59,061 nt of DNA from a virus (IMGVR_UViG_3300045284_000289:1-59061); one strand, 5' to 3'. Shown: positions 1 through 59,061, counted from the first letter of the stretch. Notes: generated from the letters alone by a model not told the origin. A program made the numbers and translations.

Positions 1-1
1 T

Positions 2-178
2 TGGGACACCCACCACCAACCGCCCACCCCCACACCGCCCCCCTACAAACCCGCACACCAACTCCCCCTCATGGCCCCCGTCGCCGACGAGAAACGCGCC
101 TACCTAGCCGCCAACTGGCGAGACCTCACCACCACCGACACCACCACCGACAACATCAGCCACGCCGAAGGCGCCTAA
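2..178 (+). CDS. 3' end of a gene running in from the window edge, probably the C-terminus of the replication initiator that starts at 58418
   Basis: Open frame WDTHHQPPTPTPPPYKPAH...ISHAEGA* ending TAA 176-178. Pro-rich and C-rich like the truncated ORF at the right end; the join is inferred. Confidence 0.5.
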   Translation, partial: WDTHHQPPTPTPPPYKPAHQLPLMAPVADEKRAYLAANWRDLTTTDTTTDNISHAEGA

Positions 179-182
179 CCAC

Positions 183-239
183 GTCACACCACCACCCGGC
201 GTGACACCCCTCCATGTCACACCGCCAAACGATGTGACA
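183..239. promoter_or_regulatory. Tandem inverted-repeat operator pair GTCAC-N13-GTGAC
   Basis: GTCAC 183-187/GTGAC 201-205 and GTCAC 216-220/GTGAC 234-238, identical spacing and 33 bp apart, upstream of gene 315. Confidence 0.5.
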
Positions 240-314
240 GCGCGCCCGTTCCGACCCTTCTTCTCCCCCGCGTTTTGTTGATGCATCAACGATTTTGTGA
301 AGAAAGGCCAGGTC

Positions 315-1058
315 ATGGACATTGAGTTCCGCGGCACGAAGAGCGAGTCCGCCACGCTCTGGACGCATTTGGACAAGCTCGGCTACGTCCTGGACGACTG
401 GCGTGGCCGGAGCGACTGTGACTGCGCCACGTTCACCCAGCAGGGCGTGCACTTCCACGCGGTGGTGGCGGTCACGGCGCCCGCCCCGGCGGCCCCAGCA
501 CCGGGGCCGGGGTCGCTGGTGGAGGACATCGCGGACCGGGTGGCGCGGGCCACGGGTGTGCGGGTGGACGTGCATCACGCCGGCCAGCACGCGACCGGGG
601 AACCCCCGGTCGAGGCGTGGCGGGAGAACCCGGTGTGGCGTGCCCTGGCTCAAGGCCCGGACGGGGCGTACGTCATGGTCGAGACCACCGACGGGCGGCG
701 GGTCACGCTGGCCCAAGTCGAGTTCGACACGCTCACCGCGACCGGGGTGGACCCGGCGAGTCTGACCCGTGACGGGCTGCTGGTCGCGCTCACGCTCATG
801 TGGCGGTCGCTCGGAGACACCGAGCCGCCACCGTCGCCACCGGCGTGGTTCACCACCACGGTCAAGGTCGCTCCCCGTGACGTCCACCCCACTGATCCCG
901 ACGTGACGGTGGTCCTGGCGGACAGGGCCCGGGCCACGCTCACGGCCAGCCAGTGGGCCACGCTGCACATCGCCGGGGTGAACCCGCCGTCGCTGACGGC
1001 GGCCGAGCTGGCCGACGCGCTTGGCGTGAGCGGCCCCGACGTGGTGGGGGGTCGGTGA
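315..1058 (+). CDS. Hypothetical phage protein
   Basis: Long ORF with GAAAGG RBS before ATG 315; internal repeat (TGVDPASLT / AGVNPPSLT). Confidence 0.7.
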   Translation: MDIEFRGTKSESATLWTHLDKLGYVLDDWRGRSDCDCATFTQQGVHFHAVVAVTAPAPAAPAPGPGSLVEDIADRVARATGVRVDVHHAGQHATGEPPVEAWRENPVWRALAQGPDGAYVMVETTDGRRVTLAQVEFDTLTATGVDPASLTRDGLLVALTLMWRSLGDTEPPPSPPAWFTTTVKVAPRDVHPTDPDVTVVLADRARATLTASQWATLHIAGVNPPSLTAAELADALGVSGPDVVGGR

Positions 1059-1237
1059 CCGTGGACGTGTGCCAGCAGGCGGCGGCGGTCGAACTGCCGG
1101 GGTGGGTGCCGTGGCTGCTGTGGGGTGGGTTGACGGTGCTGCTGGTGGCGTTGCTGGTGCTGATCGGGTTGGCGGTGGTGTCGTGGGTGAGGGTGCGTCA
1201 GGGCCGCCGGGCGCGCGCGCGTCGGGGGCGGATGTGA
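1055..1237 (+). CDS. Small single-TM membrane protein
   Basis: GTGA overlap with the upstream gene; hydrophobic stretch followed by an Arg-rich tail. Confidence 0.55.
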   Translation: MTVDVCQQAAAVELPGWVPWLLWGGLTVLLVALLVLIGLAVVSWVRVRQGRRARARRGRM

Positions 1238-1434
1238 TGTGGTCGCTGGTGGTGTCCGTGGTGTCGCTGGTGGTGGCATGGGTGTTCTCGGCCGTGGTGG
1301 TGCTGGCCGTGCTGTGGTCGGTGGTCGCCGTACGGGCCCGGGTCCGCCGTCGACGGTGGTGGCGTGCCCACCACAGGATCCCGATTCCGACCCCCCAGGA
1401 CAGCCGTGGACGGCCTAACAGCCCCCGACGGTAG
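1237..1434 (+). CDS. Small membrane protein
   Basis: TGATG coupling; MWSLVVSVVSLVVAWVFS... hydrophobic, then Arg-rich. Confidence 0.55.
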   Translation: MWSLVVSVVSLVVAWVFSAVVVLAVLWSVVAVRARVRRRRWWRAHHRIPIPTPQDSRGRPNSPRR

Positions 1435-1448
1435 GGACGGAAGGCCTC

Positions 1449-1610
1449 ATGCTTGTACGGCCCGTTGTGGTGCGTCTCCCGGCGCGGCTGGCGGAGGACC
1501 TGGAAACCGTCGCGTGGGTCGAGCGTCGCTACCAGGCCGACATCGTGCGTGACGCGCTCGCCGCCTACTGCGCCCGCCGTGGCCAGCAGCCCCCGCGTGT
1601 GGCATCGTGA
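1449..1610 (+). CDS. Ribbon-helix-helix (CopG/Arc-like) DNA-binding protein, 53 aa, not in the ORF track
   Basis: Manual translation MLVRPVVVRLPARLAEDLETVAWVERRYQADIVRDALAAYCARR...; beta-strand then two helices; GGAAGG RBS. Confidence 0.7.
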   Translation: MLVRPVVVRLPARLAEDLETVAWVERRYQADIVRDALAAYCARRGQQPPRVAS

Positions 1611-1619
1611 AGGGGCCTT

Positions 1620-2667
1620 TTCAGGGGCAGCCGCCGCGTGCCCCGCCACCGACCCGTCCGGGCTGTACCGGGGCACGCGGCACCTCACCGCACGCTCCCC
1701 GGCGCCGCGGGGTAGTCGTGGCCCGTTTGCCCATCCGGTTGTCGGGCCCCGACGACCAGTGCCCCACCCGGATTGGGATCGGGTGGGGCACTGGATTAAT
1801 CCGATGGCCGCACGGCCCCCCGGTCCGGTACCGTCTCTCCTGGTCGCGGGGGCGGGACGACTATCCGGGGTGCACAACCGGATCCCGCCCCCGCTTCCAC
1901 ATCCCCGGCCCGGTAGCATTCACGTTCGTGGGCGGGGACTCATCTTGGGTTCGGGTCCCTCCCCACACCAGGCCCGGCACGAGCCGCAATCTCGGCCGCC
2001 AGCCATCGAAGGATTACGAAGCGCCTACTCGTTTACTTGGCTGAGAGCCTGTCAGCGGTGAGACGCGAGGGGGCTTCTGCGGGGACCTCGATCCCGCAGA
2101 AGCCCCCCACTTTTTCGGTCAGCCCCGTCAGGCGCGCGCCACTCCCTACCGTCCACAGTGAACAGTCCATAACAGACACACGACCTGCGGGATGACCGTG
2201 TCCGGCCACACCACACCCCCCAGAACCGCCCCCACCAGACGCGGTAACCTGACCGCCGAGACCGGCGTAAACACAACCGGCCACCGGCGTGAGATCCCGG
2301 CTGGTCGGCGTGAAGGGCAGCCATGACGCGGTGGTTGAGCAGAGCTGACTCCTGACGCCGGTCTCCTCCTGGGAACGCTGCTGGCCCGACACCGCCTCGC
2401 GCCCGGCCCGGGCCAGCAGCGTCACCAGGGTTGCCACCCACGCGCCCCGTCCGGCACGCTGCACCCGGCGGCCCGTCGCTCACACGGCCCTCGGGACACC
2501 CCCACCGGGGCCACCCCGCATATGCGACACTGACCACGGTGAACGCGGTCAGCGTGAGCAGGATGCGGGGAACGCGGAGAGCCCCCACCCACTACGCCGG
2601 GGTGGGGGCTCTCCGCGTGTACACGGGACGTGCCCGCCGACCGGGGGGGTTTGGCGGGCACGTCCCG
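1620..2667. ncRNA. Candidate structured non-coding region with a dense series of hairpins
   Basis: No convincing ORF. Stems at 1756-1794, 1846-1894, 1928-1966, 2258-2365, 2375-2422, 2572-2618 and 2623-2667. Confidence 0.4.
2069..2115 (+). terminator. Intrinsic terminator
   Basis: GGGGGCTTCTGCGGG...CCCGCAGAAGCCCCC followed by CACTTTTT. Confidence 0.75.
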
Positions 2668-2671
2668 GACC

Positions 2672-2959
2672 CTACGCCGGCATGCCGCCGTGATCCTCGA
2701 AACAGGCACACGCCTCCTCATCGGTGAACACGCACAGCTCGGGCTCCAACACAGGACACCAGAACCCATCCGGTGGGGACGTGAGCATCCAGTCCTGCGA
2801 CACGTACCAGCCGGCCGCGGTGGCCGCGTCGACGGCGGTACGGCGGGTGACCCCGGACCAGATGAGGGTCGTTCGGCCCTCGCTGTCCAGTAGCTGCGCG
2901 GACTTGTTCGACAGGTCCACCACCAACCGGGGCCCGGTGATCAGATCGGGGATGGTCAC
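2672..2959 (-). CDS. Hypothetical protein
   Basis: ORF-track frame; likely GTG start at VTIPDL; followed by hairpin 2623-2667. Confidence 0.6.
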   Translation of the reverse strand: MTIPDLITGPRLVVDLSNKSAQLLDSEGRTTLIWSGVTRRTAVDAATAAGWYVSQDWMLTSPPDGFWCPVLEPELCVFTDEEACACFEDHGGMPA

Positions 2960-3095
2960 TTGCGTCGCCCCCGCATCCAATCCCGCGCCATCACCAACAC
3001 GATCCCCACCAACGCGACCGCGGCCACCACACCCACGACCCACACGACCGTGTACGCCCACCCGGGCATGACCCCAGGGTCGAACGGTGACGGGT

Positions 3096-3314
3096 TCACT
3101 CGCCGTCACCGCGGCCATGCAGTTCGATATACCGGTCGACGCGGTGGCGGTGGCTGGTGGCCTGGATGTGCACGGCCGCCCATTCGTCGCGTTCGATCTC
3201 CGCGTCGAACGGGAGGGGAAGGTCGCGGGCGCAGTCGCGGCAGGCGGCCATGTAGAAGGTGTCGGTGATGGTGGTGAGTGGAATGATGATGCGGACGGGG
3301 CGCACGGCCTTCAC
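3096..3314 (-). CDS. Small CxxC...H...H Zn-binding protein
   Basis: MAACRDC...FDAEIERDEWAAVHIQATSH; resembles 55781-56260. Confidence 0.65.
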   Translation of the reverse strand: MKAVRPVRIIIPLTTITDTFYMAACRDCARDLPLPFDAEIERDEWAAVHIQATSHRHRVDRYIELHGRGDGE

Positions 3315-3595
3315 AGCTTGTCACCCCCACCGTCGGCGGGGCGGTCACCCAGGGCGGCGTGGACAGCCTCGGGTGGCACACGCAGCCGGGCCATCACCCG
3401 CGGAATGTTGCCGCGCCGGTAGTCCGGGCGGGTGATCTCCACCTCGTGGGTGCCGCCACTGAACATGTGCGCGTTCAGCCGCCACGCCGTGCCACGGAAC
3501 TTCCGCATGAGCGTGCCCATGTCGCGGAACCGGAACGTGTTGTCAGGCCGCTCGGCCTCATACGCCTGGTACATCAGTTCTTCCCTTGAGGGCAC
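3311..3595 (-). CDS. Hypothetical protein, paralog of 4322-4564
   Basis: TFRFRDMGTLMRKF vs IYRFRDIDALARRI. Confidence 0.6.
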   Translation of the reverse strand: MPSREELMYQAYEAERPDNTFRFRDMGTLMRKFRGTAWRLNAHMFSGGTHEVEITRPDYRRGNIPRVMARLRVPPEAVHAALGDRPADGGGDKL

Positions 3596-3699
3596 CAGTC
3601 GGGGTGCTGGTCACTGCTGCCAACACAGGTGCTGCACGTATCCGAGTCGGTCATGCTCGTCATCCTCATTTCTCGTCGGAAAAGGAGAAGCCTCACGGC

Positions 3700-3936
3700 T
3701 CACGCGTTCAGGTGGAGCAGCCCACCCCACCCGTCATCCGGGTCACGGCGTGCCGCGTGATCCTTCGCGTGTTGGGCGCGGGTGAGCATCAACACCGCCG
3801 CGCGCGGCACCTGGTCCACATCGGACGCGGTGCCGCTCTCCGCGTCGACCATCACAACCCCGCTGTCACCGTCATCGAGCGTCACGTAGACGGCCTGCGC
3901 GCCGGGGGTGTCGTCGTAGTACACAACCATGTCCAT
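3700..3936 (-). CDS. Hypothetical protein, paralog of 5634-5801
   Basis: MDMVVYYDDTPGAQAVYVTLDDG vs MDITVYRDFTPGQEAVYVVFDDG; AGGAAGG RBS. Confidence 0.7.
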   Translation of the reverse strand: MDMVVYYDDTPGAQAVYVTLDDGDSGVVMVDAESGTASDVDQVPRAAVLMLTRAQHAKDHAARRDPDDGWGGLLHLNA

Positions 3937-3953
3937 GTTCTGTCACCTTCCTG

Positions 3954-4250
3954 TCACGTCAGCGGCGTGTCACACACGTCGCACGTATGGGTCACCAGCA
4001 CCCCATGTGGACACAACGGCAGCAGGTAGGACGAGACCAGCTCCACACACTGGTCCAGCTTCTCCCCAGCGATCGTGAGCCCGGACGCGAGACCATGCGT
4101 GTGGACGGCCCGTTCCCGCGCCACCATCCGACCAGCGCGGCCCGCGGCGGCCCGCGCGTTGTCCTGGAACGCCCCGGCCAGGGCGGTGAACTCGAACAGG
4201 ACCCGGCGCATGGTCGCCCGGTCGTAGTCGGTGAAACGGGGTAGGGACAC
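3954..4250 (-). CDS. Hypothetical protein with C-terminal CPHG...CxxC Zn motif
   Basis: ORF track; GAAAGG RBS. Confidence 0.65.
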   Translation of the reverse strand: MSLPRFTDYDRATMRRVLFEFTALAGAFQDNARAAAGRAGRMVARERAVHTHGLASGLTIAGEKLDQCVELVSSYLLPLCPHGVLVTHTCDVCDTPLT

Positions 4251-4321
4251 GACGCTGCCTTTCTGTCACGATGGAAACCCCGGCCCTGCCCCGTCTACAG
4301 AACGGGACAGGGCCGGGGTGG

Positions 4322-4564
4322 TCACTCGGGCTGGTCCCGGATCGACTCGACCGGTACGAGCACCGTGGCCACGATGTCGTCGCCGCCGGCGAGTTTGTTG
4401 CGGCGCAGCACCTGCACTTTCCGGCGGGCCGGGGACGACCCGTCGTGGACTTCCTGCCACGTCGCGCGGCGGCCGCCGATCCTGCGGGCCAACGCGTCGA
4501 TGTCGCGGAACCGGTAGATCTCGCCGTCGTGGCCGATCTCTTCGGCCGTGTGCAGGGCGGTCAC
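4322..4564 (-). CDS. Hypothetical protein
   Basis: GTGA coupling to 4561-4785; similar to 3311-3595; followed by hairpin 4277-4319. Confidence 0.6.
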   Translation of the reverse strand: MTALHTAEEIGHDGEIYRFRDIDALARRIGGRRATWQEVHDGSSPARRKVQVLRRNKLAGGDDIVATVLVPVESIRDQPE

Positions 4565-4785
4565 TGGCGCACACCGCCTTTCGTGATGTGGTCCTGCACT
4601 GCCTGGCCCAGCTTGTGGGACAGGGTGTCTGCCGCGTTCGGGCCCAGCTCGGCGTTGACCACGGACCACAGTTTCTGGGACAGGGTGTCCTGTGCCGCGT
4701 CGTAGGGTTCCTGCCCGGCTGGGTACCACTGGAACGCTCGGGTTTGGTAGTCGGTGACCTGGACGGTCTGTCTCGGTGTGCTCAC
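4561..4785 (-). CDS. Hypothetical protein
   Basis: AGGAGG RBS; operon coupling. Confidence 0.65.
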   Translation of the reverse strand: MSTPRQTVQVTDYQTRAFQWYPAGQEPYDAAQDTLSQKLWSVVNAELGPNAADTLSHKLGQAVQDHITKGGVRQ

Positions 4786-4828
4786 TGGTCCTCCTGGGGC
4801 GGGATGGTGGCGGCTGGGGGTGTGCTGG

Positions 4829-5263
4829 TTACGTGAGGCGCAACACGTCCTTGATCTTGTTCAGCTCGGCTTCCGCGGTGAGCGCGCGTTCCCGCCATTC
4901 CTCGCTGGTGTCGAACGCCTGTCCGAACTCGGCCAACGTCATGTCCCCCAGGGGTTCGATGACCTGTACGAGTGCTTTGATGACCTGGCCGACGGTGATG
5001 GTGTGATCCCCGGTGGTGGGCTGGGGTGCCTCGTTCGGCTGGCCGCCGGTGGTGTCGTCGGTGGTGTCGTCGTCGGCTGCTCGGTGGCGCGAGACGTGCT
5101 TTGAGATACCGGCCGGGGTCGCGGACGTCGCGTCGCACCGCGTGCACCCGTAGATGGTGCTGCCGTCGGACATGGTGATCTGTTCGACGTCCAGGTGGGC
5201 GTCGTACTTCCACGGGCCTTCGATGGGGGTGCGGGACACGGCCTTCAGTTTTGGTTTGGACAT
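4829..5263 (-). CDS. C2H2 zinc-finger plus coiled-coil protein
   Basis: YGCTRCDATSATPAGISKHVSRH; C-terminal ERALTAEAELNKIKDVL. Confidence 0.7.
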   Translation of the reverse strand: MSKPKLKAVSRTPIEGPWKYDAHLDVEQITMSDGSTIYGCTRCDATSATPAGISKHVSRHRAADDDTTDDTTGGQPNEAPQPTTGDHTITVGQVIKALVQVIEPLGDMTLAEFGQAFDTSEEWRERALTAEAELNKIKDVLRLT

Positions 5264-5322
5264 TGCGTGGGTCTCCACTTCTAGGTTCGAGCGGCTTACC
5301 GGGTGACCAGGGACGTTCGGGC

Positions 5323-5604
5323 TCACCAGTAGTTGTCCTCCCACATACTGCCGTGGTCCTCATCCTCATCGGGGCCACCGCCGGTGGCTTCGAGGTACTC
5401 GACCAGGCCCATGCTCTGCGCGCCGGCCTGGTCGGTGAGGTACTCGAACACGGTCAGGCCGGCAACGTCGACGTCAGGGTCGTCGACCAGGGTGGCTGCG
5501 GGCGCGTCCCAGGGGTAGGTCTCGCCCTGGTCGATGTAGCCGGCGCCGGGCAGCCCAAGCGCAACCGCCTGGTCCGTGCCGGTGGGGGTGGGCGGGATGG
5601 TCAT
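5323..5604 (-). CDS. Acidic hypothetical protein
   Basis: GGAG RBS before MTIPPTP. Confidence 0.55.
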   Translation of the reverse strand: MTIPPTPTGTDQAVALGLPGAGYIDQGETYPWDAPAATLVDDPDVDVAGLTVFEYLTDQAGAQSMGLVEYLEATGGGPDEDEDHGSMWEDNYW

Positions 5605-5633
5605 GGTTGCTCCGTTTGGGTGGGTGCTGTTGA

Positions 5634-5801
5634 TCACGGGTTGTCGACGGCCACCAGCAGCCGGGCCGCTGTGGGTACCGAGTCGCAGGGTTCGGCCACG
5701 CCGCCGTCTTGGACCATAAGGATCCCGGCTTCGCCGTCGTCGAACACGACGTACACCGCTTCCTGACCGGGGGTGAAGTCGCGGTACACGGTGATGTCCA
5801 T
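5634..5801 (-). CDS. Hypothetical protein, paralog of 3700-3936
   Basis: AGGAAGG RBS; sequence similarity. Confidence 0.65.
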   Translation of the reverse strand: MDITVYRDFTPGQEAVYVVFDDGEAGILMVQDGGVAEPCDSVPTAARLLVAVDNP

Positions 5802-5871
5802 GGTGTGCCTTCCTGGTGGTGGTGAGCGTCCTTGGCGCCGGCCCGCACGCGGCGGGCCGCACCAGAGGCGT

Positions 5872-6672
5872 TCACCAACCCAGCACGGTCGCCACAGCCG
5901 AGTGCAGCAGCTCCTGCGCGGACACGTCCAACGCCCGGTCAGCCAACTGCGCGAACCGGTACGGACGCGGGTTGTTGACCTCCCACTGGGGCCGGTCGCT
6001 GTACAGGTTGGAGTCCATGTCGTCGACATCCTGGCCGTCCATGCCGTCGGCGTGGATGAGGGTGGCCAGGTGCCGGATGGCGAGCTTGTAGGACTTGAGG
6101 TGGGGGCGGTCGGTGTCCTCCTCCAGCGCGGCGGTGTGTAGGACGCCACGGATGGTGTCGGCGGTGATGTCCAGCGCGGCGACCACGATGGGCAGGGTGG
6201 GGCGGTCGAGGAGCCGTCCGAGGGTGCAGGCGCCGGTGTGGGTGAGGAACGCGTCGCGTTCGTGGCCGTGGCGGATGGCGCGGCGGTGCAACTCGTTCAG
6301 CATGGCCGTGCGGGAGACCAGGAACGAGTCGTGGCGGCCGTGGTCGACACGGACCCCGAGGAAGCCGTCGCTGCTGGCCAGGTAGTCGACCCGTTCTTCC
6401 TCGAGGAGGAGGGCGCGGCGGTGGAGCTCGTTGCGGAGGGCGGCGGTGGTGACGACGGTGTGGGTGGAGAGGTATCCGGTGGGGTTGTGGAGGATGAGTC
6501 CGAGGAGGGTGTCGTCTTGGGTGAGGAGGGTGGTGCGGTGGTGGTCGAGTTCGAGGGCGCGGGTGTGGAGTTCGTCGGTGGCGTGTTGGCGGGTGGTGGG
6601 GTCGGTGTTGTAGGTGATGGCCAGGGAGAGTTCGTCGAGGGTGAGGGTGGTGTAGTCGGTGGTGGTGGTCAA
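5872..6672 (-). CDS. Helical-repeat protein (xELHRRA repeats), paralog of 57044-57595
   Basis: DELHTRA / NELHRRA / NELHRRA repeats; AAGGAG RBS. Confidence 0.7.
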   Translation of the reverse strand: MTTTTDYTTLTLDELSLAITYNTDPTTRQHATDELHTRALELDHHRTTLLTQDDTLLGLILHNPTGYLSTHTVVTTAALRNELHRRALLLEEERVDYLASSDGFLGVRVDHGRHDSFLVSRTAMLNELHRRAIRHGHERDAFLTHTGACTLGRLLDRPTLPIVVAALDITADTIRGVLHTAALEEDTDRPHLKSYKLAIRHLATLIHADGMDGQDVDDMDSNLYSDRPQWEVNNPRPYRFAQLADRALDVSAQELLHSAVATVLGW

Positions 6673-6701
6673 TTGGGGCTCCTTGGTTTGTGGTGTGAAC
6701 G

Positions 6702-6761
6702 AAGTCTAGCACACTGGGGCACGCTGTGCCCCAGTGTGTGGGTTGAGACCACCCGAACGGA
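6702..6761 (-). promoter_or_regulatory. Repeated promoter/operator element, copy 1
   Basis: Minus-strand TGC-TAGACT extended -10; palindrome CACACTGGGGCAC-GCT-GTGCCCCAGTGTG 6710-6738; CACCCGAACGGA. Confidence 0.65.
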
Positions 6762-6815
6762 CCAACAGACGACGGGGCTGGCCACACCCCCATGCGGCCA
6801 GCCCCAGCAGGGGGG

Positions 6816-7079
6816 CTAGCGGGACACCGCGTACAGCTCGTGCTCGCCGACGAACCGGTCAGCAACGCGGGTCCCGTAGGCGAACTCGTGGGACACGAGG
6901 TAGGTGGCCTTGTTACCGACCGTGTTGACGCCGTGGATCTTGCAGACCCATGCGCCCCAGTAGACCTCCTGGCCGATGGCGTACTTGGCGGTGGCCTGGG
7001 GGGTGGGGTGGATGCGGTGGTACTCGTCGACCAGGGCGCGGGCGGCGGTCAGGGCGGCGGGGGTGGTAGTGGGGTTCAT
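6816..7079 (-). CDS. Small beta-barrel-like protein, paralog of 7624-8076
   Basis: AKYAIGQEVYWGAWVCKIH vs AKYTPGQEVYWGARLCTIH. Confidence 0.7.
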   Translation of the reverse strand: MNPTTTPAALTAARALVDEYHRIHPTPQATAKYAIGQEVYWGAWVCKIHGVNTVGNKATYLVSHEFAYGTRVADRFVGEHELYAVSR

Positions 7080-7096
7080 CGTGGTGGCTCCTTCGC

Positions 7097-7156
7097 TTGG
7101 CGTGCCCCAAGCGTACCACGATGGGGCACGGCGGGGCGCAGTGTCACCCGATCGGA
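7097..7156 (-). promoter_or_regulatory. Repeated promoter/operator element, copy 2
   Basis: GTGCCCCA 7102-7109, TGGGGCAC 7122-7129, CACCCGATCGGA 7145-7156; colinear with 9035-9094. Confidence 0.65.
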
Positions 7157-7193
7157 TCAACCCCCAAACCCAGATACGTCATAGTGATCACTC

Positions 7194-7526
7194 GTGAGCG
7201 AACCCCCCAGCGACTACGACCGTGGCGTCATCGCCGGCGCGATCGAGACCAGGCTGGCCGGCCACGACCGGCACTTCGAAGCGATCAACGGATCTCTAGC
7301 CCGGGTGGCGGACGAACTACACGACCTCAAGCTCGCCATGCAACGCCTCGCAGATCAGGCCGTCGCCCGTGATGCGACGGTCATCACCACCGCCGCTGCC
7401 CTGAAGGATGCCGAGGAGGTCCGCCGTCACACCGCTGACCAGAGGTGGTCGCCGTGGCAAAAAGCGTTCGCCGTCATCGCCGCTGTGGGGGTGCTGGTCG
7501 GCTTGTACTTCGCCCTGCGCGGCTGA
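7194..7526 (+). CDS. Coiled-coil protein with C-terminal TM anchor
   Basis: Heptad-rich body and C-terminal hydrophobic helix; lone plus-strand gene in a minus-strand block. Confidence 0.75.
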   Translation: MSEPPSDYDRGVIAGAIETRLAGHDRHFEAINGSLARVADELHDLKLAMQRLADQAVARDATVITTAAALKDAEEVRRHTADQRWSPWQKAFAVIAAVGVLVGLYFALRG

Positions 7527-7568
7527 CCAGGTGCATAGTGGTGACCGGGCGGACACACGCCCCGCACA

Positions 7569-7609
7569 GCGAGAGCCCAGCCCCCGTCCCAAGGGGGCTG
7601 GGCTCTCGC
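7569..7609. terminator. Hairpin between convergent genes, probable bidirectional terminator
   Basis: 17-bp perfect stem GCGAGAGCCCAGCCCCC/GGGGGCTGGGCTCTCGC. Confidence 0.7.
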
Positions 7610-7623
7610 GTCGGGCGGCCTGG

Positions 7624-8076
7624 TCAGCAGAGCGGGCAGGCCGGGTCACCGTCCGGGAAGACGCACTTCTTCGGCGTGCACGGGTGCATGCGCGGCGCCA
7701 CGATCCGGGTGTGGATGCCGTCGGGGCCGGCGGAGATCTCGGTGACGATCCCACGCGGGTTGATCTTCAACGCGAAGGCGTGAAGCTCGTCGATCGTCAT
7801 CGTGTCGCAGGGTCCGAAGGTGGGGTCCTGGCCGCCGGCCGGCAGGTTCGCCGTGGTGGGCGTGCACTCCTGCGCGCGGACAGCGAGTAGCTCGCCCTCA
7901 TGGACGGGCCGGTTCACCACCGCCGTGCCGCCCTCGGACGGCACGGCCACGAGGTAGTACGTGCCCGTGCCGGTGGTGGGGACGATGTCGTGGATGGTGC
8001 AGAGGCGTGCACCCCAGTACACCTCCTGGCCGGGGGTGTACTTCGCGTCCGCGTGGGGAGTGATCGTGGTGGTCAT
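7624..8076 (-). CDS. Hypothetical protein with C-terminal Cys cluster
   Basis: Paralog of 6816-7079; ends CTPKKC...CPLC. Confidence 0.7.
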   Translation of the reverse strand: MTTTITPHADAKYTPGQEVYWGARLCTIHDIVPTTGTGTYYLVAVPSEGGTAVVNRPVHEGELLAVRAQECTPTTANLPAGGQDPTFGPCDTMTIDELHAFALKINPRGIVTEISAGPDGIHTRIVAPRMHPCTPKKCVFPDGDPACPLC

Positions 8077-8260
8077 GGGATGACTGCTCCGATACTTAGT
8101 TGGGGGTCGCAACTGATCTAGTGGGGCTGGGTGGCAGGTCAGAAGTCGTTGTCTACCTCGAACGCCGTCTGTAGTCCCAAGCCATATTCATCGGCGTGCG
8201 GCATGCCCGGCCACGGGTCGCGGCCCTCGCGGTGCCGCTGATCTTGAAAGGACGACGGGG

Positions 8261-8755
8261 CTACAGCCCCACCAGCGCTGCCTCACGCAACGTCGCACGC
8301 TTACGGTCCAGCATCTCCGCCGCGTAGCCCCGCCACGTCGGGCCACCGTCACGGCCCACCTCGTGGGCCCACATCGCGTGCCGGTGCACGTACTCGTAGG
8401 TCAGCTCGGCCTGCACCCACTGCGACTCGGCCGGCTCCCCGGTCTCCGGCAGGCCGTAGTGGCGCAGCATCCGACGGGCGTCCGCCGCTTCCGTGCGCAG
8501 CTTCTGCGTGGCCCACCGGGCGGACTGGAGGATCTCCCGGCCGCCGCCCTTGACCCGCATACCGCGGGCGGTCAGCGCGCGGGCGGCGCATGTGGACCCG
8601 TAGTAGGTGATCTCCTCCTCGTTGCCGTCGACGTCCAGGATGGCTAGGACCACGGTCGCCCTCAGGTCCGCCTTGCCGCACTTCTGGCACTCAACGCACT
8701 CGTCGGTGGTGCCGACGTACCGGAAGGTGGGGGCGGTGGTCGTGGGGGTGGCCAT
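8261..8755 (-). CDS. Zn-binding phage protein
   Basis: GTTDECVECQKCGK...YYGSTCAAR. Confidence 0.75.
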   Translation of the reverse strand: MATPTTTAPTFRYVGTTDECVECQKCGKADLRATVVLAILDVDGNEEEITYYGSTCAARALTARGMRVKGGGREILQSARWATQKLRTEAADARRMLRHYGLPETGEPAESQWVQAELTYEYVHRHAMWAHEVGRDGGPTWRGYAAEMLDRKRATLREAALVGL

Positions 8756-8824
8756 GGGGTTCTCCGGTGGTGAGGTGGGGTGAGGGGAGGGGGTGGCCCC
8801 CCGGTTGCCCGGGGGGCCGGTCGG

Positions 8825-9019
8825 CTAGCGCCAGACGCTGACCGGGCGGGTGGAGGACCGCCAGGGGGACCAGCCGCCGCCCTGGTAGAGGTAGGCCCGG
8901 GTCTCGTCGGTGGCGGTGTTGTGCTCGACCTCGGTGACCATGTAGCCGTCCAGGATGTTGCCGATCTGGATCTCGCCCCAGGTGATGGCGGTCTTGGCGA
9001 GGTGGGCGGTGAGGTTCAT
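8825..9019 (-). CDS. Hypothetical protein
   Basis: GAGAGG RBS; first gene after promoter element 3. Confidence 0.6.
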   Translation of the reverse strand: MNLTAHLAKTAITWGEIQIGNILDGYMVTEVEHNTATDETRAYLYQGGGWSPWRSSTRPVSVWR

Positions 9020-9034
9020 CGGGGGGCCTCTCTC

Positions 9035-9118
9035 TTGGTGTGCCCCAAGTCTAGCACAGTGGGGCACACTGGGGCGCAAGACCACCCGATTGGAGTAACT
9101 TGCCCCCATATGGGGCTC
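9035..9118 (-). promoter_or_regulatory. Repeated promoter/operator element, copy 3, in the divergent region with the RHH gene
   Basis: GTGCCCCA 9040-9047, TGGGGCAC 9060-9067, TGGGGCGC 9070-9077, minus-strand TAGACT -10. Confidence 0.7.
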
Positions 9119-9147
9119 GACGACGCTCAACATGGTACATTGTGCCC

Positions 9148-9378
9148 ATGCCAAGACGACCCACCCCCAAGCCCGAGCCCGAGCTTGAATCCAAGCCCGA
9201 TCCCAATGACACCCGGCTCAACGTCCGCCTGGACCAGGGCCCCGGCCGACTGTTCCGCGAAGCCGCCGAAGCACTCGGCATCGACAAGACCGCACTCACC
9301 CGCATGATCGTCACCAGCTACAACACCGGCGCCCCCATGCCACGCAATCCACTGCTCACCACCACCCAGGAGCGGTAA
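9148..9378 (+). CDS. Ribbon-helix-helix transcriptional regulator, probably leaderless
   Basis: RLNVRLDQGPGRLFREAAEALGIDKTALTRMIV; TACATT -10 six nt before the ATG. Confidence 0.7.
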   Translation: MPRRPTPKPEPELESKPDPNDTRLNVRLDQGPGRLFREAAEALGIDKTALTRMIVTSYNTGAPMPRNPLLTTTQER

Positions 9379-9383
9379 CAGCC

Positions 9384-9614
9384 GTGACCGCGTCCACCCC
9401 CACGCGCACCGTCCGCCTGTGGGTCACCACGAACGGCGACGACCTCCTCACCGTCACCCCCACCACCACCGGCGTCCAGAAAACCCCCGCCGCCCTGCTC
9501 ACCCTCCACGGCGACGACGGCCTGAAGATCGAGGCAGTGGTGTCACGGTCAGAGGTGATCCGGCTCCGCGCCCGCCTGGCCCGCTGGCTACGAGAGGAAG
9601 CACCCCATGCCTGA
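9384..9614 (+). CDS. Hypothetical protein
   Basis: AGGAG RBS; operon position. Confidence 0.6.
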   Translation: MTASTPTRTVRLWVTTNGDDLLTVTPTTTGVQKTPAALLTLHGDDGLKIEAVVSRSEVIRLRARLARWLREEAPHA

Positions 9615-9801
9615 CCACCTGTCCCCGACCCCTGACCTACCCCTGACGGCGCACGAGGCACTCGACAGGGAGTTCGACGCCATGCGCGGCGTGGTAGCGG
9701 CGGTACGCCCGCTCACCCCCGCCGCGCGGGAACGCGTGCTGCACTGGGCGTTGGACACCTCCCGCGCCAACGAACAGTCCACTGTGAACGGTCGGGAGTG
9801 A
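9607..9801 (+). CDS. Small helical protein
   Basis: GAGGA RBS; shares a domain with the N-half of 10050-10535. Confidence 0.65.
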   Translation: MPDHLSPTPDLPLTAHEALDREFDAMRGVVAAVRPLTPAARERVLHWALDTSRANEQSTVNGRE

Positions 9802-9808
9802 CGGACCT

Positions 9809-9973
9809 GTGCCCACCTTTCCGTGCGGGCACGGCTATCCCGACCGCCTAGACTGTCCCCTCTGCGCCCCTTGGCAGGTCACCCGATGCCTAGTGCAGCT
9901 CCCACCCGGTCGCACCGACCCGCTGCTGTTCGCCGAGATCCTGTTCGTCCCTGCGCTACAGGTAGCAGCGTGA
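9809..9973 (+). CDS. Small Zn-finger protein, not in the ORF track
   Basis: Manual translation VPTFPCGHGYPDRLDCPLCAPW...; TGATG-coupled to a 26-aa CPH..CxxC ORF at 9973-10053. Confidence 0.5.
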   Translation: MPTFPCGHGYPDRLDCPLCAPWQVTRCLVQLPPGRTDPLLFAEILFVPALQVAA

Positions 9974-10049
9974 TGCCGGCGCCCTGCCCGCACAACAATG
10001 ACCCGTTGACCTGCCTGATCTGCAACACCCACCACCACCAGGAGCCCCG

Positions 10050-10535
10050 ATGACCACCCCGTACAGCGAACCGTGGGAAGGCAAGACCCGTGCCCTCACC
10101 CCGGACTCGTCCACCCCCGCCAACTTCGGCGCCCCGCCGGTCAAGGACGTCCTGGACCAGGAGCTGGCCGCCATGCGCACGATCGACGTGACCCTGTCCA
10201 GGCTCGACCGGAGCGCACGCACCCGCGTGGTGACGTGGGCCTCCGCGCGGGTGGCCGCCCTGAACACGGGCCTGGCGAAACCGTCGACCCCCGCCGGCGA
10301 CACCCCGTGGCCCACCCACACCGTTGACGACATCGAGCCGTTGTCCCGCGACGAGACCGACGGCCTCGGCCCCGACTACGAGTGGCCCACCGTGTCCGTC
10401 TACCTCGGCCTGGTCGCCCCGATCCGCGACAGCGACGGCGACGAGTACACCGTCGCTCTGGCCCGGAAGTTCGCGGCTGAGTTGCTGTCCGCCGCTCACC
10501 GTGTCGAAACCCACGACCAGAAGCTGGCCCCGTGA
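10050..10535 (+). CDS. Two-domain hypothetical protein
   Basis: AGGAG RBS; domains shared with both neighbours. Confidence 0.7.
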   Translation: MTTPYSEPWEGKTRALTPDSSTPANFGAPPVKDVLDQELAAMRTIDVTLSRLDRSARTRVVTWASARVAALNTGLAKPSTPAGDTPWPTHTVDDIEPLSRDETDGLGPDYEWPTVSVYLGLVAPIRDSDGDEYTVALARKFAAELLSAAHRVETHDQKLAP

Positions 10536-10933
10536 CTGAACCTGACCTGGCCACCGTGCGGCAGCGCCTGGCCGCCGTGTCCGAGCCCAACGGACTCACC
10601 ACCGATCAGCGTAACCTTGTCGCGCTCTATGGCATCGCGGACGCGCTGCTGCTCCTACTCCCACCCGGCCCGCTCCCAGACAAGCACACCGTGGACGACA
10701 ATGCGCCGTACTACGGGACCGAGAGGACACCCGACGGCCGCGAATGGACGTGGCGCTGGGACTACGTGCGCGTCATGATGGACAACCCCGGGGACGAACC
10801 CGGCGACCAACGACCGATCCGGCTCGACACCGACGCGTGCCAATGGATGTCGGTAGGGGAAGCGGTAGGTATCGCGGCCGAGTTGCTGTCGGCTGCTGCA
10901 CGGGCCCGCGCAGCACAGACCGAAGGAACCTGA
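10532..10933 (+). CDS. Hypothetical protein
   Basis: GTGA coupling; HTVDD...AAELLSAA. Confidence 0.7.
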   Translation: MTEPDLATVRQRLAAVSEPNGLTTDQRNLVALYGIADALLLLLPPGPLPDKHTVDDNAPYYGTERTPDGREWTWRWDYVRVMMDNPGDEPGDQRPIRLDTDACQWMSVGEAVGIAAELLSAAARARAAQTEGT

Positions 10934-11076
10934 TGTGCCAGCGGGAAACCTGTGGTGACAGGAAGAACACGAACCGGTGGTGCGCGGCGTGTATCAGCCA
11001 CATCACCGAGGTTTCGTTAAAGGTCCACTTCGAACGCAACCACCCCGACCCCCGCATCCCCCGCCCGGTCGGCTAA
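10933..11076 (+). CDS. Small Cys-rich protein
   Basis: TGATG coupling; MCQRETC...WCAAC. Confidence 0.5.
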   Translation: MCQRETCGDRKNTNRWCAACISHITEVSLKVHFERNHPDPRIPRPVG

Positions 11077-11105
11077 AACCCCACCCGTGGAAGGAAAACG
11101 TTGAC

Positions 11106-11900
11106 GTGGAACTGTTCCGCATGAACCGGGCCCGATGGCGGATGGCCGCCGGGTTCCTGGCCACCTACACCATCGCCTACGGTCTACCCGCCGCCGGCAT
11201 GCACTGGCTACTCCTCGGCACCCCCGCCTGGTGGACCACCCCTGCCGGGCTGATCGGTATCGGAACCGCCGTCATGTTCGCCCCGTTCTACTCCCCGCGT
11301 GACACGCGGTGGTTCCTGGCCCGGTGGCGGGCGGCAGGGGCGGGTGACCCGATGCCGGCGCGGGGCCCGGACCTCCCGAACCCGTGGTGGGTGTCCGGGG
11401 TCCGCCTGACCGCGTTAGCCCTTGTGGTGCTGCTGATACCGGCGTACGCGGTGTCCCTGTGGCTGTACATGGGCGATATGGCGTGGATGCATGGGGTGCC
11501 GTGGTTGACGTTGGTGGTGACGGTCCCGGCCTATGTGTGGCTGGTGGTGCGGTACCGGCAGCGGCAGGCCCGGTTGCGGCGGGAACGGGAGGCGCGCGCG
11601 GCCAGGGTGCCGTTTTCGATCACGTTCGGGCCTGAGGCGCGCATGTTCGTGAACGGCCAGGAGATCGCGGGCCGGGAGATCACGGTGCACGGCCATACGG
11701 ACGTGTTCGAGACGCGGGCCAGGGAACGGCTGTTGGGGTTGCGGGATGTGAGCTTGGACATGTTGGGCACCGTCGACAGCGACGCGGCGGGCGTGTTCGA
11801 GGCGTGGCCGTTGCGGTCACGCGATTCCCAGCCGCCAGCGCCACCAGCCAGCAACGACGACAACAACGACGATGGTGAGAAGGGGAGTGGCCGGTCATGA
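11106..11900 (+). CDS. Four-TM membrane protein
   Basis: Four hydrophobic segments; GGAAGGA RBS. Confidence 0.7.
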   Translation: MELFRMNRARWRMAAGFLATYTIAYGLPAAGMHWLLLGTPAWWTTPAGLIGIGTAVMFAPFYSPRDTRWFLARWRAAGAGDPMPARGPDLPNPWWVSGVRLTALALVVLLIPAYAVSLWLYMGDMAWMHGVPWLTLVVTVPAYVWLVVRYRQRQARLRREREARAARVPFSITFGPEARMFVNGQEIAGREITVHGHTDVFETRARERLLGLRDVSLDMLGTVDSDAAGVFEAWPLRSRDSQPPAPPASNDDNNDDGEKGSGRS

Positions 11901-12289
11901 CAGGCCCGAACACCGAGGACTGGGAGCGGCCCGCCGCGCTGGTCGAAGCCGAACACCGCGCCCGCCTGGAGACAGACCGCGCAGCTGAACTCAAGGGCAT
12001 CGCCACCGCCCGCTGGGAGCCCGCCTACCAGCCCACCGGGCCTGGGAAGCTCCCCGAGCTACTCGTGGGCCTGGACGGGTCCGTGTTGGCCCGGTTCATC
12101 GCGCGGGACCACTTGGCCGACCAGTGGCACGTGCTGCATGCCGGTGTGATGTTGTTGGGAGCGTCCAGGTACCGGTGTGGTCCTGGCACGGTGGTGCCCG
12201 GTGAAATGGTGTTCACCGCACCGGGGGTGCCGTCGTGGCAGGTACCGGTGGCGTGGTCGGTGAGTGACTACCGAGTCGGACGGGGCTAA
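11897..12289 (+). CDS. Hypothetical protein
   Basis: ATGA coupling. Confidence 0.65.
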   Translation: MTGPNTEDWERPAALVEAEHRARLETDRAAELKGIATARWEPAYQPTGPGKLPELLVGLDGSVLARFIARDHLADQWHVLHAGVMLLGASRYRCGPGTVVPGEMVFTAPGVPSWQVPVAWSVSDYRVGRG

Positions 12290-12293
12290 CACC

Positions 12294-12602
12294 GTGACCA
12301 CGCTCGAACTACGGCGCGCGGTGTGCGCCGTGTGTCTGGTCAACCACTCCATCCGACAGGACGGCACGGTCAACCCACACGGCCGGGGCGGTCAACGCTG
12401 CCCCGGCATGGGCCAACCGCCGATGGAGGGGACGATCCGGGTGGTGGGTGTCACGACCCGGGGGCCGTCCCCGCGGGGGAAGTGCCCGGAATGTCGGGTG
12501 GTGTGGCGGTTGCGGGCGAACGGCCGGTTGGGTGCCCATGGCCGGTACGCGGCGGCTGAGCGGTTGGGGGACTGTCCTGGTGTGGGTGGGGTGCCGCTGT
12601 GA
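12294..12602 (+). CDS. Tandem CxxC-RxDG-H-CPG Zn-finger protein (family A)
   Basis: CAVC..RQDGTVNPH..CPGMG and CPEC..RANGRLGAH..CPGVG. Confidence 0.75.
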   Translation: MTTLELRRAVCAVCLVNHSIRQDGTVNPHGRGGQRCPGMGQPPMEGTIRVVGVTTRGPSPRGKCPECRVVWRLRANGRLGAHGRYAAAERLGDCPGVGGVPL

Positions 12603-12632
12603 ACACGACGACCCGGAGGTGACCGCGTGACT

Positions 12633-12797
12633 ATGTCCACAGTGGAGTTCGAGGGTGGCCCGTTGGACGGCACAGTCGTCACCGCGGCTTTCGACCCGTG
12701 GCCGCGGTTCGTGGTGGTCGGTGGCGTGTACCTGTTGGGCGACCGCAGGGACACCGCGCCCGGGGTGTGGCCGCTGGAGTGGCGGCCGGACACATGA
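12633..12797 (+). CDS. Small GGPxDG-motif protein, not in the ORF track
   Basis: MSTVEFEGGPLDGTVV...; same motif as 14913-15266. Confidence 0.6.
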   Translation: MSTVEFEGGPLDGTVVTAAFDPWPRFVVVGGVYLLGDRRDTAPGVWPLEWRPDT

Positions 12798-13204
12798 TCA
12801 TCACTGTTCGTGTCTGCCGTGACTGCCGGAAGGACATGATTTCCGGGTGGTACTGGCGCAAGCACCTGGCGCTGCGTGTCTTGTACAAGTCCTACGCCGC
12901 ATACGGGATGTGCTCGGGGTGTTATCGCGTGGCGCTTCTGCGGGGGTCGCGTGACCCGGTCGTGCGGCAGTCGCGGTTGGTGCCGGCGGGTAACCCGTGT
13001 CGGGGCTGTGGGCGTGGGATGGCGCCGGCCCGGGTGGCGTACGACCTGGGGTTGGCGAAGCGGGGCGGGTATGGCATGTGCATCAGGTGTTACGTGCGGG
13101 CGCGGCGGCGTGGGACGTTGCCGGATCCGGCTCCCGCGCGGGGTGGGTTGGATGAGGTGGAGTTGGCTCGGTTGCGTGCGGCCGTGGGTCTTCCTGGACG
13201 GTGA
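12794..13204 (+). CDS. Double Zn-finger protein (family B)
   Basis: CRDC..GMCSGC, CRGC..GMCIRC, ELARLRA; paralog of 19130-19609. Confidence 0.75.
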   Translation: MIITVRVCRDCRKDMISGWYWRKHLALRVLYKSYAAYGMCSGCYRVALLRGSRDPVVRQSRLVPAGNPCRGCGRGMAPARVAYDLGLAKRGGYGMCIRCYVRARRRGTLPDPAPARGGLDEVELARLRAAVGLPGR

Positions 13205-13215
13205 GAGGTGACGAC

Positions 13216-13737
13216 ATGATCGTGTATTGGCCGTGGGGTTTGACGATCGCGGGTTTGGTCACGGTGACGATATGGATGAACGGTCGTCACTGGCGGCCCG
13301 GGTGGCTGGTCGGTGCCGGCGCCCAGCTGGCCCAGATCGGGTTCGGTGCGGCCACGGGGATCTGGACGTTCTACTTCGCCGCGCTCCCGCTGGGCATGTT
13401 TCTCTGGAACTGGTGGAAACACCCCCAGCGTGAGAAGGCGTTGCGGCGCCGGTACGGCGGGGTGCTGGTCGACGTGGCCGGCACGGATCAGATGATCGTG
13501 ATGTCGCGGGGTGTGCTGGACCGGATGATCGAGTCCGCGCCGCGCGTCCCGGACCCGATCTCCATGCCCATGCGGGGTGAGCCGTGGCTGCTGCCCACAC
13601 CGAGGTTCGGGGACATCCTGAGCCACTTCGGGTCCTACGCCGAGTCGATCGCGGACATGGCCGACAAGGCGGGGAAGGACACGAACCCGCCGGCTGTCCC
13701 GAAGGACACGAGACCGGACGATGACGACCATGGCTGA
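13216..13737 (+). CDS. Membrane protein
   Basis: Three N-terminal hydrophobic helices; GAGG RBS. Confidence 0.7.
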   Translation: MIVYWPWGLTIAGLVTVTIWMNGRHWRPGWLVGAGAQLAQIGFGAATGIWTFYFAALPLGMFLWNWWKHPQREKALRRRYGGVLVDVAGTDQMIVMSRGVLDRMIESAPRVPDPISMPMRGEPWLLPTPRFGDILSHFGSYAESIADMADKAGKDTNPPAVPKDTRPDDDDHG

Positions 13738-13806
13738 GGTTGTCGCGCTCGGCCTGGCCGGGCTGATCATTGTCTGGATAGGACTGTGGCAGAAAGGACA
13801 CCGCCG

Positions 13807-14127
13807 ATGAACCCCTACGTGTTGGACGTTCTCTGGCTGGTCGCGACAGTGGCCAGTGTCGTGCTGTTCATGCGGGGCCGGCTGACGGCCGGGTGGTTCG
13901 CGTGGGGCGTCACGGTCGGCACGCAGGCTGTGTCCGCTGTGCTACAGGATGGCTGGTGGGGTTTGCTGTGGACGGTCCTGCCCATCGGGGTAGGAATACT
14001 CGCGGCCCGGTATATGTGGCGTTCACGCCGTGAACTGGCTGAGTTGAAGGCCCAGTTCCGCGAGAACGAACGACGACGGCACGCCGCCGCGCAGGCCATA
14101 CCCAACCCCAGGGAGGAACAACAGTGA
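13807..14127 (+). CDS. Membrane protein, similar architecture to 13216-13737
   Basis: GAAAGGA RBS; three TM segments with a GW..G..Q motif. Confidence 0.7.
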   Translation: MNPYVLDVLWLVATVASVVLFMRGRLTAGWFAWGVTVGTQAVSAVLQDGWWGLLWTVLPIGVGILAARYMWRSRRELAELKAQFRENERRRHAAAQAIPNPREEQQ

Positions 14128-14456
14128 CCGAGATCGTGAGAATGAGGGGGATCTGCCGCGCGTGCGGGATGCAACGCATGATCCGCAAGGACGGCGGCAT
14201 GGGCACCCACAACGCGTACGTCGACGGGGTCGTGAAGGTCGGCACCCCGTGTGCCGGGGTCGGGGTGGAACCAGCCGAAGGCACAGCGGTGCTGGACCAA
14301 CGGATCGTGCGGCCTGACGCGGTACCGCGTGCCGACTGCCCGGTGTGCGAGAAGTCCGTGGCTGCCCGCGCGGACGGCACCGCCGGTGTACACAGCCGGT
14401 TCCAGGGCACGCAGCGGCTCGGCCGCTGCCCGGGTGTGGGCGGGCCGGTCCGATGA
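14124..14456 (+). CDS. Family A tandem Zn-finger protein
   Basis: CRAC..RKDGGMGTH..CAGVG; CPVC..RADGTAGVH..CPGVG. Confidence 0.75.
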   Translation: MTEIVRMRGICRACGMQRMIRKDGGMGTHNAYVDGVVKVGTPCAGVGVEPAEGTAVLDQRIVRPDAVPRADCPVCEKSVAARADGTAGVHSRFQGTQRLGRCPGVGGPVR

Positions 14457-14610
14457 TCGAGGCAACGTTCTGGATGTACGACAGCTGGGTGGATGCGTTG
14501 GGCCAAGCGAACGCTCTGGCCCGGTCGACCAGTCGCCGTCACAGGGTGTGCCGGGGCGGCCATCTGTGGTTCGTGTACTCGACCAGCAGGCCGGCCCGGC
14601 GGGGTGTCCG

Positions 14611-14916
14611 GTGACCGAGTCGCTCGACCCGCTGTACGAGTTCGCCGCCGGCATAGTGGCCCGCGTATGGGCTGACGAATTGCGCTCGATGGCGCACCTG
14701 GTCCGCGACGCGGCGGCCGCCCAGGACGCGCCGCTCCCACCCCACCACATCCAGTGGTCACGGAACGCGATGCTCGGCCGGGCCCTCATCCGCGGCCCCC
14801 GGTCAGACCGGGTCGGGCTGGCCGACGTGGCCCCGACACACGACCCGGTGGACTGGCTCGAACTTCTCCGCCAGATGCATGATCGGTTTGCGCGGGACGG
14901 CGGCGGCCCGAGATGA
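14611..14916 (+). CDS. Hypothetical protein
   Basis: Coupled to 14453-14614 and 14913. Confidence 0.55.
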   Translation: MTESLDPLYEFAAGIVARVWADELRSMAHLVRDAAAAQDAPLPPHHIQWSRNAMLGRALIRGPRSDRVGLADVAPTHDPVDWLELLRQMHDRFARDGGGPR

Positions 14917-15266
14917 AACGGTTCCAGGCGTTCCACGGCGGCCCGAAAGATGGGCACCTGGAGTACTACCGGGCAGTAGGGCCGTTCCCGGCACAGGTCC
15001 TGACCGTGTTCGCGCCCCCCGCCGCATACTCGCAGGGCGACCCGGACCCTCACGCACCCGCCGGCTACACCACCGGCGTGTACCTCCTCGCTGGCGCGGC
15101 GCAGTCCCAGCGGCACGGCGGGATGGTCGCCACCTACCGGTGGCAGCGCCAGCGACCCGCCGCCCACCGCCCGGCCCGCCCCGACCTCACCGTGGCCGAG
15201 CTGCACCAGCTGACGAAGGCCTTGGCCGACCACCCCGACCTGCACAGGAGAGACCCATGTCCGTGA
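14913..15266 (+). CDS. GGPxDG-motif protein
   Basis: MKRFQAFHGGPKDG. Confidence 0.65.
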   Translation: MKRFQAFHGGPKDGHLEYYRAVGPFPAQVLTVFAPPAAYSQGDPDPHAPAGYTTGVYLLAGAAQSQRHGGMVATYRWQRQRPAAHRPARPDLTVAELHQLTKALADHPDLHRRDPCP

Positions 15267-15598
15267 CCCGTGGCCGCTGTGCGCGGTGCGACTACATCCG
15301 CAGGACCTGCACCAACGGCACCATGGCCGTACACGCCCCCCGCGTCGACGGGGTCAAGGGCGACGGGGTGTGCCCGGGGTCGCGACGTCCGCCAGCCGCG
15401 GGCCCGGGGCCGTCCGACCGGCGGGCGTCGAAGAACCCGTCGGGCCCGACAGCGCCGTGCCCGGTGTGCCTGGTCCCGACGGTCACACGTCAGGACGGGA
15501 CGATGCGGGCGCATGGCTGGTCAGCGTCGGACATGGGGGCGCGGTGCCCGGGGTCGGGTGCACTGCCGACGCACCGTTTCCGGGGCGGCAGGCCGTGA
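15257..15598 (+). CDS. Family A tandem Zn-finger protein
   Basis: CARC..TNGTMAVH..CPGS; CPVC..RQDGTMRAH..CPGSG. Confidence 0.75.
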   Translation: MSVTRGRCARCDYIRRTCTNGTMAVHAPRVDGVKGDGVCPGSRRPPAAGPGPSDRRASKNPSGPTAPCPVCLVPTVTRQDGTMRAHGWSASDMGARCPGSGALPTHRFRGGRP

Positions 15599-15802
15599 AC
15601 CGTGACGAAACCTGCGCGCGGTGTGGGCACAGCAGCAACGGATGTGGCCGGTGTCGGCGGATGGACCCGTTCCTGGGCGCCTACATCGGGGGGCGCCCAT
15701 ACTGCCACACGTTCTCGCCCACTGTCCCGTCGTGTTACACATTGGCTGCGCGGGAAGAAACCCACAACCAGAGTGATCAACAGTCGACGAAAGGTGAATG
15801 AC

Positions 15803-15970
15803 GTGTCCGTGAGCGGCTTCTACCGCAACCCACGTGGTCAATGCCCCGCCTGTGACCAGTGGAAAGCGGTGCGCCGGGACGGGACGATAATGAGGCACAG
15901 TGTCGGTGGTCGCCGGTTCCCGTGCCCGGGGTCGCTATATCGACCGAAACAGATCATTCACCCTCAATGA
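15803..15970 (+). CDS. Family A single Zn-finger protein
   Basis: CPAC..RRDGTIMRH..CPGS. Confidence 0.7.
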   Translation: MSVSGFYRNPRGQCPACDQWKAVRRDGTIMRHSVGGRRFPCPGSLYRPKQIIHPQ

Positions 15971-15991
15971 CACCTCGATGGAGGGAACGTC

Positions 15992-16228
15992 ATGCCAGAA
16001 AAGAACAAATGTTCGACCAAAAAGCATTGGTGGGCGTCCGAACCTGACGCGCAAGCCGCGCTTGAGCATATCCGTAAACAACCACCCAGGCCCGGCCAAA
16101 TGTCCTTTCCGACAGCCGTCTATAAATGTCGAATTTGTAGCGGCTGGCATATGACATCAAAAACAATGAAAGCTTGGAAACACGGGAAAAACGGCCGGCC
16201 CACGCGCAATAGGAAACATCTGACATGA
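15992..16228 (+). CDS. Small basic Zn-binding protein in a lower-GC patch
   Basis: C..K..W...YKCRICSGWHMTS; GGAGG RBS. Confidence 0.7.
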   Translation: MPEKNKCSTKKHWWASEPDAQAALEHIRKQPPRPGQMSFPTAVYKCRICSGWHMTSKTMKAWKHGKNGRPTRNRKHLT

Positions 16229-16728
16229 CTGACCGTACATATTCAACCTCTTCTCCTGATCCTGTATCGAGAGAACGGACCGCCACGCTCACCATCACCC
16301 GTGGCCTGCCCGCGTCCGGGAAAACCACGTGGGTGAAAACCCAGATCCGCGACCACCAGGACACCCGGGCACGGATCAGCCGCGACTACCTCCGACTCGG
16401 CATGCACGACGCTGCCCTATTCACCAGCGTCACCGAAGAACACGTGACCCTGGTCGAATACGCGGCGGCGACAGCGCTACTCACCGCCGGGGTGGAGGTC
16501 TACGTGGACGACACCAACCTGGCCGATCTGTACGTCCAGGGGTGGAGTGACCTGGCCCAGTCGCTGTGGGTGCCGTTCCGGGTGCAGGACTTCCGGGATG
16601 TCCCGCTGGAGGTGTGTCTGGACCGTGACCGCCGCCGGTTCTGGACCAGCGGTCACGTGGGTGAACAGGTCATCCGCCGCATGCACGCCCAGTACCTGGC
16701 CGGGGACGTGGCGGTGACCGGTGAGTGA
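16225..16728 (+). CDS. Polynucleotide kinase (AAA_33 / T4 PseT kinase-domain-like)
   Basis: P-loop GLPASGKTTW, RISRDYLR, VDDTNL, VPLEVCLDRD..R; no phosphatase domain. Confidence 0.85.
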   Translation: MTDRTYSTSSPDPVSRERTATLTITRGLPASGKTTWVKTQIRDHQDTRARISRDYLRLGMHDAALFTSVTEEHVTLVEYAAATALLTAGVEVYVDDTNLADLYVQGWSDLAQSLWVPFRVQDFRDVPLEVCLDRDRRRFWTSGHVGEQVIRRMHAQYLAGDVAVTGE

Positions 16729-17707
16729 CCGCGTGACGTCCCCCGCCGAGCGGCTCGAAGCGGTCGCGCAGATCCTGATCCTGCTGTCCGTCGGTGGCCT
16801 GGCCGGCGCCGTGTCGTTCGTGCACGTGCACGACTGGACCGTGCACAACGGGCAGCTGTCCTGGGTGGGGTGGACCAACGCCATGGTCACCGAGCTGATC
16901 CAGATCGCGGGTGGCCTGGAGATCAGGCGCCGTAAACGCGAGGCGCTGCCCACCCGGGCGGTGATGGGTGTGCTGGTGGCGGCGGTCGCGGTGTCGTTGA
17001 CCGCGCAGGTCGCGCAGGCCGCGCCCACGGTGTTCGGGTGGGTGGTGTCCGCGCTGCCCGCGCTCGGGTTCTTGACCGTGGTCAAGATCGTGATGGCGCG
17101 GGCCGGGTCGGACCGGGCCGTGACCGCTGGTCCGGTGACCGTGACCCCGGACCTGGACCGGCCGGTCACGGCGACCGCGACCCGGTCCGGTCCGACCGTG
17201 ACCGTGACCGCTGCTGTGACCGGGTCGGACCGGGCGCGGGCGGTCGGACCCGGTCCGACCGTGGACCTCGACCCGACCGGGCGCGGTCCGGACCTGGACC
17301 TCGACCTGGTCCGGTCGGACCTCCCGGTCACGGTCGGGGCGTCACCCGGACCTGTGACCTCGACCCCGGACCGGACCTCGACCGGACCCGGTCCGGTCCC
17401 GCTCGACCTCGACCGTGACCGTGACCGTGACCCGGGTCTGGACCTGGACCTGACCCGGTCACACCCGGACCGCTCGACCGGACCCGCCCAGGTCACGCCC
17501 CTTGACCTGGACCGCGACCGCCTCACCACGGCAGGCTTCGACCCCGACCTGATCGACCGCGGCCTGACCGCCCTGACCACCCTGACCGCGACCGGCGCCA
17601 CGGTCAACCGCGGCACGTTCGCCATGCACCTACGCCAGGCCGGTCAACCGATCGCGACCAACACCGCCGGTCACCTACTCCGCGCCCTTAAGGAGGCGAC
17701 CGCGTGA
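16721..17707 (+). CDS. DUF2637 / Spd-like membrane protein with low-complexity linker and C-terminal putative HTH
   Basis: Four TM segments with SFVHVHD motif; D/T/R/P/V-rich linker; RGTFAMHLRQAGQPIATNTAGHLLRAL. Confidence 0.7.
   Translation: MSDRVTSPAERLEAVAQILILLSVGGLAGAVSFVHVHDWTVHNGQLSWVGWTNAMVTELIQIAGGLEIRRRKREALPTRAVMGVLVAAVAVSLTAQVAQAAPTVFGWVVSALPALGFLTVVKIVMARAGSDRAVTAGPVTVTPDLDRPVTATATRSGPTVTVTAAVTGSDRARAVGPGPTVDLDPTGRGPDLDLDLVRSDLPVTVGASPGPVTSTPDRTSTGPGPVPLDLDRDRDRDPGLDLDLTRSHPDRSTGPAQVTPLDLDRDRLTTAGFDPDLIDRGLTALTTLTATGATVNRGTFAMHLRQAGQPIATNTAGHLLRALKEATA
17095..17640. repeat. GACC/GGTC-saturated tract
   Basis: Eight GACC or GGTC occurrences in 17101-17160 alone; both orientations. 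Confidence 0.8.
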
Positions 17708-18111
17708 TGCTGCCCATCTCGACCGTCATCGCTCTACTCCTAGCCCCCTCGGTCCTCCTGTTGGTCACGATGGTCATGGCCCAAGTCCAGGTCCGGCGGG
17801 AACGAGCCGCGAACGCGGACCTGCAACACGCGCTCGCCGCGCGGGCCCGCCGGACCGGCCACCCCGAAGAGGCCCGCAGGCGGGACACCCTCGCGGACGT
17901 CCCCACCCACCGGGTGTGGCCGTTCCGGCCCCGACCCGCGGTCGAGTTCGAGGTCCCGACCGGGCTCGTGACCGTGACCAGTGACCTGACCGGCGTCGAG
18001 TATGAGCGGCTGAAAGCGCGCTGGGAGGAACAGCTCGGTCAGATCGCTGCCCGAGCTGACGAGACCTACCCGACCCTGCCGCGGCCACGGACCCGATGGT
18101 GGCGGCGGTGA
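17704..18111 (+). CDS. Membrane-anchored hypothetical protein
   Basis: N-terminal TM; AAGGAGG RBS. Confidence 0.65.
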   Translation: MMLPISTVIALLLAPSVLLLVTMVMAQVQVRRERAANADLQHALAARARRTGHPEEARRRDTLADVPTHRVWPFRPRPAVEFEVPTGLVTVTSDLTGVEYERLKARWEEQLGQIAARADETYPTLPRPRTRWWRR

Positions 18112-18671
18112 GGACCACGTTCGTCTCGCCCCGGGGCCGCTGCACCGGATGCGGCGAGATGCGGGCCGTGCGGAAGGACGGCCGGGTCGGCCGGCACACG
18201 TCCCTCGGGGTCTACCAGGACACGTGCGAGGGGGCCGGGCTCCCTCCGATGGAGGACACGACGACCCCGGTCCCGACCCTGCCGGGCCCGCTGGTCGGGT
18301 ACCGGGTCCGTATCGAGTGCCCGGTGTGTGATTCGGCCACGGGCCTCAGGACGGACGGGATGGTGGGGTCACACACCTGGTACAAGCCGCAGGTGGGGTG
18401 GGTACGTGGCTGTAGCGGGGTGGGGAAACCTCCCCGGTACAAGTCGACCAACCAGCCGATCGTGCCGGCGTCGCCGCCGGTGACGGTGACCGAGCACGCC
18501 ACCGGCATGTCCGGTGGCGGCATGAACGTACGCCCGGATGACCCGGAGATCGAGCGGGTGTACCCGCTGGCGGTGTGGATCGCGCATCGGCAGCGGGACG
18601 GGGGCCGGGTGTATCGGCGGCGGATCGTGGTGGTTGACGACTGGGAGGAGGTCCCCCGTGTCGACGAGTGA
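18108..18671 (+). CDS. Family A tandem Zn-finger protein with extra C-terminal domain
   Basis: CTGC..RKDGRVGRH..CEGAG; CPVC..RTDGMVGSH..CSGVG. Confidence 0.75.
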   Translation: MRTTFVSPRGRCTGCGEMRAVRKDGRVGRHTSLGVYQDTCEGAGLPPMEDTTTPVPTLPGPLVGYRVRIECPVCDSATGLRTDGMVGSHTWYKPQVGWVRGCSGVGKPPRYKSTNQPIVPASPPVTVTEHATGMSGGGMNVRPDDPEIERVYPLAVWIAHRQRDGGRVYRRRIVVVDDWEEVPRVDE

Positions 18672-18779
18672 TGACCCGATCAGCGCGCTCACCCCTGAGG
18701 ACCGGGCGTGGCTGGAACAGCACGGGTGGCGGGACACCACAAATGATTACCCAATCATTGGCACCGAGAAAATACTGGA

Positions 18780-19133
18780 GTGACCATGACCGTGTTTTTC
18801 GGTGACCGGTGGGACGCGCCGATAGTCGATTTGGCGACCCGTGTTGTCACGCCGTTCGGTGAGCCGTGCATGTTCTGTGCGGAACCGATCGAGCCGGGTG
18901 ATCGTGGCGTGCTGCGCCTGTGTGTTGATCTGGTCGACGGGGAAACGGTGACGGATACGCGGCCGGCGCACATGGAATGTGATCTACGTTCCATGCTGGG
19001 TGACGTGGAGCATCTGGAAGGCCGTTGCGCATGCAACGACCCGGCCGCGTCGAGTCGACCGTCTAAGCCGTTCCGGGAACAGGCGCGGGACGTCGTGGCG
19101 TGGTGTGAGGCTATGCGTGGGCGCCCGTTGTGA
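18780..19133 (+). CDS. Zn-binding phage protein
   Basis: CMFCAEPI...HMEC. Confidence 0.7.
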   Translation: MTMTVFFGDRWDAPIVDLATRVVTPFGEPCMFCAEPIEPGDRGVLRLCVDLVDGETVTDTRPAHMECDLRSMLGDVEHLEGRCACNDPAASSRPSKPFREQARDVVAWCEAMRGRPL

Positions 19134-19609
19134 AAGTGATTGTGCGTCAATGCCGTAACTGCGGGTGCGATATGGTGGCCGGATCCGCATACCGGATGTA
19201 CCGGGCATTACGCGACCAGTACACGCGGTGCGGCTCACACGGGTTCTGCACGAACTGTTCCGCCCACATACGACGCCACGGCGGCGATCCCGCCGGACCC
19301 GTTCCTCCCCGGACACAATTCGAGCCGATCCGGCACGGGCAGCCATGCCGGGACTGTCAACGCCCGCTTCTTCCCCAGTCGCTGTACCGGAGCGACATCC
19401 CCCGCTACAAGCCGCTGGGGTACGTGTCGCTGGGCGGCCACGGCATGTGCGTGGCCTGCTACCGGTGGGCGAGAACCCATCAGACACTGCCGGACCCCGG
19501 GCCACCACGGCCTGAACCGCCGGTTCGGTTAGGTCCGCACCCGGACGACGACGGCCCGCTGCACCCCGCCGAGCTGGCCCGCCTGCGTGCCATCCACGGC
19601 GTGGGGTGA
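19130..19609 (+). CDS. Family B double Zn-finger protein
   Basis: CRNC..GFCTNC, CRDC..GMCVAC, ELARLRA. Confidence 0.75.
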   Translation: MKVIVRQCRNCGCDMVAGSAYRMYRALRDQYTRCGSHGFCTNCSAHIRRHGGDPAGPVPPRTQFEPIRHGQPCRDCQRPLLPQSLYRSDIPRYKPLGYVSLGGHGMCVACYRWARTHQTLPDPGPPRPEPPVRLGPHPDDDGPLHPAELARLRAIHGVG

Positions 19610-19717
19610 CGTCCAGTCGTGACACCGCCCGCAGTACCCTTCGGCGATATCCGTGGGGTGCCAGCTGGTTTTCCCGCACCGCGGGCACGTGATCGACGGC
19701 TGGACCGGGGGTGTCAC
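19529..19717 (-). CDS. Small Zn-ribbon protein
   Basis: ITCPRCGKTSWHPTDIAEGYCGRCHDW. Confidence 0.65.
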   Translation of the reverse strand: MTPPVQPSITCPRCGKTSWHPTDIAEGYCGRCHDWTSPHAVDGTQAGQLGGVQRAVVVRVRT

Positions 19718-19953
19718 AGCCAGATCCAGTCGCTCCGCACCCAGTTCAACCGGTCAGGCTGCAACATCAGCAGGCCGGCGTAGCCCTGGGCTTTGCCGTT
19801 CAGCACGGCCAGGGCCTCGCTTTGGAAGTCCCCTGCCGCGTGCCACTCGTCGGACGTCAACGCCCACCGCCGGGTCCACTCGGGGTCGGGCTGGCCGGGG
19901 ATCAGGCCGGCCATCACCTCCACAATGACGCGGGCGCTCTCGGGTTCGCTCAT
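19714..19953 (-). CDS. Hypothetical protein
   Basis: MSEPESARV...NWVRSDWIWL; coupled to 19529-19717. Confidence 0.65.
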   Translation of the reverse strand: MSEPESARVIVEVMAGLIPGQPDPEWTRRWALTSDEWHAAGDFQSEALAVLNGKAQGYAGLLMLQPDRLNWVRSDWIWL

Positions 19954-20160
19954 GCCGTGCACAGTAGACGCGCGTCTACTCCCAGTGGCAGTTGTCGTGC
20001 GGGACACCCGCGCGGCAGTCAGCGCACGCACTGCGCGAGTCCCTACCCGTGGTCTGCTGGTTGTCGTTGTCGTTGTCGTTGCTGTTGTTGTTCACGCCAT
20101 CCACCTTCTCACCCGTTGGTAGGGTTGACACATCTCGGATCCCCTGACCTGGGACCGATA

Positions 20161-20198
20161 GGGCGGTGGACCGGGAGGGCATACCCGGTCCACCGCCC
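20161..20198 (-). terminator. Hairpin directly after rsr
   Basis: 15-bp stem GGGCGGTGGACCGGG/CCCGGTCCACCGCCC, 6 nt past the stop. Confidence 0.6.
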
Positions 20199-20204
20199 GC
20201 ATAG

Positions 20205-21872
20205 TCAGAACGGCCAGCCGGCGTTCCTGCCCGCTTCCAACAGGGGGATCATCCGGAACGCCGCGTCCGTCAACCCACCGAACACGTGCGTGTTGTCCCG
20301 ACCACCGGACGGCGCGCTCCCCGCCCGGTACCCAGCCAAGTCCCAGATATAGAACGGCACGTCCCGAGACATCCCGCCGGGATGGAACTCACGGCCATAG
20401 CTGTCGTGAGCCTGCTCGTCGGTCACGATCACCACCCGGTCATGGCCGGCGTACCGCTCCCTGACCGCGCCCCAGGTGTTCGTGCCGCCCATGCCCCTGA
20501 ACTGTTGAATGATCGACAGCAGCGACTCGCCGCGCCGGACTTTCAGCGGCGCGCTGTGCGTGCCGTACTGCACCAGATCAGCCTGCTGGGCGCGGGCCGC
20601 CACCGCGGCACCGAACAGACCGGCCGCTTCGGCCCGGGACAGATCCGACTTGGCGGACAGGGATCCGAACATCGACCCGGACATGTCTACCAGGACCAGC
20701 GTCCGCCCCGGCAGCAGGGGAACGTTGCCCAGGGAGTGGTCGAGTCCCTGCTGCAACGCCCACGCCCACCGCAGGGACGGCGCGTTCTTGAACGCGGACA
20801 GGAACCGGAACGGGAACTGCCGCGACCGAGCGACCTCTTCGGGGTCGGCGAGTTTCGCCGCGACCTGCTCGGCGACCTTGTCGGACACACCGGCCTGGTC
20901 GAAGTTGCGGAGGTTCCGCAACAGCGCCATGTACCCCATGGTCGGGATGATCGCTTCCCACGCCACGGTGTCCATCGGCCCGTTGAGCCACCCGGCCAAC
21001 GCCTCCCACGTCATGCCGGCGTCACGCAAGTACTGCGACGCGTCCGGTCCCCACGAGCGGAGCATCGCCGCGCGTTCCCCCTGGGGGATGTCCATCAGGC
21101 GGGCGCGTTCCCGCAGGATCTTCAGGGTGTCGGGGATCGGGTTGTCCCGCCCGTGCCGCCGGTCGATCACGTGTTCGAACAGGTCACCCTGCGGCCGGCC
21201 GGTGTGGGGTGCGGCGTGCACCAGTTCCAGGACGTCACCGAACCGGAACGCATGCGCGCCGGTGTCGTACTTCAACACCGCCCGTTCGGTGTACAGGCGC
21301 CGGACCGCGTCCCCGATCCCGCGTTTGATCGGCTTGGGGACCGCGCGGCCGTAGCGGCGGGTCCAGTAGGCGAGCAGCTCGCCCGGCTCGTCGGCGCGCT
21401 GCAACACGGCGTCGATCACCGTGCGGGACAGGCCACGCCCCACCTGATGCTGTGGCGTCCCGTCGGGCGTGTGCTGCCCGGCGAGCGCGGTCACCGCGCG
21501 GGGCGCCTGCTGGGGGGCCTGGTCCAGGCCCAGTGTTTGGCGGGTCCGGACGAACTCGGCGGCACCAACCAGGGCGGCCGACCGCAGGTTGCCCTCACCG
21601 CGTAGCCAGGTGAGCATTCGGACGGTCCACTCCGGGTCTTCCACGGTCGCGGCCCGGACCAGCCGCTCGTACCGGTCGTCGCGGGCGTCGCTGGTCTCGT
21701 AGAACGTGCGCTCGCTGACCATGTTCGTGACGGCCAGGAGGAACAGTTCGGACTTGGTGTCCCGCAGGTACCCGGCACCGCCCTCGTGGGTGCGGATGGT
21801 GGGGGTGGGTTCGCTGGTGATCGGCGACGTGACAGCCGGTCGCGCGGCGCGGGGGGTGTTGAACTTCGACAA
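20205..21872 (-). CDS. rsr: Ro60-related TROVE + vWA ribonucleoprotein (Rsr)
   Basis: TROVE motifs THEGGAG, ELFLLAV, MTWEAL, MGYMALLRNLRN, SRQFPFRFLSA; vWA MIDAS LVDMSGSM..GGTN..VIVTDEQ. Likely TTG start at 21872 (MSKFNT) behind GAAGGG. Confidence 0.95.
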   Translation of the reverse strand: MSKFNTPRAARPAVTSPITSEPTPTIRTHEGGAGYLRDTKSELFLLAVTNMVSERTFYETSDARDDRYERLVRAATVEDPEWTVRMLTWLRGEGNLRSAALVGAAEFVRTRQTLGLDQAPQQAPRAVTALAGQHTPDGTPQHQVGRGLSRTVIDAVLQRADEPGELLAYWTRRYGRAVPKPIKRGIGDAVRRLYTERAVLKYDTGAHAFRFGDVLELVHAAPHTGRPQGDLFEHVIDRRHGRDNPIPDTLKILRERARLMDIPQGERAAMLRSWGPDASQYLRDAGMTWEALAGWLNGPMDTVAWEAIIPTMGYMALLRNLRNFDQAGVSDKVAEQVAAKLADPEEVARSRQFPFRFLSAFKNAPSLRWAWALQQGLDHSLGNVPLLPGRTLVLVDMSGSMFGSLSAKSDLSRAEAAGLFGAAVAARAQQADLVQYGTHSAPLKVRRGESLLSIIQQFRGMGGTNTWGAVRERYAGHDRVVIVTDEQAHDSYGREFHPGGMSRDVPFYIWDLAGYRAGSAPSGGRDNTHVFGGLTDAAFRMIPLLEAGRNAGWPF

Positions 21873-21917
21873 GGGGGCTCGACCCTTCAGGGGGAAGGGG
21901 AGCATGCGCACGTCAGG

Positions 21918-22060
21918 GATGGCGCCCGAGATCAGAGTCGGTGACGGTGACGAAGCGTGCTGCCGTTACACCACACTCGCCGAAGCGAGCGACGGGATTC
22001 GAACCCGCTCTACCCAATTAACAGTTGGAAGTAACCGTTGCCTACGCACCGAGCACCATC
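21918..22060 (-). ncRNA. yrlA: Y RNA 1 (YrlA-like tRNA mimic retaining an Asn GUU anticodon arm)
   Basis: Ro stem GAUGGUGCUCGGUGCG...UGAUCUCGGGCGCCAUC; T arm GCGGG-UUCGAAU-CCCGU; acceptor stem closed by UUCG; D arm UGGUGUAACGGCAGCAC. Confidence 0.9.
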
Positions 22061-22073
22061 GTCTGACGTGTGC

Positions 22074-22159
22074 TGCTCCCGAGATCAAGGTCACCGGCGG
22101 CATTTTCTGTCTACCTTGGAAGGGTGGGTGAAGTAGCCGCTGGTTTCGCACCGGGTGCA
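22074..22159 (-). ncRNA. Y RNA 2 (short; Ro-binding stem without a tRNA-like domain)
   Basis: Same CCGGUGCG..GGCUACUUC and UUGAUCUCGG motifs; only a small hairpin inside. Confidence 0.8.
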
Positions 22160-22213
22160 CGCCCTACGCTACACAGTCGGATAAGACCGCGCAAGCGGGA
22201 TGCCGCGTGGGGA

Positions 22214-22322
22214 GTGTCCGAGGTCAAGACGGTGAGGGAGTGCTCGCCTACCGAGCTGTGGTCCGCATCAGACGGACCCCAGGAATCGAACCCGAAGTAG
22301 CCCTTACCCGCGCACCGGACAC
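22214..22322 (-). ncRNA. yrlA: Y RNA 3 (compact YrlA-like)
   Basis: GUGUCCGGUGCG..GGCUACUUC; T loop GGGUUCGAUUCCU; GGUCCG/CGGACC closed acceptor; D-like AGCUCGGUAGGCGAGC; UUGACCUCGGACAC. Confidence 0.8.
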
Positions 22323-22364
22323 CCAACGCCACGCCTGCTCCCGCAACGCGGGAGTCAACTTGAT

Positions 22365-22511
22365 GCACCCGAGATCAAGATCAGCGACGGACTATCACAC
22401 CAATGCTCTACCAGGCTGAGCTACAGCCAGGGGTGCTACCCCTGGCGGGCGGGATTCGAACCCGCGACCCTTGGTTCCAGCTGAAGTAACCGTCACCCAC
22501 GCACCGAGTGC
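22365..22511 (-). ncRNA. yrlA: Y RNA 4 (canonical YrlA-like)
   Basis: GCACUCGGUGCG..GGUUACUUC; T arm GCGGG-UUCGAAU-CCCGC; acceptor GCCAGGGG/CCCCUGGC; D arm UAGCUCAGCCUGGUAGAGC; UUGAUCUCGGGUGC. Confidence 0.92.
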
Positions 22512-22517
22512 CCCCGC

Positions 22518-22553
22518 ACAATACACGCCTGATCGGAACCGACACACTAGAAT
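22518..22553. promoter_or_regulatory. Overlapping divergent promoters (Y RNA-rsr operon and padR-terminase operon)
   Basis: Minus TATTGT 22518-22523 puts +1 at 22511, the Y RNA 4 5' end; plus TAGAAT 22548-22553 puts +1 at ATG 22560. Confidence 0.65.
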
Positions 22554-22559
22554 TACGGC

Positions 22560-22871
22560 ATGTCCCTGGGTCGAGTACGGATCCCCACACTCCTCGTGCT
22601 CCACGTGCTACTCACCCAGCCCAGCGAGATCCACGGGTGGGCCGTGGTCACCGAAACCAGCCTGGCCGGCGGCACCGTCTACCCGATCCTGCAACGCCTG
22701 GAAAACATCGGGTGGGTCACCTCCCGGTGGGACCACACCCAGACCGGTCGGCCGCCGCGCCGCTACTACCGGGTCGTCGAAGCCCACCGGCGTGAAGCGG
22801 CCGGTCTGGTCGCCGCCCGCATGGCCGCCGTCCACACGGCGCCGCACAGAAAGGCGGCGCGCGATGCCTAA
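22560..22871 (+). CDS. PadR-family winged-helix regulator
   Basis: HGWAV...GTVYPILQRLENIGWVTSRW...RPPRRYYRV. Confidence 0.9.
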   Translation: MSLGRVRIPTLLVLHVLLTQPSEIHGWAVVTETSLAGGTVYPILQRLENIGWVTSRWDHTQTGRPPRRYYRVVEAHRREAAGLVAARMAAVHTAPHRKAARDA

Positions 22872-23469
22872 ACGCGTTCCGACCGACAGACCCAAGTGCA
22901 CCGGCCACACCCCGATCAAAGTCGACGGGATCAAACAGCGCGACGAACACGGGAAGGTCATCACCCGGCCCTGCGAACGGTGGCCCATCAACGGCGGCAC
23001 CGTGTGCCGCTCCCACGGCGGCGGGATCCGCCACGTCCGGGAAGCGGCCGACCGTCGCTACGCCGAGCAGCAGGTACGCGGCAAGCTGGCGAAGCTGATC
23101 GACACCGGCGCCATGATCGACGACCCGCTCACCGAGCTGTCCAAGCTCGCCACCGAAGCGGTGCTGTGGAAGGACATCATGGCCCAGCAGGTCGCCGGGT
23201 TGGCCGAGTACCGGTATGAGGACGTACGCGGCAGCGAGCAGTTGCGTTCGGAAATCGCGATGTTCGAGCGGGCCATGGACCGGTGTAACACCATCCTGGT
23301 CGGGATCGCGAAACTCAACATCGACGACCGGCTGATGGCGATTAAGGAATACCAGGTCGAACGCGTGTTGGGCGCGATCGACGCGGCGTTGACCCACGCC
23401 GGGGTCCCGGCCGAGCTGATCGCGCCGGCGAAGATACAGGCGGCACGGCACCTACACGCGACAGCCTGA
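22864..23469 (+). CDS. Probable terminase small subunit (HGG-motif type)
   Basis: C...VCRSHGG motif; immediately upstream of TerL. Confidence 0.6.
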   Translation: MPKRVPTDRPKCTGHTPIKVDGIKQRDEHGKVITRPCERWPINGGTVCRSHGGGIRHVREAADRRYAEQQVRGKLAKLIDTGAMIDDPLTELSKLATEAVLWKDIMAQQVAGLAEYRYEDVRGSEQLRSEIAMFERAMDRCNTILVGIAKLNIDDRLMAIKEYQVERVLGAIDAALTHAGVPAELIAPAKIQAARHLHATA

Positions 23470-23487
23470 CCGACAGGGGGGTGCGCG

Positions 23488-24933
23488 GTGGACATGCTGC
23501 TGATGGTTGCCGACCGACTGAACCGGCCACCGGACGCGCCCGGCAACGACCCTAAGAAGGACAAGTATCCGTCACCCGGCGCGTTGGCTGCGGCGCTCGA
23601 CCCCCGCAACACGATCGAAACACCGGCGTTGGCGCTGCTGGACCGTGAGCTGGTCGACGTCGCGGACGGGGTCACCGACCGCCTGATGTGGTTCATGCCT
23701 CCCCAGGAGGGCAAAAGCCAGCGGGTGTCCCGTTGGTTCCCGCTGTGGATGCTGCACCGGAATCCCGAACTCAGGATCGCGATCGCGTCCTATGAGCTGG
23801 GCGCGGCACGCCGGTGGGGGCGGCAGATCCGTAACGAGATCCTGACCCATCCCGAGCTGGGGTTACGGGTCCGGCGCGATAGTTCAGCGGCGCACGAGTG
23901 GCAGCTGGAAGGCCATGAGGGGGGCGTGTACTGCGTTGGCGTGGGTGGCCCGCTGACCGGCCGCCCCGTGGACCTGATGATCATCGACGACCCGGTTAAG
24001 GGCCGTGCGGAAGCCGACAGCGAAACCTACCGGGAGACCGCGAAAGCCTGGTGGTCGGAGACCGTCAACGCACGCCTGGGTGAGAACACGCCCGTCGTGC
24101 TGATCATGACCCGGTGGCATGAGGACGACCTGGCCGGCTATCTCAAGACCGAGCACCCCGAGGAGTGGCGGGTCGTCAACATCCCCGCACTGGCCGACCA
24201 CGATCCCGCCAAGGGTGAGCGTGACCCGCTGGACCGTGAACCTGGCGAGTGGCTCACGTCCGCGCGGCGCCGCACGATCCGGGGATGGGAGAAGCGGCGC
24301 GCCAACTTCGGCCCGCGCGGGTTCCAGGCACTGTGCCAGGGACGGCCCGCGCCGGCGGAAGGTGCGATGTTCAAGCGGAGGTGGTGGCGGTACTACACCG
24401 CGCCCCAGTGGGTCGAGAAGGACGGGTCCCTGCGGGCGGAGTTCGACCAGATGATCCAGTCGTGGGACATGGCGTTCAAGGACACTAAGGCCACGGACTA
24501 TGTGGTGGGGCAGGTGTGGGGGCGGCGCGGCGCGAACGCCTACCTGCTCGACCAGATCCGTGACCGGTTGGACTTCCCGGCCACGTGCAAGGCCATGGCG
24601 GCGTTGACGGCACGCTGGCCCCAGGCGCACGCGAAGCTGGTGGAGGAGAAGGCGAACGGTGCCGCGGTGATCGCGCAGTTACGCAACACGATTCCCGGGC
24701 TGATCCCGATCACCCCGCACGAGTCGAAGGAGGCGCGGGCGGCGGCCGTGTCGCCGTTCGTGGAGTCGGGGAACGTGTACCTGCCGGATCCCGTGTTGTT
24801 GGGGTGGGTGGGCACGTTCCTGGCTGAGACGTCGTCCTTCCCGACGGGCACGCACGACGATCAGGTGGACGCCCTGTCGCAGGCCCTGGACCGGTTGTTG
24901 ATCACGTCGAAGCCGCGAGTGCGGTTCATGTGA
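23488..24933 (+). CDS. terL: Terminase large subunit
   Basis: Walker A MPPQEGKS, Walker B IIDDP, MTRWHEDDL, nuclease SWDMA...HDDQVDA. Confidence 0.95.
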   Translation: MDMLLMVADRLNRPPDAPGNDPKKDKYPSPGALAAALDPRNTIETPALALLDRELVDVADGVTDRLMWFMPPQEGKSQRVSRWFPLWMLHRNPELRIAIASYELGAARRWGRQIRNEILTHPELGLRVRRDSSAAHEWQLEGHEGGVYCVGVGGPLTGRPVDLMIIDDPVKGRAEADSETYRETAKAWWSETVNARLGENTPVVLIMTRWHEDDLAGYLKTEHPEEWRVVNIPALADHDPAKGERDPLDREPGEWLTSARRRTIRGWEKRRANFGPRGFQALCQGRPAPAEGAMFKRRWWRYYTAPQWVEKDGSLRAEFDQMIQSWDMAFKDTKATDYVVGQVWGRRGANAYLLDQIRDRLDFPATCKAMAALTARWPQAHAKLVEEKANGAAVIAQLRNTIPGLIPITPHESKEARAAAVSPFVESGNVYLPDPVLLGWVGTFLAETSSFPTGTHDDQVDALSQALDRLLITSKPRVRFM

Positions 24934-25132
24934 CGGGTGGGTGGCGGCGGGTGGCTTCCCACGCGGCGACGTCGTCGGCGGCGTAGAGCACGCGGCGCCC
25001 GATGCGGGTCCCGGCGGGTCCGGTTCCGATCTGCCGCCAGTAACGGATGGTGCTCAGCCGGGTTCGGAATCTTTCGGCCAACTCTTCCGACGTGTAGTAG
25101 ATGATTTCCCGCTCGGGTTCGTTAACGGTCAT
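24926..25132 (-). CDS. MerR-like / excisionase (Xis/AlpA/BldC-type) HTH protein
   Basis: YYTSEELAERFRTRLSTIRYWRQIGTGP..RIGRRVLY..DDVAAW. Confidence 0.85.
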   Translation of the reverse strand: MTVNEPEREIIYYTSEELAERFRTRLSTIRYWRQIGTGPAGTRIGRRVLYAADDVAAWEATRRHPPVT

Positions 25133-25290
25133 AAACGAATAATGACGGACGTTCACGGCTATTACCAGCCCCACCGGACAGGTGCTCCGGTTACGGTGTG
25201 GCAACCATGGTGACCTGCGGTTTATCGCTGTACCTTCGCGGATGTGACCCGCTGCGACCGTTTCGATAACGCTCTCGGAACGAGGGCGCC

Positions 25291-25476
25291 ATGCGGTCAC
25301 GACTAGCTCTCTTGGGTCGATGGTCCATTCGGGTGCGTACCGCTATTTTCACGCTCGGCGGATTCGGTGCGCTCACCGCCGCCGCGTGGACCTGGCTCGG
25401 TACATCAGCGGGCCTGGCAGCCACCGGCGCGTCGCTGCTGATCATCGAGGTCCTGGCCGGCGGTGACCGCCGATGA
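25291..25476 (+). CDS. Small membrane protein preceding the portal
   Basis: Two TM segments; ATGA overlap with the portal gene. Confidence 0.7.
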   Translation: MRSRLALLGRWSIRVRTAIFTLGGFGALTAAAWTWLGTSAGLAATGASLLIIEVLAGGDRR

Positions 25477-27857
25477 GGTCCCCCCTGGCCACCCTCGCCC
25501 GCGCCGTACGCAACCTCGGGCCGCCGCCGCTGACCGCGACCCGTGCTGGCGCCCGCACGGGACTGTTCGCCGCCCGCCGGGGTGAGGCACCGCTGGCCAT
25601 GATGGAGCTGGTCTCCACCGTGTTCGCCGTGGTGACCCGGCTGGCCAACTCCACCGCCCGGTCGGACTGGACGCTGTACCGCATGGCCGCGTCCGGCCTG
25701 GACGACGACCGTGTCCCGGTCGCGTCCCACGCCGTGATCGACCTGGTCACCACACCGAACCCGTTTCAGACGAGGTTCGAGGTGATGGAGGTGGGGCAGC
25801 AGCACCTTGAGCTGGCAGGCAAGGCGTGCATCGTGGTGGCCCGGTCCGGGCAGTACGGGCGCGGGACCCGCGCGGGTGACCTCCCTTTGGAGCTGTGGCC
25901 GGTGCGGCCGGACCGGATCTTCCCCATCCCGGACGTCAAAGAGTTCCAGGTCGGGTGGATGTACACCAGCCCGGACGGTGAGGAGATCAGGCTCGGCCTG
26001 GACGAGGTGCTGTGCATGCGCACCCCGGACCCGCGCGACCCCTATGGGTCGCTGTCGCCGGTGCAGTCGCTGATGACGGACCTGGAGTCGGCCCGCTACT
26101 CGGCGATGTGGAACCGGAACTTTTTTATCAACGGGGCCCAGCCGGGCGGGATCGTCACCGTCGAGCAGCGGCTGTCGGATGACGAGTACGACGAGATGAC
26201 CATGCGGTGGCGTGAGCAGCACCAGGGCGTGGCGAACGCTCACAGAGTCGCGATCCTGGAACGCGCCACCTACACGGAAACGAAGATCACCCAGCGTGAC
26301 ATGCAGTTCGTCGAACTGCGGAACGTGTCGCGGGAGATGATCCGCGAAGCGTGGCAGATGCCGAAGTTCGCTCTGGGCGATATCGACGACGTCAACCGGG
26401 CGACCGCCGAAGCGAGCGCGGACTGGTTCGGGCGGGAGCTGACCAGCCCCCGACTCGACCGGTGGAAAGAGCTCCTGAACACCCGGCTGCTGCCGATGTA
26501 CGGGCCCACCACTAGGGGCCTGGAGTTCGACTACGCGCCGGTCGTCAGCAAGGACCAGACGGCGGAGAACGACGATTTGGCCGCGCGGGTGGGGATCGCG
26601 CAGGGCCTCTACGACCTGGGTATGGAGTGGGCGGACGCGCTGAAGACGGCGGGTCTACCGCCGATGCCGCAACGCATCGAGGTCACCGAACCGGCCCCGG
26701 ACACATCGATCGACACCACGCCTGAGGATCCTCGGGACAGCGCTGACCGTGCGCTGGTCGAGGCGTTGCAGAAGATGTATCTAGCGGTCGGGCCGGTGAT
26801 CAACTCGCAGGAGGCGCGGGGGATCGCGAACCGGTTCGGCGCTGGCCTGGACCCCGCCCTGGATCCGTCCCCCGACCCCGCGCCGGCCGCGCCGGTGATC
26901 CCGGTGGGCGGGCAGCAGCCGCCCGAGGACCCTGCCGGTACCGAGGGCGGACCAACTGACTCGGGCGGGCCGCCGCCCGCACCACAGAACCTACCGAACT
27001 CCACCGATGCGCTGGCCCTGGCCCACAGGGTGACCGAGCTACTCGACCTGGCCCGCGGTCGCCCCCGTAACGCCGACGACCCCCCCGACGACCCGGCCGC
27101 CGCCGAGTCCGTGGACCTGCAACCCGTCCAAGACGACTGGGAAACCGCGCTGGACGCCTTGCTGGCGGTGTGGGCCGCGTCGGTGGTGGCCGAGTGGATC
27201 TCGGACCTGGCCGAGCAGATCGCGGACGTCCTGCGCTCCGGGGTGCTGACCGGGCTGGCCGACCTGCGGCTGGTCACCGACACCGCGGTCAACAGGGTGT
27301 TGAACGCGATGCACGACCTGGCCGAACGGGCCGCTCGGCGCGTGGTGGACGAGGCCGCCGCCCAGGACGTCGAGGTCAAGGCCGCCGCGCCCCCGAAAGA
27401 GGAGTTCCGCGACCGGGCCACGGTGACGGTGGACCTGCTGGCGGACGGCCTGAAGATCTCCGCCGCGCGGGAGGCGTCCCGGCGGGCCGGCCCGGACGCG
27501 GATCCGGACGCGGTCGCCGGGCAGGTCCGGGAGCACCTGGAGACCCTGACCGACGCTGAACCAGCCAAGCAGTTGGGGGCGGCGTTGACGGGGGCGCAGA
27601 ACACCGGCCGGGTGGAGACCCTGCGGAAGGCCCCGTCCGGCGCGATCTACGCCAGCGAGGTGCTCGACACGAACACCTGCGCGCCATGCCGGGCGATTCA
27701 CGGCCGGTGGATCTGCAACACCGACGACCTGGCGCCGCTGTACAAGCTCTATCCGGTGGGGGGCTATGTGGACTGTCTGGGGCGGGAGCGTTGTCGCGGC
27801 ACGTTTGTGGGTGTGTGGCGGCCCAAGACTGTGGGTGGGGACGGTGATGGTCAGTGA
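25473..27857 (+). CDS. HK97-type portal protein fused to a MuF-like head morphogenesis domain
   Basis: GSLSPV, RNFFINGAQPGGI, DMQFVE; Pro-rich linker; C-terminal DTNTCAPC...DCLGRERCRG. Confidence 0.9.
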   Translation: MRSPLATLARAVRNLGPPPLTATRAGARTGLFAARRGEAPLAMMELVSTVFAVVTRLANSTARSDWTLYRMAASGLDDDRVPVASHAVIDLVTTPNPFQTRFEVMEVGQQHLELAGKACIVVARSGQYGRGTRAGDLPLELWPVRPDRIFPIPDVKEFQVGWMYTSPDGEEIRLGLDEVLCMRTPDPRDPYGSLSPVQSLMTDLESARYSAMWNRNFFINGAQPGGIVTVEQRLSDDEYDEMTMRWREQHQGVANAHRVAILERATYTETKITQRDMQFVELRNVSREMIREAWQMPKFALGDIDDVNRATAEASADWFGRELTSPRLDRWKELLNTRLLPMYGPTTRGLEFDYAPVVSKDQTAENDDLAARVGIAQGLYDLGMEWADALKTAGLPPMPQRIEVTEPAPDTSIDTTPEDPRDSADRALVEALQKMYLAVGPVINSQEARGIANRFGAGLDPALDPSPDPAPAAPVIPVGGQQPPEDPAGTEGGPTDSGGPPPAPQNLPNSTDALALAHRVTELLDLARGRPRNADDPPDDPAAAESVDLQPVQDDWETALDALLAVWAASVVAEWISDLAEQIADVLRSGVLTGLADLRLVTDTAVNRVLNAMHDLAERAARRVVDEAAAQDVEVKAAAPPKEEFRDRATVTVDLLADGLKISAAREASRRAGPDADPDAVAGQVREHLETLTDAEPAKQLGAALTGAQNTGRVETLRKAPSGAIYASEVLDTNTCAPCRAIHGRWICNTDDLAPLYKLYPVGGYVDCLGRERCRGTFVGVWRPKTVGGDGDGQ

Positions 27858-28741
27858 ACCTGGATCAGCGGGTGTGGAAGTTGTTGCGTGCGCGGGATTC
27901 CCGTCCGCGCCCGACAGCGTTCCAACCCTCCAAACTGTCCATTGTGGACTACGACGGTGGGCCGTCGGAACTGCTGCTGTACATGGAGATCGGGTACTGG
28001 GGGATCACCGCCCAGGACGTCGCCGACCAACTCCAAGGCCGCCGTGGCGACCTACACGTACGCGTGAACTCCCCTGGCGGGGACGTGTTCGACGGGTACG
28101 CCATCTACAACATGCTCTCCGCCTACGACGGGGCCGTCACGGTCACCATCGAGGGCCTGGCCGCCAGCGCCGCGAGTTTCATCGCCATGGCCGGCGACAC
28201 GATCGAGATGTGCCTGGCGTCGCAGATGATGATCCACGACGCGTCCGGCATGTGCATCGGCACTGAAGACGAGACGCGGGAGTGGGCCGACGTGCTGGGC
28301 AGTATCTCCACCACGATCGCCGCGGTGTACGCCGAACGCGCCGGGGGGGAGCCCGAGGAGTGGCGCGCGGTGATGCGGGCCGAGAGGTGGTACAGCCCCC
28401 AGCAGGCGGTGGACGCGGGCCTGGCCGACGTGGTCCTGGCCCCGAACCGGGTCACCACACCACCGCCGCCTGCTGAGCCGGATGAGGACGCCCCGGGTGA
28501 GGAGACGGCAGGCATGCGGGCCGCGCCGGCCGTCGTCGCTACCACCGAACCCGAACCTGAACCCGTGGTCGAGCCGGTGGCCGAACCCGAACCCACCACC
28601 ACCACCACCGACAGCACCACCGTCGGTGACACGTCAACAACCAGCGACGCGTGGGCCGCGATGCGCACCCGTCTACTCCAACCCGCACCGTCCACGGTGG
28701 ACGCGCTGCTGAAAGCACTGCTACAGAAAGGAAAAGCGTGA
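27854..28741 (+). CDS. ClpP-like prohead protease
   Basis: VRVNSPGGDVFDG, GLAASAASFIAMAGD, MMIHDA. Confidence 0.93.
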   Translation: MNLDQRVWKLLRARDSRPRPTAFQPSKLSIVDYDGGPSELLLYMEIGYWGITAQDVADQLQGRRGDLHVRVNSPGGDVFDGYAIYNMLSAYDGAVTVTIEGLAASAASFIAMAGDTIEMCLASQMMIHDASGMCIGTEDETREWADVLGSISTTIAAVYAERAGGEPEEWRAVMRAERWYSPQQAVDAGLADVVLAPNRVTTPPPPAEPDEDAPGEETAGMRAAPAVVATTEPEPEPVVEPVAEPEPTTTTTDSTTVGDTSTTSDAWAAMRTRLLQPAPSTVDALLKALLQKGKA

Positions 28742-30132
28742 TGACGCGGACGCTCATTCCACCGAAGAACGTGCCCATCCCCAAGAACTCGGACGAACTA
28801 GCCGAGATGCTCGGCGACCCCGGCAAGCTGGAACCGATCGTCACCAACGCCGAATCACTGGCCGGGTTCATCGACGCGTACGCCCAGCAGCAGCAAGGCG
28901 AAGGCACCGACCTGCACCGCATGGTCGAAGCCGAAACCCAGAAGCAGATGGCCGACTACCTGCGGGAGAAGGACGTCGACGGCGACAACACCGACCGCAT
29001 CAACCGCCTGAACCTGTCCCCCCAGGCCGGCAAGAAGTCGTCCATGCTCACTTCCTACGGGCAGGGAGCACGGCACAACCAGTACGCCCCGGGCGCGGTC
29101 CTCGATGCTGAGTTCCGGACCGCGGTGGACTACCTGGAAACGATCTGGCACCTGAACGAGGCGCCCGCCGCCCTGGCCAAGCGGTCGGCCATCAAGAACG
29201 CCGCCAGCTCGGTGTCCCCCGCCGACGGCGGGTTCCTGGTTCCGGAGACCCTGCGCAGCCAGCTACTGGAAATCGCGCTGGAGGTGGCGGTGGTCCGGTC
29301 GCGGGCCACGGTCGTGCCGATGGACTCCGCGCGGGTGCCGTTCCCGATGATCGACGTCACCTCGAACGCGTCCTCGCTGTACGGCGGGATGATCGCTTAC
29401 TGGGGTGAGGAGTCCGCGGCACTGGTCGACGCCAGCCCGAAGTTCGGCAGGGTCGAACTGGACGCGAAGAAACTCACCGGCCTGTCGGTCGTCCCGAACG
29501 AACTGTTGCAGGACAGCATCGTGTCGTTCTCGGCGTTGATCGAACGCCTGTGGCCGTTGACGTTGGCGTTCGAAGAGGACGCGAAGTTCATGGGCGGCAC
29601 CGGTGTGGGTGAGCCGCTGGGGTTCCTCGGCGCCGCGAACACTGCCTCGATCGCTGTTGCAGCCGAATCCGGGCAGGGCGCGGACACGATCCTGTACGAG
29701 AACATCGTGAAGATGTACGCGCGGATGCTGCCGTCCAGCCTGAACAAGGGTGTGTGGCTGATCTCGCCGGACACCATCCCCGAGCTGTACACCATGGCCC
29801 TGTCCGTCGGTACCGGCGGCAACTCGGTGTTCGTGGCGAACGCGGCGGGTCCCGGCCCGCAGACCCTGTTCGGGCGTCCGATCGTGATCACCGAGAAGGC
29901 CAGCAAGATCGGTGACCTGGGTGACATCAACTTTGTGGACTTGTCCTACTACCTGGTCGGTGACCGGCAGTCCATGTCCGCCAGCAGCAGCACTGACTGG
30001 AAATTCGGCAACGATCAGACGGCGTTCCGGATCATCCAGCGCGTCGACGGCCGCCCGTGGATCCAGTCCGCGGTCACCCCGAAGAACGGCGGCAACCCCT
30101 TGTCGCCGTTCGTGTCCCTCGCGGCACGGTAA
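28741..30132 (+). CDS. Major capsid protein (HK97 fold)
   Basis: DGGFLVPE, WGEES, KKLTGL..ELLQDS, GTGVGEPLG, TLFGRPI. Confidence 0.95.
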   Translation: MTRTLIPPKNVPIPKNSDELAEMLGDPGKLEPIVTNAESLAGFIDAYAQQQQGEGTDLHRMVEAETQKQMADYLREKDVDGDNTDRINRLNLSPQAGKKSSMLTSYGQGARHNQYAPGAVLDAEFRTAVDYLETIWHLNEAPAALAKRSAIKNAASSVSPADGGFLVPETLRSQLLEIALEVAVVRSRATVVPMDSARVPFPMIDVTSNASSLYGGMIAYWGEESAALVDASPKFGRVELDAKKLTGLSVVPNELLQDSIVSFSALIERLWPLTLAFEEDAKFMGGTGVGEPLGFLGAANTASIAVAAESGQGADTILYENIVKMYARMLPSSLNKGVWLISPDTIPELYTMALSVGTGGNSVFVANAAGPGPQTLFGRPIVITEKASKIGDLGDINFVDLSYYLVGDRQSMSASSSTDWKFGNDQTAFRIIQRVDGRPWIQSAVTPKNGGNPLSPFVSLAAR

Positions 30133-30231
30133 CCAGTCGGCCGGCGCCGGCATTCACTCCCCGGCGTCGGCTTCTCCCGGGCCGGCAGTGTCGCCCCGGC
30201 AAACGGAATCACTGACAGGAAGGAAAACCTG

Positions 30232-30669
30232 ATGGCGCAGAAGGCATTGGGGCGACTGATCAACGTCACATCGGCTGCGGACGGTGTGTGGATCAACCTC
30301 AAGGACGCGGGCGGGATCCTGTTCTCCTGTTTCCTGGCCGCGGCGGCCGGGGACACGTACACGTTGCAGGAAGCCAAGGACGCGGCCGGGACCGGCGCGC
30401 AGAACTTGGCGTGCATCACCGAGTACCACACCAACACCGGCAACGCCACGGACACGTGGACGCGGCGTACGCAGGCGGCGGCCGCGACGGTGGTCACGGC
30501 GGCGGCGGCGACCCAGAACGCCATGGTGGTCGAGGTCGAGGGCACGCAACTCAGTGACACGTACAAGTTCGTGAAGCTCACGTCGACGGGCGCCGGCCTG
30601 GTCACCGCGTGCACGCGTGACCTGAACGTCGCGCGTGCGGCGGCGAACCTGCCCGCAATGGGGGTCTGA
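30232..30669 (+). CDS. Putative capsid decoration / structural protein
   Basis: Follows the MCP; Ala/Thr-rich beta protein; AGGAAGG RBS. Confidence 0.7.
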   Translation: MAQKALGRLINVTSAADGVWINLKDAGGILFSCFLAAAAGDTYTLQEAKDAAGTGAQNLACITEYHTNTGNATDTWTRRTQAAAATVVTAAAATQNAMVVEVEGTQLSDTYKFVKLTSTGAGLVTACTRDLNVARAAANLPAMGV

Positions 30670-30671
30670 CC

Positions 30672-31121
30672 ATGTCGGTGCTCATCCAGGGCGACCAGCT
30701 ACGCACTGTCGTGCTCGGTAACCGGGTGGAGAAGTCCACCGGGACACTCGCCGCCACCACGATCCCGCTGTTCACCATCACGGGTGGTCTGGTCGCGGTC
30801 ACGTCCCTCACCGGTCGGGTGACCACCGCGGTCACCGTGGCCAACTCCTACAAGCTGCAACACAACCCCACCGCCGGGACCACTGTGGACCTGTGTGCCG
30901 CGACGGACATCGGCACCACCGACACCGTCCTCGGGGAGATCCTGGTGGTGTCCGGGGTGAAGGCCACCGGGCTCGTGGTCGGCGCGGCGCCGCGTGTGGT
31001 GTCCGCCGTGGTCATGGATGTCGGGCAGATCGAGTCCGTGTCCGCGGGGACGGACGGCGTCATCCTCTGGTCGCTGACCTACGTGCCGGTGGACAACGGC
31101 GCGTCGATCGTGGCGGCCTGA
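30672..31121 (+). CDS. Putative virion structural protein
   Basis: Thr/Val-rich; head module position. Confidence 0.7.
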   Translation: MSVLIQGDQLRTVVLGNRVEKSTGTLAATTIPLFTITGGLVAVTSLTGRVTTAVTVANSYKLQHNPTAGTTVDLCAATDIGTTDTVLGEILVVSGVKATGLVVGAAPRVVSAVVMDVGQIESVSAGTDGVILWSLTYVPVDNGASIVAA

Positions 31122-31123
31122 CC

Positions 31124-31711
31124 ATGTCGTTGGTGGTGTGCGAGGCGTGTTCCACCCGGTACCCGCCGGATGTGGAGCACTGCCCGCAGTGCGGGTCGGG
31201 TGCGGCGGTCGCGGAAGAGGTGGCCGAGCAGCGGCGGCCGCTGTTGGCGGTCCGGGTGGTGGCCTGTGTGAACACCGCGTGCCCGGCGGTGGGGATCGCG
31301 CGGCGGATCCCGTTGCGGCACGCCGGCCCGGGCGTGTTCGAACGGCCGATGTTGGTGTGCGCGCGGTGCCGGCACGAGATGGCGGATGTCGAGACGACCG
31401 AGGAGGAGGACAGCGTGGCGAAGATTTCGGCGCACGGCGGCCCCACGGACGCGAACGCGGACGACGCGGACCAGGCCGTTGACCCTGAGCAGGCCGAGCA
31501 GGTGGAGCTGGCGGCGGGTGAGGACGCCGGCGGTGACGACGCTAGCGGTGACGACGAGCAGCTGGTCGCGGACTACGAAGCGTGGACGGTGGAGCAGCTA
31601 CGGGCCGAGCTGGGCGAGCGCGGCGAAGCGACCACGGGGAAGAAGGCCGAGCTGATCGAGCGGCTCACCGACGCTGACGACCGGAACGCACCTGTCACCG
31701 AGAACAGCTGA
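31124..31711 (+). CDS. Zn-ribbon + acidic linker + SAP-domain protein
   Basis: CEAC..CPQC; WTVEQLRAELGERGEATTGKKAELIERL. Confidence 0.75.
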   Translation: MSLVVCEACSTRYPPDVEHCPQCGSGAAVAEEVAEQRRPLLAVRVVACVNTACPAVGIARRIPLRHAGPGVFERPMLVCARCRHEMADVETTEEEDSVAKISAHGGPTDANADDADQAVDPEQAEQVELAAGEDAGGDDASGDDEQLVADYEAWTVEQLRAELGERGEATTGKKAELIERLTDADDRNAPVTENS

Positions 31712-31717
31712 CCTGCC

Positions 31718-31891
31718 ATGTCCTGGCAACAGCTGCTCGCCATCTCGCGGGAACGGGTCGCGCTGTACCGGGATGAACGGTCCCGCCCGCCGGTCGCGTG
31801 CCCGAACGACGGTGAACCGCTGATCACCGGTCCTCAGGGGCAGTTGCACTGCCCGGTCGACGGGTGGGAGCCGGACGGGACATGGCCTTGA
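31718..31891 (+). CDS. Small Cys-containing protein, not in the ORF track
   Basis: MSWQQLLAI...ACPNDGEPL...LHCPVDGW. Confidence 0.65.
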   Translation: MSWQQLLAISRERVALYRDERSRPPVACPNDGEPLITGPQGQLHCPVDGWEPDGTWP

Positions 31892-32038
31892 GCAGGTGCG
31901 CGCCGTCGGCCACATGAAGGGGCGGGCCGGCGGCGTGCACCACCACAACTGCTGCACCCAACAGAACAGAGCTAGTTACCCGGGGCGGCACGGTGTGTGG
32001 CCCCTAGGCCAGAAAGCAAGGCAAGGGGACACCAGCGC

Positions 32039-33085
32039 ATGAGCTACTTCCTGACCACCAGGGAGGAGGTGAAAACCTCCCTGGACATCCGTGAGACCGC
32101 GCGCGCGAACGCGCAGGTCGATCGGTTGAACGCGGCGGCCACCGACTCGGTGGAAGGACTGGTGAAGCGGGGCCTCGTTCCGGTCCTGGACACGCGGACG
32201 TTTGATTGGCCGGACGAACAGGCACGTGGGGTCGCGCCGTGGCGTATCTGGCTGAACCAAAACACGATGATCTCGCTGGAGAGCGCCGCGTCGGGGGGTG
32301 TCGCCATCCCCCCCGGGAACGTGTTGTTGCGGCCGGACTGGGGGCCGCCGTTCACGCGGGTGGAGTTGGACCGGTCGACCAGCGCGGTGTTCGGCGGCGG
32401 TGCGACCCCGCAACGGTCGGTGAGCCTGACCGCGCTGTGGGGCGACCGCGACGACACCGCACCCGCAGGGGCGTTGGCCGCCGCGGTCGCCACGTCCACG
32501 GTCGCCACGGTCACGGTCACGAACGCCGCGTTGATCGGGGTGGGTCAGCTGATCCGGGTGGACGACGAGCGGCTGACGGTGACCGACCGAGCGTCGGTGG
32601 TGACGGGGACGACGGTGGTGGGGGCGCTCACGGCGAGCGTGGCGAACACGTCCGTGCCGGTGGTGTCGGGGGCGGCGGTGAACATCGGCGAGATGATCAC
32701 GGTGGGGTCCGAGCGGATGATGGTCGACGACATCACCGGCAACAGTCTGGTGGTGCGGCGGGCGTGTGACGGGTCGGTGCTGGCGTCGCATTCCAACGGT
32801 GCCGCGGTCTACGCCCAACGGTTGTTGACGGTTCAACGAGGCGTGGCGGGGACCACCGCCGCCACCCACCTCACCGCCACCACCATCACGAAGTGGATGC
32901 CGCGCGGGCTGCTGTCCCAACTAGCCCGCGCCTACATCATGGTCGGCATCCAGGACGAGTCGGCCGGGTATGCGCGGGTCGCCGGCGCGGAAGGCGCGGC
33001 CGGGAAACTCGGCGAACGGCTCGCCACGCTGGAAGCCCGCGCCCTGGAGACGTTCGGTCGCCGCGCCCGGTTCCGGGCGGTGTGA
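32039..33085 (+). CDS. Head-to-tail adaptor-like protein with duplicated beta domain
   Basis: Position; repeats LIRVDDERLTVT / MITVGSERMMVD and RGVAGTTAATH. Confidence 0.7.
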   Translation: MSYFLTTREEVKTSLDIRETARANAQVDRLNAAATDSVEGLVKRGLVPVLDTRTFDWPDEQARGVAPWRIWLNQNTMISLESAASGGVAIPPGNVLLRPDWGPPFTRVELDRSTSAVFGGGATPQRSVSLTALWGDRDDTAPAGALAAAVATSTVATVTVTNAALIGVGQLIRVDDERLTVTDRASVVTGTTVVGALTASVANTSVPVVSGAAVNIGEMITVGSERMMVDDITGNSLVVRRACDGSVLASHSNGAAVYAQRLLTVQRGVAGTTAATHLTATTITKWMPRGLLSQLARAYIMVGIQDESAGYARVAGAEGAAGKLGERLATLEARALETFGRRARFRAV

Positions 33086-33086
33086 C

Positions 33087-33479
33087 GTGTACACCATCGA
33101 GGTCGAAACCAGCGGGCCGCTGTTCGACGGCCGATGGCAACCGGCCCTCGATGATTTCGTCACCGAAGCGGTCCAGGAAGTCGGCGCCCAGGCGCTGGCG
33201 AACTGGCACACGTTCCTGAACATCAACCTCCAGCACCCCACCCCGTACTACGAGACCCAGCTGGTCAGCGAGCTGGTCGCCGCGGACCTGGACATCGTGT
33301 CCGACCGGGGCATCATCTACGGCCCCTGGCTGGAAGGCACCGGCAGCCGCAACGAAACCACCAGGTTCAAGGGGTACGCATCCGCCCGCAAGGCGACCCA
33401 ACAGCTCGAAGGCCAAATCGACCAGGTCCTGATCCCGGTGGTGGCGCGCCTCACCCGCCGCCTGAACGGGGAGGGCTGA
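33087..33479 (+). CDS. Neck / tail completion protein
   Basis: IIYGPWLEGTGSRNETTRFKGY; position. Confidence 0.7.
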   Translation: MYTIEVETSGPLFDGRWQPALDDFVTEAVQEVGAQALANWHTFLNINLQHPTPYYETQLVSELVAADLDIVSDRGIIYGPWLEGTGSRNETTRFKGYASARKATQQLEGQIDQVLIPVVARLTRRLNGEG

Positions 33480-33482
33480 GCG

Positions 33483-34724
33483 ATGGCTGTCGGCTGGAAC
33501 GGCCCCGACCCGGTCGCGGACATCGACGCGACCGCCTACGAGCTGGGCACCGAGTACCTGGTCAACGCCGACATCACGGTCACCGGTGTGCGGATCTGGG
33601 CGGACGTCTCCGAGATCAACCTGGCCGGCCGGACCGCGACGATCTGGACCACCGGCGGCGGGGTGCTGGCCACGGTCAGCCTGCCCAACGACCTGCCGAC
33701 CGGGTGGACGGTCTTCGACCTGGCGGCGCCGCTGCCGCGCCTGGCCGGGTCCCGCATGGTCGTGTCCTACGGCACCGGCGGTAACGAGGGCGCCGCGGTG
33801 CACGCCCTGGACTCCGATGTGGTGTCGGCGGACGGGGCGGTCACCGCCGTGTCAGCCGGCGGCGCGACCGGCGGCCGCAACGGACGTTTCCACGTCGGCG
33901 CCGGCGTGTTCCCCACCGCCGGCAACAACAGCAACGCGTTCTACGGCGCGGACATCTCCTACACGGTGGGGATCGGCGGGAACACGCCGCCGGTCGTGAC
34001 CGCCGTGGACCTTATCGACGTCGCCGGGACGGTGACCGCGACCGCGCACGTGACCGACGCGGAGACCCTGGTCGGGTCCACGATCCGGATCGACTGGGGC
34101 GACGGCACCACGGTCAGCACGCTGAACTGGCCGACCGTCACCGCCACCCACACCTACGACGCGTCCGGGCTGTACCCGGTGCTGGTGTCCTGCACCGACG
34201 CGGACAGCGCCACCGGGTACCGGGCCGGCGCGGTCCAGGTCACCGTCCCCGCTGACCTCCCCGACGACGGGTTCGACGTGGTCGCGATCCTGGACGGCAT
34301 CACCTCCCACGCCGCCGCGTTGGGGCCGTTCGAGTCGGTGGTGACCCACGAACCCAAGGCGGCTGTGGCCGGCGGGTTGACGGGCGCGGTGTGGGTGAAC
34401 CAAATCGATTTGATCCCCTCGTTCTCCGGGTTGGCCGAGTCGGCGGTGCGTGTCCAGTTCGTGCTTCGCTTGTACGACAACATGTTGCGCGAACCGCAGG
34501 ACTCGATCGACCCGGACATGACCCGGGTCATCAACGACCTTTTCGTTGCCTACCACCAGGATTTCACGCTCGGCGGTTTGGTCACCGAGATTGACCTGTT
34601 GGGGGAATACGGGGAAGGCCTGTACGCGCGCACCGGATACATCAGGCAGGACAACAAGTTGATGCGTGCGATGTCCATCTATCTACCGGTGATCGTCGCG
34701 GCGGCGTTCACCCAACACGAGTAG
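33483..34724 (+). CDS. DUF4082 + PKD/Ig domains fused to a tail-terminator-like domain
   Basis: YELGTEY..VTGVRIW (DUF4082-like); IDWGDG..THTYDASG (PKD); C-terminal HEPK..EPQDSIDP..DFTLGGLV. Confidence 0.7.
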   Translation: MAVGWNGPDPVADIDATAYELGTEYLVNADITVTGVRIWADVSEINLAGRTATIWTTGGGVLATVSLPNDLPTGWTVFDLAAPLPRLAGSRMVVSYGTGGNEGAAVHALDSDVVSADGAVTAVSAGGATGGRNGRFHVGAGVFPTAGNNSNAFYGADISYTVGIGGNTPPVVTAVDLIDVAGTVTATAHVTDAETLVGSTIRIDWGDGTTVSTLNWPTVTATHTYDASGLYPVLVSCTDADSATGYRAGAVQVTVPADLPDDGFDVVAILDGITSHAAALGPFESVVTHEPKAAVAGGLTGAVWVNQIDLIPSFSGLAESAVRVQFVLRLYDNMLREPQDSIDPDMTRVINDLFVAYHQDFTLGGLVTEIDLLGEYGEGLYARTGYIRQDNKLMRAMSIYLPVIVAAAFTQHE

Positions 34725-34734
34725 GAGCCGCGCC

Positions 34735-34971
34735 GTGACCGCGTTCGCTGACAGGCACCCCGGGGTGCAGCATTTCGAGGCGCTGTTCGCCACTGAGCAC
34801 CTCCCGCCGCACCTGGCGGAGATCTCCGCTGAGTTCCGGGACGTCGCCGAGTCCATGCTCGATCACTTTCCCACCGACGGTCAGGAGTTGACGACGGGGT
34901 TACGGAAGCTGTTGGAGGCCAAGGACTGTTTCGTGCGGCACGCGGTCCTCACCACGGTTAAGGATGCGTGA
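34735..34971 (+). CDS. Conserved small phage protein
   Basis: HLPPHL...ELTTGLRKLLEAKDCFVR. Confidence 0.75.
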   Translation: MTAFADRHPGVQHFEALFATEHLPPHLAEISAEFRDVAESMLDHFPTDGQELTTGLRKLLEAKDCFVRHAVLTTVKDA

Positions 34972-35223
34972 GTGGTGTCCAAGTTCTCCTACCCCAACAA
35001 GGCGTTGATCGACGCCCTGGTGGTCGCGAGGGTGATCGACGACCCGGTCCAGGTCCGTCGGGTCCTGATCGACATCCAGGGTAGCCAGCCGCCGATGGTG
35101 TACGTCGAGAAGTACGGGGACGCGGACCGTATCGCCCAGGTGATCGCTGACCAGTTCGGGCCGGCCGATCTCGTGGGCGCCCCGCGTGACGAACCACTGC
35201 AACGGGTCACCAAGGAGGTGTAG
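34972..35223 (+). CDS. Hypothetical protein
   Basis: ORF track; operon position. Confidence 0.6.
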   Translation: MVSKFSYPNKALIDALVVARVIDDPVQVRRVLIDIQGSQPPMVYVEKYGDADRIAQVIADQFGPADLVGAPRDEPLQRVTKEV

Positions 35224-35226
35224 GGC

Positions 35227-35973
35227 ATGTCCAAAGAGTCCGGTCTCGGCAACGCCTTGTACATCAACGGAATCGACGTGTCAGGCGAAGCACGCAACTG
35301 GGACGTCACCAGCCCCATGCAGATGCTGGACGTCACCGGGCTACGGAAACTCGCCAACGAACGCATCACCGGGCAACGCGCCGGCACATTCAAGTGGAAC
35401 TCCCACTTCGACCCGCTCTCCACCGGGTACCTCGCGCTGTCCGCGCTGCCGTACACGGACGCGGTCGTCACCCTCATGCACCGCGAAACCCTGGCCGCGC
35501 CCGCGCTCAACCTGGTTACCAAGGAAATCTCGTACGACCCGACCAGGGACGACAAGGGGCAAGTGATCTTCGGGGTGGAGGAACAGACCAACGCGTCCTG
35601 GTCGGACTGGGGTGTGCTGGCCACCCCGGCGAAAAGGGTCGACACCGCCGGCACCAACGGCGCTGGTGTCGACCACGGTGGGGTCATCGCGTTGCCGGTG
35701 GGATTGCAGGCGTACCTGCATGTCCACGCGTTCACCGGCACCAACATCACGGTGAAACTCCAACACTCCGACGACGACGCGGTGGGTGACCCGTACGCGG
35801 ACGTCACCGGGGGTGCCTTCACCGCGGTCACCGCGGCCCCGGGTGGGCAGATGTTGGCCACCAGCCGAAGTTTGCAGATCAAACGGTGGGTGCGGGTGGT
35901 CACCACTGGCACGTTCACCACGTGCACGTTCAGTGTGGCGGTCGTGGTGAACGACGTCACGGTGGCGCTGTGA
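35227..35973 (+). CDS. Tail tube-like structural protein
   Basis: MSKESGLG..LDVTGLRKLANER; AAGGAGG RBS. Confidence 0.7.
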   Translation: MSKESGLGNALYINGIDVSGEARNWDVTSPMQMLDVTGLRKLANERITGQRAGTFKWNSHFDPLSTGYLALSALPYTDAVVTLMHRETLAAPALNLVTKEISYDPTRDDKGQVIFGVEEQTNASWSDWGVLATPAKRVDTAGTNGAGVDHGGVIALPVGLQAYLHVHAFTGTNITVKLQHSDDDAVGDPYADVTGGAFTAVTAAPGGQMLATSRSLQIKRWVRVVTTGTFTTCTFSVAVVVNDVTVAL

Positions 35974-36437
35974 ACGCCCGTTCACCGGCGTTGCCGCCGG
36001 AACTGCGCAGGACGTTCGAGGTGGACCGTCCGGTGGGCACGCACTGGCGGGTGGTGGACTGCGCGACCGCCGCCCCGTACGGGGACTGCCCGCACTACGC
36101 GGACGGGTTCGACTTCGAGTTCAACCCCGCCCGCCCGGACCTGGACGACATTCGGGCCGGGTTGCGGGCTGCTGGCTATCGGTGGGTGGAGGCGCCGGCC
36201 GTGCGCAACCCGGGGTTCGTGGGGTTCTTTTTCCCCTCGGAGCAACGGTGCCTGAAGTCGAGGCGCCCCGATTTCCAGCATGTCGTTCCCCGTGACCGGC
36301 CGCCCAGGTTGCGGGTGTTCCGGGGTGACTGGCGTGCCGACCTGGGCACGGAGATCACGCACACGCGCCCGGAGGACTTTGCCGAGCACCTGTGGGAAAC
36401 GGTCGACGTGCTGCAAACCAAGTTTCAGGAAGGGTGA
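35970..36437 (+). CDS. Hypothetical tail-region protein
   Basis: GTGA coupling. Confidence 0.65.
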   Translation: MNARSPALPPELRRTFEVDRPVGTHWRVVDCATAAPYGDCPHYADGFDFEFNPARPDLDDIRAGLRAAGYRWVEAPAVRNPGFVGFFFPSEQRCLKSRRPDFQHVVPRDRPPRLRVFRGDWRADLGTEITHTRPEDFAEHLWETVDVLQTKFQEG

Positions 36438-36443
36438 CCTTAC

Positions 36444-36851
36444 ATGGCGAAGATCAATGGTCTCGGGTTGACGACGTTCAACATCGACGACTCGGGCGGT
36501 ACACCCCGCGACGTGAAGAACGACTTGGGGAACTTCGGCATCAGCACGCCCAGGGCGGTGCAGGACGTGACCGGCCTGGACAAGTCCGCGAACGAACGGC
36601 TGCTGCTGCTGGCCGACTACGCCCTGGACACGTCGGGGTTTTTCAACCCCACCGCAACGAAACTGCACGACGTGGCCAAGACGATCTCGTCGACGTCCGT
36701 CGCCCGGAGTGTGGGGATCACGTTCGGTGGTGTCTCCCTCAACGCGGAGATGTACGGCACCGACTACCAGGTGACGCGTGCGGAGGGCGGCGCGCTCACC
36801 TGCAAGATCCCCTGGGTGCTGGCCGACGGCACCGTACCGACCTGGTCCTGA
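36444..36851 (+). CDS. Major tail tube-like protein
   Basis: MAKINGLG..QDVTGLDKSANER; paralogous to the N-terminus of 35227. Confidence 0.75.
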   Translation: MAKINGLGLTTFNIDDSGGTPRDVKNDLGNFGISTPRAVQDVTGLDKSANERLLLLADYALDTSGFFNPTATKLHDVAKTISSTSVARSVGITFGGVSLNAEMYGTDYQVTRAEGGALTCKIPWVLADGTVPTWS

Positions 36852-36852
36852 C

Positions 36853-37356
36853 GTGGGGTACCGGCGCCCGGTCGCGTTCCACGACCTGGAGATTAGCGAA
36901 CTGGCTGGCCTCCAGGTCAGGGTGAGGCACATCTCCGGTGAGGGCCTGATCGAGTATGCCAGGCTTGACCCGCTGCCCACCCACACCGATCCGTTCTCGG
37001 TGCTGCCGCTGTGGGCCGAGTTCGTCGACAGCTGGAACCTGGTGGACGGGGATGGGCGGGCGGTGCCACCTACAGCGGCTGCCCTGAAGGGTCAGGATCC
37101 CGCGTTCATCCGGGCGGTGCTCGGCGCCTACCTGGTGTCGCTGAACGAGCCCTACCCAGCGGCCGCCCCGGCACGGTACGAGGCCCCTCCCGGGGCGGCC
37201 GCGGCACCAGTCGCAGACGTGCCGCGTCGAGAGTACGACGCGCCCGACGCTGAGGACATGGACATCCCCCCCGCGCCGGGCCCGGACCTGTCGCACCTGG
37301 AGATGTATCTGCATGACGCGGCCCCCGTCCAGGCTCCCGAGCCGGTCCCAGCGTAA
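36853..37356 (+). CDS. Tail assembly chaperone
   Basis: SWNLVDGDGRAVPPT; directly upstream of the TMP. Confidence 0.65.
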   Translation: MGYRRPVAFHDLEISELAGLQVRVRHISGEGLIEYARLDPLPTHTDPFSVLPLWAEFVDSWNLVDGDGRAVPPTAAALKGQDPAFIRAVLGAYLVSLNEPYPAAAPARYEAPPGAAAAPVADVPRREYDAPDAEDMDIPPAPGPDLSHLEMYLHDAAPVQAPEPVPA

Positions 37357-37370
37357 GGAGGAGGTGGGCC

Positions 37371-40300
37371 GTGGGTAACGAAGTCAAGATCAAAGTCCGG
37401 TCTGACGAGACCGCGGTCAACTTCGACAAAACCCAGGCCGGGGTAGCCGCGCTCCGTGCCCAGGCCACCAAGGACGCGGCGGCCATGGCCGCCGCGTCGA
37501 AACAGTTGGAGGAGGCGCGGCAACGGGAAACCGATGCCGCGACCCGCGCCGGGACCGCTGAACAGAAACTCGGCGGGATCCTCGCGGAGAACCGGCGTGC
37601 GGTCCGTGATCTGGGAGACGCGGAAGCTGACCGCACCAAGAACCTTCAGGCCGCCGCACAGGCCGCGTCCCAGGTCACGGCGGCTGAGGAGATCCTGGCG
37701 CGGAAACGCGGAGAGGGATCCCGTGGCGCGACGTCGGGCGGGATCGGCGTGGACCCGGCCATGGCCGACCAGCAGTCCGCGACGGTCCAGGCCGCGATAG
37801 ACCGGTTGGCCGCCGCCCGCCGCCGTCAGGCCGACGTGGCCGGTCAGTTGCGGGTCGCGGAGGAACGCCTGCAAGCGGCGTACGCGTCGAACGCGCAGGC
37901 GGTGGCACAGGCCACGGCACGGGTGCAGGCGTCCCAGTCGAAGGAGCTGGATGCGGTCGGGAAGCTGAGGGTCGCGGAGGAACAGCTACGGAAGGCGCAA
38001 GCCGACGAGTCCGCGACTGGGGCACAGCTGGCGGCGGCGGAGGAACGGGTTGCGAAGGCTCGCCGGGACGTGGAGGGCGCGACCGCTGGGGTGACGGACG
38101 CGGAGAACCGGCTACGTCAGGTCCGGGACGAACAGCCGAACGTGGCGGCGGCGGAGGAGTCGCGGGCGAAGAAGCTACGGGACACCGAGTCTGCGGCTGC
38201 CGCTGCTGCGGCGGCGGAGCGTCGGTTGCAGGACGCACGGGATGACGAGTCGAAGAGGTCAGGGCCGTCGTTCGACAAGACCAAGTCCTTTTTGGACAAA
38301 AGTCAACTGTTGTCAGAGGCCAAGTCCTACGGGATCGAGGCCGGCGCGGTGCTGGCCGGCGCGTTGGGTGCGGGGATCTCCACTGTCGGCGCGGCCGGTT
38401 TGTTCATCGGGATCGCTGCCGCGGCACAGTCGTCGAACACACAGATCCGGGACGCGTACTCCTCGATGTGGGAACAGGTCAAGGCCGGCGCCTATGAAGC
38501 GTCCAGCGTCCTAGCGGACGACTTCATCAACTCGGCACAGACCCTGGGGAACACCTTCAACACGTTGAAACCCCAGATGGCGGAAGCGTTCCGGGCGTCG
38601 CAACCGGTGTTGAACGACCTGGTCGATGGGGTGGACCGAATGGCCCGGTCCGCGATGCCGGGCCTGGTGACCGCGACACAGGCGGCAGGGCAGGCCAGCA
38701 ACGGTCTGGCGGACATGATGGACTCGGCGGGGAAGGCGGTAGCGTCGTTCTTCACCGAGTCGAGCAAGGGCGCGGCGGCAGGGGGGGACGCGTTCCGCGC
38801 GTTCGGGACGATCGTGGAACGCCTGGGGACGTTCGCGGGGAAGATCCTCGCTGAGCTGGCGAACAACTCGGGCTCGGTGTTGCAGCCGCTGGTGGGGTTC
38901 GTGGACGCGGCGGCCGGCGCGATCGAGAACCTGGCGCACGTGGCGCTGCCGGGGCTCGCGTCTGGGGCCGGGTTCGCGTTCTCGGGCCTGACGCTGCTGG
39001 TGAACCTGGCGTCCTCGCTGCTGACGGTGCTGGGGCCACTGGTGCCGGTGATCATGTCCGTGGCGTCCGCGCTGAAGTTGATCGACATGGTGTCGTTCGG
39101 TCAGGTGGGGAAGTCCTGGGGCAGTTTCAAGGGCGCCGTCAGCGAGGGCGAAGGGATCTTCGGGAAGGTCGCGAAGGGCGCGGGGGCGTTCGCGACCACG
39201 TTGGGGCCAGTGGGGATCGCGGCCGGGGTGGTGGCCGCGGGCTTGGGATATTTGGCGCAGGAAGACGCGAACGCGGCGGGCATGGCGGAGGCGCACGCGA
39301 AACGCGTGGACATGTTGACGGACGCGTTGCGGAAATCCAATGGTGTGATTAACCAGAATGTGCGGGTGTCGGCGGCGCAGGCGTTGCAGAACATGGCGGT
39401 GAACAAGGCGTATCAAGAGGGCGACACGATCAAAAAGAACATGATGCAAGGCGCTAACGAGTTGAACATCAGCCAAGAGTTGTTGACTAACGCGTATTTG
39501 GGGCAGGGTAACGCGTTGGGGCAGTTGAATCACCAGTTGGACACGATCATGTCGCCGTACAAAGACTACAACGACATGGTCGCGCATGCGAACCCGGAAG
39601 AGCAAAAACGGTGGATGCTCGCGGAATTGATGAAGAAAACCATTAACGAGCAGCAAGGCGAATTTGCGGCGGCGGCGAAAGCCCAGGCGGATTTTGCGGC
39701 GGCGGCCGGCATGTCGACAACGACCGTCTCCAAGCTGGCCGGGGAGTTCGGGACCTTGGCGGACAAGGAAGCGACGGCCGAAACGAAGCTGTCCGCGTTG
39801 ATGAAGATCATGGACACGCTCGCTGGCCGGAACACCGATATCGAACACGTCACGGAGGCGTGGGAAAAGTTCATCGACGACTTTAACAAGAAGGACATGA
39901 ACTTCACCGACAAAGCAGCCGGTGGGAAAAAGTATGTACAGTCCCTGATCGACGCATCGGGGCAGATCAAACTCACCACCGAGGATGGTCGGAAACTGTA
40001 CGACACGGTCACTGAGGGCGAAAAGGATTTCGATAATACTGCTATTGCGATGAAGAATGCCGGCGCGTCAACCGAGGATATCCGGGCGAAGCTTCAAACA
40101 ATGCGTGACGCGTTCGTAAAGAATGCGGAGGCGATGGGGTTCACCGCGCAACAGGCGGAGGCGTTGGCCACCAAGTACGGGCTGGTCCCCTCGACTGTGT
40201 CAACGGCTGTGTCGTCGAACTTGCAACCGGAGATCCAACGCGCGCTTGAGCTGGGCGGCACGATCCGGGCATTGCCGGACGGCTCGTTCGAGGTCACCGC

Positions 40301-40769
40301 GAATACCGCGCAGGCGCAGGGCACGATCAACAAACTGATCCAGACCAACGACGGCAAAGTCATCCACATCTACGTCCAGACGTCCGGCGCGCAGTTGAAC
40401 GTGTCGAACGGATCGTTCGCCCGGTTGCAGGCCGCTGGTGGCCCGGCGGCGCACGCGGCGGAAGGCGGTGCCCGCACCGGTCCGACCACGGTCAACGAAC
40501 GCGGACGCCAAGAAGGTTTCACCACCCCGGGCGGTGACACGTACCTGCTGCCGATGGGTGGCCAGGTCATCCCCAACGCCAACATCCAGTCCATGGCAGA
40601 CCACGCCGCGTTCCGGGCCGGTCACCCAGCCGGCGGTGGTGTGACACAGCTCGAACTGCTAGTCCGGTCGGACGGTAGCGATATCGGTGAGTTCTTCGCG
40701 GGCCTGCTGAAAAAGTATGTGAGGGTCGCTGGTGGCGGGAACGTACAGCTGGCGTTGGGGCGTGCGTGA
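37371..40769 (+). CDS. Tape measure protein
   Basis: 1132 aa, Ala-rich coiled coil, hydrophobic middle, C-terminal AEGG..VNERG.E. Confidence 0.92.
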   Translation: MGNEVKIKVRSDETAVNFDKTQAGVAALRAQATKDAAAMAAASKQLEEARQRETDAATRAGTAEQKLGGILAENRRAVRDLGDAEADRTKNLQAAAQAASQVTAAEEILARKRGEGSRGATSGGIGVDPAMADQQSATVQAAIDRLAAARRRQADVAGQLRVAEERLQAAYASNAQAVAQATARVQASQSKELDAVGKLRVAEEQLRKAQADESATGAQLAAAEERVAKARRDVEGATAGVTDAENRLRQVRDEQPNVAAAEESRAKKLRDTESAAAAAAAAERRLQDARDDESKRSGPSFDKTKSFLDKSQLLSEAKSYGIEAGAVLAGALGAGISTVGAAGLFIGIAAAAQSSNTQIRDAYSSMWEQVKAGAYEASSVLADDFINSAQTLGNTFNTLKPQMAEAFRASQPVLNDLVDGVDRMARSAMPGLVTATQAAGQASNGLADMMDSAGKAVASFFTESSKGAAAGGDAFRAFGTIVERLGTFAGKILAELANNSGSVLQPLVGFVDAAAGAIENLAHVALPGLASGAGFAFSGLTLLVNLASSLLTVLGPLVPVIMSVASALKLIDMVSFGQVGKSWGSFKGAVSEGEGIFGKVAKGAGAFATTLGPVGIAAGVVAAGLGYLAQEDANAAGMAEAHAKRVDMLTDALRKSNGVINQNVRVSAAQALQNMAVNKAYQEGDTIKKNMMQGANELNISQELLTNAYLGQGNALGQLNHQLDTIMSPYKDYNDMVAHANPEEQKRWMLAELMKKTINEQQGEFAAAAKAQADFAAAAGMSTTTVSKLAGEFGTLADKEATAETKLSALMKIMDTLAGRNTDIEHVTEAWEKFIDDFNKKDMNFTDKAAGGKKYVQSLIDASGQIKLTTEDGRKLYDTVTEGEKDFDNTAIAMKNAGASTEDIRAKLQTMRDAFVKNAEAMGFTAQQAEALATKYGLVPSTVSTAVSSNLQPEIQRALELGGTIRALPDGSFEVTANTAQAQGTINKLIQTNDGKVIHIYVQTSGAQLNVSNGSFARLQAAGGPAAHAAEGGARTGPTTVNERGRQEGFTTPGGDTYLLPMGGQVIPNANIQSMADHAAFRAGHPAGGGVTQLELLVRSDGSDIGEFFAGLLKKYVRVAGGGNVQLALGRA

Positions 40770-43546
40770 TGGCCAAGGTCGGGTTGATGGACCCCTATGT
40801 CGAGGTGTGTTTGGGCGGTCTGTGGACGGACATCACGGGGGACGTGCGGTATCAGGGCGGTCGGGGTATCGACTTGCAGACCGGGTCCACTCCCGAGTCA
40901 CCCCAGGTGAACTCCTACTGTCGGTTGCAGCTGGACGACAGGAGCGGGACATGGTCGCCGCGTAACGCGACCGGCGCGAACTACGGCAAGCTGTTGCGGA
41001 ACACGCCGATCCGGGTGGGGAGCCGGATCGTGCACGACCTGGACCGGTCCAGGACGGCGTCGAACGGGTGGGGCACGGGCAGCGAGGGAACCCCGACGGC
41101 GTACGCGTGGTCGACCACGGGTACCGCCGGGGACTATGCGGTCACCGCCGGGGTGGGGACGCATTCCCTGTCGTCGACGGCGTCCCGGTTGTCGTACATG
41201 TCCGTCATGGACATGTCCAATGTGGAGGCCCGGTTCACGTTCCAGCTGCCGTTCTCCAACACCACCGGCGGGTCGGTGTTCACCAACATCGCGTTGCGGG
41301 GGACGGGCGCGGGGGTGGCGTGGTACCGGGCGCAGGTGGCGGTCACCGCGGCGGAGGCGGTCACGGTGCAGGCGATCGACACCGGCGGCGCGGCGGTGGG
41401 GTCCCCGACCACGGTCGCTGGCCTGACCCACTCGGGGCAGGCGTTGCGGGTGGCGGCGCACATGGACGGCGAGACCATGCGGGTCAAGGTGTGGCAGGCC
41501 AGCGACAGTGAGCCGTACTCGTGGGCGCTGGAGGTCCACGGTCTGGGTGTGACGTTGTCCGAGCCGGTGCACGGGTGGGTAGGAATCGAATCCAGCAAGG
41601 CGGCCGGCAACAGCAACGGCACCTTCTCCGTTTCCTACACGAACGTAGAAGTCCGGTCGCAGCGGTTCGAAGGCGAGACCAGCGAGTGGCCACTCGACCC
41701 TGAGGAGTCCGGCAACGACCTCGTGGTCAACATCGAAGCGGCCGGCCAAACCAGGCGGTACCGGGCCGGCACCGAAGTGCTGCGGTCCCCCATGTATCGC
41801 GCGTTCCACAACGCCCCGTCGCTGGTGGCGTACTGGCCGTGCGAGGAAGGATCCGGGGCGACAGAGTTCGCGTCCGCGCTCACCGGTGGGGGCACGCTGG
41901 ACGTGCTGTCCGGCACCCCGCGCTTGGCGTCCGACTCCATTTTCTCCGCCAGCCAACCCCTTCCGGTCGTGGCGAAATCGGTGTGGGAAGGGCTGGTGAA
42001 CGGGTACGGGATCCCGTCACCGGACGTGATCCAGTGGCGGTGGATCCAGCGGATCGACATCGGCACGGCGGAACCGCCAGACACCGCGACGATCATCCGG
42101 TTTAAAAACTTCGGGTCCGCATATTTCTACATCATCCGTTACAACACGGGCGGTTCGTTGACCCTGGAAGTCCAGGACTACTTCGGGTCCATTGTGGACT
42201 CGGATGTGTTGTCGTTGGAAGTCCGCAACATCGGCGGCCGGTGTTCGTTCACCACTACCCAGAACGGCGGCAACGTCGACTGGGCCTACACGATCACCGA
42301 CGTGGACACCCAGGTCACCCAGACCGCCACCGGCAGCACCGCCGGGCAGACGATCGGCATGGCCGGCGGGGTCGCGGTCGGATCCGACGGCACCCTGGAC
42401 GCGGTCACGATCGGGCACATCATGTGCCAGACCGCGTCGACCGCGACCCTGGACTATGCGTCCGCGGTGTTCGGGTGGCAGGGAGAAGCCGCGCCGGCCC
42501 GGCCGTTGCGGGTGTTGGGCACCGAGGAGGGCATCCCGTACCAGCCGGAAGGGGACACGTCGAAGGGCCCGGCCATGGGCACCCAGCCGCTCGGCGCGCC
42601 GATCGGGATCTGGGACCAGGCGCAGGTCGTCAACCAGGGGATCCAGTTCGAACCGGTGTACAGGGCCGGCATCGGGTACATCACGTTCGGGTCGCTGGTG
42701 AACCGCGCGGAACGGGTCACCCTGGACTACTCGACCGGTCAGCTGTTCGGGAAACTACAGATCGTCGACGACGATCTGTTGACAGAGAACAACGTTGTCG
42801 TCACGAAGTCGGACACCAGCGATTCTCCCGGGTCGACGGTGACCGCGACACAAACCACCGGCCCCATGTCCACACTGGCGCCTGGGCTCGGCGGGATCGG
42901 CCCGGTGTCCAAACCACACACGGTGAACGTCTACACGATCGCGGACGCCCGCAACGTCGCCGGTTTCCTCCTGTTCCGGGGCACCTTGGACAAGCCCCGG
43001 TTGCCGGCGGTGAAAATGCTGCTGGCCAACCCCCGCATCACGGCATCACCGGCCCTGTTCCAGTCCGCCCTGGACCTCCGAGAAGGCGGCTTCCACAAGG
43101 TCACCGGCCTGCAAACCCGCATGATCGCGGACTCGATCCGGACCGTGGTGATCGGCCGCACCGAAAGGTTGACCCAGTTCGAACACGACATCACGTGGGC
43201 CGGGCTACCGGGGGAAATGTATGTGGCGACCCGCGTGTCGGACGGCGCGACACGACGGTCACGGGTGCAGGCGTCCGCGATCTACTTGAACGCCAACATA
43301 AACTCTACGACCTTCACCGTCGTGGTGAAGTCACTTGACGGATTCCTGTTGTCCACCACCGCTGTCCCGTACGACATCACGCTCGGCGGGGAACGGATGA
43401 CGGTCACCGCCTGTGTGGGCGCGGCCAGCCCACAAACCCTGACGGTGACCCGGTCGGTCAACGGCGTGGTCAAAGCACAGGTCGCCGACGACTCCAACAA
43501 CGCCCGCATCCGGATCTACGACGGCGCGCGGGTGTCGCTCTCCTGA
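40769..43546 (+). CDS. Minor tail protein (distal tail/hub plus beta-sandwich domains)
   Basis: WTDITGDVR..LDDRSGTWSP; LVAYWPCEEG; follows the TMP. Confidence 0.8.
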   Translation: MAKVGLMDPYVEVCLGGLWTDITGDVRYQGGRGIDLQTGSTPESPQVNSYCRLQLDDRSGTWSPRNATGANYGKLLRNTPIRVGSRIVHDLDRSRTASNGWGTGSEGTPTAYAWSTTGTAGDYAVTAGVGTHSLSSTASRLSYMSVMDMSNVEARFTFQLPFSNTTGGSVFTNIALRGTGAGVAWYRAQVAVTAAEAVTVQAIDTGGAAVGSPTTVAGLTHSGQALRVAAHMDGETMRVKVWQASDSEPYSWALEVHGLGVTLSEPVHGWVGIESSKAAGNSNGTFSVSYTNVEVRSQRFEGETSEWPLDPEESGNDLVVNIEAAGQTRRYRAGTEVLRSPMYRAFHNAPSLVAYWPCEEGSGATEFASALTGGGTLDVLSGTPRLASDSIFSASQPLPVVAKSVWEGLVNGYGIPSPDVIQWRWIQRIDIGTAEPPDTATIIRFKNFGSAYFYIIRYNTGGSLTLEVQDYFGSIVDSDVLSLEVRNIGGRCSFTTTQNGGNVDWAYTITDVDTQVTQTATGSTAGQTIGMAGGVAVGSDGTLDAVTIGHIMCQTASTATLDYASAVFGWQGEAAPARPLRVLGTEEGIPYQPEGDTSKGPAMGTQPLGAPIGIWDQAQVVNQGIQFEPVYRAGIGYITFGSLVNRAERVTLDYSTGQLFGKLQIVDDDLLTENNVVVTKSDTSDSPGSTVTATQTTGPMSTLAPGLGGIGPVSKPHTVNVYTIADARNVAGFLLFRGTLDKPRLPAVKMLLANPRITASPALFQSALDLREGGFHKVTGLQTRMIADSIRTVVIGRTERLTQFEHDITWAGLPGEMYVATRVSDGATRRSRVQASAIYLNANINSTTFTVVVKSLDGFLLSTTAVPYDITLGGERMTVTACVGAASPQTLTVTRSVNGVVKAQVADDSNNARIRIYDGARVSLS

Positions 43547-43562
43547 AAGGTGGTGGTGACCG

Positions 43563-44027
43563 GTGGCGCTTCTACCGGCGGCGGGTACGGACTGGGACCC
43601 GGTCGCGGAACAGCTGGCGTTGGCCGCGCTGCTCGCTGATTTCTCCTCCTCAGCGTCGGTCGCCACGGCACAGACGCGCAGCAATAACGCGTTCGGTGAC
43701 CTCGCGACGGTGGGCCCGTCGGTGACGATCACATCCAAGGGGACGATCGCGTTCTGCGTGTGGGGCGGCATTGTGTTCGGCAACGTCGCCAGCGCGTCGG
43801 GCCGTATCGCGGTGGCCATCTCGGGTGCCACGACGTTGGCGGCGGCGGCGGCCAACGGGTTTTTCGCGTCGGAGAACGGCGGTTTGGGTGTGGGTAGTTC
43901 CGGGAGTATATGGCGCGCGTATGCGATCACCCCGGGCGCGAACACGTACACCTTGAAATATAACAATATCGCGGCGAACGGCACCGCGACGTTCCAGGAC
44001 CGATGGTTAACAGTGATCGCACCGTAA
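43563..44027 (+). CDS. Minor tail protein
   Basis: Beta-rich; ITPGANTYTLKY. Confidence 0.65.
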   Translation: MALLPAAGTDWDPVAEQLALAALLADFSSSASVATAQTRSNNAFGDLATVGPSVTITSKGTIAFCVWGGIVFGNVASASGRIAVAISGATTLAAAAANGFFASENGGLGVGSSGSIWRAYAITPGANTYTLKYNNIAANGTATFQDRWLTVIAP

Positions 44028-44030
44028 GGA

Positions 44031-44378
44031 GTGTTCCCTTTGGTTGGCAACATATACGTGGAGGTGGCGCCGATGTACCACGCGGCGCTGTGGGACGGGG
44101 TTGACCCGGGCCCGATCGACGCGTTGATCGGCGGCCTGTTCGGTGAGGACTACCTGGGGTCCGAGCCGGACCTGGACCAGGGGTCGGATGGCTGGTTGCG
44201 GGTCAAGGGCAAGGACAAGCTGTGGTTCCGGGGGTCGGACAGGATGCCGATCCCGCAGGGGCACGTGTTGATCTACGGGCCGGTGTACAGCGACAGTGAT
44301 TTGCAGCCGGGTACGTGGCAGTACATCACAGGAGCGCAGTTCGCGGCCCGGTTCTCGAAGATGGAGGAGGTGACGTAG
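44031..44378 (+). CDS. Hypothetical protein
   Basis: ORF track. Confidence 0.55.
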   Translation: MFPLVGNIYVEVAPMYHAALWDGVDPGPIDALIGGLFGEDYLGSEPDLDQGSDGWLRVKGKDKLWFRGSDRMPIPQGHVLIYGPVYSDSDLQPGTWQYITGAQFAARFSKMEEVT

Positions 44379-45371
44379 ATGGTTCAGGTACTGGACTATT
44401 CGGCTGGGTTCCCTGGCGCGCAAGCGATCCGTGCCGCCGGGTACGCGGGGGCGGTGCGGTACATCGGGTTCCCCGGTCGCCGCAAATGCACCACCCGCGC
44501 CGAGCTGGATGACTTCACCGCACACCAGCTCGGCATGGCGTTGATCTTTGAAGACACGTTGACGACGTGGCGCACGGGCCGCGCGGGGGGGCAGCGTTCG
44601 GCGCAGTTGGCGCGCGCACACGCGACCAGCATCGGGTGGCCGACCGGATACCCGATCTACTTCGCGACCGACCAGGACGTGGTCACCGCCGCCGAGTTCG
44701 CGGCGATGCTGGAGTACCTGCGTGGCGCGGGTGACGTGCTCGGCGGCCGCCTGGTGGGCGTGTACGGCGAGGCGGACGTGATCGACGCGGCCCGCACGGC
44801 CGGGGTGGCGTCCTGGTTTTGGCAGACCGCGGCGTGGTCGCGGGGCCGTAAGACCACCTGCAACCTGTACCAGCACGTGGGGACGGTCTATGTGGGTGGT
44901 GTCGCGTGCGACGTGAACGACGTGGACACCCCGATGTCGTGGGGGCAGCACACCGGTTCGACCAGCTCACTGATGGAGGATGACGTGGCTTTCACGGACA
45001 AGATCACCGTTGCTTCACCCGGGGACCGTAGCTACACCGAGTTCGGTGAGGCGGCGAAGTTCCTCGGCGACGCGTACTTCTGGTCCGCGGACATCTACAA
45101 GATGATGATTGGGCAGGTGCTGCCGGCGTTGACGGCGATCGCGGCGAACCACGGCGCGGATCCGGACGTGGTCACCGCGGCGATCGGGGACGCGGTGAAG
45201 GCGGGTACCGAGTCGGCCATGGTCACCACGATCCTGCCGGCGTTGGGGCCGTTGGTGCAGGCGGCGGTGGCGGGTGCGGTGGGTGAGGATCGGGCGGCGG
45301 ACGCGGAGGCGATCAGCGCGGCGATCTTGCAGAGCCTGGCGGCCAAGATCACCGCCGCCCCGACTGGCTGA
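44379..45371 (+). CDS. Endolysin, DUF1906 (GH25-like) glycoside hydrolase
   Basis: LDYSA..AGYAGAVRYI, PIYFATDQD, GVYG, WQTAAWSRG, CDVND. Confidence 0.88.
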   Translation: MVQVLDYSAGFPGAQAIRAAGYAGAVRYIGFPGRRKCTTRAELDDFTAHQLGMALIFEDTLTTWRTGRAGGQRSAQLARAHATSIGWPTGYPIYFATDQDVVTAAEFAAMLEYLRGAGDVLGGRLVGVYGEADVIDAARTAGVASWFWQTAAWSRGRKTTCNLYQHVGTVYVGGVACDVNDVDTPMSWGQHTGSTSSLMEDDVAFTDKITVASPGDRSYTEFGEAAKFLGDAYFWSADIYKMMIGQVLPALTAIAANHGADPDVVTAAIGDAVKAGTESAMVTTILPALGPLVQAAVAGAVGEDRAADAEAISAAILQSLAAKITAAPTG

Positions 45372-45394
45372 CACGCGTCCGCGCGGGGGAAACT

Positions 45395-45787
45395 GTGGTG
45401 AACGATTATGAGAGGGACCCGTTCAAGGTTTTTGTGTTGGCCATTTCCACGGTGATCTCGCCGATTATGTTCGTCCGGTTCGATCATTTGGCGGGTGGCA
45501 CGCTGCACACGTTCCCGTCCCCGTTCGGACAGATTTTCCTGGCGTGGCTGTTCCTGTCGTCGGGGACGGCACTGTATGGGGTGATTCGGCAGCGGAATGT
45601 GTCGGGCGTCCTGTGGGAGCGGACAGGGATGTACGGGGTCGCGTTCCTGTTCGTGACTTACGGTGCGTGGGCGGGGGTGGTGTTCGGGGGTCCCGCGTTC
45701 GGGTTCGCGTCACTCCTGATCTCCCTCGGGCTGGCGGCTATCGTGCGGATCAGGCAGATCAACAGGCGGCGGCGGAAAGCGGGGTGA
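45395..45787 (+). CDS. Four-TM lysis-region membrane protein
   Basis: Hydrophobic; lysis cassette position. Confidence 0.7.
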   Translation: MVNDYERDPFKVFVLAISTVISPIMFVRFDHLAGGTLHTFPSPFGQIFLAWLFLSSGTALYGVIRQRNVSGVLWERTGMYGVAFLFVTYGAWAGVVFGGPAFGFASLLISLGLAAIVRIRQINRRRRKAG

Positions 45788-46131
45788 CCGAGGTGGCCCT
45801 CCCAGACTGGGTGCCCATCACAGGGCTGGTCGCGGCGGTGGCGACCGCCGTCGTGTCCGCCGTGCGGATACGTCCGGAGTCACGGAAAATGCGGCAGGAC
45901 GGGACCGCCGCGTTGATGACCAGCACCGGCGCCATGGTCGTCAACTTCCAGGGGGAAATGGACGACCTACGGGCTGAGGTGAAAGAACTCAGGCAGTGGC
46001 GTAACCGGAAGGAAACGTGGGATCGGATCCATTCCCGGTGGGATATTCAGGTGGTGAAGTTGTTGTCCACGGCGGGGATCGACGTCCCGGACCCGCCGCC
46101 CCTGTTCGATGATGGAGGTACGGCGGCATGA
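45784..46131 (+). CDS. TM + coiled-coil lysis-associated protein
   Basis: N-terminal TM, MDDLRAEVKELRQ, PDPPP. Confidence 0.7.
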   Translation: MTEVALPDWVPITGLVAAVATAVVSAVRIRPESRKMRQDGTAALMTSTGAMVVNFQGEMDDLRAEVKELRQWRNRKETWDRIHSRWDIQVVKLLSTAGIDVPDPPPLFDDGGTAA

Positions 46132-46520
46132 ACTTTTTCCGCAGGTTCCCGGTGGCGCTGGTACAGGGCACCGTGGTGCCGATCCTGATCGCGCTGGTTC
46201 CGGTGCTCGGGCTCACCGCCGAGCAGACCGGCGCGGTGGACACCGTGCTGTTGGCGTTGGGTGGTGTGGTCGCGGCGTTCGGGGTCGCGGTCGACGCGGG
46301 CCTGCCGCTGCTCGCCGGGCTGGCGAAGGCGGCGCTCGCCGCGGTGCTGACGTTCGGGGTGCACGTGCCGGAGGCGTGGCAGACCGCCGGGTTGGCGGCG
46401 TTCTCGATGCTGGTGGCCGCGTGGATCCACGGCGCGGTGACCGCGAAGGAACCGGCGAAGGTCATCCCGCTGAAGGTGCGGGTCCCACCGCCGCCTGGGG
46501 GGCAGCGGGACGCGGCCTGA
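46128..46520 (+). CDS. Holin
   Basis: Four TM segments with duplicated LTAEQTG / VPEAWQT; last gene of the late operon. Confidence 0.7.
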   Translation: MNFFRRFPVALVQGTVVPILIALVPVLGLTAEQTGAVDTVLLALGGVVAAFGVAVDAGLPLLAGLAKAALAAVLTFGVHVPEAWQTAGLAAFSMLVAAWIHGAVTAKEPAKVIPLKVRVPPPPGGQRDAA

Positions 46521-46531
46521 CCGGGGACATG

Positions 46532-46575
46532 GTGACGCCCCACCTGGTATCTGGGGGAAGCCGGTGGGGCGTCAC
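46532..46575. terminator. Hairpin at the convergence of the late and left-going operons
   Basis: GTGACGCCCCACC / GGTGGGGCGTCAC 13-bp stem. Confidence 0.65.
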
Positions 46576-46634
46576 GTGTCGGGCCCGGGGCGGTCGGGGG
46601 GACGTTGTCGGGTCGACCCCCCGCACTGTACTGC

Positions 46635-46868
46635 CTAGTCGGGGCTGTGGGCGTGGATGAATGTCAGCGCGGCGATCAGGGTGGTGAGGCTGGCGGCGTG
46701 GTCTGCTTCGAGCCGGGTCAGGGTGCTGGGTGCGATGCCCATGTCGCGGGCGGCGGCGCGGACACCGATACCGGCGGTGGCGCGCGCGGCGCGTAGGGCG
46801 GCGGGCAGTGTGGTCAGTACCCGTCGTGCGGTGGCGATGTCGGCGGCGGGGTGGGAGCTGCTGGTCAT
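46635..46868 (-). CDS. XRE-family HTH protein
   Basis: LRAARATAGIGVRAAARDMGIAPSTLTRLE. Confidence 0.85.
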   Translation of the reverse strand: MTSSSHPAADIATARRVLTTLPAALRAARATAGIGVRAAARDMGIAPSTLTRLEADHAASLTTLIAALTFIHAHSPD

Positions 46869-47788
46869 GGTGTGGTGGGTTCGAACGCGGGCCGGGCGGG
46901 TTTCACCGGGTCGGCGGGGATGTCCTCCTCGGGTACACCCAGCTCCCCGTCCCCGTCAGGGTCGGGGTCGGTGGGGTTGTCGATGGGTAGTTCGGGCTGT
47001 TCGGCCGGGGACCGGAAGTCGATCACCGTCGGGCCGGCGCTGTTTCGCTTCGTGACCGGCGGCAGGGCCGGGGGGTGCACGTCAGCGTCCGGGCTGTCGC
47101 CTTCCCGGCGAGCGATCCCGGGCGCCATGTCGTGCGCCCACCGATCCGGTGTGAGCACACCCCGGTAGTGGGGGCCGATCTGGATCAGGATCGGCCGGTG
47201 CGGGTGCCCCATGTACAGCTGCATGGACTGCTTGCGGAGCTTCGCGACCGCCAGGAACGGCGCCAACACACCCGCCGGGATGTCGACCCGGGGCGTGGCC
47301 GGCAGCGTGTCACCCCGCACGTTGACCGGTGATTCGTGCCAGTCCTGCGGGCCCTGCGCCAGGAGCGTCCACAGCAGGCGGGGCACCGTGTCCAGGTCCC
47401 CGACATGCAGGGTGAACGCGTCGCCGGCGCTGAACAGGTCGGCCGGTTCGCGCAGGGTGATCGACGACAGGTCCCGGTCGATGTCCAGGGCGTGGTCGGG
47501 GTTGGTTTTCTCCCGAGGGGTCAGCAGGCTCCGCAGGCCGGCGACGTCCTGGACGGTGATCAGGGTGGGTTCCAGGGTCCCCTCGCAGGGGACGTGGGTG
47601 TGGCCGGCGGCGCGGCCGGCTGAGCTGGTGCCGACCAGGAGGCTGGTCAGGCCGGGGTCGGTGCCGTAGTGGCCGCGGACGGTGTGGAGCAGGATCCCGG
47701 GCATGCCGCCGATACCGTTGGTGGGCATGGTGGGGGACAGTTCCGCCAACAACTGTAGGAAACGGTGTGTGTCGATGCGGATACTCAT
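46865..47788 (-). CDS. Divergent beta-sliding-clamp-like protein
   Basis: MSIRIDT..GILLH..LLVGTSSAG..; LIQIGPHYRGVLTP; located in the DNA-metabolism arm. Confidence 0.5.
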   Translation of the reverse strand: MSIRIDTHRFLQLLAELSPTMPTNGIGGMPGILLHTVRGHYGTDPGLTSLLVGTSSAGRAAGHTHVPCEGTLEPTLITVQDVAGLRSLLTPREKTNPDHALDIDRDLSSITLREPADLFSAGDAFTLHVGDLDTVPRLLWTLLAQGPQDWHESPVNVRGDTLPATPRVDIPAGVLAPFLAVAKLRKQSMQLYMGHPHRPILIQIGPHYRGVLTPDRWAHDMAPGIARREGDSPDADVHPPALPPVTKRNSAGPTVIDFRSPAEQPELPIDNPTDPDPDGDGELGVPEEDIPADPVKPARPAFEPTTP

Positions 47789-47790
47789 GG

Positions 47791-48318
47791 TCAGTTCCCT
47801 GTGATCGGGGGCGGGGTGGCCAGGTCGGGCCACCGGACCTTGTCCAGGCTGGCGCGCTGCTCGGCGGGCAGGCTCGCTTCCGGGACGCCGTACCAGTCCA
47901 GGCCGGCGTGCCGCAGCCACCACGCGTCCACCTGGTTGTCGTCGCGGATGCGGTGCCCGGTGCGCTGGACCAACGCGGACAGCATGTCCCGCTTCTCGGC
48001 GTGCCCGTGGTTGGTGGCGTACTTCTTCAGCGTGGCTGGCGCGACCAGCGCGTAGGGGATGCGTTCCTGGATCAACAGCAGCCGCACCACCCCTTGGATC
48101 ATGCCGGTGTACCCGGCGCCCATGGCGTTGACCGGGAGGTCCTCCAGCATCGCGATGTCGATCCGCCCGTACGGTTCGAGGAGACTGTGCAGGGTCGCGG
48201 CCGTGGTGTAGAGCCGGTGGTCGCCGTCGTCGGGGTCGCCGTGGATGGTGCGGGTGCGGCCGTCGGGCAGGGCCACACCGGTGTGGGCCAGGCTGAGGTC
48301 CAGACCAATAATGTTCAC
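47791..48318 (-). CDS. ruvC: RuvC-like Holliday junction resolvase
   Basis: IIGLDLSLAHTG, MLED, PATLKKYAT..AEK, DDNQVDA. Confidence 0.9.
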   Translation of the reverse strand: MNIIGLDLSLAHTGVALPDGRTRTIHGDPDDGDHRLYTTAATLHSLLEPYGRIDIAMLEDLPVNAMGAGYTGMIQGVVRLLLIQERIPYALVAPATLKKYATNHGHAEKRDMLSALVQRTGHRIRDDNQVDAWWLRHAGLDWYGVPEASLPAEQRASLDKVRWPDLATPPPITGN

Positions 48319-48605
48319 GGGCGCTCCTGGTCCAGCGCGGCCTGTTTGCGGGCGTAGTAGTCGATGAGGGCAGCGCGCACCTCACGGCCGGCCGGGGTGA
48401 GCTGATAGGAGCCCCGGGCGCGGATGGCCCAACCATGCCTGGTCAGGGATCTGATGTGGAAGGGGTCGGATTCGCCGGTGAGCATGCCGTCGTCGGCGAA
48501 CAAGGTGAGCAGCCGTGCCACGGCGGCGGTGAATTGGACGCGGTCGCCGTTGAGGAACAAGTTGATTTTCGTGGGTTGTTCGACGTGCCGGTGTTGGTTG
48601 CGCAT
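48315..48605 (-). CDS. Small winged-helix-like protein
   Basis: IRSLTRHGW..YQLTPAGR. Confidence 0.55.
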   Translation of the reverse strand: MRNQHRHVEQPTKINLFLNGDRVQFTAAVARLLTLFADDGMLTGESDPFHIRSLTRHGWAIRARGSYQLTPAGREVRAALIDYYARKQAALDQERP

Positions 48606-48934
48606 TAGCGGACCTGCCCGTGGTCCTGGCACATACCGTTGAAGATCGGGCGCGCGCACAGCCAGCCGGGAACGATTTCCCGCCCGCACGTGGGTGCGGT
48701 CAGCAGGTCCGCGATGACGCCCCGCGCGGGCTCGTACTTCTCCTCAGGGTTGGGGGCGGTGGTGGCGTGGCTGAGGTTCAACGCGGCCACGATCGTCCGG
48801 GCGAAGTTAGGGCTCTGGGCGGTCGCCATGAGCATGCCGGTCTTCGCCGTGGCGTCCGGATCGTAGTCGGGATCGTAGATGATGGTGACGCCCCAGGACC
48901 TGCCGACACGGAACGGGCCTTCACCGCTGGTCAC
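48605..48934 (-). CDS. Hypothetical protein
   Basis: FRVGRSWGVTI..ARTIVAALN. Confidence 0.65.
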   Translation of the reverse strand: MTSGEGPFRVGRSWGVTIIYDPDYDPDATAKTGMLMATAQSPNFARTIVAALNLSHATTAPNPEEKYEPARGVIADLLTAPTCGREIVPGWLCARPIFNGMCQDHGQVR

Positions 48935-49440
48935 ACGTCACCCCCCGGTACCTGCACCAGCTCGTGCACCTCACTGTCCACACACGCCGCCCATGCGAGC
49001 GCTGGCCCCGAGTAGGTGTGGTTCGGGAGGTCCTGCCACTGCCAGTGCGTGCCGCCGTACCCGGCTCGACACAGGTATGTGCCGTCTTCCTGGTCGTGGA
49101 GCACCATCACGTACGGGGGTGGGGGTGGGTCGCCGGGGCGCCACACGTACGGGCCGGTCTTGGCCAGCTTGGCCGTGAGCCACTCGGCACGGTCCTGGGG
49201 GCCGTTCCCGTCGTACCCCGCGTCCATCATAATCTTGATCAGCTGGTTCAGCTCGGTTAGCAGGTCACCGGCCGTGTCGGGGTCTGCCACTGCGCCTTCT
49301 ACCGCCAGGTGCCACCGGGAGTGGGTACCGGTGCCCCACGCGGCGGCGGTCGGGACCACGGCCCCACACCGGCCGCATTCGCTGAGGTCGTCCCCCGCCA
49401 GCGGTCGGAGAGTCATCGGGAGCTTGTCGACGTCACCCAC
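48931..49440 (-). CDS. Hypothetical protein
   Basis: CGRCGAVV..HSRWH; coupled to neighbours. Confidence 0.6.
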   Translation of the reverse strand: MGDVDKLPMTLRPLAGDDLSECGRCGAVVPTAAAWGTGTHSRWHLAVEGAVADPDTAGDLLTELNQLIKIMMDAGYDGNGPQDRAEWLTAKLAKTGPYVWRPGDPPPPPYVMVLHDQEDGTYLCRAGYGGTHWQWQDLPNHTYSGPALAWAACVDSEVHELVQVPGGDV

Positions 49441-50209
49441 TGGTGGCCACCCCTTCCGTCGTGTCGCTGTACGGCCACTCGGCCACATCGCCGATCTGGG
49501 CTTCCCTCTCCTGGCTGTCCAGGAACGCCGGCCGTTCAGGCACCACCACCTCGTCGTTGTCGGACGCGGACAGGTGCACCGACCCGGCCCAGTCCGCCGC
49601 CTGTTCGCGCTGCTCCAGAGTCCAGTTGTCGTGGATGTGGTCCGCGGTGACGGTGACACCGACCATGGACAGCAGGTTGGACACGACCTGCGCGTCTGTG
49701 GGTGGCTCGACCAGCGCGTGTGCCGGCTCTGGCGTCGCTGGTACCGCTGGTACCGGCCCGATCGTCAGGGCCAGCCCCCAGCCCCCCGGATCCTGGTCCG
49801 GGTCCTGGGGTCTCGGGACGGGTTCGAAGCGGCCGGTCCGCTCCCCGTCGGCCCCCGTGTCCTTCTGTGCGACGGTCGGGGCCTGCTCACCCGTGCACGT
49901 CGGGCACGTCAGTTCCGCGCCGAGCACCCACTCCTGACACGCCGGGCACTGCCACTCCCGCTTTCCGGTGGTCAGTTTCCGTAGCGCGTCCAGCAGCCGC
50001 GTGTCGTCGTCCAGGTGGTGCACGCCGAGCAGGGCCGCGACGTCGGTGCGGAACTTTTCCAGGCGCCGGACCGCGTCGTCCCACTGCTGGACGTTGGCAC
50101 GGGTTGCGTGGCGCTGTTCCTCCGCGCTTTCCATGATCCGGCGTGCTTCGTTGACGATGTCGGCGAGATCGGTGACGTCCACACGGATGTAGCCGAGTTC
50201 GAAGTTCAC
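49433..50209 (-). CDS. Hypothetical protein with Zn ribbon
   Basis: WQCPAC..CPTC. Confidence 0.65.
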   Translation of the reverse strand: MNFELGYIRVDVTDLADIVNEARRIMESAEEQRHATRANVQQWDDAVRRLEKFRTDVAALLGVHHLDDDTRLLDALRKLTTGKREWQCPACQEWVLGAELTCPTCTGEQAPTVAQKDTGADGERTGRFEPVPRPQDPDQDPGGWGLALTIGPVPAVPATPEPAHALVEPPTDAQVVSNLLSMVGVTVTADHIHDNWTLEQREQAADWAGSVHLSASDNDEVVVPERPAFLDSQEREAQIGDVAEWPYSDTTEGVATSG

Positions 50210-51264
50210 TGGTTGTCTGCTTTCTCGCTGCCGGCGCCGGCGCCGGGTGGGGTTACTTCGGGCCAGTCCATGGGGGTGTTCGTGGTCCAGCCGTACGGCT
50301 GGTGAGGTTGGTCGTCCTCTTCGCCGTCGGGTTGTTCGAGATCCGGGGCCGGGTCGTCGGACGCCGGTACTGGCGCGGGAGTCTGTATCACCGGTGCCGC
50401 ACCCACAGTCACCCGTTCCAGGTCATCACTGTCGATCCGGACCTGCGGGAACTCATCCTCCACAGTGGTCTCTCGTTGGTAAATCGACCGGCCGACGGGG
50501 ATCAGGTACGCCACGTCCTGCCCGGTCCACCTCGCCACCTGGCGACCGGTCTTGCGTTCCAGTTGTTCTTGCCGCACACCGATCTCTGCGAACCTCTGAA
50601 TCAGGTCACCGATACGTTCCGCCAACGGTTTCGCGTCTTTCCCGCCGGTGGTGTTGGTCTCGGTGCACTGGGTTTTCGCCTTCTCGGTGAACCACGGGGG
50701 CAGCACGTCATAGATGCGCTCGCGGACACGCCGGGCACCAGCGTTGGCGTTGTTCTCGTAGATGTCGCGTAGGTCAGTGAGCTTCTCCTGGATCTTCTGC
50801 TTGTCCCTGCCGGACCCCGTGGTCTTGTCACGCAGGTGTTTGACGATGAACACGGTGTCCGTGCGCGTGTTGGTTTGCACGTCCCACGCGAACGCCAGCA
50901 TTTCCGACTCGCCAGCGTCGTCGTCGCGGCTTAGTTCCTTGACGCCGTACTGGATGTTGCCCCAGAGCCGCGCCAGTTCCCTAGCCAGGTGGATCGTGGG
51001 GCCGACAACGTAGTTGACCTCCCACTGCCTCGTGTCCTCGTTGTACTTCTGTCCCTTGGGGAACCGGAAGAACGCACGTTCGGCCATGTAGGACTGTTTG
51101 CACGAGTCGATCATGCGTTCCAGCGCGGCGGTCTCGTCACGTGGGCATTGCTGGGCTACCACGATCGCGCCTTGTACTTCGGCGATTACCCGGCTGGCTT
51201 CGATTTGTGTAGCCTGGCTGCGCTGCGCGGAGGGCAGTATAGACAGGGCGCGGGTATCGCTCAT
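50206..51264 (-). CDS. Putative single-strand annealing recombinase (RecT/Bet functional type)
   Basis: EVQGAIVVAQQCPRDE..GPTIHLARELAR.WGN; adjacent to the RecE-like exonuclease. Confidence 0.65.
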   Translation of the reverse strand: MSDTRALSILPSAQRSQATQIEASRVIAEVQGAIVVAQQCPRDETAALERMIDSCKQSYMAERAFFRFPKGQKYNEDTRQWEVNYVVGPTIHLARELARLWGNIQYGVKELSRDDDAGESEMLAFAWDVQTNTRTDTVFIVKHLRDKTTGSGRDKQKIQEKLTDLRDIYENNANAGARRVRERIYDVLPPWFTEKAKTQCTETNTTGGKDAKPLAERIGDLIQRFAEIGVRQEQLERKTGRQVARWTGQDVAYLIPVGRSIYQRETTVEDEFPQVRIDSDDLERVTVGAAPVIQTPAPVPASDDPAPDLEQPDGEEDDQPHQPYGWTTNTPMDWPEVTPPGAGAGSEKADNQ

Positions 51265-52265
51265 GGGGTGATGCCTTTCCGGGGGTCAGCGGGAGAGGTG
51301 GTTCCGCGTACATGGCGGGGTTTTTCCGGGTTGTCGTCGATCATGTATGTGTACGAGTACGAAGCGTATTTCGGGATGTCCACCAGCGCGATCCCGGTCG
51401 TGTACCCGGGCCAGCGGCGAGTGGTGGTGCAGTGCTGGTACCGGCGCAGCGCCTCCTCGTTCAACTGCCGGCCCCACATGAGCGTTTCCTCACCCAGCTC
51501 AACCACGCTCACCACGTAGGGTGGTTCCTTTTCTTGTACCACGAAGAGAAACGCAACGTCCTTCACCGACGCGGCCAGTCCACAGCCCACTGCCGCGCTG
51601 GCGTAGAACGCGGCCTGTTGGTGGTAGCCGTGTTCCTTCACCGCCTTGCCGAAGGCTTCCCGTTCCGCCAACCGGGCCGTCTTGTAGTCCGGTATCAACA
51701 GTCGACCGTCGGGCAGGAGATGCTGTGACAACCAGTCGAACCGGGACCGGCACCATACCTTCCCGGTCCCTTGGGTCCACGGCCCGTTGGCGTACGCCAT
51801 CTCTTCCCAGAACAGACTCGCTTCTGGTTGCCCGGTCCCGGGTTTGAACAACGCCATGGCGTCGTCGTTCTGGTGGATCGCGGCGGCCATGTCCTGGACC
51901 TGCGCCATCTCGTGGGGCAGCAACGGGATCTGCCCGGCTTCCCGCGCCCGTTCCTCCGCTTCCCGGGTGGCGGGTTTCCGGCGGTCCATGGCGTCAATCT
52001 CGACCAGCTCAGGCCCGATCCCGAGCACGAGCTTGTGGGCCGCGCTGCCGAAGTCGAACGCCGCCGTGCTGGGCCGCTTGCGGTGCCGCCAGTAGTGGTA
52101 CTTGGCCGGGCAGCCGCCGTACTTGTCGGCGTACACGTCCAGCAACGCGCGTGCCCCGCTGCTGGACAGGCTGCCGCCGGGGACCGGGTCGTTGTGGTAC
52201 TCGGCTTCGGGGATGTCATACACGCCGGGGGCGGTGATGACGGTGGGGGTGAGGTTGGTGGTCAT
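51261..52265 (-). CDS. RecE / exonuclease VIII-like PD-(D/E)XK nuclease (DUF3799-type)
   Basis: EYHND..LSSSG, FGSAAH, CRSRFDW, DYKT, GYHQQAAFY, EKEPPY. Confidence 0.88.
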   Translation of the reverse strand: MTTNLTPTVITAPGVYDIPEAEYHNDPVPGGSLSSSGARALLDVYADKYGGCPAKYHYWRHRKRPSTAAFDFGSAAHKLVLGIGPELVEIDAMDRRKPATREAEERAREAGQIPLLPHEMAQVQDMAAAIHQNDDAMALFKPGTGQPEASLFWEEMAYANGPWTQGTGKVWCRSRFDWLSQHLLPDGRLLIPDYKTARLAEREAFGKAVKEHGYHQQAAFYASAAVGCGLAASVKDVAFLFVVQEKEPPYVVSVVELGEETLMWGRQLNEEALRRYQHCTTTRRWPGYTTGIALVDIPKYASYSYTYMIDDNPEKPRHVRGTTSPADPRKGITP

Positions 52266-52714
52266 ATCGTTCCGAACTGGCCGAAGTCGGGCAGCACCTG
52301 GGCGCCGTCGGCGCGGCCCCACAGGTGCAGGGCGTGGGCGTGGATGTTGATGTGGTCGGACGCCGGGGTGAATACCTGGTAGGCCCAGCCCGTCTCGCCC
52401 CACACCGCGGCGTGCAACAGGACCAAGTCGTCGTAGATGGGCATGTGGTCGGTGTACGAGATAGACGCGTGGGTCCAGGGGTGCGTGTCGGCGGGTCTTG
52501 TGGCGGTGGACACGATCACTGACCCGTTCCCGGCGTAGGCCAGCAGCCTCCACCCATCCTGGCTGTAGCGGGCGGCGGGGGTCCAGAGGTCGCGGCCCAT
52601 GGTGTTGCGTAGCCGTAGCCCGTCGACGGTGGGTTCCCCGGCGTGTTTGGTGCCCGCGATGCCGTCCCAGGCGGCGGCGTTCCCGATGGGATCCCTGCGA
52701 GTGTGACCCGTCAT
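52262..52714 (-). CDS. Conserved phage protein
   Basis: WTHASIS..MPIYDDL..HINIHAHALHLW. Confidence 0.75.
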   Translation of the reverse strand: MTGHTRRDPIGNAAAWDGIAGTKHAGEPTVDGLRLRNTMGRDLWTPAARYSQDGWRLLAYAGNGSVIVSTATRPADTHPWTHASISYTDHMPIYDDLVLLHAAVWGETGWAYQVFTPASDHINIHAHALHLWGRADGAQVLPDFGQFGTI

Positions 52715-52932
52715 TGCGTCTCGTTCTCGTGGTAGCTGTGGGGCATACTGCAACAGTTCCCGTCAGGGGCTCTGATCACGTAGTTGTTCAGCCACAACGT
52801 GGGGCTGTGGCCGTCGGAGATCGAACGGGACCAGCGGGTGATGGTGGTCCCGTCAGCGAAGGTCAACGTCTCCTCGGGCACTGTGGAGACGATGACGGAT
52901 GGCAGCCTGAACACCCGGTCCGCGTTGCTCAT
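52711..52932 (-). CDS. Hypothetical protein
   Basis: ATGA coupling. Confidence 0.5.
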   Translation of the reverse strand: MSNADRVFRLPSVIVSTVPEETLTFADGTTITRWSRSISDGHSPTLWLNNYVIRAPDGNCCSMPHSYHENETQ

Positions 52933-52999
52933 ATTGTCCCGTATATTCCCGAGTTCAGCAACCGTCCGTCCACAATGGCCGATCCTGTTGGGCTGTTGG

Positions 53000-53473
53000 T
53001 CATGGCACCACCCGGTCGCCGTACGCGTACCCGTGCACCGCGCGGATAGCCATCGCCATCACCTCCGGCCCGGGCTGGTGCTGCGTAAGCAACACCACCA
53101 TCGCCTCCAACGCCTCATCCGGTCCCACCCGGTCGGTCAGGCCCCGGTAGGTCTGCACATAGGACGCCACCACCGCGCGGACCTCATCCGCGTCGGTCGG
53201 TTCCGGTCGCGCCATCCCGCGCCGGATACTGTCCAGTTTCGTTTTCAGGTCGTAGATGCCACGGACCGCGATAGCCATCTCCACCGCCCAGGTATCGGCG
53301 GTGACCTCCGCGTTGTGGTCGTTCAGGATGTGCGCTCCGGACGCCACCAACGCGTCCTCGGGGCTCATTTCCGTGGCGGCGGCGGCGTGGAACGCGACGT
53401 AATGGTTGACTTCCGTGGTGGCTCCTGCCACGGCTTGGTCCATGTCGGCGAGTTCGCCTGGTTCCCAGCTCAT
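53000..53473 (-). CDS. Hypothetical protein with internal duplication
   Basis: PEDALV..EMAIAVRGIY / PDEALE..AMAIRAVHGY. Confidence 0.65.
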   Translation of the reverse strand: MSWEPGELADMDQAVAGATTEVNHYVAFHAAAATEMSPEDALVASGAHILNDHNAEVTADTWAVEMAIAVRGIYDLKTKLDSIRRGMARPEPTDADEVRAVVASYVQTYRGLTDRVGPDEALEAMVVLLTQHQPGPEVMAMAIRAVHGYAYGDRVVP

Positions 53474-53775
53474 GACTCACCCCGCATGATGATCACCACG
53501 ACGACCATCGTGGCCAGCAACGTCACGACGTTCACCACGACCGCCGCGCGCACCACAACGGCGCCGCGTGCCCGGTCGGCGCGGATGTCGACGGCGGCTC
53601 GCCATGCCAGGAACAGCCCGACCGGCCACAGCCCGCACAGGCCGGTGATGAGGGCGGCCACGGCCAGCCTGGACAGCGGCGGCGGTGTCGGACGGGCCGG
53701 GAAAAACCCTGCGAGGAAACGCCCAGCCTCGCGGAGCACGTCCGCCGGGCCTTTCCACGCATCGGGGCTGGTCAT
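53470..53775 (-). CDS. DUF4190-like membrane protein
   Basis: SRLAVAALITGL..PVGLFLAWRA..RG. Confidence 0.6.
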   Translation of the reverse strand: MTSPDAWKGPADVLREAGRFLAGFFPARPTPPPLSRLAVAALITGLCGLWPVGLFLAWRAAVDIRADRARGAVVVRAAVVVNVVTLLATMVVVVIIMRGES

Positions 53776-53807
53776 GGGTGGTCCTTCCGGTGGTGTGGGC
53801 GGGCGGG

Positions 53808-54629
53808 TCACAGCAGACCGGGTCGTTGCGGGGCCGGGGGCTGGTCGAACAGAGCACCCTCCTCAGCTGGGGCTGGGGCTGGGGCCGGGGTGGGTGCGGG
53901 TGCGGGCGCGGGGGTGTACGGCCACGTCCCGTCGAAGTCACCACCCCGGCCCTGGGTCGCGAAGTACGCCTTGAGTTCCCGCTGTTGGCCGCGATACCAC
54001 TCGGCCTGCGCGGCCTGGAGACCTGGCAACGGCAGGGACCCCAGACCAGGGTGGCGGCGAGCGATTTTCCACGCCACCCGGCACGCCGCCAACGCGTCCG
54101 CGCCCGACTTGTGCGCGTCCTGGTCGGACAGGTCAACCTCGTACACCTCCTGGCACAGGTAGGCGAGCCTGCGGACACCCTTCCCGCGTCGCCGTGGCGA
54201 GACCTGTTTGTCCAGCACGAGCGGGTCGACCACGTACATCACCCCGGGGCCGCCGGTCGCCTGGGCCAACGACGGGACGTCGCCCGCGTCGGCGGCCCGC
54301 CAGTCCACCAAGGTCAGGTCGTAGGGCGAGTTGAACACCACGAGCGGCAGGCCCAAGTCGACGTACACCGCCAGGTTCTCGATCACCTCGTACAGGACGT
54401 CGTCGTGGGGCTGGCCGTGTGCGCGGGCGTGGTCGGTGGTGATGCCGTGCACGGCGGCGGCTTCGGCGGGAATCTCGATCCCGGGGTTCGCCAGCCATTC
54501 GCGGGTGGCCACGGGTTTGTGGGGGTAGACCTCCACGATGGACGCGGTCACGATCCGGGCGGTTTTCGGGTCTGTGCCAGTGGTTTCGAGGTCAAACCCG
54601 ATCATGCCGTTGTCGGCCCAGGTGAGCAC
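53808..54629 (-). CDS. DnaQ-like DEDDh 3'-5' exonuclease
   Basis: GFDLETTG, VHGIT, FNSPYDL, AHKSGADA; GAAAGGA RBS. Confidence 0.92.
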   Translation of the reverse strand: MLTWADNGMIGFDLETTGTDPKTARIVTASIVEVYPHKPVATREWLANPGIEIPAEAAAVHGITTDHARAHGQPHDDVLYEVIENLAVYVDLGLPLVVFNSPYDLTLVDWRAADAGDVPSLAQATGGPGVMYVVDPLVLDKQVSPRRRGKGVRRLAYLCQEVYEVDLSDQDAHKSGADALAACRVAWKIARRHPGLGSLPLPGLQAAQAEWYRGQQRELKAYFATQGRGGDFDGTWPYTPAPAPAPTPAPAPAPAEEGALFDQPPAPQRPGLL

Positions 54630-54662
54630 TGATGTGTCCTTTCGTGTGGGTGACACGGGGGT

Positions 54663-55064
54663 TCAGCGGGTGCGGGTGGCGTCCCGGGTGCGTAGGCCGG
54701 CCAGGGCCCCAGCGGGGACGGTGCCGGCCGCGGTGCGCAGAGCGGCGCGACGGTCGGCCGTGATCAGCTCTCGTAGCCGCCGCATGAGCGGCTGGCCGTC
54801 CAACCAGACCCGGGGTGGTATGTCGAACAGTGCGGTCATCTCGTGGTCGAACGCGTCGCACGCCATGTCACCGGACGGCCCGGGTCCGCTGACCATGGCC
54901 AGCTCGTGCTTGAACTTCAGCAGGTCCGCGCGGCGGTGGAGGAACGCGTACAGGTTGCGGCGGTGGCTGGGCAGCATGTCGGGCAGCGCGATGACGGGTT
55001 TCCCGTCGATCGGGTCTTTTGGCTGCCACACCTGGTCCTGCGCGAGGAGCGCGTGGATGTTCAC
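54663..55064 (-). CDS. Hypothetical protein
   Basis: GAGGAG RBS; coupled. Confidence 0.65.
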   Translation of the reverse strand: MNIHALLAQDQVWQPKDPIDGKPVIALPDMLPSHRRNLYAFLHRRADLLKFKHELAMVSGPGPSGDMACDAFDHEMTALFDIPPRVWLDGQPLMRRLRELITADRRAALRTAAGTVPAGALAGLRTRDATRTR

Positions 55065-55507
55065 CGTCGCTCCTCGATCATGGCGTGCGCGGCGGTCCCG
55101 CACGGCTCGTCGATCATGCCGACGTACACGCCCCACGTGGCGTCGGCGGCTGGGTCGCGCAGGGCCAGCTCGTGGTGCCGGATGTGGGCGGCCATCTCGG
55201 CGTGCGCGTCGCCGTCGTCGCCGGTGAACACGTCGTCGTCCAGGGCCAGCTCGTGCAACCGGTCACGGACCACGGCCCGGAAATACCCCTGAGGGGTGAC
55301 GTCGTCATCGTCGAACAGGCTGGCGTAGATCCCGTTCAGATCGGCGGTGTCCGACCGGTCGGCGATGACACGGCGGTAGGTGTCACGGCGGTGACGGTCG
55401 CCGCACATCGCGTACTGGGCCAGGGCGACCTTGTGTGCGTGGTCTATGCGGCACCGTTGGGTGTAGGCCATTTCGGCGGGGGTGGGGGGCAACTGTCGGA
55501 TGATCAT
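55061..55507 (-). CDS. Hypothetical protein
   Basis: Coupled ORF. Confidence 0.6.
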   Translation of the reverse strand: MIIRQLPPTPAEMAYTQRCRIDHAHKVALAQYAMCGDRHRRDTYRRVIADRSDTADLNGIYASLFDDDDVTPQGYFRAVVRDRLHELALDDDVFTGDDGDAHAEMAAHIRHHELALRDPAADATWGVYVGMIDEPCGTAAHAMIEERR

Positions 55508-55622
55508 CGCTTCTCGCTTCCGTACAGCCACAGCAGCGCGAACGCCAGCACCACGAGCAGGGTCAGGGTGGAGGCGGTGGCGGCGACGGTCGCCGCCGGG
55601 GAACGTCGAGTGTCGGTATGGG

Positions 55623-55784
55623 TCATGTCCAGTCCTGTTCCTCGTAGTAGTCCGGCAGCCGTTCCGCTTCCCGCCGGGCGCGGATCCGGTGGGAGATCCA
55701 CGCCCCCACGTCCAGCTGCCACGCGATCAGCGCGGCGAGCATCCCGAGGAGTAGCGCCAGACACAGCCAGTCCACGCCGGTCAC
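55623..55784 (-). CDS. Small membrane protein
   Basis: Single TM; coupled to 55504-55626, another TM peptide. Confidence 0.55.
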   Translation of the reverse strand: MTGVDWLCLALLLGMLAALIAWQLDVGAWISHRIRARREAERLPDYYEEQDWT

Positions 55785-56260
55785 CCGGTCACCGGCGTGG
55801 TGTTGTCCATCAGCTCGGTGCGGAACCGGCGGTGCCCGGCCGGTTCGTGGTAGTCGTGGTGCGCGAACGCCGTCACGACACAGTCCATGGCCGACCGCAG
55901 GGGCTGCACAGGTGACCCGGGCACGGCAAGCGCGTGTACCAGGTCGAGCACGGGCACCGCGTCGACGGCGTACTCGGGGTGGCAGTCCACACACACCTGC
56001 ACATACCAGTGCCCCCACTGCCGGGCCTCCCGCTGCCGGGCACGGTCAGCGCGGGTCAGGACCCGCCGGGTGCGCCAGAACGCGGTGTGGCCGGTGCCCT
56101 GTTCGTGTGCGGTGATCCACGTTTCCATGTCGGCCACGGTCAGGAAGGGGTGTACCGCGGTGCTCAACGGCGCGTCGTCCTCGCGTGTCAGGTCGCTGTC
56201 GGGCCACTGCGGGTCGCAGTCCAGGCAGACCGCGGTGTACTCGTCGGGTCGTGGGGTCAT
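55781..56260 (-). CDS. Tandem CxDC...H...GH Zn-binding protein
   Basis: VCLDC..AHEQGTGH; VCVDC..HEPAGH. Confidence 0.7.
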   Translation of the reverse strand: MTPRPDEYTAVCLDCDPQWPDSDLTREDDAPLSTAVHPFLTVADMETWITAHEQGTGHTAFWRTRRVLTRADRARQREARQWGHWYVQVCVDCHPEYAVDAVPVLDLVHALAVPGSPVQPLRSAMDCVVTAFAHHDYHEPAGHRRFRTELMDNTTPVTG

Positions 56261-56494
56261 CCGGGGATCCTGTTCGTCGTGGGTGGCGGTGTACGGCGTG
56301 CCGCCCGCCGGGCCGGCGGGTGAGGGGCGTGGTCGTCATGCCGAGCCCGGCGACCAGCACGATCAGCGGCACGATGGCGACCGGCAGGGCGTAGTCGTCG
56401 CGGCCGAGCTGGTGCAACAGCACCGCCACCATCTCCAGGTCGGCCACCGCGGCCAGGATCAGCGCGGCGGCCAGCCGCCGCAACCACACCCGGG

Positions 56495-56941
56495 TCACGG
56501 GGTCCACTCCCACAGGGGGCTGCGCACGTCCATGGGCACGGCGGGGCCGTAGGTGACGGTGTCGCCGTCGGTGTAGGTGACGGTGGTTTCGTTGAGGTGG
56601 TGAGCGACGGCGACCACGACCCGGGGCCTGACCGGTTGGTTCGGGTCGCGGGGGTGGGCGCCGGCGTGGAGGACCACGTACCCGGGTCGCAGGGCCCGCG
56701 CGGTCAGGAGGGACTCGGCGGTCAGCGGCGCGGCCAGGGCCCGCTCGGTGTACTCATCGAGGGCGCGGTCGTGGAGGGTGCCCTGCGCGGTGGCCCGCAT
56801 GGCCCGCAGGGTCACGGCGGCCACGTTCCAGCCGTGGTGGGGGTCGCGGAGCTGTTGGACGGCCAGGTCCGCGATCGCGCCGAGCGGGATGGTGGCGAAG
56901 TGGGTGAGGTAGGTGTGGTCGGTGATGGCGGGGGCGGCCAT
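56495..56941 (-). CDS. Hypothetical protein
   Basis: AAGGAG RBS. Confidence 0.7.
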   Translation of the reverse strand: MAAPAITDHTYLTHFATIPLGAIADLAVQQLRDPHHGWNVAAVTLRAMRATAQGTLHDRALDEYTERALAAPLTAESLLTARALRPGYVVLHAGAHPRDPNQPVRPRVVVAVAHHLNETTVTYTDGDTVTYGPAVPMDVRSPLWEWTP

Positions 56942-57043
56942 GACGGGTGGGGGCTCCTTACCGTGGTGAGGGGTGTGTGGTGGTGAAGCGGCGCAGGGAG
57001 GGTCGGCCGTTACCGGGGAGGGCCGGCCGACCCCCCACAGCGG

Positions 57044-57595
57044 CTACCGCTGGCGGGTGTACTCGGCGGTAGCGCGGCGGTGCAGCTCGTCACGCAGGGT
57101 CTGGCGGGTGATGATGGGCCGCAACGCGTACTCGATCTGCGACTCCAGGTACTGGTCCAGGATCAGCCCCAGCTGGGCGACGCTGTGGTGTTCCAGCCAC
57201 GCCGTGCGGCGTGCGTCCAGCTGCGCGGCCCGCCTGCGTAGTTCGTCGCGGGCGACCGCGTTCAAGTACCGGTCGGTGACCGGGTGCGGGCCTTCCACGC
57301 CGGCCCACCGGGCCAACGCCGTGAACGGTTCGTTGGCCATCCAGGTCCTGGCGTTGTCGCGGCTGGTGGCGTACCCGGACGCCTGGTACGCCTCGATGGC
57401 GTGGGGGTGGAGTTCGTCCATGGCGGTGTCCCGGATGGTGCGCAGAGTGGCGGGGGAGACGTAGCGGCCACCGAGCCGGGCGGCCTGGTGGCGCAGCGCT
57501 GTGATGGCCTGGTGGGCCAGGGCGGCCACGACGGTGAGGGGGTAGTCCGACAGGGCCGGGGCGGGGTCGACGTGGATGCGGGTGTGAGCGATCAT
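57044..57595 (-). CDS. Helical-repeat protein, paralog of 5872-6672
   Basis: RDELRRRA / LGLILD / RDELHRRA. Confidence 0.7.
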   Translation of the reverse strand: MIAHTRIHVDPAPALSDYPLTVVAALAHQAITALRHQAARLGGRYVSPATLRTIRDTAMDELHPHAIEAYQASGYATSRDNARTWMANEPFTALARWAGVEGPHPVTDRYLNAVARDELRRRAAQLDARRTAWLEHHSVAQLGLILDQYLESQIEYALRPIITRQTLRDELHRRATAEYTRQR

Positions 57596-57690
57596 GGTGT
57601 GAACTTCCGTCTAGGGGGACGGGGGTTTCCCGGTCGATCCGTCTCATGGGTCGACCGGGTTTTTCGTGCCTGGCATGTTCGACACCTAGA

Positions 57691-57758
57691 ACGCTACACA
57701 CCGACCCTCACCCACGCAATACACGTCTGTTGTTTATCTGATCTGTGTTCTGTAGCGT
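57691..57758. promoter_or_regulatory. Back-to-back sigma-70/HrdB-type promoters
   Basis: Leftward TTGCGT-17-TAGCGT (57719 to 57691); rightward TTGTTT-17-TAGCGT (57730-57758), 6 nt before ATG 57765. Confidence 0.75.
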
Positions 57759-57764
57759 GGCGCC

Positions 57765-58019
57765 ATGGTCAAGTTTGATGGTGCGCTACTCGCCGAACAG
57801 CGCATGGGAGCACGCATGACACAGCGTGATCTCGGTGTGCGGCTCGGCGTACCGCCACGTGTCGCGCAGCAGACCGTGAGCAGGTGGGAGCGCAACGCTG
57901 TAGTTCCCGAGACGAACACACTTCCCGTGCTGGCGGCCCTACTCGGCTGCCGCATCACAGATTTCTTCCGCGTACAGCAGGACCAGGAAGAGCCTGCCGC
58001 GCCCGCGGGCGCGGCATGA
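57765..58019 (+). CDS. Cro-like XRE HTH regulator
   Basis: MTQRDLGVRLG..QQTVSRWERN..P..LAALLGC. Confidence 0.88.
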   Translation: MVKFDGALLAEQRMGARMTQRDLGVRLGVPPRVAQQTVSRWERNAVVPETNTLPVLAALLGCRITDFFRVQQDQEEPAAPAGAA

Positions 58020-58354
58020 AGGAATCCGAGATTCGCCGCGCCCGCGTCCTGAGCTACCCAGACTTGGCCCGTCGGTTGACCGAGCCGCCGCTCAACTTTC
58101 GGCGGGCCGAGGACTGGACTGGGTGGATACCCCCGCACGCCCTGGAAACCGACGCGTGTGACCACTGCCGTGCCGACCCCGGGAAAGGCGGCTGCCGCCG
58201 CCCCGGCCACACCGCGCGCGTCAACCACTCCGTGCGCCGCGCCGCGCTCGTCGACATCGCCGCCGAAGCGCTACGCCGGGCCCACACTGCGCCAGACACG
58301 AGCACGGGCCCTTCCGTCGTCTACCCGGAAGGGCCCGTGCCCACACGTCCCTAA
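58016..58354 (+). CDS. Zn-finger protein
   Basis: ACDHCRADPGKGGC..H..R. Confidence 0.7.
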   Translation: MKESEIRRARVLSYPDLARRLTEPPLNFRRAEDWTGWIPPHALETDACDHCRADPGKGGCRRPGHTARVNHSVRRAALVDIAAEALRRAHTAPDTSTGPSVVYPEGPVPTRP

Positions 58355-58417
58355 GAGGTTCCCAGGCCGCCCCTCCTGGTCCCCTCGCACAACATTCACA
58401 CGTCGGGAAGGTATCAG

Positions 58418-59061
58418 GTGGCATACGGACTAGTCGCGGAAGTACTGGACCACTCACCAGCGGGCCTCACTCCCGCCGAGCGACTCGTCATGGTCGCGAT
58501 CGCTGAGTACGTCCATACCGCGGCCTACCAACAAGGGAGCCGGGAATGCGCACGCACGGCCGTGGATATCGCCCGACGCGCAGGGGTGAAACCGAAGGGT
58601 CTCAAGGACGTCCTGGAACGCCTCGCTAAACGGGGCATCGCCCTGCGCGTGGCGCTCACCATCGGCAAGGACGGGCGTCCCGTCTACGCCGTTCCCGGGC
58701 GCGTCACCACCTACCGGATACCGCCCCTCACCCCGCCGGCTGACTGCGCCTGCGATACATGCCTGAACACCGGCAAATCGGTCATACCGATCACGGAAGT
58801 TATCCACAAGGGGCGGTCACAACCGCCCCTAACCGACAGCAAGGGGCGGCTACAACCGCCCCTAGGGGCGGTCACAACCGCGCCAGGGGCGGTCACAACC
58901 GCCCCTGGCGCGGTCACAACCGCCCCTAACCGGGGTCGTACCGGGAATACCGGGGGGGGCGCGCGCCACCAACCAGCCTCACCCGACGATCCGAACATCC
59001 CACCCCCCCCCCCCGGGCCGCGCCCCGCCACCCCCCCCCCCGCCCCCCCCGGCCGCGCCGG
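58418..59061 (+). CDS. Replication initiator with N-terminal winged HTH, truncated at the window end and absent from the ORF track
   Basis: Manual translation VAYGLVAEVLDHSPAGLTPAERLVMVAIAE..DIARRAGVKPKGLKDVLERLAKRG; GGGAAGG RBS; internal iterons. Confidence 0.75.
   Translation, partial: MAYGLVAEVLDHSPAGLTPAERLVMVAIAEYVHTAAYQQGSRECARTAVDIARRAGVKPKGLKDVLERLAKRGIALRVALTIGKDGRPVYAVPGRVTTYRIPPLTPPADCACDTCLNTGKSVIPITEVIHKGRSQPPLTDSKGRLQPPLGAVTTAPGAVTTAPGAVTTAPNRGRTGNTGGGARHQPASPDDPNIPPPPPGPRPATPPPAPPGRA
58800..58927. repeat. Putative origin: DnaA box plus five palindromic iterons
   Basis: TTATCCACA 58800-58808, then AGGGGCGGTCACAACCGCCCCT-type units at 58809, 58842, 58864, 58885 and 58906. Confidence 0.8.

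Follow-up and report, generated by a model that had tools for sequence, protein, structure and literature searches.

Y1, one of four Y RNA modules encoded beside the Ro60 gene of a phage, is probably a Ro60-associated Y RNA of the YrlA class that belongs to a 'closed' subclass, whose members would carry an anticodon arm, in the form of a local hairpin, and act as generic tRNA mimics. Because relatives keep this hairpin but many of them change its anticodon-like triplet, Y1 appears to mimic tRNAs generally and not tRNA-Asn in particular. We describe here the anatomy of the module, and the conservation, covariation and loop statistics observed for it and its relatives.

Results

A Ro60 gene and four Y RNA modules in a phage genome

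The stretch of DNA that we analysed (the window) is a complete virus record of 59,061 bases. A gene encoding a Ro60 (TROVE) protein is located on the minus strand at 20205..21911 (Pfam TROVE, E 2.9e-17). Its longest open reading frame begins with a GTG at 21911; the real start is probably the TTG at 21872 (residue 14), because homologues in many loci align from residue 14. Four Y RNA modules, all of which match one covariance model (R1, described below), occupy the minus strand from 22510 to 21921. The Ro60 gene adjoins the first of these, Y1, which lies ~50 nt upstream of it and has its 3′ end at 21921. As a whole Y1 spans 21921..22057 on the minus strand, with the R1 match at 21924-22055 (101.6 bits, E 7e-18). 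Module 2 (22077..22157, minus strand; R1 44.3 bits) consists only of the Ro-type stem and a second helix, P2, without a tRNA-like core, and is YrlB-like. Module 3 (22216..22321, minus strand; R1 47.5 bits) has a T arm, a closed acceptor stem and a D arm, its anticodon position being empty. Module 4 (Y4; 22367..22510, minus strand; R1 68.7 bits) is a typical 'open' YrlA, which scores 38.9 bits in the Rfam YrlA model at 22401-22473, and in which the strands of the anticodon-like stem ACCAA/UUGGU flank the tRNA-like core on both sides, so that the stem opens towards the Ro stem. A preliminary description of this DNA had held that in typical YrlA, and in Y4, the Ro-binding stem replaces the anticodon loop. 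This stands insofar as there is no closed loop and the stem opens to the Ro stem, but a 7-nt stretch is still present in Y4 where the loop would be.

Divergent from the Y RNA/Ro cassette, on the plus strand, is a gene for a PadR-family regulator (22560..22871; Pfam PadR, E 1.9e-11), and terminase and portal genes follow further on, also on the plus strand. Scans for consensus promoters and terminators across 21700-22900 found none, and a blastn comparison of the array with 50,697 phage records gave no match. Searching with the Ro60 protein recovered 15 viral loci (42-57% identity) and 52 genome loci, mostly from Streptomyces; the best Ro60 match in cultured phages was 46%. As to provenance, a soil metagenome run contains the window sequence, and two DNA runs, one of which may be the source sample, but no RNA run are listed.

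Y1 contains a complete, circularly permuted tRNA-like core

Read 5′ to 3′ on the minus strand, Y1 is composed of a Ro-type terminal stem (P1), helix P2 and a complete, circularly permuted tRNA-like core. The 5′ strand of P1 (22057-22049) overlaps a conserved 5′ sequence, GGUGCGUAGG (22050-22041), the joint span being 22041..22057, and the 3′ strand, CUCGGGCGCC, is found at 21921..21930; the helix is paired across relatives. Judging from its sequence, GGUGCGUAGG is likely to be a Ro60 contact. The GGUGCG conserved among relatives resembles, by eye, the GGUCCGA and GNCGAAN0-1G motifs given by Chen 2014. P2 (5′ strand ACGGU, 22034..22038; 3′ strand ACCGU, 21944..21948) is also paired across relatives, and its 5′ strand is directly followed by a conserved UAC (22033-22031), which corresponds to the YUAY motif of Chen 2014, and then by U 22030.

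The anticodon-arm look-alike, UCCAA/CUGUUAA/UUGGG (22013..22029), begins at the next base and has five base pairs, one of them U-G, and a 7-nt loop that can be numbered as C32 (22024), U33 (22023), GUU (22022-22020), A37 (22019) and A38 (22018). After it come a 4-nt variable loop, UAGA (22009..22012); a T arm, GCGGG-UUCGAAU-CCCGU (21992..22008), which is placed by the Rfam tRNA and YrlA alignments; and an acceptor look-alike of 7 bp, CGCUCGC-UUCG-GCGAGUG (21974..21991), closed by UUCG at 21984-21981 and having no free end and no CCA. The core is completed at 21956..21973 by U8-G9 (UG, 21973-21972), a D arm (GUGU-AACGGCA-GCAC, 21971-21957) and G26 (21956). Between G26 and P2 lies a linker, CUUCGUC (21949..21955), in the place that in typical YrlA is taken by the 5′ strand of the anticodon-like stem; by eye, it could pair with UUGGG at only four of five positions, three of the pairs being G-U. 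The Levitt pair of Y1 would be A15-A48, which is non-canonical. The four tRNA arms in circularly permuted order that the preliminary description had reported are thus all found on the minus strand, between 22029 and 21956. The hairpin, with its 5-bp stem, 7-nt loop and GUU at 22022-22020, was confirmed by strand reading and with a coordinate script, and the short variable region, T arm, UUCG-sealed acceptor stem without CCA and D arm are likewise as reported.

ARAGORN identified 0 tRNA genes in the window, and an Rfam scan of the window returned nothing at the gathering score. With relaxed thresholds, the Rfam tRNA model aligned to the hairpin, variable loop and T arm (22047-21989, model positions 5-66) with 25.0 bits (E 0.017), short of its cut-off of 29 bits, and the Rfam YrlA model aligned to the T arm, acceptor stem and D arm of Y1 (model positions 31-81) with 16.3 bits, against a cut-off of 69. 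Other closed modules reach 32-39 bits in the Rfam YrlA model, over model positions 24-84 only. Energy-only folding did not give a cloverleaf as the minimum-energy structure of Y1 (minimum -52.6 kcal/mol, tRNA-like target -39.6, hairpin alone -1.9). The pairs of the hairpin have probabilities of 0.29-0.63 in the folding ensemble, and the folding z-score of the 156-nt region is -1.43. When Y1 is re-ordered by script, ARAGORN calls it tRNA-Asn(gtt); in native order, 9/88 modules are called tRNA. We dropped re-ordering followed by ARAGORN as a test of the anticodon arm, since tRNA calls were obtained for 53/55 closed and 33/33 open modules, yet also for 42/55 closed modules in which the hairpin letters had been shuffled.

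The hairpin recurs and covaries in a large subclass of relatives

Model R1 was built from 53 modules (alignment A1), and a search with it gave 154 matches at E ≤ 0.001 in 68 sources, 150 of which were aligned as A2. A2 is an alignment fitted to the model; over all of its helices 94.6% of cells are paired, and two-sided changes are seen in 28 of the 34 pairs. Specifically, in this alignment P1 is 97.7% paired over 147 distinct rows, with 3/5 pairs changing on both sides, P2 is 92% paired (5/5 pairs changing on both sides), the T helix is 99.8% paired and the acceptor stem is 98.8% paired (7/7 pairs changing on both sides). RNAalifold, when applied to A1 as a plain MAFFT alignment, recovered P1, P2, the T arm, the acceptor stem and the D arm and left the hairpin unpaired, the alignment having 1-nt register shifts in that region. 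When applied to 53 distinct closed rows, in an alignment that leans towards the model, it recovered the hairpin in addition to the five elements just named.

We refer to a module as 'closed' if it has a stem with 5/5 positions paired and a 7-nt loop, starting at most 5 nt from P2 and ending 4-5 nt before the T arm, and as 'open' if the equivalent 3′ strand pairs with five bases after position 26, as in typical YrlA and Y4. By these definitions the 150 aligned modules comprise 55 closed, 34 open and 61 other modules. At least one closed module is present in 51 of the 63 sources that hold modules (8/13 viral loci, 42/49 genome loci and the window), and the subclass includes cultured phages such as Gordonia phage VanLee, whose closed module occupies positions 65454-65588 of its record. 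When rows are taken without any preselection, full pairing (5/5) in the fixed geometry is seen in 30 of the 91 distinct regions that precede a T arm, compared with a mean of 2.0 and a maximum of 8 for the same geometry in 200 shuffles of the 91 regions. When the 91 regions are folded for minimum energy without bias, only 15 give a 7-nt loop, and 24 give a 4-nt loop. The closed modules contain 23 distinct hairpins, in which two-sided changes at the three inner pairs amount to 27 cells, and the covariation score of the hairpin is 0.887, as against 0.30 with shuffled and at most 0.20 with slid partners; the rows used here were preselected for pairing, so that the accompanying figure of 100% paired holds by construction.

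The surroundings of the hairpin are also informative. Next to it comes a variable loop of 4-5 nt, which in relatives is mostly NGGUC. In the alignment, the 3′ strand of the hairpin corresponds to the strand whose partner, in open modules, is the sequence immediately following the D arm. In three modules (L062, L068:1008 and L010:1123) this same 3′ strand is pairable either locally or with bases after the D arm. The same arrays contain class II-like modules in which, by eye, a separate long variable-arm hairpin lies only 2 nt from the T stem. Taken at the level of sequence, these comparisons support the extension of whole-tRNA mimicry, anticodon arm included, to a widespread subclass.

The loop keeps a tRNA frame around a varying triplet

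We compared 23 closed loops with 39 genuine tRNA loops from the same loci, all of them related sequences whose counts do not represent independent events. U33 is present in 22/23 closed loops and 37/39 genuine tRNA loops, pyrimidine-32 in 21/23 and 37/39, purine-37 in 20/23 and 37/39, and A38 in 23/23 and 31/39. Moreover, closed loops couple positions 36 and 37 as genuine tRNAs do, with U36 followed by A37 in 11/11 and G36 followed by G37 in 5/5. U36-A37 is the determinant of t6A37, and G36-G37 is the determinant of m1G37. TsaD is present in 5/5 Streptomyces genomes checked, which makes such modification possible and which we take no further than that. A heptamer, mostly N-U-N-G-G-G-A, is also retained at this place in open modules.

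The triplet within this frame is not constant. Among the 55 closed modules (52 modules together with those of the window, L007 and L067) the loop occurs in 16 versions, with the triplets GAU, CAU, GUU, GCU, CCU, CUU and others. The loop CUGAUAA is found in 15 closed modules, CUCAUAA in 14, CUGUUAA in 7 (the window included) and CUGCUAA in 3; CUCAACA, CUCAAUA and CUCUCAA are found in 2 each, and nine other loops in 1 each. In 30 Streptomyces loci C32, U33, U36, A37 and A38 are invariant, position 34 being G in 17 and C in 13 and position 35 being A in 25, U in 3 and C in 2. Placed on a Ro gene tree of 32 Streptomyces loci (those 30 together with L019 and L020; Ro genes median 88% identical), the triplet changes at least 13 times, with nine changes at position 34, five at position 35 and none at position 36. 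As a yardstick, third codon positions change 3.18 times on average (95th percentile 9), and 6.6% of them change at least 9 times. Diversifying selection at positions 34-35 was considered and rejected, nine and five changes being inside this spread. Because the counts fall within the range of third codon positions, we rate positions 34-35 as apparently free to vary, with no demonstrable positive selection.

On a Ro protein tree the window is found on a long branch in a clade of nine. The closed modules of this clade carry GUU (the window, L051 and L065), GCU, GUG and GUC, and L003 has GUU in the open form. Even sister loci differ in the triplet, with GCU in L004 and GUU in L051, and GAU in one sister and CAU in the other elsewhere. 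The survey of homologues that the preliminary description had proposed therefore has a divided outcome, in that the hairpin and the frame of the loop are kept but the triplet varies.

Alternative readings of the hairpin

The same stem-loop was seen by Chen 2014 and named a variable arm, 'V', and the hairpin of Y1 could be a long variable arm of this kind, with P2 and its YUAY kink as the equivalent of the anticodon stem, as in class II tRNAs, and with the likeness of the loop to an anticodon loop incidental. We regard this as unlikely. In its favour, the order of the strands does place the hairpin after the P2 5′ strand and before the T arm, the Salmonella crystal structure has a conserved UA inside the anticodon stem (Wang 2018), and by our own reading such hairpins are present in four of the seven sequences of the seed alignment of Chen 2014. 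We nevertheless favour the anticodon-arm reading on the strength of the sequences, because a normal variable loop of 4-5 nt follows the hairpin, because the 3′ strand of the hairpin is the strand of the proximal anticodon stem of open modules, because the class II-like modules of these arrays carry a separate hairpin at 2 nt from the T stem, and because the sizes of stem and loop (5 bp and 7 nt) and the make-up of the loop match those of anticodon arms. In class II tRNAs about one base follows the variable arm. The coupling of positions 36 and 37, the 7 nt (CUUCGUC) between G26 and the P2 3′ strand of Y1, and the three modules named above in which one 3′ strand can pair in either of two ways also speak against a variable arm. 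Which helix, the hairpin or P2, stacks on the D stem would lie beyond what sequence alone can tell. A different possibility is that the RNA descends from a dimeric tRNA, and that the hairpin survives from the first of the two tRNAs without serving any purpose today. Such an origin agrees with the dimeric-tRNA model cited in Wang 2018; in native order, a degenerate tRNA can be recognized in the 5′ half of Y1 (25 bits over tRNA model positions 5-66), and the 5′ halves of related Y RNAs are listed as tRNAs by ARAGORN as well as by GenBank annotators. However, a functionless remnant would decay evenly, whereas compensatory changes keep this stem paired, and five loop positions are invariant in the 30 Streptomyces loci while positions 34 and 35 changed nine and five times on the 32-locus Ro tree, so that the absence of any present role seems most unlikely.

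The remaining alternatives make the GUU of Y1 meaningful. Y1 might be the precursor of a working, chargeable tRNA-Asn, either through opening of the acceptor loop by RNase P and addition of CCA, which would give a two-piece tRNA, or through processing like that of the permuted tRNA genes of algae and archaea. Its 7-bp acceptor stem with a 4-nt loop is like that of the Mycobacterium smegmatis YrlA, a substrate of RNase P that acquires CCA in vivo (Chen 2014); Wang 2018 mentions processing of this kind as a possibility; and ARAGORN, as noted, calls the script-re-ordered Y1 tRNA-Asn(gtt). Against this, the 26/27 junction would still carry the Ro stem, the Levitt pair is A-A, no splicing endonuclease is known in bacteria according to Wang 2018, and the triplet drifts among close relatives, which would be intolerable for a decoding tRNA. 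The discriminator position of Y1 is U, as opposed to G in the four genuine tRNA-Asn genes of the fetched loci (ARAGORN made five Asn calls in these loci, the fifth being a Y RNA 5′ half). We also rejected an Asn-specific origin of the Y1 body, since the re-ordered body is no closer to tRNA-Asn (identity of 0.55-0.64 to genuine tRNA-Asn) than to Ala or Asp tRNAs (0.67-0.68). A tRNA-Asn precursor is consequently very improbable, and the tRNA-Asn identity put forward in the preliminary description is not borne out. Hardly more credence is due to the suggestion that Y1 is a decoy specific for readers of GUN or Asn anticodons, be these TGT, which inserts queuosine, or nucleases of such specificity, and we consider it scarcely probable. 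The loop CUGUUAA does contain U33-G34-U35 and is identical to that of three of the four genuine tRNA-Asn genes of related loci, and GUU recurs in the Ro clade of the window. Set against these points are the 16 loops of the closed modules, the sisters that differ in their triplets, and the distribution of TGT itself: the family is absent from 5/5 complete Streptomyces genomes with related loci, which may not represent the host of the phage, and from the phage, and was found in 14/14 control genomes. A role specific to Asn or TGT is thus unlikely, because the triplet varies among relatives and TGT is absent, and the decoy for GUN-anticodon modification that had been proposed is weakened accordingly; a queuosine-related role is unlikely in Streptomyces-like hosts lacking TGT, because the family is absent from those five genomes and from the phage.

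Discussion

The fold of YrlA is like that of tRNA; the RNA contains both pseudouridine and dihydrouridine, and Ro60 and PNPase are found to co-purify with it (Chen 2014; Wang 2018). Binding by Ro60 and modification by TruB and DusA are characters of the class. Like YrlA (Rfam RF02553; Salmonella Typhimurium, the tRNA-like domain of which is PDB 6cu1 according to Wang 2018), Y1 has a Ro60 gene as its neighbour, ends that pair into a stem of the Ro-binding type with conserved sequence, a T arm that is separated from the D arm downstream of it by a closed acceptor-like stem, and conserved T- and D-loop sequences. It departs from YrlA in that it stays below the 69 bits of the Rfam model and in that the published anticodon stem of YrlA, which Wang 2018 describes as being without an anticodon loop, is formed by distant strands that run into the Ro module, whereas that of Y1 is a local 5-bp hairpin with a 7-nt loop of the tRNA type. 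It is by this local hairpin and its 7-nt loop that we define the closed variant of the YrlA class. Compared with a tRNA gene, Y1 has the 5-bp/7-nt arm with U33 and purine-37 and lacks a linear cloverleaf with free ends. In the literature on YrlA and bacterial Y RNAs that we examined, within the parts of the papers available, no anticodon arm in YrlA is described, and the supplementary drawings of V that belong to Chen 2014 may already show the hairpin; within that literature, reading the stem-loop as an anticodon arm is new.

Several other RNAs share part of this architecture. The M. smegmatis YrlA is actinobacterial and has a 7-bp acceptor stem with a 4-nt loop (ACGC in M. smegmatis), and in the seed alignment of Chen 2014 a heptamer, CUUCUAA, stands upstream of its T arm (CCA-CUUCUAA-UGG). 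Unlike that of Y1, however, its local stem has, by our own reading, only 3-4 bp, and the strand alternatively pairs with UUCC after the D arm. In the permuted tRNA genes of red algae and an archaeon, as in Y1, the acceptor stem is at first a closed loop and the 3′ half is encoded first (Wang 2018). Those genes give rise to decoding tRNAs by way of a circular intermediate and a splicing endonuclease of a kind not known in bacteria, according to the same paper, and they break in a loop, whereas Y1 breaks at 26/27, where the putative Ro60-binding stem is attached. Phage tRNA-Asn(GUU) genes of related loci (L011:158-232, L014:1930-2002 and L069:1224-1297) share the loop CUGUUAA with Y1, and their T loop is canonical, but they have a linear order, free ends, a G discriminator and, as mentioned, limited identity to the body of Y1. 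Finally, tmRNA and viral tRNA-like structures such as that of TYMV are, as Y1 would be, non-tRNAs that copy the L-shape of tRNA to engage tRNA enzymes (Wang 2018), but have free CCA ends and are aminoacylated, in contrast to Y1, with its sealed acceptor stem and its presumed tie to Ro60.

Our findings suggest the following model for Y1. The ends of the RNA would pair into a Ro60-binding stem (P1 and the GGUGCG motif), followed by P2, and this stem would join the permuted tRNA body at the 26/27 junction. The hairpin would be a selected part of the molecule, taking the place of the proximal anticodon stem of ordinary YrlA, and its 7-nt loop would keep a tRNA signature of pyrimidine-32, U33, purine-37 and A38. 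By analogy with published work on YrlA, the module may be expected to bind Ro60, to adopt a tRNA-like three-dimensional fold and to be recognized by tRNA enzymes, and would thus present a look-alike of a whole tRNA tethered to Ro60. Such a look-alike could engage, or compete for, those host proteins whose recognition of tRNA depends on the elbow and on the frame of the anticodon loop, with position-37 modification enzymes or anticodon-loop nucleases as candidate partners. Because the loop frame is fixed and positions 34-35 are free, partners that read a generic anticodon-loop frame are indicated; the three 'anticodon' letters would be largely free, and the GUU of Y1 would not define its function. 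A decoy or competitor role is what we hypothesize, and a generic whole-tRNA mimic or decoy is plausible by analogy. A decoy for anticodon nucleases, which the preliminary description had also raised, is plausible on similar grounds, the Salmonella YrlA having been proposed to be a competitive inhibitor of an anticodon nuclease (Hughes 2020, PMC7790460). It is conceivable, albeit quite unlikely, that the biology extends further: RNAs of this type, each with four arms, a 7-bp acceptor stem and a loop signature of U36-A37-A38 or G36-G37, would form a family of full tRNA replicas that Actinobacteria and their phages tether to Ro60 and that, opened by RNase P and tailed with CCA as the M. smegmatis YrlA is, become two-piece tRNAs with a real anticodon arm. 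These might be bait or sensors for anticodon-loop nucleases, coupling damage to Ro60 and its nucleases, or might even be aminoacylated, and the free positions 34-35 could retune which tRNA is imitated.

The relatives also bear on the origin of these RNAs and on their annotation. For several related Y RNAs, ARAGORN reports the 5′ half as a tRNA, and in GenBank the tRNA-Arg(tct) of VanLee (L070:1740-1811) lies inside a 114-bit R1 match at 1740-1874, while the tRNA-Arg(cct) of GiJojo and the tRNA-Pro(tgg) of Frankenweenie overlap R1 matches. Labels of this kind, given to Y RNA 5′ halves by tRNA finders and in GenBank phage records, are thereby explained. The reading of the 5′ half of Y1 as a degenerate tRNA fits the dimeric-tRNA origin model cited by Wang 2018, which gains concrete sequence support.

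There is thus a large closed subclass of Y RNAs with what would be a replica of the anticodon arm, in whose 7-nt loop only two positions are free, the other five being fixed. Published work on YrlA indicates partners that bind the tRNA elbow. The closed subclass would widen the candidates to readers of the anticodon loop, namely the enzymes of t6A37 or m1G37 and anticodon nucleases, and because the list of partners is widened in this way, the idea that these RNAs may act as decoys or competitors for a nuclease becomes directly testable.

Y RNA modules of a single phage differ in their grade of tRNA mimicry

Two of the four minus-strand Y RNA modules that lie beside the Ro60 gene in the window lack parts of the tRNA-like structure. 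Y2 (22077-22157) consists of the Ro stem and a second helix, P2, and lacks a tRNA-like core. Y3 (22216-22321) has a T arm, an acceptor stem and a D arm with the anticodon position empty, UAC-U leading directly into the T arm. With Y2 lacking the core and Y3 lacking the anticodon part, four differing grades of tRNA mimicry are present in one phage.

The longest Ro ORF, on the minus strand, starts with GTG at 21911. Alignment of Ro homologues to this ORF begins only at residue 14, and a TTG at 21872 (within 21870-21911) is preceded by GAAGGG; the TTG is more likely to be the start codon. Divergent from the Y RNA/Ro cassette is a plus-strand gene for a PadR-family regulator (22560-22871), followed by the genes that encode the large terminase subunit (23488-24933) and the portal protein (25473-27857).

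Y RNA modules of related loci

A distinct D arm type, GUGUAAYGGCAGCAC, occurs in the window (21957-21973, minus strand) and in modules of three related Ro60 loci (L010:1456-1592, L013:1893-2019 and L074:1645-1774). Because this one D arm type is accompanied by various triplets at the anticodon positions (GUU, UGG, GAU and CUG), body and triplet do not co-evolve.

In about 20 Streptomyces loci a third module type adjoins Ro (e.g. L034:1309-1456, L031:1313-1461 and L021:1308-1456). Its D arm is UGGCGGAACGGAAGACGC, its anticodon-like stem is long-range (CUGGU pairing with GCCAG), and a separate 5-bp hairpin lies 2 nt upstream of the T arm. Modules of this type resemble class II tRNAs that have a genuine long variable arm. 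In many Streptomyces arrays the two tRNA-like modules are separated by a mini Y RNA (e.g. L036:1218-1286, L032:1217-1285 and L058:1232-1299) that is conserved, about 68 nt long, has UUCUCUUUCAAAGAAUC at its centre and contains neither T arm nor D arm.

Modules detected in phages by R1, a covariance model built from related Y RNA modules, overlap GenBank tRNA features: tRNA-Arg(tct) (1740-1811) in Gordonia phage VanLee (module L070:1740-1874, record 65454-65588), tRNA-Arg(cct) (1775-1849) in GiJojo (L069:1771-1914) and the 91-nt tRNA-Pro(tgg) (1769-1859) in Frankenweenie (L073:1786-1940). These features look like 5' halves of Y RNAs wrongly annotated as tRNA genes.

Three modules (L062:1195-1329, L068:1008-1142 and L010:1123-1256) have two pairing options, in that the strand 5' of the variable loop can pair locally, giving a closed hairpin with 4 of its 5 pairs, or with the sequence 3' of the D arm, where all 5 pairs can form. 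Such modules may be evolutionary intermediates or alternative conformers.
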